A stretch of DNA of 64,000 nt. It comes from Perkinsela sp. CCAP 1560/9. Lineage: Eukaryota; Protista; Euglenozoa: Kinetoplastea. This document shows, piece by piece, positions 1 to 64,000 of the stretch. The translations under genes and the position numbers were made by a program. The first letter of the stretch is position 1. Each line of letters opens with the position of its first letter. The stretch lies in NCBI GenBank assembly GCA_965644495.1, contig CBFFSA010000004.1, positions 62,001-126,000 of the forward strand, read 5' to 3'. The notes under the pieces were generated by a model. The model was given only the letters and a program-made list of their open reading frames with translations, did no database searches and was not told the DNA's origin.

Positions 1-2164
1 CACCCCCTTCATGGGATCCCTTTTCTGGCTCACGCTCTTCCGGTTTGTTTGTCGACAAAGACGAGCCAGCGGCCTTTTCCTCCTCGTTTCTATTCCCACA
101 AAGGTGAGAGAGGACGGCCCAGAGCCGGGGGGCGTCGCGGACACTGCTGCGGCGTAACCAACGGATCTCGCGCAGTAAACTCTCCGCGTGGGCGAATAAG
201 AAAGCCAGAATCGGGGGGCGTTGTTGGACCACAGGGTCATAGGTTGCCGTGTCCTCGTTTGTTTCGTCCAGGTCTTCCTTTTCTTGTGGTTCGAACAGCG
301 CGTCGTCGTCTAGCGTGGTATCCGAGAGATCGTCCTGCATGTTGGTACTACGGTTTTGATTCCTCAGCGGGGTACGTGCGTTTTGTTTTCTGTTCTCGGT
401 GGATGGGGTTCCATCTCCTTTTGGGGTATCCCAAACTGCACTGAGTTGTAACATTTCCAGTGCATTGCGTATGTGAGGTTCCAGATAGGTCGCTGAGAGA
501 ATGACCAAACGACGAACGCTTTGTGCGTCATATCCCGAACGAAGAAAACTTTGGCAATGGGCGACATTCGAAAAAGCGCTGTAGCGCATATACACCCGAA
601 GCACGGGGTTAAAAAACCCGTCCTCGTCGGCGAGCACTAATCCGAAGTCAAATTTCCCATTCCGCTGTACGAATTGGCACACCTTTTCGTGGATTTCCTC
701 AAAAGTGCCTTTGGTGCTGTACCCTTGTGCCTTCAAATAGGGCTCCGCGTAGGCTCTTCGAAACCCCGAGGGCCAGAGAAATTTTGAGAAAACCGCGAGC
801 TCCACTGCCGCGCGTACATCTCGAGACGTGCGCAGCTGTTGTTGACTACTCGCGATACGCACAACGCCCCCAAAAAAGAGAGCCGAGACCACCCGCACGC
901 TGAGCCAATTAAAATGTTGTCGTAGCACTGCGGGAACTTGTTTCGGAATGTGTGCCTCCAACGAGCTACGCAATTTCATAATCTCTTTTCGTAAATTCTC
1001 AAATTGTACCCACCCCTCATGGAGATCCACAAACAGCCCATTATACTCCATCTCCGCGGTCGCTAACACGCCCTCCATCCGTGCGTGCATCACAACCAGC
1101 TGCGAGCACTGCGCGGCTTTCTCAATTTGTCGTTTAAACACCTTTTCAGTATTTTTCAAATCTCCCACCAAATATTTCGACAACAGCTCATAGTGAATAT
1201 CCGAGGTATCCACCCCTTTCTGCCACATTTTCTTTATTTCATCGATTTTAGCACTTCCCCCGTACCGCTGCGCGACCTGATCCAATCCCGCAAGATTCGA
1301 CCCCACCCGGACACGTTGTCCCGATAACAAATACTCCCCATAGAGCGTGTCCCAGATTCTTCCCCCTTTTTGAAGAAACGCTTTCCACTCGGGATCACTC
1401 CAGACCCAGAGCAGGTCAAATTTCACGTTGTGACCCACGATGACCTCATAGGGGTCGAGACACGGGAGACGCATCTCACTTTTGGTCTCGAGTTTCCGAG
1501 GGGGAATGGATAGCGATCCCCGGTAATCGAGAGTCCCCGGGAGGACCACCCGATTGGCCTCACAAAACGGGCTTGCGATTCGCCGTTGGTGGGTATGGAT
1601 GGTAGTCTCGAGATCGAGAATAAGATATTTTTTATATTTTTTGAGGGTATCCTTTTCCCGTTGCAGGCGGGAGGGATGGGACAGGATGGATTGAATTTGA
1701 TTCAACACGTTTTGAGCCGCCGCGTCGTCGCGGATTTGACGAAAAGAGCGGAAAGGGGAGTTATTGTTTTTGGGGTTGTGCGTTGTAGGATTGTCCTTTG
1801 TAGGATAATCATCATTGTTTTGAGGGCTATCGCTTTCTTTTTTCTTTTCATTATTATTAACATTCTTCTCTTCTTTGTTTTCTTTATTTTGGAATGAAAA
1901 AGCCGAGTTTGGGGTAGAAAAAGATAAAAATGATTTTTGAGATGATGAGTTTTCTTGAGGAGAAGATTTTTGTGCTTCGAGCAAAGCAGGGGTGAGAGAA
2001 AAGGGTGAGAGGGAGCGTGAGGAGTAGAGCCGGCAGGAAACCAAAAAAGGGGCAGGTGGAGCTGGGAGAGAAGAGGTGAAGGTATTTGAGGATAAAGGAA
2101 GAGATGTGAGGACGCGAAAAATAGGACAAGGCAAGTGGCAAGAGAGTGAGGTAAGCGGCGTCAT
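1..2164 (-). CDS. Mitochondrial family-A DNA polymerase, PolIB/C/D-like; 5' part only, ORF runs off the left window edge
   Basis: Manual translation from ATG at 2164 is open to base 1 (not in the ORF track because there is no stop in the window). Ser/Leu-rich N-terminus with ..CRLYSS (presequence-like); ExoI YLILDLETT, ExoII IVGHNVKFDL, GGRIWDTLYGEYLL, ExoIII KYLVGD, then AEMEYNGLFVD and HFNWLS..SALFFGG (PolA thumb start), followed by a long insertion. Confidence 0.9.
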   Translation of the reverse strand, partial: MTPLTSLSCHLPCPIFRVLTSLPLSSNTFTSSLPAPPAPFLVSCRLYSSRSLSPFSLTPALLEAQKSSPQENSSSQKSFLSFSTPNSAFSFQNKENKEEKNVNNNEKKKESDSPQNNDDYPTKDNPTTHNPKNNNSPFRSFRQIRDDAAAQNVLNQIQSILSHPSRLQREKDTLKKYKKYLILDLETTIHTHQRRIASPFCEANRVVLPGTLDYRGSLSIPPRKLETKSEMRLPCLDPYEVIVGHNVKFDLLWVWSDPEWKAFLQKGGRIWDTLYGEYLLSGQRVRVGSNLAGLDQVAQRYGGSAKIDEIKKMWQKGVDTSDIHYELLSKYLVGDLKNTEKVFKRQIEKAAQCSQLVVMHARMEGVLATAEMEYNGLFVDLHEGWVQFENLRKEIMKLRSSLEAHIPKQVPAVLRQHFNWLSVRVVSALFFGGVVRIASSQQQLRTSRDVRAAVELAVFSKFLWPSGFRRAYAEPYLKAQGYSTKGTFEEIHEKVCQFVQRNGKFDFGLVLADEDGFFNPVLRVYMRYSAFSNVAHCQSFLRSGYDAQSVRRLVILSATYLEPHIRNALEMLQLSAVWDTPKGDGTPSTENRKQNARTPLRNQNRSTNMQDDLSDTTLDDDALFEPQEKEDLDETNEDTATYDPVVQQRPPILAFLFAHAESLLREIRWLRRSSVRDAPRLWAVLSHLCGNRNEEEKAAGSSLSTNKPEEREPEKGSHEGG

Positions 2165-2419
2165 GGGAAAGGTAGAAAAAAGAAAACAAAAAGGAAATTT
2201 TGAGGATTCAAAAAGATTGTGGACGAGATCATGTAAAAAAAGAATAGGGAATAAAAAGAAAAGAAAAAAAATGAATATTGTGAAAACAATTCGATCTTTT
2301 CTTTCGACATTAGATTACAAAATTTACCTTACTCCATCCGCCCTATCCCTTTTTCTTCACTCTTTTACCTCTTTTCTCCTTTTTCCTACACCTTTTTCTT
2401 TCTCCTTTGTTTGTTTTCC

Positions 2420-2791
2420 CTACGCATCCGCCACAAACACCTCCACATCCACCCCCCGTGGGATGTTAATCGCGGTGATGTGCTTCACCATCTCCTGCAC
2501 GCAGCGCAGGTCAATCACCCGCTTGTGGACGCGCATCTGGAAGTGATCCCAGGTATTCGTGCCCTCCCCACAGGGGCTCTTCCGGGTCGTGATGCGCAGC
2601 GTGCGGGTGGGCATGCGCACGGGGCCCCGGACCCGGATGTCGCGCTCGCGGGCCCCGTTGACGAGCTCCCCGCAGGTTTTCTCCAGCGCCGCGGGGTCCT
2701 TGGCGGTGAGCGTGACGCGAATTTTGTGCTCGTTCTCCCGACGAACGGGGTGGGAGGGGGCTGCGGGTTTCTTGGTCGCCAGCGTGTCCAT
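2420..2791 (-). CDS. RPS20: 40S ribosomal protein S20 (uS10)
   Basis: HKIRVTLT...[40 protein letters not shown] is the eukaryotic uS10 signature. Confidence 0.98.
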
Positions 2792-3427
2792 GATTTTATG
2801 GGGGTAGAAGTGGAGAAGATAGGAAGAAAAATGTTTTGTTTTGATTTCGTTTTTTTTGTTAAAATCTTGTTTAAATGTGAAAGAGATGGTGGAAATAGGA
2901 AAAGAGAAAGAAAAATATAAATTAGAAACGAAAAGGAGAAAAATGGTGGGTATTTGAAGCTACAGAGGGGGGGGGCTCTCATTGTGTGACTTTGATTCGC
3001 GCTCACGTATTCTTCAAATGAAGTCGAAGTGGGAAATGCGGAAGAGGTGGCGTGCGTCTACGTAGCGTATCGAAGGCATCACCGTTTCTGAATTCCAGTG
3101 GAGTCAATAAGAAATGTCCTTTTCATTTCATATGAAGAAGAAAACAAGTTTTTGCGACGTAGCCCTTTGGGCATCCTTGATGGATCATACGAGCCTTTCA
3201 ATTGGGGATTCTGCGAGAGATCAAGTTTATTTAATTTCGCCGGCAAATCGTCGAGATGGACCACTCCGTCAAATAGATTCAGTGAAAAATTGAGCTGCAA
3301 CAAAAATAAAGGCAAATGAATGAGATTGAGGGCCCCGGACACCAGGTTGGAATTCGCATAGTGTTTGTAGGGAATTCGGGAGCCGATCTAACGCAATTGA
3401 ACCCTCCAGCTGATTACAAGAGACGCT

Positions 3428-3987
3428 TGTTTTATCATGCACTTATAGTGCAGAGATTTACTCACCATGTCCTTATCCCGCATACGACGGGTGGATCATG
3501 TGAGGTTTCGTCCTCGCCGGAGGTGTGCGGGTGCAGAGAGCTGGCGTCCCAGGTGCAGAGAGCTCGGTTGTCATGTGCAGGTGCAGAGAGCCGGATGCGT
3601 AATCCCCATATTACAGTTTCGGGGGCAATCCGGGTGCAGAGAGCTGCGACAGAGCCGAGGTGCGGAGAGCTGGGCGACCGCCAGGTGCAGAGAACCGAGT
3701 CTCGTCGGCGGAGGACACGTCTAGTGGTCCTCAAGGGAGGCCACCGTGACGCATGTCCCTCTCGGAGAGGAAAAAGACAAGTCGAAAAAAGCCGAGAGGG
3801 GGAAGCACACTCACTCCAGGGGAGTGAGTCGGGGAGGGGTGAAAGCGCGTCCCCTGCTTCAGCGACAAGAGGGACAGTTCCGACCTTAGTGCCGGCCGGC
3901 AACGGGCATAAAAATACAGTAAGAGTATGCCCGTTGCCGGGGAAAGAAAGGATTAACTAAGGAAAAAGTACCAACAAGGTACAGAAA
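3428..3987 (-). mobile_element. SL-headed non-coding insertion (retroposed RNA or SL-locus fragment) inside the LRR gene
   Basis: Starts with GTTTCTGTACCTTGTTG; contains a hairpin (CCGGCAACGGGCATA..TATGCCCGTTGCCGG) and about 7 copies of GTGCAGAGA(G) on + between 3448 and 3693. Removing it restores the LRR register. No TSD seen. Confidence 0.65.
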
Positions 3988-3988
3988 C
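3972..3988 (-). ncRNA. 3' part of a spliced-leader (mini-exon) sequence
   Basis: GTTTCTGTACCTTGTTG; 16 nt identical to the longer SL-like copy at 40551-40586 and ending in the canonical TTG. Confidence 0.7.
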
Positions 3989-5140
3989 AAATGCGAAAGG
4001 GAGGAGGGCAGATCGATGAGAACCAAATTCCCGGTAAAACGATTCGAATTGAGCCGTAAAATATGAAGGATTGTGGGTAAGTGGGTGAGATCCAAGCTCC
4101 CCTCCAACTGGTTATCGGACACGGACAATTCGATTAATAGTTCTGGGAGTGTATCCATAGATAGGTTCCCTGTAAATTGATTGATGCAGGCTTTTAAAGA
4201 AAGGGGTTTATGCGGTAAATGCTCCAAATGGAGATTTCCAGAGAGCTGGTGTCCCATCAAGTATAGCCGAGAAAGAGTAGGAGGGAGATTTTTCCAATGT
4301 AGGACGCCCCGCATGGCGTAGGCATTCCGGGAATCCCAATATAAATCGGTGACGTATCCACTATCGGAACATTTCACGTTCATCCAGGAACACGCAGGAA
4401 TGTGTACACTCCACGAGACATGGGGATTCTCGATCTCTTGGATAAATGCGGCAAGTTCGTACTCTTGGGGTAGGGAGGCTCTGAGTTTTCCAAGGCGTGC
4501 GGAAGTTTGATACGTATCTTCGAGGAAAACGAACGGAAAAGACATCATACAAGTAAATAACTTCTAAAGAAATTTAATTGTCAAATAAAATGTACAATCG
4601 CATTCAATAATCCTTGATCACCTAAAAAATCAATGTTAATTTTTTAGTACTTTTAGTATTTTTTAAATTTCTCTAAGATTGTTTCTTAAGAATGAATAAG
4701 GATTAATTCTCAAAAACTTAAAAATAAATCTATCAAAAAGAGTTAGAAAAATACATACATGTACGTAACATGACATACAAATACATGTGTATAAAAAAGG
4801 AATGCCAATGGTATATCCTTCTCTCTACATAAACATTCTCTCTACATAAACCAGCCGTCATACAGATATAGTCCAGTCGTCATTCACAGATGCGCAACGT
4901 TGAATCATTTTAAAGATGAAGAATGCACGATTAAGAACGCACACCTCGCAGTAGAAAAAATAAATTGTTTAACGGATGATTGGTTGGTATTCAGGAAATG
5001 TTTGCTTCACGAAATGAAGCAAACAACTTTGTATCAGAACAATACGCAGTCTACTGTATCGTACAAACATACCACCCGAGAAATAATTTTTTCTTTCTTA
5101 GTCTTGCGCGTCCGAGTAAATGTCTCACATATTCCTTGAA

Positions 5141-5644
5141 TTAATGCCTTTCCTTCATCAATTCTTCAATGAATGCCCTGCCCTTCTGACGGCGGCGTTT
5201 TACCTCATCTGAAAGCTCCTGATATTGTTTGGCTGTAAGCAGCTTATATTTGGCAGATATTTTCTTTTGCACAGCTCGGAAACAAGCCCTCGGATTCTTG
5301 TGGTTTCCCTTCTCCGCTTTATATATCGCTGTCATGAACATTTTTACAAACAAAGAGTATGGAGTAATTCGCGCACAATTCACCCGAGCTTTAAGCGCTT
5401 TTTTTCGCTTCATATTCTCGGCAGCAGTCTTACTGAAGGACTGGACTTGAGAAGGAGATAATTTTTTAAAAGCGGCATGTGCTCCGGCGAGATTTGGGTA
5501 TCCCTTTTTACCTTTGCAAAACTTTGCTATAAATACACGCAGCGCACTTGTCGGGGCCGACTTCCCAGCCCACGGTTTCTTGATAACTTTAAGACGAAGC
5601 TTTGCGATGTTCTTGGCGAGCTTTGGAAATACACGAGCAAACAT
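5141..5644 (-). CDS. KAP-like basic tandem HMG-box mitochondrial DNA-binding protein, copy 1
   Basis: 167 aa from ATG 5644; short Arg-containing N-terminus; two degenerate HMG boxes (PTSALRVF..FKKLSP, PYSLFVK..YKLLT); Lys/Ala-rich; paralogous to five other copies. Confidence 0.8.
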   Translation of the reverse strand: MFARVFPKLAKNIAKLRLKVIKKPWAGKSAPTSALRVFIAKFCKGKKGYPNLAGAHAAFKKLSPSQVQSFSKTAAENMKRKKALKARVNCARITPYSLFVKMFMTAIYKAEKGNHKNPRACFRAVQKKISAKYKLLTAKQYQELSDEVKRRRQKGRAFIEELMKERH

Positions 5645-6193
5645 TAGAGGTGGAAATACAATAAAAAGGAGAAATAGAACTGCGTTCAAGAAAGAAGACT
5701 TAACTTAGTGTAACATGAGACCTTCTTAAAAAGTACGAACAGATTACAATGTACGATGTACTGAAGTTATGAGATTGCTGTGACATCTATGATTTCTTCT
5801 ACTGGCGATCCTATCGATAATGAAGAGCTACCTTTCTTAGACTAGTGCGGTTCTAGTTACAAAACATGTTCCAGGATTATTTCCAGGATTTATACCTAGT
5901 AGGTATACTAAGTAGGTACGGTATACTAAATTTTCTTTAAAAAGCAAAAAATTAAAATTTTTCGCGCCGCTTCGCGGAGCTTTCCTTCTCTGTAGTTGCT
6001 AGAAAAAAGGTGCCTTGGTCTTCAAATAAGATTTCTTAGCTGGGGCTTGCTAGAAAAGTTACTCTGTCGCTTCTAAAAATGTGACGTCTCTCGCTTCTGT
6101 TGTGTTGAGGGGGGCGTAGGTATTCTAAGTGGGCATGGGTATACTATCCTGGAACACGGCTTAAGAAACCTTAAGCCTGTACTCATACCTACA

Positions 6194-7019
6194 TAGTAAA
6201 AGTCACAATTCTGAGAATCACTAAAAATGAGAATTGGGCTGTCAACGTGCAACTAGGAAAAATGAGAATGTTATTAAAAAATGAGAATGCGTCTCTGCAT
6301 GACCATGTTAACGTGCAACTCCATTTGAGAATCAAAAATGAGAAAGGCCAAAAAAGTTTCATACAGCTTCTGCACTTCCTCTTTATACCTAATATATTAC
6401 TCCCCCCATATCCTAGCGTTGCCTCGTTTGCCTTCAGTGGAAAGGCGTACCGTTGCTGAGACAGGAAAAGAATTTATACGACTTGCAGCGGCCACGGTTC
6501 TTGGAAAAGGGGGGCTTCGAATGATGTACTTGCTTATCGGCCTACGATTTTCCAGGGAATGTTCAAACACAGAGATAATAATTCGAAAATCGTAATTTAA
6601 TGAGACTTATAGCTAAAGCGTATAACAACATGGGATTAATAAATTGATGAAATCACTAAAAAAATCATGAAGATAAAATTCGGGAAAAAATGAATTTCAC
6701 TGTCTCATATTCACTCTCTTTCCATAGAGTTCTTCTTGGGCTTCGCTAGGTTCATTAACAAAGTTGTCGACGTCAATGAGGACGTGCTGCTGCAGAGGGT
6801 TTTTATTTATATTCTTCCATGTACCTCCCTTTTTTGTGGCTACCATTTTTTTTTTAGAAAAAAGCAAATCAGTAAAAATGAGAATCCATTCAATTTCTAC
6901 CAAAAAAGTGCTGACAACGTGCAACAGGTCAATTCTGAGAATTGTGACGAAAATTTGCAAAAGTGCTTTTTTACGCGGCAATGTGCAACTGACCATTCTC
7001 AGAATTGTGACTTTTACTG
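6194..7019. mobile_element. Non-autonomous TIR element, diverged relative of the 9672-10713 family
   Basis: TIR AGTAAAAGTCACAATTCTGAGAAT / ATTCTCAGAATTGTGACTTTTACTG; subterminal AAAATGAGAAT repeats. Confidence 0.7.
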
Positions 7020-7201
7020 CAATTCATCGATGACTTTGGAAGGACGGAATTATCAAGCTGGCCACAAAGCTGGCCCCTTGTTGTCGTGCAGAAACAATGC
7101 TCGTAATCCTCCGCGGGGACAGTCGAAAATATCTCTGCCCGAAAAAAGGCAAAATTTTCGAAGAAAAAAGTGTTCGCTTATTCAAGCCCTTTTAGTCCAT
7201 T

Positions 7202-9049
7202 TCATTCTTCCAACATACATGTATACAGCATCGTGTCGTGCCTTGTGCTTAACCCCGAAGCGCCCCGAAATGAAGTCACCGTAAGGTTTTGCCACACGAT
7301 AGAACCGTAATTATCGGGTATCTCACCCTTTAAGAGCCGAGACACCTCAGGGCGAGAATGCAAGGGACCCCATATCGTTAACGGAACCCGTACATCCAAA
7401 ACAGACACGTTTTGAAACTCCACCTCCTCTGTCCTATTCCCATCATGAGGGAGAGGGGAGGAGGTGCTGTTTTCATTGTTCTTTCCATTACTCCCCTTCT
7501 CGTTGTCTACGGGTGGGACCAGCCACACCCGGGAGAGCAGTACTTCCCGTCCATCCCGAGTACGTATGAGCTCCCCGACAACGGAGACACACGCGACGAC
7601 GGCCTCCACACTCACCACAGTCCCCGAGGGGATCTGGGAGAGTTTGTACAGCGCCGTGAGCTCGTCCACGTTTTGTTCTTTTTCATTTTCGTTTTGTGTA
7701 AATTCATTTTGTATAAATATTTTATTTCGGTATTTTTCCCCCCGGGAGTGGGCGAGTCGTTTGTTGTGGGAAGCCTTTTTATTCTTTTCCCCCATAGGAC
7801 TCCAAAACCGTTTTTCGGGAAAGAATTTATTCTTTTTATTCTCAAGAACAAACCGTCCCGAGGAGGGGTCAACCTCCCAATGGTTGCCATGAGCATCCGT
7901 GAGAACTATATTGATTAAAGAAGTCGAAGTCGAAGACTCAGCGTCTTCTTCTTCTTCTCCTTTTTGTTGTGCAAACAAAAGAGAGTGAATGGAGGCGTTT
8001 TGTCGAAACCAATTCGCACAGGTAAAAGGTACGAATTCTGGTGTTTCATTTCTGGGATTTGCTCCTCCCAAAAGAGCCCAACAAGGGGCAGGGGTCGCTA
8101 CCCCGGGTGTCATCCTCGAGGAGATCACCCAGTGGTTGTGGGACTCGAAAAGGCTGCGCTCGTCGAGGGCGAGTATCAAAAGTACGGGGTGATACTCACT
8201 TTTAGAAAACTCTTTTTTTTGTGACTCGAGGTCGTTTTCTATTCTTTTGTTGGTTTCGATATCGGGTTCGTTTTCGACCCCTTTGAATTGCTTCCCCCAC
8301 GCGGTGTGCTCTGGAGAGCTGATCTCACGGTAGAGCAGCACCGCGTGGGTGATGGTGAGAACAGTGCCAATGGCAATCACCTCACAGGCGGTGATGAATT
8401 TCGTGCTTAACGAGGCGCACAGAAGTGCGTCACAGCCGCAGCAGCCGTCCCACAGGGTGAGACGATACCGCAACTCGGGTTCTGTTTTTATTTTGATTTG
8501 TTTAATGTCTACAACTTGTAGCGTGATGGGGTGAATCGGGGAGGGGTAGAGGGCAAGGAGGTGAACCGTACCGCCTGCAGCCTCCGCTTCAGGCAGACAT
8601 GCCTCGTGGTTGTCCGAAGTGACGGAGAGTTGCGGAGCGCGACACGATTTTCTCAGGTAGGTGGTTTCGCGCAAGCACAGGTTGTGATATTTCTCAACGA
8701 GGTCCATTACTTGACTTACAAATGCGTAACATGACGCGAGGTAATCTTTATAGATATCAAGGCTTCCTGATTTTCGGTGTTTCGTGGAATCCATATTCGA
8801 AATTTTACTTTTCGCCGAGTGGGCAGAATCTTTCTCGGTAGTGATTTTGCGTTCGAAGAAACTGGAAGTATGAAGTCGTTGGAGAACACCTTGCACAAGG
8901 TAAAGCACTGGTGCGATTGAGACGGATCGAGGTTCTGACCAGATAAATGGATCGTCCGCATTTTCCGCAGCAACTGAATCTTCTGCTTTATCAGAGAGAG
9001 TGATGTGATGGTGTGTGACACAATGAGCAAGACAAGGAGTAAGGCTCAT
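7202..9049 (-). CDS. RPA1-like OB-fold protein (RPA70N-like domain plus one C-terminal ssDNA-binding-type OB fold)
   Basis: PITLQVVDIKQI..RYRLTLWDG..ALLCASL resembles RPA70N; VSVEAVV..IRTRDGREVLLSRVWLV..VPLTIWG..NLTVTSFRGASGLST resembles RPA DBD-B. Intact 615 aa. Confidence 0.7.
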   Translation of the reverse strand: MSLTPCLAHCVTHHHITLSDKAEDSVAAENADDPFIWSEPRSVSIAPVLYLVQGVLQRLHTSSFFERKITTEKDSAHSAKSKISNMDSTKHRKSGSLDIYKDYLASCYAFVSQVMDLVEKYHNLCLRETTYLRKSCRAPQLSVTSDNHEACLPEAEAAGGTVHLLALYPSPIHPITLQVVDIKQIKIKTEPELRYRLTLWDGCCGCDALLCASLSTKFITACEVIAIGTVLTITHAVLLYREISSPEHTAWGKQFKGVENEPDIETNKRIENDLESQKKEFSKSEYHPVLLILALDERSLFESHNHWVISSRMTPGVATPAPCWALLGGANPRNETPEFVPFTCANWFRQNASIHSLLFAQQKGEEEEDAESSTSTSLINIVLTDAHGNHWEVDPSSGRFVLENKKNKFFPEKRFWSPMGEKNKKASHNKRLAHSRGEKYRNKIFIQNEFTQNENEKEQNVDELTALYKLSQIPSGTVVSVEAVVACVSVVGELIRTRDGREVLLSRVWLVPPVDNEKGSNGKNNENSTSSPLPHDGNRTEEVEFQNVSVLDVRVPLTIWGPLHSRPEVSRLLKGEIPDNYGSIVWQNLTVTSFRGASGLSTRHDTMLYTCMLEE

Positions 9050-9671
9050 AACACAGTCATAATATACGATTTAGGTTGTATGCAAACGAAAAAAGGAAAC
9101 AAATTTTACGCAAAAGAGTGTGAGAGTGTGAGGGAGAAAAAATATTTCAAAGTTGGCCACGTTATACAAATTTTGTGCGCCCTATATTTTCGTACCCACC
9201 CCCGTAAACGGGAGTACAACTAATGTACAGGACCTGTACATTACAGGGCCCTGTTACGTTACATGTATGAAATTCCGGTAATTCGTTTTTTGAGTACTCA
9301 ACGAAGATACCCAACCCAAAAAATAATTTTCATTGCACTGTACTAAGTGTTCTGCCTTTTAAACTAAATACCTGTATAACAATTGACCTCTCTGACATTA
9401 ATTTCTTTGTTGGCTGTATTTTCTGTTTTCTTAAGGTGTATGTTCGACTACGACCTTACTCCGAGCAACGATGAATACGTGGATGACGATCCCGATTCTT
9501 CTGATTCCGAGAGGTACTTGACTTTGAGAAAGTGGGTGGCTTGCTCTATTCAAGAAGCGTTCCGCATGCCATTAAGGTCGGAAACTTCAGTGGAGTTTTT
9601 ACGTACACATGAGTAACGCCGAAAAGAACGCAACCAAGTACTCCCCTGAGCGACGGCCTCCACCGGTACTA

Positions 9672-10713
9672 CAGTAAACGTCACTATTCTGAGAGTCGCT
9701 AAAAATGAGAATTGGACTGTCAACGTACAACTGGCTAAAATGAGAATGCACCTTGGAAAATGAGAATGGAGCTTCGGTCATGTGTCAACGTTCAATTCAA
9801 TTTTACACTCAAAAGTGAGAATTGAAAAACAACGCTTTCGTTCTCTCACTGATTAACTCACTGCTTCATCTTCACTAACTGGAGAGTATGCGAGAGATCG
9901 GTGGAAATCACTGGGGATACCGTATACTCCCCCAGTAATGGACCCCCCAGTAGCAGAGATTTCGCCATTTTTGGGCCGACACACAGTAACAAGGATTTGT
10001 CTCGGGAGGGTGGTTGGAGGGGGGGTGTCTGGACAGGATGAGGGTGGTTGTGCAGTAGCGAATCGCGTGGTTTCTGGGTTGGCTGTACAGAAAATCAACG
10101 CACTCATGAACGAAAAAGGCCTTTGCCCACCGAAAAAGCATACCCCACCCAGTAACAAGGATTTGGCCTTTATGGTCCAAAATCGATTCTATTACTGGGG
10201 GGGTATAGGTAGGTGGAGATAGATGGGGATCACAGGGGATCACTGCAGATCATTTTTATCGTTGTCCCTTCTCTTCTTCCATTCATGAAAGGCACACAAA
10301 TATCTTAGTGAGACCAAAAAAGAAAAGAAAACACTGATTTAGGTGACTACAAGTAATGAAACTTTGTTTTTCTGAAAACAAAACGCTAATACACAAAAGG
10401 AAAACTTGTGCTGTTTGACTGCGCGGTGTTCTTCTGATGAAGAAGAACTCCTTGGTTCTGCAAACCAAGGAGATAGTGGGAGATCTCTGGGGGTCATTTT
10501 TGTGCACCCAAAGCGGCCTGCTGCTCCGCTGCTAATATTTTTCTTGCAAAACGTTTTCTTTTTTAAAAATGAGAATTATGATTTGACCTCATAAAAAAGT
10601 GCCTGTCAACGTTCAACAGACCAATTCTGAGAATAGTGACGAAAAACGACAAAAAAGCCGTTTTTTCTGTGTCAACGTACAACTGAGCATTCTGAGAATA
10701 GTGACGTTTACTG
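9672..10713. mobile_element. TA-flanked non-autonomous DNA transposon (Tc1/mariner/pogo type)
   Basis: TA|CAGTAAACGTCACTATTCTGAGA ... TCTGAGAATAGTGACGTTTACTG|TA; second copy inverted at 19371-20274. Confidence 0.9.
9920..10209. mobile_element. ~300-bp MITE nested in the 9672 element
   Basis: TA|CCGTATACTCCCCCAGTAATG ... ATTACTGGGGGGGTATAGG|TA; same family at 19787-20063 and 49690-50003. Confidence 0.85.
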
Positions 10714-11396
10714 TAATCCAGCGAATGGAAGACAACATCGTTGCTTTGTGCGCTGGGTAGATGAGCCTGCGACTGCGCCAACTCTCTGATCCGGAAAGCA
10801 ACGTTCTCAAATCCTTGTGCAACGTCCCCGTGGATGAGAACATGTTGCTGCACGGTCTTGTGCTCTTGACAAAGTCCCGGGACACGGGTTTTCTCTTTTT
10901 CAAGGACGTGGAGTAAAGGTGGAAGAGGTGCCCGGGCATGGGCGGTGGACGCAATCGACTCAGACATGGTCGCTGAGCTTCGCTGATGCTTCAACCGACG
11001 TCATCGCTGGTCACATGAAAAATTTCCTGAAGTAAAAATATGGAGGATTTTATAAGGACACGAATCAGGATCGCGAAGTTTTGGCCCATTGGTTCAAGAC
11101 CATGTGGCTATAGTTGCGTGACAGCAATGTCCAAGATGGCAAAGTTCACTGGGACCGGAACAAGAAATTGAAGGAGGAAGTGGAAGAAAGTAGTACGCGC
11201 ACTGAAAGCATCGTGTGTGCGCTGGTGGGTGGATCGCCCCCAATATTACAGGGACTCTATTGAAGAACTGAATCAAAGCGATCCCCGAGTTCTCAAGCGG
11301 AAGTCCCGTGGGACGCACTCCTGTAAATTTTACTAAGAAGATCATGAGGATCAAGAAGCCATTCAGCAATACCGAGTGCATGTTAAAACATCCATA

Positions 11397-14089
11397 CACC
11401 CCCGTTCATGCCATATTGTTACAGTTTTCCTGGACGTATGAGGTGCGCTAAAGGGGAAATAATGTCTGTTTTGAAGAGATCTCGGCAGGGGCTCCCGAGG
11501 AAAAATATTGCAAGCAACTGAAATATCGCATTGTGGAATCTTGTGTCGACCTAAAAAGTTTATTTTGACTGAACTTGTGGAACCTTCTGTCGACCTAAAA
11601 AGTCAATTTTGACGGAAACTTTTGTTGGAGAAGACGGAAAGGATGAGTCAGAAGAGGAGCATATTTCTACAACTTCTACAATCTATTAAGATGAGACGGT
11701 CAGCGCCAGTACCACCTGAAAGATGACTGTTCCAGAGAAGGCCACAAGGAGCTCCCGACCATTCTTTCCCATGCTGAGTGTGTCCGGCATCAGTGAAATT
11801 TAAAAATTTGATTATAAAAATAAATAAATCTTTCTTAAATACGGATCTTACTATCATACAAAGGTAGCTACTATAATCTATCTATTTATCTCACGAAGGA
11901 AATACCAAAAGGGATTGTATCCTTTTCCCCTCCCACATAATGCCCATACACTGTGCTAATGTTAAAAAGTTAATAATTCACCCGATTTCCACCATTTGCT
12001 ACACACTCTTGCAGCCTTCTTTCAAAGGAGTCAACTACTGTTTGAGCCAGCTCACGAGCTTTTGGACTCCTCAAAAATTCTTCAGATACCTGGATAATCT
12101 CGGATTGCGTATTCGGACACTTTTTATTCTTCTCCTGTATTAAAAAAGACCAAAAATTTTCAAATAGGAGAAAGGTCAGGAGAATCCGCCGGCCATTTCG
12201 GGAGAATAGCTCCATCGGAACTTTTGTAGGTGCGCAAACTTTGAGTACCTATTTCATCCCTCGTCCCCCACCACATCATTGTCTTCTTCGCCGTATGTGG
12301 CGGTGCTCCGTCATCCTGAAAAATCATGTTAAGGTGAGATGCATGGTAAGGAATCCACTGTTTCATCAAGATTTCCTTTCGGTAGTAATAATTTCCTAAT
12401 TTGCGACCAGGAGGGGGGATCTCACGACTTTCACCGCGATACAAAGAGCGTGTGGCCTCGTGTGCGTAAAACTCTGTAAAGTTGTTACACCAATGCCAAA
12501 GGATATTACCTTGAATGTCTATGCCACCCCAGAGCATGACTTTAGTGGGATGATGTACCCGCGATCGATAAACAACATCTTCATCACTTTGCCAAGCTTT
12601 TCGAGTACCGTCCCCGGCATGTACATACGTTTCATCAGTTATAAGGAGTTTCTTTAAAAAGAGTCCTCCTGTGAGTTGTTGCTCTTTCAACAAAGCCTGA
12701 CAAAACAGCACCCGGGCTTCCTTCTTTGCAGGGGTCAGATTCAGAGTGTTTTTCTTTCTTTTGTACTTATACTTAAATAATTCGACTGCATGTCATTCGA
12801 TTTAATGTGAACATGTGGCACAGATCCGCCGGAGTGAAGTATCCCGTTAAGTACAAAACTCGTAGGGCCACGGTATGTGGTGTCTTCAAGCTGCCTTTCT
12901 GAGATAAAATCACCGGAAGCCCGCGTCTACGCCGAGTTGCAAGTTTAGCTGGTCGCCCTCGAGGCTTCTTCGCAGGAGTGATCTTGTCTACCTCACCAGT
13001 AGGACCCCTCGACCATTTGTTTTCTTAAATCACGCATGCTTCGAAGAATTCGCTGCTGCTCTTCAAAAAGTGTAAAATAAGAGTTTTTTAGGGTATCAAG
13101 TCTATGGGAATATTCAAGAACTTCGTGCCTAAGCGTCTGGCACCTTATTTTGCATTCGTCAGATTCGAGTACAGAAACGCGGACGTACTCTTTTGAACGA
13201 GCTTCTCGTTCCTCAGATGCATTTATTACCCTCCTGTGAATCCGCAGGCTCTTCTTTAAACGTTTTATCGCATTTCTCTGTGCCTGCACAGTTCGATTTA
13301 GCGAACTAATTGTTTTTTTAAGAGTGGCTAAAGGTGTGGTTGAGTTAGAAGCCTCATTTTCGGAAGGGGGTTCCAACGAATCACCGGTAATCTCAATTCG
13401 CTCCATCACATGTACGTCCGGGGGTTCGTTGCAGTCTCTGAGAGCGAGACAAACCTCGGGAGACGTCTTCTGAACTTCTCCACTTTGCTGAATCTGCGGT
13501 TCTGGGGGTTCTAAGGCGGGGGATGCTAAAGTGGATGCTAAGTGATGTGATATACTCTGAGTGATTTCCAATAGATCTGCTTGAAAAGTATGGTCCGCTA
13601 TGCATTTCGTTGAATGGTGCGTCTGTTGCGATTTTTGAAAAAAAAAGGGGAGAGTCATATCTTCGGAATCGCAACTTTCCGAACCGATACCTTCACCTAC
13701 AACGAAAGCGATATCTGAACCACTTTCGTGGTAGGCAGATTCGCATTCCTCAGAATCCCCCGAAGTCGAGCAAGAGGAATCATACTCCGTTTCAGAAGCT
13801 TCCGAAGGTTCCCAGTCGGTATCCGTTGCGGAAGACGCGGAAAGACTCTCTGCAGAGAGACTTGAGTCCGTTTGTGACATTGAAAAATAAGAACAAATCA
13901 CTGAAAGTAGATAATTTTCAGATAAAATTTTGACATAAAAAATACTCTGGTCAAGTACTGCAAAATGATGAATTCTGACTATTTTTCCGTTGTTATCCTA
14001 ACGTATCCGAGTAACTACGAAAAAAAACTAGCTAAAAAGCTCCTTCCATGCTCTCAAAACTTTTGTAACATTTTTTCTGAACGGGGGTG
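11397..14089 (-). mobile_element. IS630-Tc1-mariner-type transposon, DD49E, degenerate
   Basis: TA|CACCCCCGTTCA...TGAACGGGGGTG|TA termini, with TGTTACA conserved further inside; encloses transposase fragments. Confidence 0.88.
11970..13880 (-). pseudogene. Large Tc1-like transposase (acidic region, coiled coil, KPRGRP AT-hook, HTH, DDE), frameshifted and internally deleted
   Basis: ITDET / FQDDGAPPH / WPADSPDLSPI(E)NFW. One-base shifts near 13003 and 12162; about 75 codons missing near 12778 relative to the 57-kb homologue. Confidence 0.85.
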
Positions 14090-14286
14090 TATGTCTATCT
14101 GTTATTAGATTGGGAAAATGTCCTGCGCACGGAAAAAGAGACAGGGTTACTTACGAACGCTTAAAATGGGCAAAGTATAAAGGGGGCGTCACAAAAACTT
14201 TAAAATACTTTCTTTATAGATTTTTAGTCCCAAAGTTTTCATGAACCCCGAAAATAGGGAGAAAAAGGAAAAAAAAGGCCCAGCTG

Positions 14287-14928
14287 TTAAAATAAACCAT
14301 CATTCGTATCTCTCAAACGGGTGAGTATACCGTTACTGACGATAATTTCTGTTCCCTTCACATCGTAGTACAAGCCCTTCAACTTTCCTTCCACGTCCAA
14401 AGTTCCCTCCAAATTTTCGTTGCCATCGAGATGCATGTCACACAGAGACGAGGGGAGCATTGAGAAATCAACCCACCCTGCAAAGTGGTTTAAAGAAATG
14501 CTCAAGCATTCTATCGAAGGAGGCAAAGACAGAAAATTCGGCGTTCCACTAAACTTATTGTCCGAAATGCCGAGATTTTCCAATGAAGAGGGGAGACTTT
14601 CAAATGGAACGCTTCCCTGTAGTTGATTACTCAACAAACTTAACTCTTCTACAGTTCCGGGAAGATAATTCCAATCCAACTCACCACTAAGATAACTGCT
14701 CCACCAGTAAATGCCCACCACATTGGAGTCCGAATCACATCCAATTCCACACCACTCGCATGCGGGGGTATCGGTACTCCACGTGTCTTGATCCTGTTCC
14801 ACGTTTTTCACGAATCGTGCCAAGTCATACTCCAGGGGGAGGGGAACTCCAGCTACCTTTCCCGGGCGCTGACCATGTGGAGCTTCCGAATCCAACGTAC
14901 GCAACAAAATGTTGTGGTAGATAGACAT
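14287..14928 (-). CDS. Leucine-rich repeat protein
   Basis: PACEWCGIGC cap plus LSLLSNQLQGSV / ISDNKFSG / ISLNHFAG repeats; 213 aa, intact. Confidence 0.88.
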   Translation of the reverse strand: MSIYHNILLRTLDSEAPHGQRPGKVAGVPLPLEYDLARFVKNVEQDQDTWSTDTPACEWCGIGCDSDSNVVGIYWWSSYLSGELDWNYLPGTVEELSLLSNQLQGSVPFESLPSSLENLGISDNKFSGTPNFLSLPPSIECLSISLNHFAGWVDFSMLPSSLCDMHLDGNENLEGTLDVEGKLKGLYYDVKGTEIIVSNGILTRLRDTNDGLF

Positions 14929-15097
14929 GTAGAATGCTTTTTAAGAGTTTCTAATAAGGAAGAGAAACAAAGGTCACCGTTTATCACTGTCATAAAAACA
15001 AATTGTTTTTTATAAGTCTTTGAATCGACAAGTTGTGCAGAGTCAGGTCGCGTGCTACTGTATTATTGCATTCTAGTGTCAACGTACAATATACAAT

Positions 15098-15204
15098 GGT
15101 CCTCTGTTAAACGCGGAGGAAGTTTTCAACGCGAACCGCGCAGCAGCAGTGACCTCTACAAGCACTTGTACTTGAAAACAACCATCGCTTTTAACGAAGC
15201 GACC
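15098..15204. repeat. Diverged copy of the ~95-bp foldback element
   Basis: GTTAAACGCGGAGGAAGTTTTCAAC ... TTGAAAACAACCATCGCTTTTAACGAAG; related to 54651-54745 and 59437-59531. Confidence 0.65.
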
Positions 15205-15214
15205 AAACATTCTA

Positions 15215-15836
15215 TTATCGCGGACGGGTCAGTATACCGTTACTGACGATAATTTCTGTTCCCTTCACATCGTAGTACAAGCCCTTCAACTTTCCTTCCA
15301 CGTCCAAAGTTCCCTCCAAATTTTCGTTGCCATCGAGATGCACGTCACACAGAGACAAGGGGAGCATTGAGAAATCAGCCCACCCTGCAAAGTGGTTTAA
15401 AGAAATGCTCAAGCATTCTATCGAAGGAGGCAAAGACAGAAAATTCGGCGTCCCAGTAAACTTATTGTCCGAAATGCTGAGATTTTCCAATGAAGAGGGG
15501 AGACTTTCAAATGGAACGCTTCCCTGTAGTTGATTACTCAACAAACTTAACTCTTCTACAGTTCCGGGAAGATAATTCCAATCCAACTCACCACTAAGAT
15601 AATTGCTGCACCAGTAAATGCCCACCACATTGGAGTCCGAATCACATCCAATTCCACACCACTCGCATGCGAGGGGTATCGGTACTACACGTGGTTTCAT
15701 ACACTTCCACGTTTTTCACGAATCGTGCCAAGTCATACTCCAGGGGGAGGGGAACTCCAGCTACCTTTCCCGGGCGCTGACCATGTGGAGCTTCCGAATC
15801 CAACGTACGCAACAAAATGTTGTGGTAGATAGACAT
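15215..15836 (-). pseudogene. Tandem duplicate of the 14287 LRR gene, frameshifted and 3'-truncated
   Basis: Near-identical DNA offset by about 0.9 kb; split into ORFs 15642-15836 and 15215-15700. Confidence 0.88.
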
Positions 15837-16340
15837 GCAGAATGCTTTTTAAGAGTTTCTAATAAGGAAGAAAAACGAAGGCCACTTTTATCTTTGCCAT
15901 AAAAGCCGTTTTTGGAAGCATTGTTCTTGCGTACTTACTTTGTCAGTCCTTGAATAGGAAAGTTATGCAGAGTAGGGTCGAGTTCTACTAAAAGTTACAA
16001 GAATACAATTACCGTCGACACCATATATTTTACGTCTGGATGTACGTTCCCAAAGAAGCGATCGTAAAAGTGAAATTCATACTTGACCCACTTGACCGTG
16101 TAGAGAGATCTGGCTAATAATCTACCGGTCACGAGTTAAAAAACAAAACGAAGAGGTTCTACTTTCAAGCTTTTGTCTGTTACTAAATTCTACTCCTTCA
16201 TTTAAAACAAAAAAAGAACAGCACAACAAATCGTATGCATCAATGTATAAAGTTTACCTTGTATCTACCCCCCTATTCCCCGTTTTTTCATCCATACTTG
16301 CCTATTCTCCCCTCCCCCCTTTTCCCCTCTTTCCCCTCCT

Positions 16341-17285
16341 TTACTTTCGCGGTTCCTGAAAATGAAACCTTTGCGCGCCACATAGCGCCATGGTACGGTC
16401 AAAAATCGCAAACTGCCCCGCCGTCAGGGCACCAATCATCACACAACGCGCCCCGAGTCCCTGCACACACAATGTTCGAAACCCCGTCGCCTTTGCGAGC
16501 CGTACCAACCGCGTGGGAATACTCCCCTCCCCCCCGGCGTTCGGGGATTTATTAATCTTCGACAACAACGTATCGGCGGGATGCGAAATCACCGCAGCCG
16601 CAATCCCCGCCACCAACCCCGACCCCACCGCCACCGCCATATGCTGCCCCCCCGTCACCCTCCCCGGGTCCACCCCCCCGACGCGGTACATCCCCTCCGC
16701 GACCCGTCCCTGCACCGCGAACTTCGCCATCGTGTACGGGACCTGTTTCAGCACGATCGGGCCCAGCCCACGGTAGAACCCCCGCACCACCCCCTCCGCG
16801 GCATAGATCCTCGGCACCGCCGCGACCATCCCGGGCGCGAACCCGGGGTCCGCCACGAGACGGATCCGGGTCGCCTCCAGGGGGCAGAGGAAGAGGTCCG
16901 CGACCGTCTCCGCGACCGCCGCGGAGGCGAGATCGATCGCGGTGCGGTGCCCCCACGCGGCCTCCCCCCCGAGCCGGGCCGCGGCGGTGGTCCTCAGCAG
17001 CTCCACCCCGCCGAACTTGAGCCCGCCCTGGAGGAAGTACCCGAGGGCGGTGGGGCCGAGCCCGAGGGCCAGGGCCCCGGGGCCCTCGGCGCGGACGACC
17101 TGGGAGAGGGCCGCGAGGACCCCGGGGGGGTAGCGCCCGGGGTGGAGCTGCATGCGGGTCTTGACGACGTCGAGGGGGCAGACCGCGGCGTGGGTGAGGC
17201 TGCAGCAGAGGCCACCGGCAAGGCCGGCTTTGAGGTAGTAACGGGCGTCGTAGGGGGGGGTGGTGGTGGGGGGGGGGAGGGACAT
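16341..17285 (-). CDS. Mitochondrial phosphate carrier (SLC25A3/MIR1-like)
   Basis: Three PxD/ExxK/R carrier motifs (PLDVVKTR, PLEATRIR, PADTLLSK); CCSLTH, GYFLQGGLKFGG and KQVPYTMAKF are typical of Pi carriers. Confidence 0.95.
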   Translation of the reverse strand: MSLPPPTTTPPYDARYYLKAGLAGGLCCSLTHAAVCPLDVVKTRMQLHPGRYPPGVLAALSQVVRAEGPGALALGLGPTALGYFLQGGLKFGGVELLRTTAAARLGGEAAWGHRTAIDLASAAVAETVADLFLCPLEATRIRLVADPGFAPGMVAAVPRIYAAEGVVRGFYRGLGPIVLKQVPYTMAKFAVQGRVAEGMYRVGGVDPGRVTGGQHMAVAVGSGLVAGIAAAVISHPADTLLSKINKSPNAGGEGSIPTRLVRLAKATGFRTLCVQGLGARCVMIGALTAGQFAIFDRTMALCGAQRFHFQEPRK

Positions 17286-17719
17286 GTTTGGAGGAAAGGG
17301 GAAGTGTGTAGGGAAGTGGAGGGGAGGGTTATGGTGGGGGGAAAAAGGGGTGTGTTTTTTATCAGGGGTCCCTAAAAATTTATAGATCTAGTTTATGGTA
17401 TTTCAAAAAAAAGTATAGTACTATAAATGCCATTTATAGCACTATAAATACTTTAAAGTGTTTGAGAAAGTCTATTTTTAAGGGAGGCTAAAAGGGGTTC
17501 AAGAAGCCAAAAATTGTATTGGATGTTGTAAGGGGTGCTCATCTCGGGGGCCTGGCGTTCGGCTCGCAGTTCCGGGGTTGAAAACCCTTTTCTGAGATGG
17601 CAGTCTCAGGGAGACTCCATGTTGAGGGTGTCAAAAGCTTGCCGAGAACTAGTTGGTCGGCGTAGTGTAAGATAAACTCTATAACCTAAAATTCTTCTTA
17701 CCTAAAATTCTTATTTTCT

Positions 17720-17922
17720 ATGAGGCCCACACCACGTTACGTAAAGAAACAAATTGCAGAGCTCTACGACAGCGGTGTGTCTATGAGGTCCATCTCTGAT
17801 ACAGTAAATTTAAGTATCTCAACAATTTCTATGATATTAAAAAAAGAAAGGCCCAGGTGGACAGTATGCCTGCCCGTATGAAGGCAGTGCTGAAGGCTCG
17901 TGGGGGGAATACTAAATACTAA
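17720..17922 (+). pseudogene. Internally deleted Tc1-type transposase remnant
   Basis: N-terminal HTH (KKQIAELYDSGVSMRSISDTVNLSISTISMILKK) joined directly to a Tc1 C-terminus (VDSMPARMKAVLKARGGNTKY*). Confidence 0.75.
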
Positions 17923-17990
17923 TTTTACGGGCATAATCTCTCTTGGGCGATTACGTTTCATCTATTTTTTGGGACAAGATTTTCTCTATA

Positions 17991-18206
17991 ATAGGTAGCA
18001 AAAAAACCGTTCGAATGCTAAACTTTTTTATATTCATTCTTATTTCTTTGGTAGAACGAACTGAGGCGAACTATCTACGGGTACTATTAGGTGACACTCA
18101 TGCCTACACCATTAGCACACATTACCAACGCAACGGTGATATTTAATCAATAGCTCTATACAAAAGAAAAAAAACCGAAACATTCGAACGGTTTTTTTGC
18201 CGACTG
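17991..18206. mobile_element. MITE
   Basis: GCAAAAAAACCGTTCGAATG / CATTCGAACGGTTTTTTTGCCGACTG|TA. Confidence 0.6.
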
Positions 18207-18447
18207 TAGGTTCACCTTTTGTTGCCCTTTTTTCGATGTTGGCATTCACTTATGTCGATTTTTGCATGGTCTTATATCGATGTTTGCATGCCGATGTGCT
18301 AGTCGAGAGAGTTCATGCTAATCGAGCAGCTTCATGAATTCTACTAAGAGTTAAAGTAATTGGGAAAGTCTCAGCTGAGCTGGTAAGTATAGAAGTAAGT
18401 GAGCTTCTGTTGCTTGCAAAAGATATAGTTTAGAATCTTTGCCAGTT

Positions 18448-18558
18448 TGTTCCAGGATAGTATACCCATGCCGACTTAGTATACCTACTAGGTATACTAA
18501 GTGGCCATGGGACAGGCTACGAGGTATGCTAAGTGGGTATGGATATCCTGGAACATGG
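18448..18558. repeat. Short foldback element; family ends also near 5866-5930, 6117-6159 and 23817-23860
   Basis: TGTTCCAGGATAGTATACCCATGCC(G/C)ACTTAG..ATACCTAC and its reverse complement. Confidence 0.65.
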
Positions 18559-19212
18559 TTTAGTAAAAATTTTAAGTAAAATTCCACTAAGATACATACT
18601 TTTTTTCCTGTATCGGAAAAAAAACAAAAAAACACCTTAAAATTTCACCCAAAAATATAGGTTCAAAAAACATCGGTTTAGAGTATTTTTCCGTGGTTAC
18701 GCAGAGAGGTTCCCCTTTTATGCAAAAGAAATTAGTAGAAAAGCTTGCCCATAGCTTTCACGATGTTTGTCCCATTTTTCGATCATGGGTCTGTAGGTTG
18801 AAATCACAAGGGCCTTCAACCGGAATAAACCGCCCACATTGTTGCTCAGTCGGTTAAAAAATGCTTTTTTGGAATTTGAGAGGAAAAAATACGAAAACAC
18901 GAAAAATTTACATTTTAAAAAATGTTGCACAATAAAAAATTCGGCGCTGTAGTAGTTTGGGTGAGTACCCATCGAAACGAATTTTTAGTTTTGCGAAAAA
19001 ATGTACCCATCGAAACGACCTCTTCACATGGTAGTTCGGATGAGTACTGTAAGTTTCTGTGAGTTGCTGTGAGTTATTAATAATATTTTGACCCTTTTTT
19101 GAATTCAATTTTAAATATTCCTATGCCTTGTAATATTCCTATATCCTCTTAACATTCCTACCAGGAATATTAACCCGAACAGGGGTTAAATTTGAAAACT
19201 TTGGATGTGTAA

Positions 19213-20302
19213 ACCCAGGCTAAAGTGGACGAGGGAGATGCCAATAGTGCAGGTGCGGAAGTTTCCCACAGGAAAACGGTATCTCCCTTATGACATGAGA
19301 ACGTGCAGGGGCATGCAAAGGTGGAAATACCGTTTTCCTGTCGGAAATTGCCGCACCTGCACTGTTGGTACAGTAAACGTCACTATTCTCAGAATGCTCA
19401 GTTGTACGTTGACACAGAAAAAACGGCTTTTTTGTCGTTTTTCGTCACTATTCTCAGAATTGGTCTGTTGAACGTTGACAGGCACTTTTTTATGAGGTCA
19501 AATCCCAATTCTCATTTTTAAAAAAGAAAACGTTTCGCAAGAAACACGTTAGCAGCGGAGCAACTGGCCGCTTTGGGTGCACAAAAATGACCCCCAGTGA
19601 TCTCCAACTATCTCCTCGGTTTACGGAGTCGCCGCTCTATCAGTAGAACACCGCGCAGTCAAACAGCGCCAGTTTTCCTTTTGTGTAATAGCGTTTTGTT
19701 TTCAGAAAAACAAAGTTTCATTACTCGTAGTCACTTAAATCAATGTTGTCTTTTCTTTTTTTGGTCTCACTAAGACATTTGTGTGCCAGTAATAGACCCC
19801 CCCCGCAACAGAGATTGGACGATTTTTCGGCTGACCCTCAGTAACAGAGATTTGGTTCGGGAGGGTGGTTGGAGTGGGGGGGGGGGGTTTGGGCGGGTGG
19901 GGGTCGCTGGGCTGGGTGAGGGTGGTTGCGCGGGAGCGAATGGCGTAGTTGCGGGGTTGTCAGGGCAGAAAATCAACGAACTCGTGAGTAAAAAAGGTTT
20001 TTTCCCACCAAAAAAGCATACCCCCCCAGTAACGGAGATTTGGCCATTCGGGTCCAAACTCTCCAGTGAGTGAAGATGAAGCAGTGAGTTAATCATTGAG
20101 AAAACGAAAGCGCTTTTTTTTCAATTCTCATTTTTGAGTGTAAAATTGAATTGAACGTTGACACATGACAGAAGCTCCATTCTCATTTTTCAAGGTGCAT
20201 TCTCATTTTAGCCAGTTGTACGTTGACAGCCCAATTCTCATTTTTAGCGACTCTCAGAATAGTGACGTTTACTGTATCTCCCTAGTCCACTTCAGCCTGG
20301 GT
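19213..20302. mobile_element. ~185-bp foldback MITE split by insertion of 19371-20274 into one arm
   Basis: ACCCAGGCTAAAGTGGAC..AGTGCAGGTGCGG pairs with CCGCACCTGCACTGTTGG|TA[insert]TA|TCTCCCTAGTCCACTTCAGCCTGGGT. Confidence 0.8.
19371..20274. mobile_element. Second, inverted copy of the CAGTAAACGTC element, with a nested truncated MITE at 19787-20063
   Basis: TA|CAGTAAACGTCACTATTCTCAGA ... AGTGACGTTTACTG|TA; reverse complement of the 9672-10713 arms. Confidence 0.9.
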
Positions 20303-20453
20303 ATAAAATTTGTCCAATGGTCCAATGGGGCTTGGCGATCCCAATCTCCCAAGCTAACACACGTAGTAAGTCAACGAAACAAGACGCTAAAGAACTAGGG
20401 TAAGTCATATCAGAGAGCAATAGAAAATCATGAGAAAATGAGGAGAAGTGTGC

Positions 20454-22988
20454 TCATGAAGTGAGCTTAGTTAAGACACTTTTTAGCACATGGGCCATTC
20501 CTGCTCTAACGCTTTTTTCCACCATCAGTTGTAGATGCGAACGATACAGAATTCCACTTAACCATAGTGGGGACCCAGGCTCGGTCTTTGTACTTTCCGT
20601 AACAGAAGTTTCATCCTTTTCTCCCCAAGAGAATTCGCCTACCTCTCGAAATTTCTCAGGAAGAGCCTCGTGCGAGAGCTCCAATGAAATCCACACAGGA
20701 CCGGGGGAACAGCAGGAATCAAAATCCTCTTCACCCGGTCCGCACAACAACCTTTCGTCCTGCAAAAGAGTGAGCATTTGCGCCGGTTTCTGCAAACGTA
20801 CCACACGACGCTGGTCCGTGTGGGGGGCTACCCAACGAGCTGCCTCAAAGGTAGGACGCCAGGAAAAAGCTTCATAACCTTGGTGCACGTTTGATTTGTA
20901 CAATATCCCCCCCTCTGTTTCCGAACGCTCCTTGATAGAGGTAGGTGGCAATTGTTTGTCTACTGTCGTTACCTCCCTTTCGCCAAGCTTCGTGTTTGTC
21001 CCCTCCACTTCTTTTTCTCGCCCTTCTTTTCTTTTTTCATTGATTTGGAACGCACGAACCCCACACATGGTGATCACCTCCTTGGCCCCTTTATACACCC
21101 AGGCATGAAGCATCACATAGGTGCTAAGGGTAAGGCACATCACCCTTTTGGGTTCCGAGGGAGTGTGGTCGGTGCCATGTACGACGAGACAAAGCCCCTG
21201 TTCGTGTCGTAGTCTCACGGCATCAAGGCCATAGAAATGTTGAAAATAGTGAATCTCGGATTCGGTGAGATCCCGGTACCGTCGGTACCCACCCCAGTGA
21301 CCGTAAGGGGTGGTTTTAAAAACAGAAAGAGGAGTCACGGTGGAAGGAGAAACCGATGGAGTACTATCGGAGCCATTGGACAAACCAAATGGGGGACAAG
21401 GCTCTGTGTATCTTCTCCTTTTTTCGTTTCGCACTTCAGGAGAGGAAGGAGGGCAGGTTTCGCCCCCCTCCGAAACCTCCTGCGCGTTGCGCACAAAAAG
21501 GGCGAGAAAAAACCCGCCCGTGTTCTGGGTGTGCGGTAACACCCGACCACACATTCTAACCACTTCGTGGTAGCTCGGCGCATTCTTTTCACAATCCTCC
21601 CATTTGGCGTTTTCATCCTCTTTATCCGCTATTCTATCCTTTCCAGCCTCCTTTGGCACCGCGAATTTCACATGCGGCAGCATTTCCCGCACATTGACCA
21701 GCCTCACCGATAAAAACGAGCGTTTCACCTCTTGCAACACCTTCCACACCACCTCCTCGTTCTCTACCGGATTCATACTACACGTGCTGTACACCAGCAC
21801 CCCCCTCTCCTGCAGTCTCTCCAGTCCCCTCCTCAAGATCTCTTGCTGTGTTTTTTGTAAATTTTTTCCATACCCTTCCTCCCATCTCGGGAGCACCGTA
21901 TTGTCCTTTCGTGTGGTCCCGTCTCCGGAACATGGCACGTCACACAGAATGCTCGAAAATTTGATAAAACATTTTAAAAGAGTAGAATATAAAAAAGGAA
22001 AACGACGAGCGTCCCCGCGGGTACAAAACACCCACGGGCTCTGGGCTCTTTTGAGTCGAGCCGGGAGAAGCTGTGTCGCCTTGGTGTGGTCTTTTTCGTT
22101 GCACACCAAAACACCCTTTTTTTGAATTCCCAAAAGAGAATCTAAAAAATGAAGGGATTTGGATCCCGGAGAGGCGCAAAGGTCGAGGGAAAAGGAATAG
22201 AGAAAAGAAGCAGGAAGAGAGGGCGTTTTTGTGTTTGGAGAGGAAGGTAGAGGGAAAAGATCGTTTTTTTCGGAGAGCGGATGAAATGCAGATGTGCTGA
22301 AATTCGAATCCTCCCTTTTTACGTCTATCGAAGAAGACACAGATAATGGATGGCTTTTTTCAAGAGGAGAGGAATGTCCGGAAATAAGATGATTCGAAGG
22401 ACTTATTTTTGTACCCATTGGAGAAGGCACCGACGAAACATCCCCTTTTTCAGGGGAAGAATTATCTCCGGAAGTAGGACGCTCCGAATCATCTACTTTC
22501 GTCTCCATCGAAGTGGGCCCGGACAAACCATAAGTCGATGGCAGCTCCGATAAGGAACGAGTAGCGGAGAGCAGTAAGTTCACTGGTAACATTGAGACGG
22601 CCTCCTGAAATGTCAACAGACCGGCACTGTGGAGTGTAGTCACCGTTTCATGGGTGTTGGGTTCGTCAAACTTTGTGTTGCTACAAGAAACGGCATGGGA
22701 AGGGAAGACACAACAAAGCGGCGTCAGATGGTGCGTCTGGACAAGGATGTGACACACGAGCCAGTGCCAGGGATGGGAGAGGGTCAGACGAGCGGTCATG
22801 GGGAGCGGCTCCGTGAGCATGTGGAGAAAGTTTTCCCACTCGGCAGGAGAGTGGATAAAGTGGTCCAGAACGATTCGGTAGTACGACAGAAAAGACTCCG
22901 AGGGGGCGACCACAGCGATGTTGCGACGGCGTGAAAGACGTTCGTCTCGCTGAGAGGCGTAGAGGGAAGGGGTGCTCTCGGAAGCCAT
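20454..22988 (-). CDS. tRNA (cytosine-5)-methyltransferase, NSUN2/Trm4 family
   Basis: QEAVSMLP, LDLCASPGSKS, ILCDVPCSGDGT, LVYSTCSMNPVENEEVV, RVLPHTQNTGGFF. Confidence 0.95.
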   Translation of the reverse strand: MASESTPSLYASQRDERLSRRRNIAVVAPSESFLSYYRIVLDHFIHSPAEWENFLHMLTEPLPMTARLTLSHPWHWLVCHILVQTHHLTPLCCVFPSHAVSCSNTKFDEPNTHETVTTLHSAGLLTFQEAVSMLPVNLLLSATRSLSELPSTYGLSGPTSMETKVDDSERPTSGDNSSPEKGDVSSVPSPMGTKISPSNHLISGHSSPLEKSHPLSVSSSIDVKREDSNFSTSAFHPLSEKNDLFPLPSSPNTKTPSLPASFLYSFSLDLCASPGSKSLHFLDSLLGIQKKGVLVCNEKDHTKATQLLPARLKRAQSPWVFCTRGDARRFPFLYSTLLKCFIKFSSILCDVPCSGDGTTRKDNTVLPRWEEGYGKNLQKTQQEILRRGLERLQERGVLVYSTCSMNPVENEEVVWKVLQEVKRSFLSVRLVNVREMLPHVKFAVPKEAGKDRIADKEDENAKWEDCEKNAPSYHEVVRMCGRVLPHTQNTGGFFLALFVRNAQEVSEGGETCPPSSPEVRNEKRRRYTEPCPPFGLSNGSDSTPSVSPSTVTPLSVFKTTPYGHWGGYRRYRDLTESEIHYFQHFYGLDAVRLRHEQGLCLVVHGTDHTPSEPKRVMCLTLSTYVMLHAWVYKGAKEVITMCGVRAFQINEKRKEGREKEVEGTNTKLGEREVTTVDKQLPPTSIKERSETEGGILYKSNVHQGYEAFSWRPTFEAARWVAPHTDQRRVVRLQKPAQMLTLLQDERLLCGPGEEDFDSCCSPGPVWISLELSHEALPEKFREVGEFSWGEKDETSVTESTKTEPGSPLWLSGILYRSHLQLMVEKSVRAGMAHVLKSVLTKLTS

Positions 22989-23339
22989 TTTATGGAGATC
23001 CCAGAAAGGTTTCTTACGGAGTGTAGTTTGAAACTATTTTTGTAGACTTCAATTTTTTTGAGTGACCCAAGAAATACGAAAATGTAGCTTTTGTTCTTAT
23101 CCGCGAAATGATTCCTGCAAAAATATCCGGCAAAAAAGTACCCTAAATTGACCCTTTTTTTGAGAAAAAAAATATTTTTTGTTTTGTTTTTTACAATTGT
23201 TTTTCTTATTTTTGAGTACATACAGGGGTGTCAACTTCCATCTGGGGGGGTCTAAAATTTGTAAAACTTGGCCAAGTTCTTAACTTTTTACCAGAGCTTG
23301 ATCTTTCGCCTTGACGTGGCGCTCTGAATTAACACCCCT

Positions 23340-23670
23340 TTCGAGCATAAGGCCGAAGGCATGCAGGCCAAGGCCAAAAGTGTCCTTCAAGGCCCACCTC
23401 AAGACCAGTCGGCTAAAGATCCGCGACGCAACCTTTGCGAGGCGGCCCTAGGGAAAACTCCGCCCACCACGCAACTGGTCTGCATGCGGCAGATTCAGAA
23501 CGTTCATTCCACAAAGTGGATGAATGCGTGGCCCAACCGGCCGGAATACTACATACGGGACCCGTAGTGCGAGACTGCGGCCCGTCTCCGGTACTTGGTC
23601 GCCCCTACCTCGTAGCCTGAGCTCCAGTGCGTGTGCGGTGCAATCCTCCGCAACGAGGAGTTTCGGGCCC
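23340..23670 (+). mobile_element. CRE/SLACS-clade non-LTR retrotransposon fragment (post-RT region)
   Basis: HSTKWMNAWP..YIRDP*CETAARLRYL...QCVCG matches the SxxWLxAxP..RLRL..CxCG block of CRE elements; two in-frame stops. Confidence 0.65.
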
Positions 23671-25149
23671 AGAGATTTTTGGATAAGTCAGCCCTTTGAA
23701 CAGTTTTTTCGATAAGTACGCCACTTATCCAAAAAATCCCGATTTTGGACCAAAAATGACAGATAACTAAGGGCGGGGTCACGGTATGTCCGCTCCTGTT
23801 GCTGGGAGGGGGGGGGGTAGGTATACTAAGTGGGCATGGGTATACGATCCTGGAACATGGTTTATTATTCACTGTTATATAGCGCTTCTTTCTGGGTACA
23901 AACGTGTTTTGGAGAAAGAGACTTTTGTCGAGAATTAAACTTGAGTTGTTGAAAATTCCAAAGGCTTTGAGTCCAAAAAAGATTTTCGCATATTTTGGTC
24001 AAAGAGTGCAAATTTTGGGAGCCCATCACGGCTGCAATAAAGGGCATCTTGCGAAAAAACGTCGTAGAAGGCTAGTAGAGGTCCCAAACTCTCGAAATAC
24101 TATAGGGGAAACGCTTTTGAAATTCACGGTATGCTAATTCTCAAATTAACTCAAACATTTGATTTATTTTACTGGAAACACGACATTTCGCGTTCCAACA
24201 GTCTGCCAAAGATACCGGCCTAAATTATTTGAAAGAAACTAATCTAAGACCTCGAAGTAACTTTAGTGTCCGAAATACAAACGCGTTGCGCAGCTACGAA
24301 TTTGGACTTGTCAATTACTATATAACTCTTCGTTCCCGCGCAGCGACAGTCGCAAGCCTCCTTTGAGTAAGCAGCTCGCAATTTAGCGGCTGCGCTGTAG
24401 CCTGGTTCAGCTCAGATGAAACAACTACGTGAAATGGTTTATTCATTCCCGTTCGCTCGAATTCCGAAGGAATTAGTTCGAAAGGTCTTACGCCACTCTC
24501 TGTGGCCTGATTAGATTATCGTGACCTGGACTATACAAGCAAAAAGGAATAGAAGTAAAAGGGTAAAAAATGATAATCGAGGATAAGTTTACAAGGTGCG
24601 CAAAGTTTATTTACTGAGATCTGCAAAATACCACAAGATTTAGATCAAACTCACCATACTGATTTTAGTGGGGGTGTCTTATCGTGTCGAAGGGTTTATA
24701 CAGTATATTATTACAATGACTGATATACGAAAAGGACTTTCCTGAAACCGCTCGTCTTCTAAAAGCGCATTCAAACCCCCCGAAAATCTAGGAAAAGGGA
24801 GAACGTGCAAATTCATAAATCTAACAAACCAATAAGTAAAACCATAAATGAAGACCATGTTATGTTTTAATCACTCTTACAGATGTACTTCGTACTTTCC
24901 ATTATATATTATCGAGCCTAGACATATATTTTCCAAAACGAAATGGAGAGGAATAATTATTACCATATCTTATCGTAGGTAAACTCATTTTTTGCCCATG
25001 ATGTCCTTAATTCTCCTTCATATAACGATGTTTGTTTTATTGCATAATGCTAAAGCTACAATGATATGCATTGTACTATTTTTCATAAGATTTCCATTTT
25101 ATCAACTAGGTTGCGAAGAACTATTCGGCCCTCGAATACACCGACACGC

Positions 25150-25656
25150 TTAATTCTTCTTCTGCACCAGCTTTTCAATGAGTGCGTTACCCTTCTTACG
25201 GAATTGCGCTGCCTCAACTGAAAGTGCCTTGCGTTGAGCGGCTGACAACTTCTGGTATTTGGCAGATACTTTCTTTGCCGCCGCGCGGAAACAAGCCTTA
25301 GGTTTCGTGTGGTTTCCCTTCTCCGCCTTGTATATCGATGGTAAGGTACGCTTTAAGAACAAGCCATAAGGACGGTAGCGTGCGCTTTTCACTTGTGAGA
25401 CGAGCGCTTTCTTTTGTTTCATATTCTCAGCAGCAATCTTGCTGAGGGACTGAACTTGAGCAGGAGGCAACCTTTTAAAAGCGGCATGTGCTCCGGTGAG
25501 TTTTTTTGGGCCACCCTTTTTACCTTTGAAAAATTTTGACATAAATACACGCAGCGCACTTGTCGGTGCTGATTTTCCAGCCCATGGCTTATTGATAACT
25601 TTACGACGAAGCTTTGCGATGTTATTCGCGAGGTTTGGAAGCGCACGAGAAAACAT
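25150..25656 (-). CDS. KAP-like tandem HMG-box protein, copy 2
   Basis: MFSRALPNL..PWAGKSAPTSALRVF..; 168 aa. Confidence 0.82.
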   Translation of the reverse strand: MFSRALPNLANNIAKLRRKVINKPWAGKSAPTSALRVFMSKFFKGKKGGPKKLTGAHAAFKRLPPAQVQSLSKIAAENMKQKKALVSQVKSARYRPYGLFLKRTLPSIYKAEKGNHTKPKACFRAAAKKVSAKYQKLSAAQRKALSVEAAQFRKKGNALIEKLVQKKN

Positions 25657-25688
25657 TATAAGTAGAAAGACAGGGAAAAAGATAATCT

Positions 25689-27254
25689 GGGTAATATGCA
25701 GTCAAACTTTACCCTAAATTTCATTTTTTTTTACTTTTTTTTGTCAAAAAAATATGTGTGATTAATTATTTACTTGATAGTTTTGAGTCATTTTCACCCA
25801 CTTTTAAGCTTTGTTTACGTCTTAAACCATTGAATGGACTGCTCAGGGTGTAGAACTTTTGCATGCTTGACGCTAGTTACGTCAATTTTGCAAATAACGT
25901 CAGAGAATGTTGTTTCCTGGCTAGTAAATCACTCTTTCGGGGCTTATACACAGTGTCTTCGCTGCAAAGAGAAACCAAGAAGCGATCAATGCTTCAAAAA
26001 ACTCGAAGACGGTTCGAAGTGCCGCCTAAAAATTCCGAAATTTGGCCCCTTTTTTCCTTTAAACTGTCGAATTGTTGATAAATTTCGATGTTGGCTGCTT
26101 CTAGCGCAAGGTAACCTGCCCTTGAACGCAGCTTTGCAAGCGCTCAGGTCTCTTCGTTCAGTTCTTACAGACCTAAGTGAAATTGAACGCATATTCAGCA
26201 TTCCCCGTTCCCCGCACATGCTCATGAAGTACGTTATGGTGGATGAGACATACATTGGGAAACGCCTGCACCATCGCGGGAGACAAGTCCGCAAACAAAA
26301 GTTCTGGTTTATGACGGCTACAGAGGTTGATCCAAACACCGGGAAATCATTGCAAACATACTGGGAGGCAACGGTTCGCTGAATGAGAGAGGTTTGCCAC
26401 AGGTTTGTCCGATCAGTCATAGAAAATCGAAATGCCATGGTAATTACTGATGAGTGGGCTGCATATCGTGGAATCGATGCCTTTTGCCGACATTACACTA
26501 TTTGCCACGCTGATGCATTCTCGCGAGAGCACTCCCCGCACGTCAACATTCATATCAACAACGCAGAGTCTGCCCATGCCAGTGTAAAGGGTTACTGCAA
26601 GCGTTTTTTTCACAAATGGGGCAGAAGTTTGGAAAGCTGTCAGGCACGAGCGCATTTAATTTGCACGGTCTTCTTCAAGGCGGAAGCTAAAAAGCGTTTT
26701 CAGAACCTTATGACTGTTATGGCGAGATACTCCTCTGACAATAGCGCGGTATACGGAGATCAGTCAAATGAAGAAGATGCGGAAGTTTCCAGTGACTCTA
26801 GTGAGGACCTTCAGGAAGATTATGAAAGCCCAACCACGCGACTAGGTCGAGCGCTCACTGAACATATAAGACTCAAACGCAGATATGGAAGGTATGAAAT
26901 GGGATTCCACAAGTATGTGATAAAAAGTGCCACTGACCGCCACTACACTATTTATGTTGGTCCTGGTGGTGCTCGACGCACTTGCCGTGACGGACGTCTG
27001 GGCAATCGATGTAAGCATATATATTTCATTTTGATGCGGGAACTTGGGGTGGATGAAAACCATTCAGTTCTATTAAAATCGGAATTTTCATCAGAAGACC
27101 TATCGAATTTGTTGTAGACGAGGCAGAAATTATCGGTAAATCGTCTTATTTATATGCAAATTTGCGTAAAAACAAAAAAGGAACACATATGTGATGGAAA
27201 TATACAGTTTTTAGAAAAAACAAATTTAGGGTACATTTTGACTGCAGTTGACCC
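25689..27254 (+). mobile_element. Merlin (IS1595/ISXO2-like) DNA transposon with complete ends
   Basis: 8-bp TSD GATAATCT (25681-25688 and 27255-27262); ~33-bp imperfect TIR GGGT(A/C)A..TGCAGTCAAA..TACCCTAAATTT. Confidence 0.93.
25834..27117 (+). pseudogene. Merlin transposase with C-terminal SWIM-like zinc finger; one in-frame TGA at 26380
   Basis: VDETYIGKR..RGR, VITDEWAAY, ICH..HINNAES; tail YTIYV..R(for C)TCRDG..CKHIYFIL. ORFs 25834-26382 and 26383-27117 are in the same frame. Confidence 0.88.
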
Positions 27255-27277
27255 GATAATCTTGTAGGATATAAATT

Positions 27278-27775
27278 ACGTTTACTTTCTTTTTGCTTTT
27301 ATGTGGAAAAAAGAGCTCTTAGATGTAGTTTATCGGTAACCCGGGGAACGGTATATTATTCAAATCGGAATTTGAATAATACTGTTACACTGCCGACTAA
27401 TATTATTGAGTTTTTAATTATAGGCAAAGCTATGCAACTTTTAATTAAAAAATCAATAATTTTTGTGCCAATAATTTTTGTAGAAATTTGTACATATCGA
27501 CAAACAATAGAAGTTGTTAGTAGAGGGGCGGAAAAACCCAAAATTAGGTCAAAAGTTATATTTGCTCTCAAAAAGATTCAAGAATTTTTACGGGGAAGAA
27601 AGTTGTTTTTCACCAAAAAATTATTATACCTAGGAGGTACAATGGTGAGTATGTAGTTAGTATCTGTAGGCATGTGTGTGTTTCTGTAAATTTCTGTGAA
27701 TCGCTGTGAGTCGCTGTGAGTATTTTTTTGCGACGATAAATGGCGATCTAGAGACTCACCAATAGGTGTTCCTAT
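27278..27775. repeat. Near-identical direct duplicate of 29747-30125
   Basis: Same sequence including the flank and left end of the ACCCGGGGAACGG element; differs by the 117-bp MITE. Confidence 0.9.
27644..27760. mobile_element. 117-bp MITE with 3-bp AAT TSD (PIF/Harbinger-group type)
   Basis: AAT|GGTGAGT...ACTCACC|AAT; the empty site TACAATAGGTGTT is visible near 30108-30120. A related left end follows AAT at 42899. Confidence 0.85.
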
Positions 27776-29149
27776 AGTACGGGTAATAATTTGCGTGTGC
27801 TGAAGGAGAGATGCGCTCTTCTTAAGGATGGTGAGTGGGGAAACTTGATTCCGAGTTCATCAACATGCTACAGGGGGGCGCAAGTAGGGAACGCCCTCGG
27901 CGGATTTAGAAAAACGTTCAGTTTTTTGTATGTTGGTGGACATTTGGGTTCTCCATTTTCTCCGTGGTCTCCCGCAGGGGGTTGAGTACGTGTGCGTCGA
28001 TAGCCTGTATCAAGCAGTCGTTGGGGATACTTTGATCCGCAACAGTCTTCGGCGTCGTGGTAGCAAGGATGACTTTTATGGGAGGTGTTTGTCACCACTG
28101 GGTTGTGATTTATTGGTGAGAAAAGTACAAACATGCATTGGTTCCCCTGAGAAAGTTTCTATGTATTGTATATTATTATGCTGTATATGTATCCCTTCCC
28201 TCATCTCCCACCACCCCGCTCGGAACAGGTTCCGAGTCCCCATGCGCTGCAGGACCCTACTACGGGACCACGCGGCGTGCCTTCACTATCCGGCGACACC
28301 GGTACTTCTGCGCGTAGGAGGCTTCCATATACCGGAAGTCTCCCACACGGCGAGCAAACACGTTGTATGCGTGTTCTAGAGGATGTTCTATGCACCTCTC
28401 TTGCTCACCAGACGTGGCGGATTCTGTGGGACCCCGATGCTCATGATGCATCATGAACCATGACTCCATTTGCCAGCATGCATCCATGGCCCTGACCATG
28501 TTGTATCATGAAGCATGGAAGTCATTTGTAGCATGTACGATGGGAATACCATCCGCGTCCCACAAATCCGTATATCTTCCCTGGCAGGACTACGCTCTCC
28601 TCCCGTCTCGGGACCTCTTATCCCGATGAAGCCGTTCTTTTCGTTTCCCCAGGGGGGTATGCCGTGCTTTTCCCGGTGTCGTAGAGTGAGGCGACAGGTT
28701 CAGCAGGGAGCGCCCTTTGCGTCACCCCTGCTGATCCCAGTATCTCTACAGGTTTTCGCCCTGTATGAATAAAACCAAATATCTGAATCCACGTTCAAGC
28801 ACTATGTGCGCGGCAACAATACACGGGAGCGAGCAAATTTTGCGAAAAAAAACATGATAATTGTTCATGACTTAGCTGTATGAAGGTGACAGATATTGTC
28901 TTTGTAAAAAGAAAAAGGTGTAGAAAGAAGAAGGAAGACACGCGGAAAGATTTCCAAGAAAGAGAAATGTAAATGCGTAATAATGTTTATTCATTTCACG
29001 CAGACTGTATTCATGCTTCACAGCTCAGGGCTTAACATAGACTTCTTTGCTTCATTAAGCACAGGAGACTCCACTATACGGGGAAAAATCGCAAATGGTG
29101 ATACTCCGCTAGCCATTCTAAGTAATGTGGTTCTAAGTAAGAGGAAAGT

Positions 29150-29670
29150 TCTTGCCCTGCCTTTCTATAGTACAAACGCCATATACGTCACTAATTATAA
29201 AACTACTGAACAGTGGTCCTCTTGGAGAAGTAGCACCTCCACCGATAGCAGAGGGCTCGACGGGAAAGCGTTGGGTGCAGTACTTGTCGTATCTGGTGTC
29301 TTGCGGGGCGTTGGAGGATTTCAAGGCCAACAATGCTAGCGAAACTATTCCGATCTTCGCTAATTACTTGGCAGTGTTTAACACCGAAGATAGCGCAAGA
29401 GCTATTCTGGATATGCGCGCTCTAAATGCTCTTACAACGTCAGATGGTGTACCCTTCTCTATATGTAGTGCGCCATACTTTATTGGCGTACTCCGCAGTC
29501 TGGATTTCACAAGGTTTAAATTGCGAACTGTCCACGCGGACATATCCAATGCATAGTATCAAAAACCAATTGGTAAACCATTTCGAAAGCGTCGTTGTGT
29601 CCTCCGTGGCCAGCAAATTTTACAATGTACCGTGCTTCCTATGGGTTATAAATATTCATGTGGAATACAG
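29150..29670 (+). mobile_element. Reverse-transcriptase fragment, DIRS/TATE-like
   Basis: YLAVFNTEDSARAILDMRALN ... HADISNA*YQ ... TVLPMGYKYS; stops and frameshifts. Confidence 0.65.
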
Positions 29671-29807
29671 GGGGGAAATTAAGTTGTGTCAACAAAAATC
29701 GTGTTATTTTCTGGGATAGGCAAACTCATTTTTTGCCCACGATGTCACGTTTACTTTCTTTTTGCTTTTATGTGGAAAAAAGAGCTCTTAGCTGCAGTTT
29801 ATCGGTA

Positions 29808-30962
29808 ACCCGGGGAACGGTATATTATTCAAATCGGAATTTGAATAATACTGTTACACTGCCGACTAATATTATTGAGTTTTTAATTATAGGCAAAGCT
29901 ATGCAACTTTTAATTAAAAAATCAATAATTTTTGTGCCAATAATTTTTGTAGAAATTTGTACATATCGACAAACAATAGAAGTTGTTAGTAGAGGGGCGG
30001 AAAAACCCAAAAGTAGGTCAAAAGTTTTTGTTTGCTCTCAAAAAGATTCAAGAATTTTTATGGGGAAGAAAGTTGTTTTTCACCAAAAAATTATTATACC
30101 TAGGAGGTACAATAGGTGTTCCTAGGTAAAATAACCCGGACGGTGGTTTGCATCTCTCTAATCTTGTCAAATGCGTTGCGAAGGGCAGGTTATTAAATGG
30201 TCATTAAGTGAGGGGATGCGGGTGTGATCTCGCATGATCTCACGACCGGGTGTTGACATAAAGCCAATCTCGATCCTCCTGCGTCAAATCTTCTCATAAA
30301 ATTTGAGTTTTTGTGCAAAATCTATGCCACTCTTCTCTAAAAAGTGGTTGCCAAGATCAGACCTCATGAGAAATTCAAAAACTGACCACAAAGATAAAAA
30401 AATGTTTCTCGCCTAAAATTGACAACTTTTAAATAGAAAAACAATAAATTTTGTACCATGAAATTTAGCGATAAGAATTTTTGGCTTGGGTGTATTAGAA
30501 TAATATAGTGTTATGCGGCTCTATTTGAATAATATAACGTTATTTGAATACTATAGTGTTAATTTGAATACTATAGTGTTAATTTGAATAAAATAGTTGT
30601 GAGTAGCGAAAAATGCGGTTTTGGTGGATGATAAAGCAAAGGTTTGTCTAAAATCCTGTCCATAATGCCAAAAATTGGCGATTTGAATATTATACGGTTA
30701 TTTGAATTAAATATAATTCATACTATATAATATAATTTAACTATAATTTATATAGTGTTAATTTGAATAAAATAGTTGTGAGTAGCGAAAAATGCGGTTT
30801 TGGTGTATGATAAAGCAAAGGTTTGTCTAAAATCCGGTCCATCATGCGAAAAATTGGCGATTTGAATATTATACCGTTATTTGAATAATATAGTGTTAAT
30901 TTGAATAATATAGTGTAATTTGAATAATGTAGCGCTATTGAATAATATACCGTTCCCCGGGC
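29808..30962. mobile_element. TA-flanked TIR element with ~20-bp subterminal tandem repeats; diverged inverted relative at ~32815-36110
   Basis: TA|ACCCGGGGAACGGTATATTATTCAA ... TTGAATAATATACCGTTCCCCGGGC|TA; ATTTGAATA(C/A)TATAGTGTTA repeats at 30500-30950. Confidence 0.8.
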
Positions 30963-30965
30963 TAC

Positions 30966-31400
30966 ATGAAGTATCGGAACTCCAAGATACGGTACTCGCG
31001 TTGTCAGGTTGACGAGACTAATTTATGGATCCGGAAGTACAACCACGTAGAACTCGTAAGAAACCAACGTGGGTATTGACTCTTACGGAAGTTGCAAGGA
31101 ACGGTAAATCGGTAAGCACTGTATGGTTATACGTAAACGATCGAAATAAAGAAATCATGGAGCGGGTGATCAGGGTGCATACATTGGACAACCAACGTAC
31201 CATAGTAACTACAGACGGGTGGAAAAGATACTCGAATGTTATTTCATTTTGCGATCACTTTACTGTGAACCATTCCAGTAAAGGTCGAAGAGTCATGTCA
31301 TTCAGCAGTAGAGCGGGCTATACGTAAACAAGGTAGGCTATCAATGCCGTTGAGAGAGTTTAAGCAGACCGAGGCGTTGTTTACCTTACTTTTTCTAGAC
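30966..31400 (+). pseudogene. Merlin transposase fragment
   Basis: QVDET.., RRTRKKPTWVLTLTEV, IVTTDGWKRY, HFTVNHS. Confidence 0.8.
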
Positions 31401-32142
31401 TCTTCTTTCTAGACTTTCTAGTGAGTAGCTTGTTAATGAAAGCGAAGATGAAGATTGGAAGTTCATACAAAGGTTACATTTGTAAGTTACGACGAAATAA
31501 CCTTCAAAATCGGCGTCAATTACATGCAGTACAAGAAAAGAAAAAAAGTGTATTTTTTTGAGACAAGGAATGGAAAATGTATTTAACCGCATTTAACATT
31601 TCGAAAACATGAGTATTAAGCTTTTTATGCACTATCGTAAATTTTCAAAAAATGACTACAATATAAGTCATCTGCAGCTAAACAATTGTTTTTCAACGAA
31701 CATTCAACGAACATATCCCCAATCCCCAATTACATTCACAAACAAAAAGGATGCTCCCCTTTTTCAGCAAAAAAAAATCGATGTATGTTCGTGTTTCCGT
31801 TCATCGAAAAGGACGTCCTGTTCGATGAATATTCATCGAATGCCCCCCTCCCCAAATATTGTATAGAGTTGAGTCATTCTCATGGTAATCTGGTGCTCTA
31901 TTGAATCAGGAAGGATGCAAATCTACTGGTCTATTAAATAAATAAAAATTATTAAGTAGCAAACTAAAGCATGATCTTGATATAGTATCACCGTCGACGA
32001 AAATAAGGAACGTTCGCTGTGCATTCGATTATAAATATATTTTTTTATAATTAATTATAATTCTACTTTTTTAACACATTCCTATTTGTAATAAATATTT
32101 CCAAACCTTTCGCTTCTTATGACTCCGAAAAAAGTGATACAG

Positions 32143-32646
32143 CTACTTTCGTTGTTCCACCAGCTTTTCAATGAGTGCGTTACCCTTGTTACGGACCTGT
32201 GCTGCCTCAACTGAAAGTTCTTTGCGTTGAGCGGCTGACAACTTCTGGTATTTGGCAGATACTTTCTTTGCCACCGCGCGGAAACAAGCTTTAGTATTCT
32301 TGTGGTTGCCCTTCTCTGCCTTGTATATCGCCGGCATGACACGTCGCACGAACAAACTATAAGGGCGACATTTAGCACCTTGAACTTGCGCTTTCAGTGA
32401 CTGTTTTCGCTTCATATTCTCGGCAGCAATCTTGCTGAAGGATTGCACTTGAACAGGAGATAACTTTTTAAAAGAGGCATGTACTCCGGCGAGATCTGGA
32501 GATCCTTTTTTACCTTTGAGAAACTTTGACATAAATACACGCAGCGCACTTGTCGGGGCTGATTTTCCAGCCCACGGCTTATTGATAACTTTATGACGAA
32601 GCTTTGCGATGTTCTTGGTGAGGTTTGGAAGCGCACGAGAAAACAT
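32143..32646 (-). CDS. KAP-like tandem HMG-box protein, copy 3
   Basis: 167 aa paralogue. Confidence 0.82.
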   Translation of the reverse strand: MFSRALPNLTKNIAKLRHKVINKPWAGKSAPTSALRVFMSKFLKGKKGSPDLAGVHASFKKLSPVQVQSFSKIAAENMKRKQSLKAQVQGAKCRPYSLFVRRVMPAIYKAEKGNHKNTKACFRAVAKKVSAKYQKLSAAQRKELSVEAAQVRNKGNALIEKLVEQRK

Positions 32647-33489
32647 TAGAGATAGAAAGACAGAGAATTAGACAAAAAACCTAGTATGAGATAAAATAAG
32701 ATAATTTATTAGCCTTAACCTTTTACCTGTAGATTTATTGAGGGAGATATGGTGAGCATCTAACTCGTCTTCTAAGATTAATTCCGCGAGCGTGGAATGG
32801 GCGTAAAGCGAGTAATCCGGCGAACGGTATATTATTTAAATCGCCATTTAATTAATATAGTGTTAAAATTTCTATCAAAAGAATATAGCGCTATCTAATA
32901 TTTAAATACCGTAGTAGTAGGTCCGCCATAGTGGGAAAATGAGGTGAATTTTGCCATTTAAATAATAAATTTATAATAATTAATAAATAATTTTAATTCA
33001 TGGCACAATTGTTTTTTAAATAAAAGTTCAATTTTTGGCTGGAAACATTTTTTTAATTTTTTGTCAATTTTTGAATTTCTCATGAGGTCTGATCTTGGCA
33101 ACCACTTTCTAGAGAAGAGTGCCACAGATTTTTGTACAAAAACTTAAATATCATGACAGGATTTGACGAAGGGAGAGCAAGAGGCTTTTCTTCAACACCC
33201 GGTCGTGGGATCATGCGAGATGATCTTGCATCTCACATCACACCCACAGCCCCTCACTTGAGGGGCTGCGGGTACTTCGACCGAGACCGCACCGAGACCG
33301 CGGTTCGTATTTTCGGTGGGGAGAGATAGAAAAACAGCCAAAAGTTTACATTTGTTTTTATTTTTAAGTGGAATTTCGAATTCGGTGTACGCTTCTAGCT
33401 ATATTTTCCTTTGTTTCTTTCTCTGAATCATTTTCATCCTTTTTACTAACAACGGCGCGTTTTTCTTTTCCCGTAAACTTTTCTCCTAA

Positions 33490-34140
33490 ATGTTTATGAA
33501 TATCGAGAGCAATGACGCATTGCAAGAACGATTGACTGCTCTTGAGCCTGAGACAAGTGCCGAACACAAACTCTTCGATGTCATCAAGGCTTCGACGATC
33601 CGGGTCTTTACGAAGAGGCCCGACGTTTTCTCCAAGCCACGTTTGGAGATAAGCAATGCGGAGCTCAGTAGTAAAGTGGATGAAATCGCAGGGCGCGTGT
33701 CACGCACGATGGACAACTTCCTACCTGTTGCACGCTCTGTGTGTGGCATTGACTTGACCTCGTGCATCGTGACTCGCGCCCTGTTCCACTTGGTTGACCG
33801 CCGGGGCCATCTGCATCTGAGCGTCCGCCCCCGGAGCGCGTACTTCCTTGGAGAGGCAGCTGCCGACCTTGAAGAGTACCTTCAAGAAGACCCCCTCTTT
33901 TCCCCCCATCGCCAAGGTGAAGTGGGCGACTTTGTGGACAGCGTGTGGCGCTCTGTTTCCGGGAAGCGGTCTCGCGTTTGCCAGCAGTGGCGTCAGCGCA
34001 AGCGGACCGCTTCTCGTCAAAATGAATCAAGCAGCGGGGCTGAAGTCTCGCCACCACCCCCAGAATACAATCCTCCCTCGTATACGGTGGCCAGCCCGAT
34101 CGCTACTTCGGATCGTTCGGTTCGTTTCCCGGCCTTATAG
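33490..34140 (+). CDS. Accessory ORF of the PHIS element, family not recognised
   Basis: 216 aa; full-length homologue at 41622-42296 inside related TIRs. Confidence 0.8.
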   Translation: MFMNIESNDALQERLTALEPETSAEHKLFDVIKASTIRVFTKRPDVFSKPRLEISNAELSSKVDEIAGRVSRTMDNFLPVARSVCGIDLTSCIVTRALFHLVDRRGHLHLSVRPRSAYFLGEAAADLEEYLQEDPLFSPHRQGEVGDFVDSVWRSVSGKRSRVCQQWRQRKRTASRQNESSSGAEVSPPPPEYNPPSYTVASPIATSDRSVRFPAL

Positions 34141-34430
34141 GTGTGCTCCACATGAGACGAGAAAGTACGAAGGTAAGACGGTAATAAGGTCTTACGAAGG
34201 TAAGACGGTAATAAGATGGCAAAGAAGGTAATAAGGCAAGTTAAGGTAAGGCAATTTCGTTCCCACTACTGTTCTGTTCGATTTTCCCTAATTACTAGCT
34301 CATTCCACTAATTGTTATTTCATTCCACTAATTACAAGTACATGCTAAAATATTTCCGCCCAATAATAATACAACCCTACTTATTTTGCTTTTAAATCGA
34401 AATTTCTTTCAATCGTTTCATTCTCTCTCT

Positions 34431-35375
34431 ATGTTTGGCATCTCGATAGCACAGGTGTGGGAGTTCTACAACGAGCTCCGACGTGTGCATGGATCCGATG
34501 TTACGGAGACTGATTACCGTCGTGTTCAGTCATCATTGTGCATCTGTTCTCTGAATTGCACATGGGAACAGTTGTACGATGTCCAAAGGGCGTGGCTCTC
34601 ACCGGACGCCCCGTTGATTTCAATTCGGACTCTCCGGGATGATTTTACTCGTGTGGCGCAGCTGTGCCGTTCACCCCTGCTCATGAACCCCGAGCTACGG
34701 TTTACCCAGGGAGTATCATGGTTATCTGACGTAACCTGCATGCTGGACGTCACGACGATCCCATGTCGTGCAAGAAAACCGAGAGAAACACCTGATGAAA
34801 CCACCCGAGATAGCACCTATTCGGGAAAGCACCGGCAGCACTGCTTCAAGGTGGAAGTTTGGCTAACACTGGCCGGAGTTCCATTCTTCTTTCGCGGACC
34901 AGTTGTTGGCAGCATGCATGATGCCAAAATTTATAAGAGTACTAGTGTGCATCGTACTCCGCTGTTCACTCACCACAAAGATGAAATGTTCTTGGCCGAT
35001 CTAGGGTACATAGGTTGTGCGCACTGCCTTGTACCCTATAAGAAAACTGGCCGTGGTCTCACCGATGATGAAAAACGTGTGAATGAAAGGATTTCACTGA
35101 TTCGCTCTCGAATTGAGCGACGTTTTGCACATTTCGACAAGTTTCGTTTTCTTCATGGTACTGATCATGATATACCATGGGTCAGAGACGCTTTTCAAAA
35201 TGTTTCTGTAGTTACGTATGGACTGCTGGCTACTCAGCCGCAGCATGATTTCGATTCGATTATAAATTTAAGTTTGAAATCTACAAGTGATGAAGGTGAG
35301 TGTTTATGTAGTAAAGGGTGCGGTGTAGTTGATGGTATCGAAAGCCGCAGAGAGTGGCTTAAGGAAAAAGCCTAA
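34431..35375 (+). CDS. Harbinger-type DDE transposase (DDE_Tnp_4-like)
   Basis: MLDVTTIP, YSGKH, GSMHDAKI, LADLGY, PYKK, NERISLIRSRIERRF. Confidence 0.92.
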   Translation: MFGISIAQVWEFYNELRRVHGSDVTETDYRRVQSSLCICSLNCTWEQLYDVQRAWLSPDAPLISIRTLRDDFTRVAQLCRSPLLMNPELRFTQGVSWLSDVTCMLDVTTIPCRARKPRETPDETTRDSTYSGKHRQHCFKVEVWLTLAGVPFFFRGPVVGSMHDAKIYKSTSVHRTPLFTHHKDEMFLADLGYIGCAHCLVPYKKTGRGLTDDEKRVNERISLIRSRIERRFAHFDKFRFLHGTDHDIPWVRDAFQNVSVVTYGLLATQPQHDFDSIINLSLKSTSDEGECLCSKGCGVVDGIESRREWLKEKA

Positions 35376-36128
35376 AAAATCAAATAAGTGTGCTAAGTAA
35401 TTTTATTTACTTATGGGCGGGGGGAGGGGGTAGGCTTCCGGTGGGCCTAGGGGGTGTACACCAAAAAGTAAAATATTTACGTTCAAGGCTCGTGATAAAT
35501 TTGTAGTTATAAATGAGTGTATCAGGGTTACCCCTTTCTTTGGTAAAATCACGCGTATATTCCTTTTAGTAGATTTGTTACTAACCGTACAGATTTGTTA
35601 ATAACCGTAAATTTCATTGAGATTTCCTCTCCAACAATGTCCGGATTCATGTAGCCTCGCCTTCGCCTTCTACGCCCCTGCCCCCACCCCCCACCCATTC
35701 CACGCTTTCTGTTCTTGCACTCAGATAAGTGCGTACGCCGCACCGAGACCGCGCCGAGACCGCACCGAATCCCCACCCGCAGCCCCTCACTTAATGACCA
35801 CTTATTGTCCTTCCCTTCGCAACGCATTTGACAAGATTAGAGAGATGTAATTTATTTTTCTTCTTGTCTACCACGATTTCAAATCTAATGTTTTGGTGAA
35901 AAGCTACTTTGCTCCCCGTAAAAAATCTTGAATCTTTTTGGGGGCAAAAAAACCCTTTTGACCTACTTTTTGGTTTCTTCCGCCTCTCTACCAAGAACTT
36001 CTATTAGTCGATATGTACAAATTTCTAGAAAATTTACTGTAACAAAAATTATTGATTGTTCAATTAAAAGTTGCAGAGCTTCGCCAATAATTAAAAGCTC
36101 AATAATATTACTGTCCCTTTCATAAAAT

Positions 36129-36856
36129 CTGTCCCCCCTACTTAAGAGTCCGTGGGGTACCCCCCCTACTTAAGAGTCCTTTTTGACGGATCCTCGGGCT
36201 GCCTGCGGCGCGAAGTGCTGCCAGATTTGTTTTTTGATTTTTTTCTATTTTCTTTGATTTTTTTTGTTGTCTGCCCATTGCGTTTAGTTGCGTTTTTAAT
36301 ATTTCTAAGCTATTTATATTTGATGGTACTCCGAGGAAGGAGCAGACTACGGGAAGGCATGTTACACAACCATCCTCCTCAGCCCTCTTCAACTCTCTCA
36401 CGAACTGATCGAAGTTCTTCTCCCCTCCGATCACCCTCCTCACACGAGAACGGCAAATTTGCCGACCAAACCCCTTCATCTATCTCCCCACCTAACCACG
36501 GTAACCTTCCGTTACCCCATTCCGGGAGCCAAGCTCGTTCTCTTCTATCCCAAGTGTGCGCGGTATTGTATTACGAGTATCATTATATTCTCCTGCATAT
36601 CAAGGGTCATATTCTGAATATTTATGACAGTTTTTTTTTGAACATGCCTCAGTAGCACGTCGGGTACAGACGCCGACCTTCATTAGACAAAAATAGAAAA
36701 AAAATAGAGAAACACATGGACAAAAAAGGAACCGGCCATATTGAAATTTTATGAAAAAATGCTGACCCCCCCACTTAAGAGTCCGAAAAATTGTGACCCC
36801 CCCACTTAAGAGTCCAAATGCCCAAAATCGGCGGACTCTTAAGGAGGGGGGGACAG
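36129..36856. mobile_element. pogo-type MITE or non-autonomous element
   Basis: CTGTCCCCCCTACTTAAGAGTCC ... GGACTCTTAAGGAGGGGGGGACAG|TA; internal CCCCC(T/C)ACTTAAGAGTCC repeats. Confidence 0.75.
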
Positions 36857-36916
36857 TAATTTTAATTATAAAATATAAAACTTTTAGATTTATAATTACC
36901 CCCCCTCTAATAACTA

Positions 36917-37897
36917 CCGTCACCCCCCCCTTTATACTTCCGCCGGTTTCGGTACTTTTGGAAGTATAAAGGCGGGGGTCTGACTTTCGGAAGTATAAAG
37001 GGGGGGTCTGATTTTTTGAAAAATCCGCGAAACAAATATTTTTGAAAAAGGGGCAAAAAAAAAAAATGCGCCGCTTCGCGGCGCTGGTTTCCTATTATTC
37101 TATCTAAAAATCAATCATCTAATCTCCAAACATGCAGGGCACAATGTTTGCTTCCGTGTTTCACTTGCACACAATCAACATACGCTGTATATTACGCTGT
37201 AGTGAATACGTGTCGGGACGATCTACCATTAGAAGCTTCATGGGACAGTCTTTGAAACGAGGTACATTCGCCTTTGCTGCAGCAGGCGCATGTCCGCGCT
37301 GGCTGTCATCCCGCCCAGTTCGCTAAGGAGGAGTTCGTCATTTTTTTCGCATCTCGACATGTTTGTCCTCGTGCAAACCCCATCGCGCTTGCGATCACGA
37401 TAGACTTTTTTCTAGAAAAGTCCGACACCATTTTTTCGGATGGAGCGGATGGTTCGAGATCAGACGCCGTACTTCTCGCTGATTTGTGGAGCACTGCTAC
37501 TCGAATGACACACATTCAACTTCTCCTACATTGTTGGGTTCTTTCCTCCCTGGGGTGAACCGACGGACACTGGTAATGTCGCAGGCTCCGCGCTTGAAAC
37601 CATTATTTCGTTGGGAGGCCGAACGCGATGAAGAGGGGGATAAAGCTTAACCCACTGTGAGTATTGACATGGGAAAAAATACGGCAAATAATTTAAATGT
37701 ATATCTAGCAATATCTCTACACACATCTCTAACGTTTAATAAAAAAAATGTAGAAAATTGTTATAAAAAATGCTTCGCGGCGTATTTTTTTTGGGACCGG
37801 AAGTATAAAGGTGGGGGGCTGATTTTTCATCTGGATGAAAACGGAAGTATAAAGGGGGGGGTTGACCCCCCTGAAGTATAAAGGAGGGGGGTGACAG
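36917..37897 (-). mobile_element. pogo/Tigger-type element with a decayed N-terminal HTH
   Basis: TA|CCGTCACCCCCCCCTTTATACTTC ... GAAGTATAAAGGAGGGGGGTGACAG|TA; minus strand reads EKLNVC..APQISEKYGV*SRTIRSIRKN (CENP-B/psq-like HTH). Confidence 0.78.
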
Positions 37898-38039
37898 TAA
37901 TTATAAATAGAAAATATACAGTGTTATATTTAATTACGGTATTATTTAATTACGCTTTTAAGGTTATTTTTGGCTAAAATTAATCTTAATCAAATTAACC
38001 GTAATATAATCCACTCGTAAATTAATAATTTTTGAACAC

Positions 38040-40586
38040 ACTTTTTGAGTAACGTTTAAGCGCCCAAGCCATTGGATTCGTCTGAGATCATTTTATAAAG
38101 GTTTGTGTTTCGCGCTGACGTAGTTCCCTGGCCATTTGCTTCTGAGAGAGCTTCTCCCCCGGGAAGAACAGGAAGCGTTTTACCGAGAGAATGAGGTTCC
38201 AGGCGGTCACAATCTTCTCGTCAGGGGATTTAGATGGGAACCTACGGCAAACATGTGCTAAGTGTTCTCTCCACGCGGGGGTCTGGACTGCATAAAGTTT
38301 GCGCAGAGCCCCTCCCCAACAGTTCCGCCAGGTTTTCGGACGGGGCGTGGTCGGTTCCTTCTGTATACGCGCTCTGTGTGCATGGGGGCGTAACGGAAAC
38401 AGGTTCGGACGGAATTACGGCCGTGTGTGCGGGCTCCGGCTGGAGGGGGCTGGCCGTAATGGCTGCCACCGCGATCCCTTCGAGTATCATCTCGCTGACG
38501 AGCGGGGTGGGCTCCGCCATAAGGACCGGCGCGAGGCTGCCTTCCTCAGAGTGTGGCTCACCGGCGTGCTGGTTGCCATCCCCCTGACGAGGGAAGTTCG
38601 GTTCAGAACCTTTCGGGAGGTTACCGGCCTTTGCGGGAATGCTGCGGGTTGCGGTGGGGCCCTAGCCTTAGGGGGGGATGTTACGTAAGGGCCTGAAGGG
38701 AGGCTGCGCACGACAGACCGAGTATTGCGAGTCTTGCGGTGAGGTCCCGGGTTAGCCTCGATGCAGCCCCGTCTCAGGTTGCATCGCACCAGTTCCGCCG
38801 ACCACCCCGAGTCGGCGATTAAACCCTCAGAAGGGAGGAAACACCAGTATACGGACCCGTCTTCCGCCTCGAAAGGGGTCCATGTACATGCGAAGTCGTG
38901 AGCTAGTGCCAACGTGTGGCAAAGGAAGAAGGGAATATTTTCTGCGGGGAGGGGGGATTTCGTGTTGATGCACGAGCCGTGTGTTGTTCCGTCGAACACC
39001 CTGACATGGTGTCCGTATGGCGAATCGTTGAAAGGTACGAGCAGGGTGGCCCAAATGCTGGGCGAGGCGCCCACGTCCTCGTCTGTCTCCAGGTAGGGGC
39101 CTCCATGGTCGCTGGTGAGACATACGCGGTCCGACGGGACCCCTAGCGTGCGGCCGACTGTGTGAGCTAAGCCTTGGAGTGGGCATCCGGGTGGGACCGG
39201 AACCATGATGTGCCCCATAGCGTGGGGCCCTAGATGCAGGTTAACCTTGGTCCAGACCTCCTCATGGAGTTCCGGAGGGGGAGGGGGGGCGTCCCTGGTG
39301 GGCCGTGCGCTCCCCCCGACTGGTGGCGAAATCGAGGGGCGTCAGCCATAGGGGGCGGCGGAGAGTTTACTTCAATGTGCCCACTCGCCGGGGTTGTCGG
39401 GGCCCTGTTTACTAAGGCGATGCGCTGCAGTTCCCCGAGCCACACGTTGTGGAGTTCGGAGGCTGAGGCCCACTGGAGGTCTGAGATATCTGAAGCTCCC
39501 CACCGGTGTTCCTTGAGAAGGTGGGCGGCGGTCGCGCGGACAGCGGCCTGTTCGTGGACGAGCTTATGTTCCGCCAACTTCCGCTGATCGAGGAAGACTC
39601 GCCCACAAGTATGACAAAGATGTGCTCGATCCTCGACCAGTTTGCGTTCCCTATGCTCCTGCCTCGCGTCCTGGCAGAGTAGGGCGAGCCACTCTGAGAT
39701 GATGTCGTCCCGCGCCCTCGCGAAGTCGGCCTTCAGAGCTCGGGCAGCGCTCGCTAGACGATGCTCTTCGACTTCGTGTCCGAGTACACTAGGTCCGAGG
39801 ACACTCCATCCTTGCGTCCCCTATTGAAGAGAGCCCCCATAATTTCGGCATTCTTAGATGCTATGATCGCAAGTTGGTCCTAGAGAGGGGGTGCTTTGTC
39901 AGTTACGGTGCCGGAGGGGTTCTGTACCTTGGGTTGATAGGCGCGGAGGGATGGGTGAGAGCAATCTGGCCTTGTCCGCGTAAGAGTGGGTCAAATGGGT
40001 GGGCGTCGGCCGAGGGGCGAAGGAGACCTGGGAGGAGGAGCGGGTGCGGGGGCCTTCGGCTTGACGGAGGCTCGGCTTGCGGGGAGCCGACCGGCCCCTG
40101 GACGTGGCGCGCGTGGGGGTAGAGAAACGTGAACGAGAGCGTGTTCTACGGCCTGGGGATGTGTCCCGTCCCGGGGAGATTCTGGCGGGTGATGAGTGGC
40201 TACCAGCGCTCTGGCGTTCGGCGCGGAGTTCAACACACCCCGGGCATAGAAGGTTAAAAGGTCGCCTCGGGGAGAAGGGCTGCGCGCAGAAACCACACGG
40301 CCGGTTGTCGAGGGAGGAGGAGGCCCCCGCGTGACGACGGGGGGAGGTCTGCTTGGGTCCACCGTGGGCGGGCCCGAGAGAAGAGGAGTGGTCCCGCGGA
40401 GATCGGGACAATCGTCGAGATGAATCAGCGCACGGCTGGCACATCCGGTGGGAGGGGGAGAGTGGTTCATACTTCGAACCTCAAGTTGCGCAAAACAAGA
40501 TTCCCTGGAGCGGGGGTTTTGCCATGGGGGTAAAATAACGAAGAAAATTTAACAAGGTACAGAAACTGTATCTTATCGTTAAAGTT
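38040..40586 (-). mobile_element. 5' portion of a GC-rich non-LTR retrotransposon (CRE/SLACS-like) preceded by an SL sequence; 3'-truncated before the RT
   Basis: SL at the 5' end; CxxC..F.P..LCxxC finger (CGFC..LCPGC); C2H2 finger HLCHTCGRVFLDQRKLAEHKLVH near 39550-39620; Pro/Ser-rich linkers; broken ORFs. Confidence 0.62.
40551..40586 (-). ncRNA. Spliced-leader (mini-exon)-like sequence, no SL intron
   Basis: AACTTTAACGATAAGATACAGTTTCTGTACCTTGTT(A): AAC start and the conserved euglenozoan core ACAGTTTCTGTAC. Confidence 0.85.
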
Positions 40587-41382
40587 AAATCTTTATCGGT
40601 AAAATGATATCGCAGAACATAACCTATTGAACACCAATTTAAATTTTAGAATTACAAGACGCTGTGGAGCAAATTTATGATCAAAGCGATGATGAAACTG
40701 ACATGGAAGAAAACCGTTCTGAATTAGAAATGGTTCAACGAATCTAAGTCATTCCGGATTGCTCCGATTGGTCACTGGCAGGCCAGACCCTTCACATGTA
40801 GATTTGAAACTTTCGAGGCCGAAGTCCTCTACCTGTTTTCGTTAGTACAAGGCGGCAACAACGTGCTGCTACCAACCCGTTGCGTCGACGAACCCAAGAC
40901 AATCTTCAAAAGTTATCATTCCTGCAGCTACGTAGCATTCCTGTAGCCGTTAACATTCTCCCCGGAACGGTAAACCGGACTACGGTTTAAAATCCCGGTA
41001 TGACGGCGTCGTCTTCACCAAGAAAGTTGCACCAAGAACCTTTGTGCATCGATCTTTGTGCGCCATCTGTGTCCCCCCCTTTGAAGACCACTGGGCGTGG
41101 CCCTGCCTCGCCTTATCCCGATGCAACAGTCGGTTGCAGTGCACCCCTCCGGCTGTGTAAAGAGGTGGTAAGTTGTCTGGAGAATCTGACACCCCCCTTA
41201 CTTCACCACACGTCCAGTGACTAAATGTGGTGAAGTAAGGGGGGAGGCGAAGTAAGGGGGGGTAACGGTATGTGGAAGCCGGGTTCAGGCGGGGGGTGCA
41301 GGGGGTGTAGGAGAGTGCAGGGAGGCTCTGCAGCTGGCAATGAAACATTCTAAGGATTCACACAGATTGGTGCCCATACATG

Positions 41383-42543
41383 TGAGGGGCTGCGGGTGAC
41401 GTTAACCGCGGTCTCGCACGGTCTCGGCGCGGTCTCGCGCGGTCTCATATTTGTAAAATGGGCTAGAGGGTAAAAACACGACTTGCAGATTAGGTAAAAT
41501 GGTATTTGAGGTGAACACTAAACATCCGCTTTGACACACTTAAAACCATCACGAATAATAAGCAGAACTTAAAATATGATCTTCTCTCTTTCTCCTTCAA
41601 CTTTTCCTGAACGCGTCCTTTTTAGTTCAGCCGCGGGAACGAGACTACACGGTCTGATGTTCTTATTTCTTTCGCCGTATAATAGGACGGCGTGGGGACA
41701 TTCTTCTCCTGATCTGCAGCCGTGGGACAAGCTTCTGGGGTCTGAGATGCTGGCTTCTGAGATGCTTCATCCGCCCCTCGTTTGAGCCGGCGACGATGCC
41801 GGTAGGTCACGCAGGCACGAGAACGCCTCCCGGATACAGAGCGCCACAAACTATCCACGAAGTCTCCTACTTCGTTGTCCCGTCGAGGTGCATACATCGG
41901 GCTGAGTTCCAGGAAGCTTTGGAGATCCTGGGCAGCTTCTCCAACAAAGTAAACGGCGTGCGACGGAACATCCATAAGCAGATGCCCGCGGCGATCTACG
42001 ATGTGAAGAATGGCGCGCTCCAGTATCTGTGGCGTAATGTCTATGCCACAAACGGAACGGCCCCCGTGAAGGAAACTATCCATGGTGCGATGAATGCGTT
42101 CCAGGATTTCTTCGACTTTTGCTCCTAGCTCTTCTTCTGTGATAATCAGCTTCGGAGGGGTAAATACGTTAACACGTTTCGTGAAAACCCTCTTGGTTGA
42201 AGCTAAAACAACCTCATAGATCGCCTTTTCACTTTCAACCTCCGAGGGGTTCGCAATTCGAGCTTTTAGGTCAGCATTACTCTCAATTCCAGTCATTGAC
42301 AAGACAAAAAGATACGGAAAGCGAATTAACAAACTAAAGATGTTCAAAAATAGTCTTACTTCTATCTTCATCAAGGCCTACAATATGAGTACTCCATACA
42401 CATCGTATATACGAAGTGAAAATTCTTTTTTATTCAAATTATGCTCTACTCTCCATCCAAAAACTAGTATTTTTTTGTCTCTCCAAGCCAAGAGCAAACC
42501 GCGGTCTCGCGCGGTATCGTGTGCCACGACCCGCAGCCCCTCA
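41383..42543 (-). mobile_element. Non-autonomous PHIS element retaining only the accessory ORF
   Basis: TG|TGAGGGGCTGCGGGT ... ACCCGCAGCCCCTCA|TG; GAGACCGC repeats oriented as in 33259-35789. Confidence 0.88.
41622..42296 (-). CDS. Accessory ORF homologous to 33490-34140
   Basis: Shared blocks IESN..L..R, RVFTKR, RTMD.FL, RSVCGID, VDRRGHL, EVGDFVDS.WRSVSG.RSR.C. Confidence 0.8.
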   Translation of the reverse strand: MTGIESNADLKARIANPSEVESEKAIYEVVLASTKRVFTKRVNVFTPPKLIITEEELGAKVEEILERIHRTMDSFLHGGRSVCGIDITPQILERAILHIVDRRGHLLMDVPSHAVYFVGEAAQDLQSFLELSPMYAPRRDNEVGDFVDSLWRSVSGRRSRACVTYRHRRRLKRGADEASQKPASQTPEACPTAADQEKNVPTPSYYTAKEIRTSDRVVSFPRLN

Positions 42544-42927
42544 TGAGGGGCTGTATGTTGACCCGTAAAACAGCAAAAAAAAGAGCCTTGGAAAATATGA
42601 ACCTTGGAAAAAACAGTAAAATAGAGGAAAAAGCGAATCTAAAAGTTGTATAGTACCCTGAGTGTCCTCCACCATTTGTAGTACTTTTTTGGGTCTTTTT
42701 GGAACTGAATAATTGAGTTCATAACTATTTTTATAACTTTTTGAGGACATCTTTTTAAGGCCTTAATGCTTTTTATATAGCCTCTATAAGGCATTTGTGG
42801 TTGTTATAATGTTTTTTATCTCAGGAGAGAACTAGAGAACTAGGAAGAAAAAAGAAACAAAGATATTTGCTAGGGGAACGAGATCTATCAAACACAATGG
42901 AGAGTCTGTAATTAGTATCTGTAGATA

Positions 42928-43692
42928 CAGGGAGTGGCACGAAAATATGGGGGAGGGTCAAAATTTTTATAACTTGTCCAATTTTGAAAAGTAGCACCGC
43001 ATTCGAGAGCTCTCGCAGAGTTACGTGTCACCTGATAATGCATTTCCCGTATCCAGGGGGGTAGGCCCCTATGCCAAAGGAGCTGAAAACACCAATTGCA
43101 AGTTTCAAAATTTGAAAAATATCTCATTTAATATCCACAATATCCTCCATTTTTTGGTAATGTAATCTTAATACGAGTTGGAACTGTCCTCAAAGTGTCT
43201 AAAAATGATTTTTTCTGTTCTCCTTTCAACAATTCAATCCCAGATGCGATCGCCGATCGCAACTCTGACCGATTTGTGGGGCATAATGAGCTTTCGTGGG
43301 CATCAGTTATCCCACAAATATTTTCTTCATACTTCCTTACTAAAAGTATGTGGTGGGTAACTTTAAGCTGTCCTCGAGGACTGTAACAATTCCGATCACG
43401 GTGCTGTGCACCCCTGCTATTGAAATAATCCTGTTTCTGTGGGATAACGAGGCGAAAAGGTAAAAAAATAGAAGGAAAATACCTAAAATATCGAAAAAAT
43501 CGAAGAATCTGAAAAAAATTGCAAGTTCCAAAAATGTATTTTTTTGTCCCGAATAAAAACAAATTAAAAACACGGGAAACGCAGTATCAGGTGACACGTA
43601 TCTCTGCGAGAGCTCTCGAATGCGGTGCTACTTTCCAAAATTGGACAATTTATACGAATTTTAACCCCCCCATATTTTCGTGCCACCCTCTG
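42928..43692 (-). mobile_element. Tc1/mariner-type deletion derivative with ~120-bp TIRs
   Basis: TA|CAGGGAGTGGCACGAAAATATGGGGG ... CCCCCATATTTTCGTGCCACCCTCTG|TA; carries a transposase C-terminus (PTNRSELRSAI..TVPTRIK..NGGYCGY*). Confidence 0.85.
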
Positions 43693-44506
43693 TATGTGCG
43701 GGTTTCTGTGAGTCGCTGTGGGCTGCTGTGGTTCGCTGCGAGTACTTTTTTTCGTCGGAAGACCCCGAAAGACTGGAAGAGGGACTTCAAAAGATTGGTG
43801 ATGCTCAATGGCCAAAAAAAAGAAAGCTGACCATATCTAGAAAAAGTGTCCAGCTGGCCACTTTTTCAAGGGCGAACTCGCCGTGAAAAATCATGCCTTT
43901 TTTTGTTTCATTTGCTATGCCGTCGGCTACTGAAATGCGTTTCAAAAAGATGGTTCTGGAAGTTAGTTTGGGACCTGAGAAATATTCCACAAGCCTTCAA
44001 AAAGCTGTGGTCTGTCAATTTGGGGAACATAATCAAGCATCTTCTCGTTTTTTTTGGATTGTAAATGCCCGCATTCCGAGTCGTGTTTTTGGTAAAAGGG
44101 TTCTAAAAACTGCTGACTGCACTCGATTCTTTTCATGTTTGGGGAATTACAGAGACTGATTCATGATCAATATCTCTGTTTTCAAAATTTCGATAAAAAT
44201 CGTTTTTATGCTCGCTTTATGCCCATTTTGGGCTCGCGGAATTTATCTTAGTACAGTCCCGTTCCGGCCATATTGCAGGAGTTCTCTGGAGAGTGCGCCA
44301 TGAAGATTGATAAAATAAGTGGTGTAAAAGTGATATTTGGAGGAAGAGGTTTAGTAGAAAAATATTCTAAAGACGGCAGCTGTTGAAATATAAATGCATA
44401 AATGCAGTCAAAAATACCAAAATGGAATGGAAAAGAAAGAGACACCTTCTGATGAGGAACGAAAAAAAGCGCGTTAGATACTCATCGCATCTCCCCCAAT
44501 AAAATA

Positions 44507-44918
44507 CCGGTGAAACGGTTATTAAGGATAAAAGTAATTAAGGCAGAACGGATTTAAAAATTTATTATTGCCTTAATTAAAGTGGCGCTGATAAAAGCCC
44601 AAAACAGTTCTTATTTAAATATTGTCGTTTGTAGCATAAATATCACATTTCTGCTAAAAGTGTTCAATTTCTGATCATTTTGCATGTTTTTCGAACTTTT
44701 CTAGACGAGCTTCGCATGTTTCGCCTACCTTTACGGTCTTCAACCAGTTCAACGTGTGAGAGAAAAGCTAAAACGATCATTGAAAGGAGAAGTCCGAGAC
44801 GGAATCATGAAATTATTTTTTCCCCCAAAATGACAAAAAATTAATTATTGCCTTAATTAAAGCTGCCTTTAATTAAAGTTGCCTTAATTTTAATTACCCT
44901 TAATTGAAGTTTCTACGG
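44507..44918. mobile_element. TA-flanked MITE
   Basis: TA|CCGGTGAAAC..ATTAAGG / CCTTAATTGAAGTTTCTACGG|TA; GCCTTAATTAAAG repeats. Confidence 0.6.
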
Positions 44919-45137
44919 TAATTTTTCCGCTAATTAATATTCCGTTAACTTTTATTCCCATGATTATTATTCGGTCAATAAGTACTTTGACGGCATTTTT
45001 GACAAATTTAGACAAATTGCCCTATTGGAAGGAGAATCGCGCATGAGCCTATTAAATAGGGGGGATAGTATTTGTAAAAGGGACAGTAGTTATTTCCAAA
45101 CCTTTCGCTTCTTATGACTCCGAAAAAAGTGATACAG

Positions 45138-45641
45138 TTACTTTCTTTGTTCCACCAGCTTTTCAATGAGTGCGTTACCCTTCTTACGGAATTGTGCTGC
45201 CTCAACTGAAAGTGCCTTGCGTTGAGCGGCTGACAACTTCTGGTATTTGGCAGATACTTTCTTTACCGCAACTCGGAATAGCACCTTTCGATCTTTGCAG
45301 TTTTTCTTTTCCGCATTGTATATCGCTGGCATGTTACGCTGCACGAACAAACTATAAGGATGACATTTAGCACTTTGAACTTGAGCTTTCAGTGAATGTT
45401 TTCGCTTCATATTCTCGGCAGCAATCTTACTGTAGGACTGGACCTGAGCTGGAGATAACTTTTTAAAAGCGGCATGTGCTCCGGCGAGATCTGAGAATCC
45501 CTTTTTACCTTTGAAAAACTTTGACATAAATACACGCAGTGCACTTGTCGGGGCTGATTTTCCAGCCCACGGCTTATTGATAACTTTACGACGAAGCTTT
45601 GCGATGTTCTTGGCGAGGTTTGGAAGCGCACGAGAAAACAT
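45138..45641 (-). CDS. KAP-like tandem HMG-box protein, copy 4
   Basis: 167 aa from ATG 45641. Confidence 0.82.
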   Translation of the reverse strand: MFSRALPNLAKNIAKLRRKVINKPWAGKSAPTSALRVFMSKFFKGKKGFSDLAGAHAAFKKLSPAQVQSYSKIAAENMKRKHSLKAQVQSAKCHPYSLFVQRNMPAIYNAEKKNCKDRKVLFRVAVKKVSAKYQKLSAAQRKALSVEAAQFRKKGNALIEKLVEQRK

Positions 45642-46804
45642 TAGAGATAGAAAGACAGGGAGCAAGCTAAATAACCCAGTATAGCGTAGAATACCATTAT
45701 CCGGAGGGATTGAACGAATAATACACACTTTTTTTTTGTGATTTCTTGAGTGACTTGTATGAAATGTTAACATTATTTGTTCGTTTTTCTAGAAACAAAT
45801 GACTAGCACTACCTTTTCTCTGGCTCTTGAATGAACTACACGGGTTGTCCCCATTTTGAATGCGCTTTGCTAATTAGCCTGAGATCATTAGATTCTGCCA
45901 CAGAAGAGGATTGCATATTACGGTTAAGAAACTATAAACTTGTTGTGCAGAAAGTTTCCTGTGAGCATAGGTATGAAAGAATGTCGTGTATTCTCAAGGG
46001 CGATAAGTTTCACTGCCCCGTACGCTCGTACCGCAAGTTAATGTCACAGAATGGCCCCTTCAAACATTTAAAGACCAAAGTTTCTGCCAAGCAAATTTTT
46101 ATTGGGATTGTATCATTCTCATATAGCATGCTCCGCACTGAAGTAGCAAAGGAAGAAGAAGTTTCTCAAAGAACCGCAGTCTTCCAACGCCGGACCATCG
46201 AAAAGGCACTGCCAGAAATTCGTCAGACCCGCCAGCGGGATGCCCAGAGCACAGTCTTCTTTATGCAAGTTGACGAAACATGGTTCTCAAAAGTTAACAG
46301 CTATCCAAACTGTTCAGACGCTGGTGGAGTGCTCTCGTGGCAACAAGCTGGAAGAGATTCATGTCCATAGTGGCAGTTAATAATTATTACAATAGAAATT
46401 ATTAATAATTTTTGTTTTAAAAAAATCCTAATTATCAATAATTATTAATAATTCTTCAATGGTACTTAAAAAGCTCAAATTTGAGGCAGTCTTTGGGAAA
46501 AAATGTATCTAAGGGGAGCAAATTTCACTTTCTTTCGGACTGACACCATGTTTGGCAGCTGACCTAAGGAGGGTATGGTGAAAGACGGGGAATTGTCCGA
46601 TTGTGTGCATCAAACAGGGGTCCTTAACACGTCCAAAACTTTATTGTAATCCTTTTATGGTACTGTCCCCCCCCACTTAAGCGCAACCAGGTTTTGGCCT
46701 AAAATTGCGCATAAGTAGCCGGGTCAAAAAAAGGGGTGAAATTTTTTTTTGCTTCAATCATGAGTTATATACGCGGGGTGCCCTTGGGGACTGCTTTTTA
46801 TATA

Positions 46805-47041
46805 CTATCCTCCCTATCCTAGCGTCCCCTTGCTGGGAGGAAATGCAACGCTAGGAGGGGGGGGGCAAAAACTGGGGCCGAAGAATTGCTAAGCTGAAAA
46901 TGTTGTGGGATTACTGAGGAAGATTTTCAAAAAAATCGCTGTTTAGAGTACATTTTTACCATAGCTTCGCAGCAAGAGACAGTCTAGAAAGCAACGCTAA
47001 TGAGGGGGGCTACCGAGGCAACGATAGGATAGGGGGGATAG
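46805..47041. mobile_element. MITE nested in 46663-47787
   Basis: TA|CTATCCTCCCTATCCTAGCGT ... ACGATAGGATAGGGGGGATAG|TA. Confidence 0.85.
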
Positions 47042-47043
47042 TA

Positions 47044-47255
47044 CTGTACCCCCCTAGTTATCTGTCACAACTTTTCGTGGAAAGGTGACAAATAAGTAGG
47101 GGGGTAAATTTCATTTTAAGATTTTTTTGGAAAACAATAGCTATGAAAGTGACAGATAACTAGGGGGAGTAATTGACGAAAAAAAATTGAAGGACCGAAA
47201 AGTGGCAGATAACTAGGGGGGTGACGTGTGAGAGATAACTAGGGAGGAGGTACAG
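47044..47255. mobile_element. MITE sharing a TA with the preceding MITE
   Basis: TA|CTGTACCCCCCTAGTTATCT ... AGATAACTAGGGAGGAGGTACAG|TA. Confidence 0.85.
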
Positions 47256-48084
47256 TACTTCACTTGTATGGTTACTTATGCCCGCGAATGACCACATCAC
47301 GGGGTGAGTGGCTTTTTTGCGAGCACCCGATCAATTGTAGGAAAAGAACGGACTTTTAAGAGCATGGGTCCGAAATATAAATTAAAGTTTAGTTTTTCAT
47401 GCACTTGTAGTGCAGTTACCCACGTTGTCTTTACCCGCCCCACATCTAGGCGGTGCCGCACGCTGGTGCGCTGATCATTTCAAAAGCGTACAGTACGTGG
47501 CAGGAGAGTTCCTCTGATGTACAGTACAGTATAGTATGCAACTAGCCGTACAGATCGGTGGAGGTCAGTGTGGATCAGAAGAGATCGCTGGAGATCGATG
47601 ATCATTTTTGAACACCCAAAGGGACTACCTGCAGACTCTCCATTTCAACAGCGGCGAAAATTGGTACAAAAATTCGTACCACAAAAAAAATATCCCGCCG
47701 CTTTGCGGCGCTGTTCTTCTGAACGATGTGTCAAAGTTGCGCTTAAGTGGCCGGGTCAAACGGTTGCGCATAAGTAGGGGGGGACAGTACTGTAAACGTA
47801 GTATAAATGGTTGCACTGAAAGTGCATATCAAGCTCTCCTTGGTACCATATTGTCTGACTGAACCTTAATTTTTCACGCTCAGGGTATCGTTCAGAGCAT
47901 CTTAATAATTATTAATAATCGCTAATAATTCTTTAATAATTATTATTATTAAAGCCTAAAATTATTAATAATTCTGCCACTATGTTCATGTCACGCCAGT
48001 ATACCCCAAAAAAGTAAAGTATGCACCAAAAAAGCTAAGAATACTTAATCCTTCCCATCGAGACTATGTGTAACTCCTCGCGCA

Positions 48085-49062
48085 ATCCAATCCAATCCAA
48101 AATACCGACAAAGTCGGCTAAAACACTTAGCACTTTCACATTAAACATTTCCATCTCTATCGCCTCCAAATTCAGAGTTTTTGTGCCTCCAAGACTAGAG
48201 CACACAAACAGCATAAAGTAATGGAATATAAAACTTCCTCAAGGCATATTCCAGAACACGTACGGAGATACACAACAAGCACTCACACTTACTTTGGTGT
48301 CCCCCTTCCACCGTCAGTTCTCGTAGCTTTCTGGCGAATTTAGGTTTGGGGAATGGAACGCTAGATTCTTCAATTAATTGTAGCTCTTTATAACTCTTGT
48401 TCTTGATAGCTGTGGCTTTCAATGTTTTCCATTTTTTTGTAGTAGCACGTTCGTAGTCAACCACTGGCTCAAGTGAAAGTTTTAGCTTTTCGGTGAGACG
48501 AAACCAATGTTCTCGATCTGTAGCATAAACCAATGTCTCTTCTAAAGTTATACCCAATACATGCTTCGCTTGGAGAAGGACGTCTCGAATTAGATTTATG
48601 TCTCCATTGCACCAGCTCTCGATAGTTCGGAGAATGTCTCAGCATGTGTCCGGTAAGTTTGGCTCTCTGAACTTTGTGAGTAGTGGAAAATCGTGATGTA
48701 TTTACGTAGAGAGAGTCTGTAGGATAACAAAAACCATACTCGTCCAATTTGTTGCACTGAGATGCAATTCTTCCCATCGTATTAATTTCGACATCAATCG
48801 AACGCAACATTTTTTGAGAAATGTACAATGCGCCCGAACCAAAGTTCAGAATAGGGTATATAAGCACGTCGTATAGTCTGAGTTTAAGATGAGAGCTTAA
48901 GGATGAAATCCATATTCCTCGCATGCGGGCAAATGAGGACCAGGCAAGTTTCAAACGATCTTTGATTGTAGATGATGTTTCATTGTCGTGAAGATGCCCT
49001 AGATGTCGATACGAATCTACTCTAGGTACCGTTTCCAGTTCTTTTGTCTGGAGATTCTTATT
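48085..49062 (-). mobile_element. 5'-truncated non-LTR retrotransposon (RTE-like C-terminal region)
   Basis: TSD CTCCTCGCGCA (48074-48084 and 49063-49073); (TTGGA)n 3' tail; VDSYRHLG..RLKLAWSSF..IW..KLRLY..PILNFGS thumb region. Confidence 0.85.
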
Positions 49063-49689
49063 CTCCTCGCGCACGCGGATCTACACCGATGGGGCCAGGC
49101 ACAACAACGCGCTTGAAGGACGTTATCCGTGGGATTCGGTGATACATCGCAATGAGTGGGTAAGTGCGTCCGGTGTGCACATGAACACCGTAGAAAGTGC
49201 CGGTGGCATGCTAAAGAAAACTTTGACCCGATGTGGTGGTTAACTTGGTAGAAACAGCGAAAGCCAGGAAGAGCGCTTATGCTTCCCTCTCGGAGTTACG
49301 ATGCTCTAACACTGCTAAACCGGTCCAAAGACCGGGGCCACATTTCATTAGTGATTGTGGAAATGGTGATGGAAGCAGCGACTGCTTTCCGAAGCTGTAG
49401 ATCGGTATAACGAAATGGGAGGAGGGGTGTTTCGGAATGAAATGTGGTCCTGGGCAGTCCGGATAACAGGGTTAGAGCATCGTAACTACGAGAGGGAAGT
49501 TTTGCTTCCCGACCACTATCAAGGAGGAGGGAAGCCTACTTCCCGGAAGTGGGTGAAGTATGCTCCATGGCAGTGAGTCTCAGTGGGGAGATAACTTTTT
49601 GAATTAGTGAAATGGTCTACACCTGGATTATATCAACAGTAGTTCGCGTTCAAGAAAATAGATTGAACTGCACGTTGGGGAGTACACTA

Positions 49690-50003
49690 CCGTATACCCC
49701 CCAGTAATAGCCCCCCCCAGTAACAGAGATTTGACCATTTTTAGACTGACTCCTAGTAACAGAGATTTGGTTCGGGAGGGTGGGTGGAGGGGGGAGGGGG
49801 TGTTTGAGCGGGTGGGGGTCGCTGGGCTGGGTGAAGGTGGCTGCATGGAAGCGAATGGCGTAGTTGCGGGGTTGTCTGGACAGAAAATCAATGCACCCAT
49901 GAACAAAAAAGGTCTTTTCCCACCAAAAAAGCATACCCCCCAAGTAACAGAGATTTGGCCATTTGGGTCCAAAATCGATTCTATTACTGGGGGGGGTATA
50001 CGG
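49690..50003. mobile_element. 314-bp MITE, complete copy
   Basis: TA|CCGTATACCCCCCAGTAATAG ... CTATTACTGGGGGGGGTATACGG|TA. Confidence 0.92.
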
Positions 50004-50239
50004 TAGTATGGTTTGGTATGGCCACTGAGTAAGATTGGATGAACTCCAGAGTAGCGAGTACACTAGCATGGTTTGGTATGGCCACTGAGTGAGGTTGAGT
50101 GAACGCCACAGTTGCGAGTATACTAGTATGGTTTGGCATGGTCACTGAGTATGGTTTGGTGAACTCCACAGTAGGGGACACACTAGTATGGTTTGGTATG
50201 GCCACTAAGGTTGGGTGAACTCCACAGCAGCGAGTACAC
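50004..50239. repeat. 60-bp minisatellite, about 4 diverged units plus a degenerate tail to ~50340
   Basis: TAGTATGGTTTGGTATGGCCACTGAGT..GTGAACTCCACAGTAGCGAGTACAC aligned at a 60-nt period. Confidence 0.9.
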
Positions 50240-50628
50240 TGTAGTATGGTTGCTGACTATGGTTACAATAGTCCAGTATTATTACTGTGGTATGGCTACT
50301 GAGGAAGGTTGAGTTAATTATAGTATGGTTTGTGTGGTCAGTCAGTAGGTGCCCATCCATTCAATTTTGTTTAACTTCAAGTTAGATTCGTGTGACTCTC
50401 ACGTTTAGATACGGATCCTTAGATCCCCCAAAATACGATGTATGAGAGCTGGCGAACTATCCTTTGTCTCATTTGTAACATTTTAATGAAGTAAAAGATG
50501 GTAATCGCAATTTTGTGGTGCCTTTCTATTCTCGTTCTACTGTTTTAACGCACACGTCAACCACGTGTTTTGATTCTTTAAGTGAAACTTCTTCAACTAA
50601 CGAACGTTACTCTCCCGAAGACGCGTAC

Positions 50629-51663
50629 ATGCAGCTTTGCTCTATGAAACGCGTGGGTGTAGAAGTGAGGAATAGGATTATCAGTGTTCTTCCTGCGGCC
50701 GTCTTTTTTGTGAAAGGAAAAATGATGCTCGAGCCTATACTGGCTGGAAATGGTAAAACTGCAACCGGTGCACAAAAAATTGAAAAGGCTTTTCAGGCTC
50801 TTCGATGCGGTAATTTTGATGCGGGTGAAGTCCCCGACACGGTGCTTGTTGCACTCCGAACGCATTATGTGATCATGAGTAGACTATCATCAAAAGACGA
50901 AAATGTTACCAAAAGAGGGGCTGAAGGACAAGCTGTCTCGAACGAGCGTGGGGGGAAAGGTATCAAGGGATCCATGAGTCCTCTAATTTGTAAGGCTGCA
51001 AAGCCAATTTGCGGGCCATTGATACATCAATGCCTGACAAATCAAGGATTTCAAACGGGGGGCTGGATGACTCCAGAACTAATAGCTGAAGTTCGGGCTG
51101 CAATAGGAAAAACCCCATACATGCGTTACTACGCGAATTTGATTGCTCAACTGCCTGCTGGGACAACGATTACGGGTACCGAAGACGAAGGTATTCGTCT
51201 TGTGGTATGGAACTTACTCTGTAAGCCCGCCTCAGTAATGGTCTCGTGCAGGTTGGCAGCGCAAGGTACGCGCATTACCCCTGCCACATTCGAAGAAATT
51301 CTTTTGGATAGCGAGGCGACGAGCATTGACAAAAGTATCGTCAATGCTCTTGCCAGTAATGTTCGCGCCGTTACTCGAATCAATTCGGCCGATCGCGGGT
51401 ATACCGGTAAATGTTTTCGGACGGAGCATATGGGATCATTCGACGAACTAAAAATGGAAAAATCAGGAGGGGTCACGCAACGCACGTGGTACTTCCCGAA
51501 CGCAGGCTATAGTCATTGGACACTATGCAGTTGTCCACTGCCATCCAGTGCCATCCAAAACAGAGATATTAGTGAGGACCGAAGACCTTTTTTTAGATTT
51601 GGAGGACCCAAGAACTTCCCATTTCCGCCGGATGTTGTAGGACAAGTGATGACCATGATATGA
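50629..51663 (+). CDS. Hypothetical protein (orphan; opposite strand to the host genes)
   Basis: 1149-nt stop-free frame from 50515; first ATG at 50629; globular-looking composition; no family recognised. Confidence 0.55.
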   Translation: MQLCSMKRVGVEVRNRIISVLPAAVFFVKGKMMLEPILAGNGKTATGAQKIEKAFQALRCGNFDAGEVPDTVLVALRTHYVIMSRLSSKDENVTKRGAEGQAVSNERGGKGIKGSMSPLICKAAKPICGPLIHQCLTNQGFQTGGWMTPELIAEVRAAIGKTPYMRYYANLIAQLPAGTTITGTEDEGIRLVVWNLLCKPASVMVSCRLAAQGTRITPATFEEILLDSEATSIDKSIVNALASNVRAVTRINSADRGYTGKCFRTEHMGSFDELKMEKSGGVTQRTWYFPNAGYSHWTLCSCPLPSSAIQNRDISEDRRPFFRFGGPKNFPFPPDVVGQVMTMI

Positions 51664-52522
51664 AAAAGCGGCTAATGTCGGATTCAATTGTACTCATTTT
51701 TCAAAAACACGTCTTTTCCTTGCCTTTTGCAAAATAAGATATTTTCTCGGTCTCTTCTTGTGCGTGCTTTGTCATGTACATGTGCGGACCTGAGTTGAAT
51801 TTTAAAGTGAAAGCATGATGGGGACACATCAAAAACTTTTGAAGATTTTTTGCTTTGTGACCGAAGAGAAATGTCCTCACGATCACGAGGGTGGGAAAAT
51901 TCGTGACTCTGTTTCTAGTATTTGTTGGAGGTGATGTAAGCACGTAAATTTTAGAAAAAGATTGTCTCGATTACTTCCTTACTCAAGTCATTGCAGCAAA
52001 GATCATGGATCCATATCCTGCAAGAAAACGGATAGCGAAGTGTGGCGTTCCATGAATGAGGATCAACAAAGAAAGTTTACGGTTCAAAAATCGAGCCGGC
52101 GTCAGTCAATTTAACTATTAAACGAAGGAAGAATCTACAAAGACAATCAAAGAACAAAAACAAGCTACGTTGTATTTAATACAGTGTAAACGTTGTATTT
52201 ATACAATACAAAAAACACATCTATATCTCATTAATATCAAAGAGTTTTATAGTTTTACACTATCTCGTTTTTACTTCCCTTGAGCTTAGTTTTTGCCTTG
52301 AAGCACATCACTTAGTCATGTTTTTCGGGTACAACGTTACTCTTACATTGTAATTGATAGAGTAATGAGTGAGTATTGATTATAGTGCATGTTTAGTTTG
52401 GGCATTAATTCATCTCAGTTGTGCAAGTGGAGGCAGGTCATACTGCTGCATATTGTATTACAAGGCTAGGTTGTTTGCCTTGAAGCACAAATGCATCGTA
52501 TATGATGTTCTGGTGCAAGTTA

Positions 52523-52871
52523 AACGGGGGTACGACTTAATGTACAGGGGGGGTATAATAAAGTGTACCCTGTATATTAAGGGGGGGTATATTCGCTCAC
52601 CGTTTATACCGGGTGGGGGGTATAATGTGTGGGGGTGAGGGATATATTAGCTCCAATGTTTTTTTGCGGTAACCAAAGAGGTTAAAAGGGGTAATACATG
52701 ATGGCACCGTGGAAAACAAGGGGATGGGGGGTATAAACGCTCTATTGTTTTTGAGCGTTTATACCCCCCATCCCCTTGTTTTCCACGGTGCCGAGGGGGG
52801 GTATATTGGGTAGCGAATATACCCCCCCGGCATATAAAAGGGTACCCGGTACATTAGGTCGTACCCCCGTT
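52523..52871. mobile_element. TA-flanked MITE containing a perfect 40-bp-arm hairpin (52703-52792)
   Basis: TA|AACGGGGGTACGACTTAATGTAC ... GTACATTAGGTCGTACCCCCGTT|TA. Confidence 0.82.
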
Positions 52872-53116
52872 TAAAACACATGATACAAGTTAAAAATAAG
52901 GTAGTAATCTAGCATTCAACATAGGGACTAGGACTTTTGGTTTACTGCTCTTTTGTTTGATTTTCCGAAATTGACATTCGCAAAGCGTGATTCAGGCACA
53001 TTCTGGTATGCTAAGTGAATGGGATTGGTACAGCGGTAGGCATGCACCTACTGCATGCTGGGATGCAAACAATACATTTATGAAAAAAGGTAGGGTTATA
53101 TCAGTTTAATATATTG

Positions 53117-54073
53117 CGGTGGTTGTAAACCCCTCCGCACCAATAAGGCACCCACCCTTAACTTTTCAGCCAAATGTCCGTTTGGGCTGATTTTTGTTGC
53201 ATTTTGCAGATCTCAACATAAAGACTTTGCGCGTGAAGAAATGAAACAAAAAGAAACGAATACGTATATTTTAGAGAAAGATTACCATTTTGTCACCTTT
53301 TCTCCGTTACTCGCCACACAAGCTTTGAGGCGAGCATCTAACCTCAAAACCCAATCATAAATATAATATTGAGACAATTTACGCCAAGCTTTACGTACGA
53401 TTTTTATGAGATCTTCTTTATTTGCCGGATTGTATTCATCTACAAGACTTTGTACCATGCTCCACACGCTTTCTATTGGTGAGAGATCGGGGGAGTTGGG
53501 CGGCTAATTTTTCAAAAATTTCATTTTGTTGTCATCAAGGTACGCTTTTGTTTCCTTCGCAGTGTGAGGTGCTGCCCCATCTTGCTGAAAAATACAGTTT
53601 GGGGTGAATGGTACTTTTTTTAATGTTTTAATGTACGAAACACATGTAATTGAGTTGGATGGAAGAATAACAAAGTGTCTTTGGATTCTGTTTTTTACTT
53701 CAGGGCTCAGAGTGTAAAGAATTTCAGGCGAATTGTTTTTCAAATATTTTCCAATATGTTTCACATTGACATTAAACCCGCGGGCTAGTTACCTTATCGC
53801 AACCCCGTGGCCAAGCCTCATGCGCCATAACACTTTTCCACTTTCTGTAAGACCACCCCTGGGGAGTCGATACGTATTTTTTGGCATGAAAAGTGAATTT
53901 TTCTTAAAAAATACATTCAACTTTTTTATATTTTTCGAAATGACCTAAAGACAACGGGAACGTACAGATCTCAAAATTTTGCACGATAAAGTGGTGCGAT
54001 AACCCCCCTAGCCCCCCTTGTGCGAAAAATAAGGGTGGGTGCCTTTTTGATGCGGAGGAGTTTATAACTACCG
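53117..54073 (-). mobile_element. Tc1-type (DD35E) element, deleted and degenerate
   Basis: ~45-bp imperfect TIR (CGGT(G/A)GTT(G/A)TAAAC.CCTCCGCA..AA.AAGGCACCCACCCTTA); FQQDGAAPH..KN*PPNSPDLSPIESVW..RLKACVASNG. Confidence 0.8.
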
Positions 54074-54074
54074 C

Positions 54075-54745
54075 TCTGCCCTCGATTATTGAAAAAACAG
54101 TGAACAAAAACAGTGAAAATATAAAGAGGAACACAGTAATATCATAGAAGAAAAAAATATTAAAGGGGGCCCCGGTGGTCCAAAACTGAAAAAACCAATT
54201 CAAAAAAATGGGGCGTCCATGGGGGGGTCGAGGGGGGGGGCATACGTCGCGAATTTTTTTTTCGAATTTTTTGCTTTTCAAAATCGAGCGCAGGGAAATG
54301 ATAGAGTAGGCCGCGGCGATAATTTTCCACCCCCCCCCTGGGGGTACCCCCCCCGGTACGCGGAGGAGGGGTCCGACATGGCCAAAAATTACAAAATTTT
54401 TGGGGTGACCCAAAAAAAAGAAAAAATATTATTTTTCCAAAATCGACTTCTAAACCGTATTTAGAGAGTTTTGGACCTCAGCTAACATTCTGCGACGTTT
54501 GGTTCGACAGATTCACCTCCTGCCCCTACTGGTAAGGCATCCAAAACGACCCAAATTCGGGTTACAAATTCGCAGTTTTCGCCGGAAAATCGAGCTTTTT
54601 TACCCGATAAAATAGATTATTCATCATCTTTTACCGATTGTTCTTTTTTAGGCTCTTCGTTAAACGCGGTGGTAGTTTTCAACGTGAAGCGCGCAGCATG
54701 AGTGACTTCTAAGTTGAAAACAACCACCGCGTTCAACGAAGAGCC
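54075..54745. repeat. Dispersed repeat ending in a 95-bp foldback (54651-54745); inverted relative at 59437-60345
   Basis: Shared blocks (CGATTATTGAAAAA.AGTGAACAAAAACAGTGAAAAT; GGTGGTCCAAAACTGAAAAAA; CCACCCCCC..GGGGT.ACCCCCC) and the same terminal palindrome. Confidence 0.75.
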
Positions 54746-55336
54746 TAAAAATTGTATTAACAATAATAATAATTAACGGAATATTTTTTTGGGAAGAAAT
54801 TATTCCGTTAATTATTATTCCAATGATTTTTACTAAATTCCTAACAAACTTTAAGCGCCAAGATACAACTTGTATATTCTCAAAAACTCTTCAGAACGTT
54901 GCGGGTTCGGTGCGGGTATTACAACAATCTTCTCAAAGCAAGCGAACTCTTCAGGCATTCCAGGAACTGAAGTAGAAAATTAGAGAGAGAACACGACTCC
55001 AACCACACCATTCTTTCGACACAAAAAGGCCCCTTGGGGTCCGAAAAATAATTTTTCACATTTTTTTGGTCAAAAATGGGTCATTTTCGCGGGTTCTACC
55101 GCTTCTGAAGTTTATTTTCGAAAAATAATTTTTACAAAAAAAATTTCGTGCGGTATGCTCCCCCTAGACCCCTCATGTTTTTCATTTTTTAATTTTTCAC
55201 AAATTATTCTATTGGCTTTTATACTTACCGAATATTTTATATGGCTTTTACATCTATTTATACTAACTATTCCGAAATTGTTTGTTTATAAAAAAAATGG
55301 TTTATTATACATGCACCTATGGATGAACTGATATCA

Positions 55337-55840
55337 TTACTTTCGTTGTTCCACCAGTGTTTCAATGAATGCGTTGCCCTTCTTGCGAAGTTGTGCTGCC
55401 TCATCTGAAAGAGCTTTGCGTTCAGCGGGTGGTAGATTCCTGTATTTGGCAGATACTTTCTTTACCGCCGCGCGGAAACAATCCTTAGGATTCTTGTGAT
55501 TTCCCCTCTCCGCTTTGTATGTCGCTGACATGGTACGCTTTAAGAACAAGTTATAAGGTCCGTAGTGTGCGCTTTTCATTTGTGCTTTCAGCGCTTTCTT
55601 CCGTTTCATATTCTCAGCAGCAATATTACTCAAGGACTGGACTTGAGCTGGAGTTAATTTTTTAAAAGCGGCATGAAGTCCGGCGAGATCTGGGTATCCC
55701 TTTGTACCTTTGCAAGATTTTGACATAAATACACGCAGCGCACTTGTCGGAGCTGATTTTCCAGCCCACGGATTATTGATAACTTTACGACGAAGCTTTG
55801 CGATGTTCTTGGCGAGGTTTGGAAGCACACGAGTAAACAT
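55337..55840 (-). CDS. KAP-like tandem HMG-box protein, copy 5
   Basis: 167 aa from ATG 55840. Confidence 0.82.
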   Translation of the reverse strand: MFTRVLPNLAKNIAKLRRKVINNPWAGKSAPTSALRVFMSKSCKGTKGYPDLAGLHAAFKKLTPAQVQSLSNIAAENMKRKKALKAQMKSAHYGPYNLFLKRTMSATYKAERGNHKNPKDCFRAAVKKVSAKYRNLPPAERKALSDEAAQLRKKGNAFIETLVEQRK

Positions 55841-57117
55841 TGGAGGTATAAAGGTAAACGCTGTATTCAACAAATAGGATTCTTTTGCCGTTAAACATAA
55901 CGTTTCCTTTAGCGCTATTCCATTTGCTTATTCTTTTTATTGTCTCAAAATTGTTTTAATTTCTTCGATTAAAGGGGCATAGTTTTGTACCAAATAATAG
56001 TTTTTCAATGAAATTTCTCCCCTACAAGTAGAAAAAAGCTCTCAAACTTACAAAAACATTTTGGCTAGGACCTTCGATGAATCTTCATCAAAAGTTGTAC
56101 ACTTTCGTTGAAGCACATTGAAAGTTGTACACTTTCGATGAATCTTCATCGAAGGTGTTTTTGATTTTTTTTTGACATTTTAAAATTTTTGATTTCGACC
56201 GAATTCTTCAATTAGCTGTTGAAAACACGTTACGTGAAACATGTAATTCTAATAGTCTACGTTTTGAAATTTAGCCGAGGGGCTGTTATGATTTGTGTTC
56301 TAAACCCTGTTCCGGGTTATTGTGCCCCCCCTGCACAATAACTGGCTCTAGGCACAATAACTAAATATATGAAAAAGCCAAAAAAGGGTAACATAACAAA
56401 CCAAATCTGCTTTTGGGCTTAATTAGGTTTGGGCGTAATTAAGTTTAGACCGGTAATTAAAATGTACGTTTTTTAATTAACGTAGCAATAATTAACGTAA
56501 TAATTGATTTATGTCAAAAAAAGGTGAAAAATAATTATTTTTTTTACACTATATTACAATTTTAAAACAAGCAATCAAGTTAGCAATTTCACTTTTTGTA
56601 TCCCAAAACTAGCAATTCAACCTCCCTTGAGTTATTTGTGATTCTAATAATAATAACAATAATGATAAAAAGGAAGCAATCCAGGTCCAATCCATTCACG
56701 CGTTCCGGACCGGGTCTTTCGACCTCTCCACGGCCTGACTTGGGAACCCTTCCCTTGTTATATGGGAAAGTTTATGTGGGAGGTTTTTTTTCCCTAAACC
56801 CCATCGCCCAGCTAGCCTCGTACAAGCCCGTTCCAGTGGTTTTGGGACTATCCCCACATTCATGTACATGAGAGAAATGGGTAAAGAATGACGCATTCGT
56901 GCAGATCTAGTTGAGGGCAACACGGGAAAAATACTTGTAAACAAAACGAATATAGAATAGAACACTGAAAAATACTTTGAAAAGTCAAATTTCCCATTAA
57001 AAAGTGAAATTTTCGGAGGAAAAATTTTAACAGCTGTCTGAAATATTCTTACCCGATGACCATTATTTAGATACCCCCATTATTTTTGGCGCTAGAGGGC
57101 ATAAATAGTAAATCATA

Positions 57118-58847
57118 CTAATATCGAATCTTGTGCCCATTGGCAGCAATACACACTTCTAGCCGTTTTTCGAACGTGCTGTGTAACTTCTTGGCCGTCA
57201 CCCTGCCTTCAAGAGAGAGAAAATAACTTTGCGACACTCTTTTTATCTCCTCAGAAGTCCGAGGAAAGGTCTGGTTCTTTGCGTGTCGAATTCTTGCCCA
57301 AAAGTTCTCTATAGAATTCAAATCCGGGGAGTCTGCAGGCCATCTGAAAGGATTCTTGTCCCCTGAGTAGGGCATGTACCGCAAACATTGTGCGCAATGT
57401 CCGGAAGAGACATGCGCGTTCCACCACAGCTGAGTCTTCTCACTCGTGTGTGGAGAAGCCCCGTCATCCATGTAAACGGCGGTGGAGTTCAACTCACAGT
57501 ATCGAGTCCACTCCGTATCGAGGATTTCGCGACGATAGTATAGACTCCCCAATTTCAACTGATCAGGAAGCGTTTCGCGCTTTTCTCCAGGGCGCAGGGG
57601 GCGGCTTAGCTCGTTCGCATAGAAAGTAGAGAAATTGTCGCACCAGTGAAAGATAAAGGTTCCCTCTTTATCGATACCTCCCCATATCATGACCTTAATG
57701 GGATGGAAATCTCGGTTGCGCGCAACTCGATCATAATGACTCTGCCAAGTAGACGTGGAAGAATCCCCTTCACAGATAAACGTTTCATCAGTAAAAACAA
57801 GGCTCTCAAAAAACTGTCCTTCCGTTCGTTCATTTTCCTGAAGCATCGCCTTACAAAAATTTACGCGGGCCTCCCGCTTCCGAGCACTGAGATGCAGTGT
57901 GCGTTTCTTTGACCCATATGAGTAATCATAGTAGTAATGCAACGCACGCATTCGATGACGTGAAACTTGGATGGATCCCTCGCTTAAGTTTACCATAGCC
58001 CTACGTAGGTAATTGAGGGATCGGTGTACCGGATGCTTTGCCATAACGCTGGCAAAAAGATCCTTGGCCTCTTCGGCGCTACTCCATCCCGATAGAGTTC
58101 GACGAACTTTCTCAACTTTTTGCACGCGCAGCGTAACAGTTATGGACTGGCCGTCAATTTTTCTAATCAAGCGACTACATGTTTGCTTGGGCAAAGTAAA
58201 CATGTAGCAAAGATCCGCTTGACAGAACAAACCTGTTTGATATAAACCTTTTAAAAGAAACAACCCAGACTCAGTTAAACTGCCAGGCTGTTTGAAAAGA
58301 ACAGTTAAGTGGCGTTTTCGTTGATTTTTCTTTTTCGTCGGACGACCCCTTTTCTTTCCTACGTTTGGCTCTTTTTTCTCAAGCAGTGACGCGCTACGGA
58401 CCTCAGTTAATAAATGAAGTGTTTTTTGCCTCTCGTTTGATAAATTAGTGAAACGTGTTTTCAAATCCTGACACTCTGCGCGAGCTTTGCATTATCCTGC
58501 TTTAAAATTTGCACTTTTAGTTCCATTTCTGTTCTCCGCGTTTCGGCCTCCATGAAGTCCTCCGCACTCTTAGCTCCACGCTTCTCAAGAGTCCTAACCT
58601 TTCTTTTGGTCTTGCAGAGTTTATTACGCAGCCTCTTGATAATTGCATCCTTGGCATTGATTTTTTTCTCCAAGGACTTCAATTGTTCGTCACTTGGATC
58701 TGAAATTAACTGTGTAACAGGTGCTTCCTTTTCAGGGGACAAAGCGTCAAGGCTGGTGTCGTCATCAGCTCCGCGCGATACATCGGAGTGCAGACCCTTT
58801 ATTTCCCCTACCGCTTCTAGAAGCTTTGCGTCTAACCCAGGCGACAA
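57118..58847 (-). pseudogene. Large Tc1-like DD51E transposase (coiled coil, KKRGRP AT-hook, HTH, DDE); single frameshift near 58463
   Basis: VFTDET / YMDDGASPH / WPADSPDLNSIENFW; collinear with 11970-13880 across the frameshift. Confidence 0.88.
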
Positions 58848-58931
58848 TGGTCTATTTCCTTGGAATCGGCCTGGCGAAAAAGAAGGAACTGGCGAGCGGG
58901 CTGAACAGTGTACCCCGCGGCGGTACCAGTC

Positions 58932-59175
58932 TTATACTGCCGCCTGTACAATCTGGGCATTACCTTTCTGGATGGCCACCCCTATGGCCATCAGAAGGTG
59001 GGACATGCATCCGTTCTTGTGGATGTGTGGGCCCGGGCCACCTTGGTTAGGAAGTTCAAGGTCTCTGGGCCCGGGATCCCGTACGTGGTGAAGGCCAAGG
59101 GGTAAAATTCCATCCCTCGGGCGGTCGCCATCTCATCGTGTGAGCGCCGCTTGTTGGCCTCGGCCATCCTCAGGG
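58932..59175 (-). mobile_element. 3' end (REL endonuclease C-terminus) of a CRE/SLACS-like retrotransposon
   Basis: MAEANKRRSH..EFYPLAFTTYGIPGPETLNFL..(frameshift)..GVAIQKGNAQIV. Confidence 0.78.
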
Positions 59176-59436
59176 TTTCTTTTAAATTTCTATCAGATGC
59201 CTCAAAAATACGACCAGCTGCCCTTGGAAACTACACCCATACGCAGTAGAGTGTCTCGCCCTAGGTGGAATTTTGGAAAAGTGTGCAAACTTCGTTCAAT
59301 CTTGTGGGTTTAAAAATAATAAACCTCTATTTTTTGTGGAACTAAATTTTTTGCTCCCGCACCACAAAAACATAAATTAACGTAACTTTAATAAAAAAAC
59401 TACGTACGAGCGCCAAGATCCGTCATAACTTTTTTA

Positions 59437-60345
59437 TTCTCTTCGTTAAACGCGGTGGTTGTTTTCAACTTAGAAGTCACTCACGCTGCGCGCTTCGCGT
59501 TGAAAACTACCACCGCGTTTAACGAAGAGACTAAAAAAGAAAATTTAGCCTGGAAAGCTGAAGAAAACGGAAAGATTATAGCCAAAAATAGCCGATTTTC
59601 GGGTAAAAAAGGGGTCATTTTTGCGTATTTTTGCTCTCAGAGCACTAAATCCGATATTTGCGTGTGAGAAATCACTCTTAGGCGTGAATGAAAGCCTACT
59701 GAACGCATTGGGTAGAGAATGCGACTCAAACCACACCATTCTTTGGCATAAAAAGACTCCTTGAGGTCCGAAAATTACATTTTCACCTTTTTTAGTCAAA
59801 AAAGGGTCTTTTTGAGGGGCGCACCACGGCTCGAAGAATGGATATCTTGCGAAAACAACGGTGTGGACAGCTAGTATAGGGCACAAACTATAAAAATACA
59901 ATAGGGCAAAGGATTTTGGAAAAATATTTTTTTTGCCATTTTTTCCGCCAAGTTGAAATTTAAAAAAAAAAAATCCGAAAAAATCCGAACTTGGCGGACC
60001 CGTCCTGCGGATACGCGGGGGGGTCACCCCCGGGTAGGGGGGTGGAAAATGCGCGCCAAGACCCCGGTTACCCCTCTGCGGTTTTTGTTCGAAAAATATT
60101 TTTTACGAAAAAAATTGCTCGACCATGACCCCCCCTGGACTCCCCATTTTTTTCAATTTTTTTTTCAGTTTTGGACCACCGGACCCCCTTTTATATTTTT
60201 TTCTTCTATTATAAATTCTTTTTTTTATGATAAATTCTTTTATTACTGTGTTCCTCTTTATACACTGTATACACTGTATTTCTTTATACACTGTATTTTC
60301 ACTGTTTTTGTTCACTTTTTTTCAATAATCGAAGGTACAGGGGTA
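59437..60345. repeat. Inverted relative of 54075-54745 with a 95-bp foldback at 59437-59531
   Basis: CTCTTCGTTAAACGCGGTGGTTGTTTTCAAC ... GTTGAAAACTACCACCGCGTTTAACGAAGAG. Confidence 0.75.
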
Positions 60346-60611
60346 GTTGTACCATTTCACCTGTACATGCAGGCGTGTTTCCTTTTTTCTGTGTTTGTGC
60401 GGGTGAATTAAATTTATATCTACGATATGTTTTGGTACAATTTGAGAGTAAGATTGGATTATTCATACTTGTTTGTTATTTATACTTGTTTGTTTATTCA
60501 TATATGTTTTCATGTATATGTTTCCAGGGAGCCCCTCGGCGTGAATTTCGATTTTGAATTTAATTTTTTTTTTGCCTGAATTCTGATTTTCCGCTTTCTT
60601 TCACATTTTTC

Positions 60612-61606
60612 ATGACAAACCAACAAGATCCCCTTAACGGAAACCCGGATGTCATGCTCCGTAGTTTTATTGCTCTTTTGGAGGCGACGACTTACCGAGA
60701 GCATAGGCGTGGCCCACTTGGGGACGCCCCAGCCACAGTTCAAGACCCCAGCCTTCTCAATCCTGCGCTCTGGCGTGACGTACCTTTACGTCCAGTTTGT
60801 ACTCAGTGTCCTGCGTTCAACTGCGTGAAGCGTTGGAGTAGTGTCGCAGATATCCCCCTTGGTGCGGACGCCGAGGGTTGGATGCGGAATCACGGTTTTC
60901 TTTATCCCCCCTCTAGTCCGAAGCACGGTGTTGCGCGTATGGTGGACGTTCCTGGAAAGTCCCATATGCAAATCTGCAACCACTGAGAGTCTGGCTCTCG
61001 AAATGCCTGCAGAATCAAGAAAGGCAAATTCGAATCATACATTTCCATGCGCAGCCATCTCACTCCAAGTATTCTCTTACTCGTCTGGGACGACATCGCG
61101 AATCAGATGTGTACCATCCAGATTTGTCATAATAGAGGGGTGGGTCGCAGAACTGTGCAGGAGGTTCTGCACTCCGCGGCGGATGCAGCCCTTGCTCAAG
61201 AGCAGATGGAGCAATACGAATTTTCCCGAATTCAGGTTGATGAAACCTGTATAGGGAAACGGAAATATCAGCGGGGGAGGCGACAGCGCAAACGGGGGTG
61301 GTGGTTTGCGACAGTGACCGAGATCCGAGGTCAAGAAATGGGAAGAACCCATCGGAAGCTAGTGAAACGAAGAGATACGGAAACTCTTCACAACTTCATT
61401 CTTCCGCACTTGACAAGTGCGAGGGCTGTCGTGGTTAGCGACTGTTGGGGGATGTACACCACTTTGGGTGACTTTTGTCGCCACCACGCTGTGAATCACA
61501 GCGTGGAGTTTGTGAACTCCTAAGGGTACCACACGAACACCGCTGAAGGGTCACATCGTATCATAAAGGACTGGGTGCGGAAACAGCACTACAATTTGAA
61601 GAAATA
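60612..61606 (+). pseudogene. Merlin transposase, frameshifted and truncated
   Basis: IQVDETCIGKRKYQRGR, VVSDCWGMY, AVNHSVEFVNS*GYHTNTAEG. Confidence 0.88.
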
Positions 61607-61759
61607 GCACTACAATTGAAGAATAACTAACTTGAAGACACTTACATTCTTAGCCCTGAAATCAAAAAAAAGTCAAAAAATGAAAATGTATGGATAAATA
61701 GCTCTCTAGCCTTTGGACCAAGCAGGGGTTTCTATAGCAGGGGTTTCTATAGGTGGGTC

Positions 61760-62305
61760 GGTGGAGCGTCACATCAAGAAGCACTTAGGGCAGCTTCACA
61801 GATCGGAACAGGTTGCCAACACTCTATTTGTTGGGGCGCAAGCTTCGCCGTCTGTGGTTACTATTCCGCACGTTGGAGTTAAACTGTGCAAATCTCTTCG
61901 GATTCGTGGTCGGCGCCCTTAATGGCGGCAATCCAACCGCGGCCGATCAACGATCCCCAACAGAGTCCCCATCCGACTTCGCCCTCAGATAGTCAACAAG
62001 AGGCGTCGGTATGGGGATTAGGAAGCAGACCTCGTGGAAGGGCACTCTCACTCAGGTTACATTTTGACCTTGTGTGAGCGGAAGATCCGATTCCCCGTTC
62101 TGCGTATTCTACGATCGAAGCATGCCGAAGAAGTGACAAATCAAATCATCAAGGGATTAAGAAAGAACATAATTTTTACTATCAGTTGTGACGATGAAAC
62201 GGAAGTTTCAAAGCGCGAAAGAGCGAATGAAAATTGGGATGTAAATCATTTTTCAGTGCTCCGTATCACTCGTGGAAAAAGGGGGCTGTGGAAAATTCAA
62301 AAGTC
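61760..62305 (+). pseudogene. IS30-family transposase remnant
   Basis: HRSEQVANTL (cf. WSPEQI); IPNRVPIRLRPQIVNKRRRYGD*EADLVEG..GYILTLCERKIRF; TISCDDETE; after a frameshift FSAPYHSWKKGAVENS. Confidence 0.85.
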
Positions 62306-62723
62306 AACAAGGTAAAGAAGAGGTACAGATGAGCTACGAAAGCCTCTCGAAGTGACGTGAGATTTTGAAGAAAGGCTTGGGGTAAGCAGAGCGTTTTTTG
62401 ACGTAAGTTTACTTCGACTCCTAGAATAGTACTGCACCAAGAAGGCTAAGTGGTAACGACAAGGTCCGCACCTACACTGGCTGCGTTTGGTAAAAACATT
62501 GAAAATCTCGCTGCAATGTAACCTGATCTTTCGAAAATAAGTGTCCGTTGTCAATGAACGTCAGTAATCCGGCGTTACCACTGTATAAAACATTCGTTGC
62601 TGCGTGGGCAATTTTGACGGATGCATGTCAGCCCATTTGTAATGTGGTCCAACCGTGGGTGCGTCCTTTGATCCTGACTGTGAAATATGATTGCAATATC
62701 ATCATACCCCATTTATAATTTCA

Positions 62724-62766
62724 AGACCGCACGGAGAGCGCGGTTAACGCCACCCGTATCCCCTCA
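62724..62766. mobile_element. Solo end of the TGAGGGG PHIS family
   Basis: GCGCGGTTAACGCCACCCGTATCCCCTCA is close to the reverse complement of 41383-41415. Confidence 0.65.
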
Positions 62767-63407
62767 TTTTATTTGTTAAATGGTATGATTAGATTAAATT
62801 ATATGATTAACCAAAGATGAACGGGCAAGGATGAGACCAATTATTCTATGCGGGTTCAATGATTGAAACCAAAACATTGTTTTGGTAAATCAATGGGAAA
62901 ATAAAACGATGATTCACTCTTCTACACTTTGATGTTATTCGAAAAATAGAAAAAAAGCACCAATTTAATAATTTTACCAGATACTAGTAAGCTTTTACTA
63001 GTAAGTCAGAGAACTACATTGTTGGAAAAATAGAGTACGATTGTATTAATACTTTTTTTTCATTCATTATTCATGTAAATCTAGTGGCAGTTCATCGGTT
63101 CCCTATCACATGCGCATGTACATTGTATATCTAGATTTCTGCAATTGTTTTCGAAAAAAGCATAGGTACCGTATAAAAAACTAAAAATAATTGGAAAAAT
63201 TAATTGCAGCTTACTCTTGAGCATACTTAGACTTCCAATGTATTTACTTTAGAAAATCCACCTCCTCAATCTTGCACGATTATAAAAACCAAAAACAAAA
63301 AACGGATCCACAATTCATTTGTTCTCCAGCCTAATACGTTTGTATAATATCAGATGCATAGCCATTTCTAGAACAATTGGTTCTTATCGTCAAACAAATC
63401 GTAAAAA

Positions 63408-63911
63408 TTATTTCTTCTTCTCTACTAGCTTTTCAATGAATGCCTTGCCCTTCTTACGGACCTGTGCTGCCTCAACTGAAAGTGCTTTGCGTTGAGCGGC
63501 TGACAACTTCTGGTATTTGGCAGATACTTTCTTTGCCGCCGCGCGGAAACAAGCTTTAGGATTCTTGTGGTTTCCCTTCTCCGCCTTGTATATCGCTGGC
63601 ATGTTACGTTTCAGGAACAAGCTATAAGGAAGGTAGCGTGCGCTTTTCACTTGTGATACGAGCGCTTTCTTCTGTTTCAGATTCTCGGCAGCAATCTTAT
63701 TCAAGGACTGGACTTGAGCTGGAGATAATTTTTTAAAAGCGGCATTTGCTCCAGCGAGATCTGGGGCTCCCTTTTTACCTTTGAGAAGCTTTGAGATAAA
63801 TACATGCCGCGCACTTGTCGGGGCTGATTTTCCAGCCCATGGCTTATTGATAACTTTACGACGAAGCTTTTCGATGTTCTTGGTGAGATTTGGAAGCGCA
63901 CGAGAAAACAT
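63408..63911 (-). CDS. KAP-like tandem HMG-box protein, copy 6
   Basis: 167 aa paralogue. Confidence 0.82.
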   Translation of the reverse strand: MFSRALPNLTKNIEKLRRKVINKPWAGKSAPTSARHVFISKLLKGKKGAPDLAGANAAFKKLSPAQVQSLNKIAAENLKQKKALVSQVKSARYLPYSLFLKRNMPAIYKAEKGNHKNPKACFRAAAKKVSAKYQKLSAAQRKALSVEAAQVRKKGKAFIEKLVEKKK

Positions 63912-64000
63912 TTTAGAGAAAACTATATATTTGAAGTACTCTGAAATATTCTTTATGGCAATAGCTATTTTTTGACGATAAGAAACGTCGTTTTCTTACA

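Follow-up and report, generated by a model that had tools for sequence, protein, structure and literature searches.

An inactivated fragment of an IS30 transposase, a gene of bacterial type, is present in a eukaryotic genome and is physically joined to eukaryotic genes. We consider it likely that this IS30 lineage was acquired once from bacteria and was then amplified in a kinetoplastid-like genome; this is probably a new case of a prokaryotic transposon invading a eukaryote, of the kind seen with IS481EU. Coordinates refer to the window, that is, the whole 64,000-nucleotide stretch of DNA that was analysed.

Translation and model searches located a dead IS30 transposase fragment at 61754 to about 62296 on the plus strand, interrupted by two stops and one frameshift. 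Every motif that the preliminary description had read through these lesions was found in the order given there: SEQVA (61803), IPNRVP (61953), EADLV (62022), LTLCERK (62064) and TISCDD (62178) in one frame, followed by SAPYHSW (62255) and GAVEN (62282) in a second. The span proposed at that time, 61760..62305, was right as to location, but the edges are better placed at 61754 and 62295–62301, where loose contig ends lie. With X written at the stops, 61722–62234 matched the NF033563 (transpos_IS30) model with E=7e-20 and 71.8 bits, and 62231–62329 matched the adjoining part of this model with E=9e-4 and 19 bits; taken separately, both pieces score below the cut-off of 80. Neither piece was matched in a Pfam search. 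As a control for chance similarity, P0013, an unrelated IS30 from JGI, scored 82.8 bits on the window, versus a maximum of 26.6 bits in 50 codon-shuffled windows. The remnant and its immediate surroundings comprise the following features:

60987..61619, plus strand: Merlin (IS1595-like) transposase remnant, the left neighbour, multicopy (PF12762, E=1.6e-12; depth ~900 vs ~31 in X1)
61721..61750, no strand: tandem duplication of 15 bp, close to the breakpoint on its left side, with no second copy in the window
61754..62296, plus strand: IS30-family transposase remnant, subfamily A (NF033563, tblastn, depth step, loose ends at 61754 and 62295–62301)
61865..61867, plus strand: 21 nt missing here (13+1+7) when compared with a sister copy (X2 record 10; a 7-residue gap in alignment A1)
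61920..61922, plus strand: in-frame TAA stop, a sense codon in sister copies
62019..62021, plus strand: in-frame TAG stop where the GDWEADL motif has its conserved Trp, a sense codon in sister copies
62028..62030, plus strand: first catalytic Asp (D175 of P0010)
62190..62192, plus strand: second catalytic Asp (P0010 residue D230), its context decayed, with CDD for YDN
62228..62234, plus strand: approximate frameshift, gapless in short-read contigs
62291..62293, plus strand: catalytic Glu (P0010 residue E264), read in the frame after the shift
62724..62766, plus strand: 43-nt motif shared with the flank of a PHIS-like element, recurring at 41383–41424 and 33284–33305
63408..63911, minus strand: host HMG-box-like (KAP-like) gene, 1.11 kb from the remnant (Pfam E=0.023; Atlas 0.87)

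Compared by tblastn with P0003, P0008 and P0010, the remnant corresponds to roughly residues 78–265 of a transposase of 315–317 residues; the left end, the HTH_38 domain, the last ~50 codons and the right end are gone. Codons for the whole D-D-E triad are still present, and the three residues (D175, D230 and E264 in P0010 numbering) are ~100% conserved across 258 references. At place 62020, within the second stop, sister copies have a sense codon on 11 contigs, amounting to 1417/1417 of the depth in X1. The frameshift is not an assembly error, because short-read contigs carry it without a gap (X2 62056–62553 and X1 62107–63483). Judged by its lesions, the window copy is incapable of activity now. 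No inverted repeat bracketing the remnant was found among the 25 longest of the 126 pairs in the window. The GC3 of the remnant, 0.51, falls inside the host range of 0.46–0.87 and is uninformative on origin.

The surrounding DNA is that of a eukaryotic host. Each of the 14 host ORFs that could be recognised is free of breaks and lies on the minus strand; they encode a Pol I-like exonuclease, RPS20, three LRR-like proteins, six HMG/KAP-like proteins, an RPA-like protein, a mitochondrial carrier and an RsmB-like protein. Pfam gives weak backing to the LRR and KAP labels, which are in part our assumption. RPS20 has 6zj3 as its best PDB match, an entry tied to the Euglena ribosome (PMC7672448). 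RPS20 and one LRR protein have exact matches in MMETSP/EukProt. The Pol I-like exonuclease is similar to phage exonucleases, a likeness that is expected because the mitochondrial polymerases of kinetoplastids and diplonemids are phage-derived (PMC7883662). We take the host to be probably a kinetoplastid, with a Perkinsela-like lineage as a possible candidate. All three transposon remnants (IS30, Merlin, PHIS) lie opposite to the host genes, on the plus strand, an orientation also described for decayed Merlin copies, which are often antisense to the gene cluster (PMC8101967).

The neighbours named in the preliminary description were a Merlin remnant, a PHIS end and a KAP gene 1.1 kb away. The Merlin remnant on the left was confirmed by its PF12762 match. 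The PHIS end on the right is borne out in part, by the 43-nt motif, whose copy at 33284–33305 sits just upstream of a PHIS-like (DDE_Tnp_4) element; 62298–62720 gave no Pfam or NCBIfam match, and tblastn with the PHIS transposase of the window found nothing to the right of the remnant. For the gene, the distance stands and the identity is less firm, the product being only weakly HMG-box-like; we take the name KAP as an assumption. In X5, possibly an RNA run, a contig covers 62902–63483 and leaves the remnant uncovered, and the run is uninformative on expression of the remnant. A ~20-bp tandem duplication at 61590–61632 also lies in the Merlin/IS30 junction zone.

Short-read contigs join the remnant to both of its flanks. 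Overlapping X2 contigs match 61568–62001, 61990–62077, 62056–62553 and 62554–63233 with 0 differences, and an X1 contig of 1378 nt (62107–63483; 8 differences, 0 gaps) runs from IS30 through to the KAP-like gene. The left junction is crossed also by contigs X1 61568–61918 and X3 61655–61885. The join rests on these overlapping contigs, no single one of which spans the whole 6 kb, and X1–X4 represent three DNA samples of one study, the best of which may be the window's own source.

Summed contig depth in X1 is 25–34 on the flanks; of the 21 bins that cover 61748–62314, 20 rise to 125–1261. Across the 19 inner bins the median reaches 11.9x (X1), 8.1x (X2) and 1.6x (X4) flank depth, with X3, kept outside the median count, near 1x in most bins; these values are sums over contigs of all organisms and do not measure copy number. 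The depth step is confined to the remnant, and both flanks are at single-copy level. Forty-five X1 contigs divide by identity into 7 at 99% or above, 10 at 95–99%, 19 at 90–95% and 9 below 90%, a spread that reflects many diverged copies and not one collapsed young IS. Sister copies are up to ~15% diverged and have sense codons at both stop positions, and translation by eye shows transposase sequence in their loose ends past both breakpoints. Some are broken in other ways: a stop follows the catalytic Glu in one, the region of the second Asp is gone from another and a third skips 158 nt. The copy with the Asp-region deletion (62069–62163) is found at 1.0–1.9x host depth in X1, X3 and X4, over host depths of ~3 to ~36, and the internal-deletion form at 2.5–3.1x host depth in X1 and X2. 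On a 975-nt contig (X3 record 19), an IS30 piece of ~70–95 nt (61881–61951) lies between unrelated DNA; its depth relative to the host, 8–15x for X3 and ~2x for X4, suggests that at least one copy may belong to a different genome or be embedded in a repeat of high copy number. Within this one study, the depth step, the diverged contigs and the depth that tracks the host make it very likely that several copies reside in the same genome. The suggestion of a multicopy element, as opposed to a single decayed copy, is thus upheld by the depth step, by the diverged and broken sister copies and by relatives on other contigs.

Relatives were sought among 5.8 billion proteins and 1.8 billion representatives, with proteins of 94–173 residues covered by the representative search and cluster look-ups only. 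Close relatives were found in ENA only, on 11 other contigs of 10–82 kb, some of which may be one locus in two assemblies. They form three subfamilies: A, with the window copy, P0003 and P0006+P0288; B, with P0004, P0007, P0008 and P0240; and C, with P0005, P0009+P0011, P0010, P0012 and P0287. The subfamilies are mutually 58–64% identical, and the nearest outside relatives reach 44–52%. Full ORFs occur on 3 of the 12 contigs, the window's included (P0004, P0008 and P0010, on contigs of 22, 74 and 82 kb); all three belong to B or C and none to subfamily A, the window's own, and the broken ENA ORFs could be long-read errors. Full-length relatives score 245–251 bits on NF033563 and P0003 scores 163, against the cut-off of 80, and HTH_38 and rve domains were found in P0003, P0008 and P0010. 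Membership of IS481 or IS3 was considered and rejected: P0004, P0008 and P0010 had no IS3 match, and the IS481 model gave 58–61 bits (cut-off 224). A PDB sequence search returned weak integrase-core matches only (E>=0.002), and an AlphaFold model of P0010 from 6 sequences was poor (pLDDT 41.6).

Phylogenetic analysis placed A, B and C together as one clade inside bacterial IS30, with SH-aLRT support of 100 in trees of both 87 and 169 rows and with bootstrap 100 / SH-aLRT 99 in a careful tree of 41 rows. The trees were midpoint-rooted and contained IS30-type rows only, the 87-row tree being a quick version; 60 of the 116 listed outside matches were taken, with subsets elsewhere, and P0006, P0009, P0287 and P0288, which are short or out of frame, were left out. 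This nesting within bacterial IS30 supports a horizontal origin, as had been proposed from the window alone. The sister of the clade is a group of metagenomic IS30, whose named members in the 87-row tree are copies from Akkermansiaceae MAGs. A second ENA-only clade consists of the truncated IS30 transposases P0141, P0224 and P0283, on contigs of 122,440, 5,581 and 13,961 nt; it did not group with the A+B+C clade, although such a grouping is not rejected (p-AU 0.38), and it may extend the proposed eukaryotic IS30 lineage.

The distribution of substitutions carries a record of past function. B and C differ from each other at 12/96 conserved and 86/139 variable columns (p=9e-15); the corresponding counts are 10/69 and 54/112 between A and C, and 10/69 and 66/111 between A and B. 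Within subfamilies, the pooled differences fall on 25/481 conserved and 40/705 variable columns (p=0.80), and the window copy and P0003 differ at 14/50 conserved and 17/61 variable columns. Differences between subfamilies spare conserved sites and those within subfamilies do not, indicating that the transposase was functional while the lineage diversified and that copies decayed after insertion. This pattern is silent on which cell hosted the diversification.

An active IS30 could instead belong to an accompanying bacterium, as food or symbiont, with the intact B and C genes being bacterial and the eukaryote having received, once or repeatedly, dead fragments that never transposed. The intact copies are known as ORFs only, cultures of such protists carry bacteria (in one case 5,595 scaffolds were discarded as bacterial; PMC5601477), and the closest named outside relatives are bacterial MAGs at 46–56% identity. 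Decay in itself is no proof of eukaryotic residence, since MAG G002 has 15 IS30 matches, most of them with stops, and the 975-nt contig bearing a fragment fails to track host depth. We nevertheless regard a bacterial home as unlikely. The window copy has no bacterial flanking DNA, dead copies follow host depth over a tenfold range, and a full ORF survives on just 3 of the 12 contigs. The clade was recovered on long ENA contigs only: scans of JGI, GTDB and IMG/VR yielded no locus of it, the best identities being 49% among 31 loci, 46–56% among 5 and 38% among 15, and in the plasmid searches the best listed matches were 40–41% by protein, with no DNA match. The nearest named plasmid relative among the matches listed is IS4351-like, at 40%. 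Repeated transfers from one narrow clade are also less economical than a single transfer followed by amplification. Residence in the host is favoured because dead copies occur at host-like depth, because the family is monophyletic with the host-joined copy and because the clade is absent from other collections. We infer that the intact B and C genes are on host chromosomes.

Multiplication could also have been passive, one transferred copy being carried along by segmental duplication or inside other transposons without any IS30 transposase activity. The remnant is indeed nested among Merlin, Tc1-like and PHIS-like elements and repeats of very high copy number. Passive spread is nonetheless improbable, in that depth is raised over IS30 alone between single-copy flanks, sister copies extend into IS30 sequence or differ in their breakpoints, and the divergence between subfamilies is marked by selection on transposase function. 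Still less credit can be given to a family that is eukaryotic but has most of its copies, the intact ones included, in a second eukaryote such as an amoeba host of the window's organism, which may be an endosymbiont; the window copy would then be a transfer between partners. The X3 contig at 8–15x host depth would agree with this, and endosymbiotic kinetoplastids have been sequenced along with their host (PMC5601477), but most variant sets follow the depth of the window's flanks. An assembly chimera with a bacterial contaminant, which the preliminary description had named as the outcome that would refute it, can practically be dismissed: the gene is of bacterial type and the 6 kb are not covered by any one contig, but short-read contigs with 0–8 differences link IS30 to Merlin on one side and to the KAP-like gene on the other, both junctions lie under overlapping 0-difference X2 contigs, with X1 and X3 crossing the left and X1 the right, and the stops and the frameshift are present in those same contigs.

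For the preferred reading, a single acquisition followed by amplification, we propose a sequence of steps. One bacterial IS30 likely entered a kinetoplastid-like ancestor and then multiplied by its own transposition. An intact copy would consist of a transposase with HTH and DDE domains between short inverted repeats; IS30 terminal inverted repeats measure ~20–30 bp and the target duplication 2–3 bp, and rough 24-nt repeats were found in the bacterial relatives L001, L003 and L032. Expression would proceed through host polycistronic transcription and trans-splicing, and the transposase would reach the nucleus through its basic patch. Transposition would follow the IS30 copy-out/paste-in route, in which one end attacks the other, the resulting circle junction integrates and the second strand is supplied by host repair or replication. 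IS30 elements use copy-out/paste-in, and their N-terminal domain binds subterminal sites of the inverted repeats (PMC7780238). The window copy, by this account inert, would persist antisense to the host gene cluster amid other dead DNA transposons.

The left end of the element can be read in part from P0006, whose first 34 residues are this end out of frame: 27/30 positions fit the start of P0003, compared with at most 11 at other offsets. The codon table requires at least 10/15 pyrimidines at positions −20 to −6 upstream of the ATG in P0006; four bacterial relatives, counted by eye, have 5–6/15. Such a pyrimidine-rich leader, deduced from the protein of one copy, would fit a trans-splicing tract and is a weak hint. 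More tentatively, we put forward a eukaryotic IS30 group derived from one entry into an early-branching kinetoplastid, with at least three autonomous subfamilies, intact copies, a pyrimidine-rich leader and nuclear copy-out/paste-in circles.

The family shares with bacterial IS30 (NF033563) a single ORF of 315–317 residues, HTH_38 and rve domains, the D175/D230/E264 triad and a full-length model match, and its nearest bacterial relatives are metagenomic copies and copies from Verrucomicrobiota (Akkermansiaceae) MAGs. It differs from bacterial IS30 in being joined to eukaryotic genes, in forming a private clade with 44–52% identity to its nearest outsiders and in having mostly diverged or broken copies. 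Among eukaryotic elements, IS481EU of parabasalids and IS3EU/GingerRoot (PMC10045372) are likewise bacterial integrase-like DDE IS families that are multicopy in protists; they belong to other IS families, and IS481EU has defined termini and target duplications, whereas the element described here is known from transposase sequence. The eukaryotic IS607-like elements (PMC3673617) also represent a recent-looking, patchy transfer from prokaryotes, with 40–50% full-length protein similarity, but IS607 is not a DDE element as IS30 is. PMC3673617 also cites a bdelloid rotifer that carries one IS5-like copy, likewise an IS transfer to a eukaryote. Merlin, reported from Perkinsela sp. and Bodo saltans (PMC8101967), resembles the present case as a kinetoplastid DNA transposon whose decayed copies are often antisense; it is an IS1595-related superfamily, old and spread across eukaryotes, whereas the element here nests within bacterial IS30.

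A literature search by title and start of abstract, with subscription journals, Repbase, ISfinder and supplements outside its scope, found no report of a eukaryotic IS30, which agrees with the earlier statement that no such superfamily is established. According to the accessible part of a 2012 survey of 24 IS families in 431 eukaryote genomes, IS607 alone was retained and IS30 was not (PMC3673617). The IS families linked to eukaryotic groups in the accessible part of PMC10045372 are IS630, IS1380, IS1595, ISAzo13, IS256, IS5/ISL2, IS481 and IS3, and do not include IS30. The accessible text of PMC2836005 mentions IS30 as integrase-like only, and Merlin is the only DNA transposon given for kinetoplastids in the corresponding parts of PMC8101967 and PMC12278014. 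Few bacterial IS families are known to cross into eukaryotes and spread there, and IS30 would join them. If the preferred reading is true, a clade ~50% identical to bacterial IS30 and with intact ORFs is a young case of an IS turning into a eukaryotic transposon. It opens the questions of how a bacterial transposase is expressed under trans-splicing and whether copy-out/paste-in works with eukaryotic repair and replication.

Several other features of the window were observed. DNA transposases of Tc1/mariner-like (DDE_3), PHIS-like (DDE_Tnp_4) and Merlin type occur together in this kinetoplastid-like genome, at 12163–12792, 25834–27114, 33490–35372, 45831–46367, 57121–58491 and 60987–61619. A non-coding repeat at 59400–60400 has extreme depth (95,785 vs ~31 in X1; 7,393 vs 2 in X2) and contains an inverted repeat of 41 bp at 95% identity (59429–59469/59499–59539), with more copies at 54641–54751 and 15106–15202; it is MITE-like, with perhaps thousands of copies. 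Six paralogous HMG-box-like (KAP-like) genes lie on the minus strand at 5141, 25150, 32143, 45138, 55337 and 63408; the paralogues are 78–88% identical to the gene at 63408 and have ~40x flank depth. An unclassified coiled-coil ORF region at 58464–59200, at ~30x flank depth, adjoins a Tc1-like element. Finally, 33490–34137 and 41625–42371 hold related ORFs with no Pfam match; the first is directly upstream of the PHIS-like transposase, and ENA contigs hold 5 cluster members of the second.
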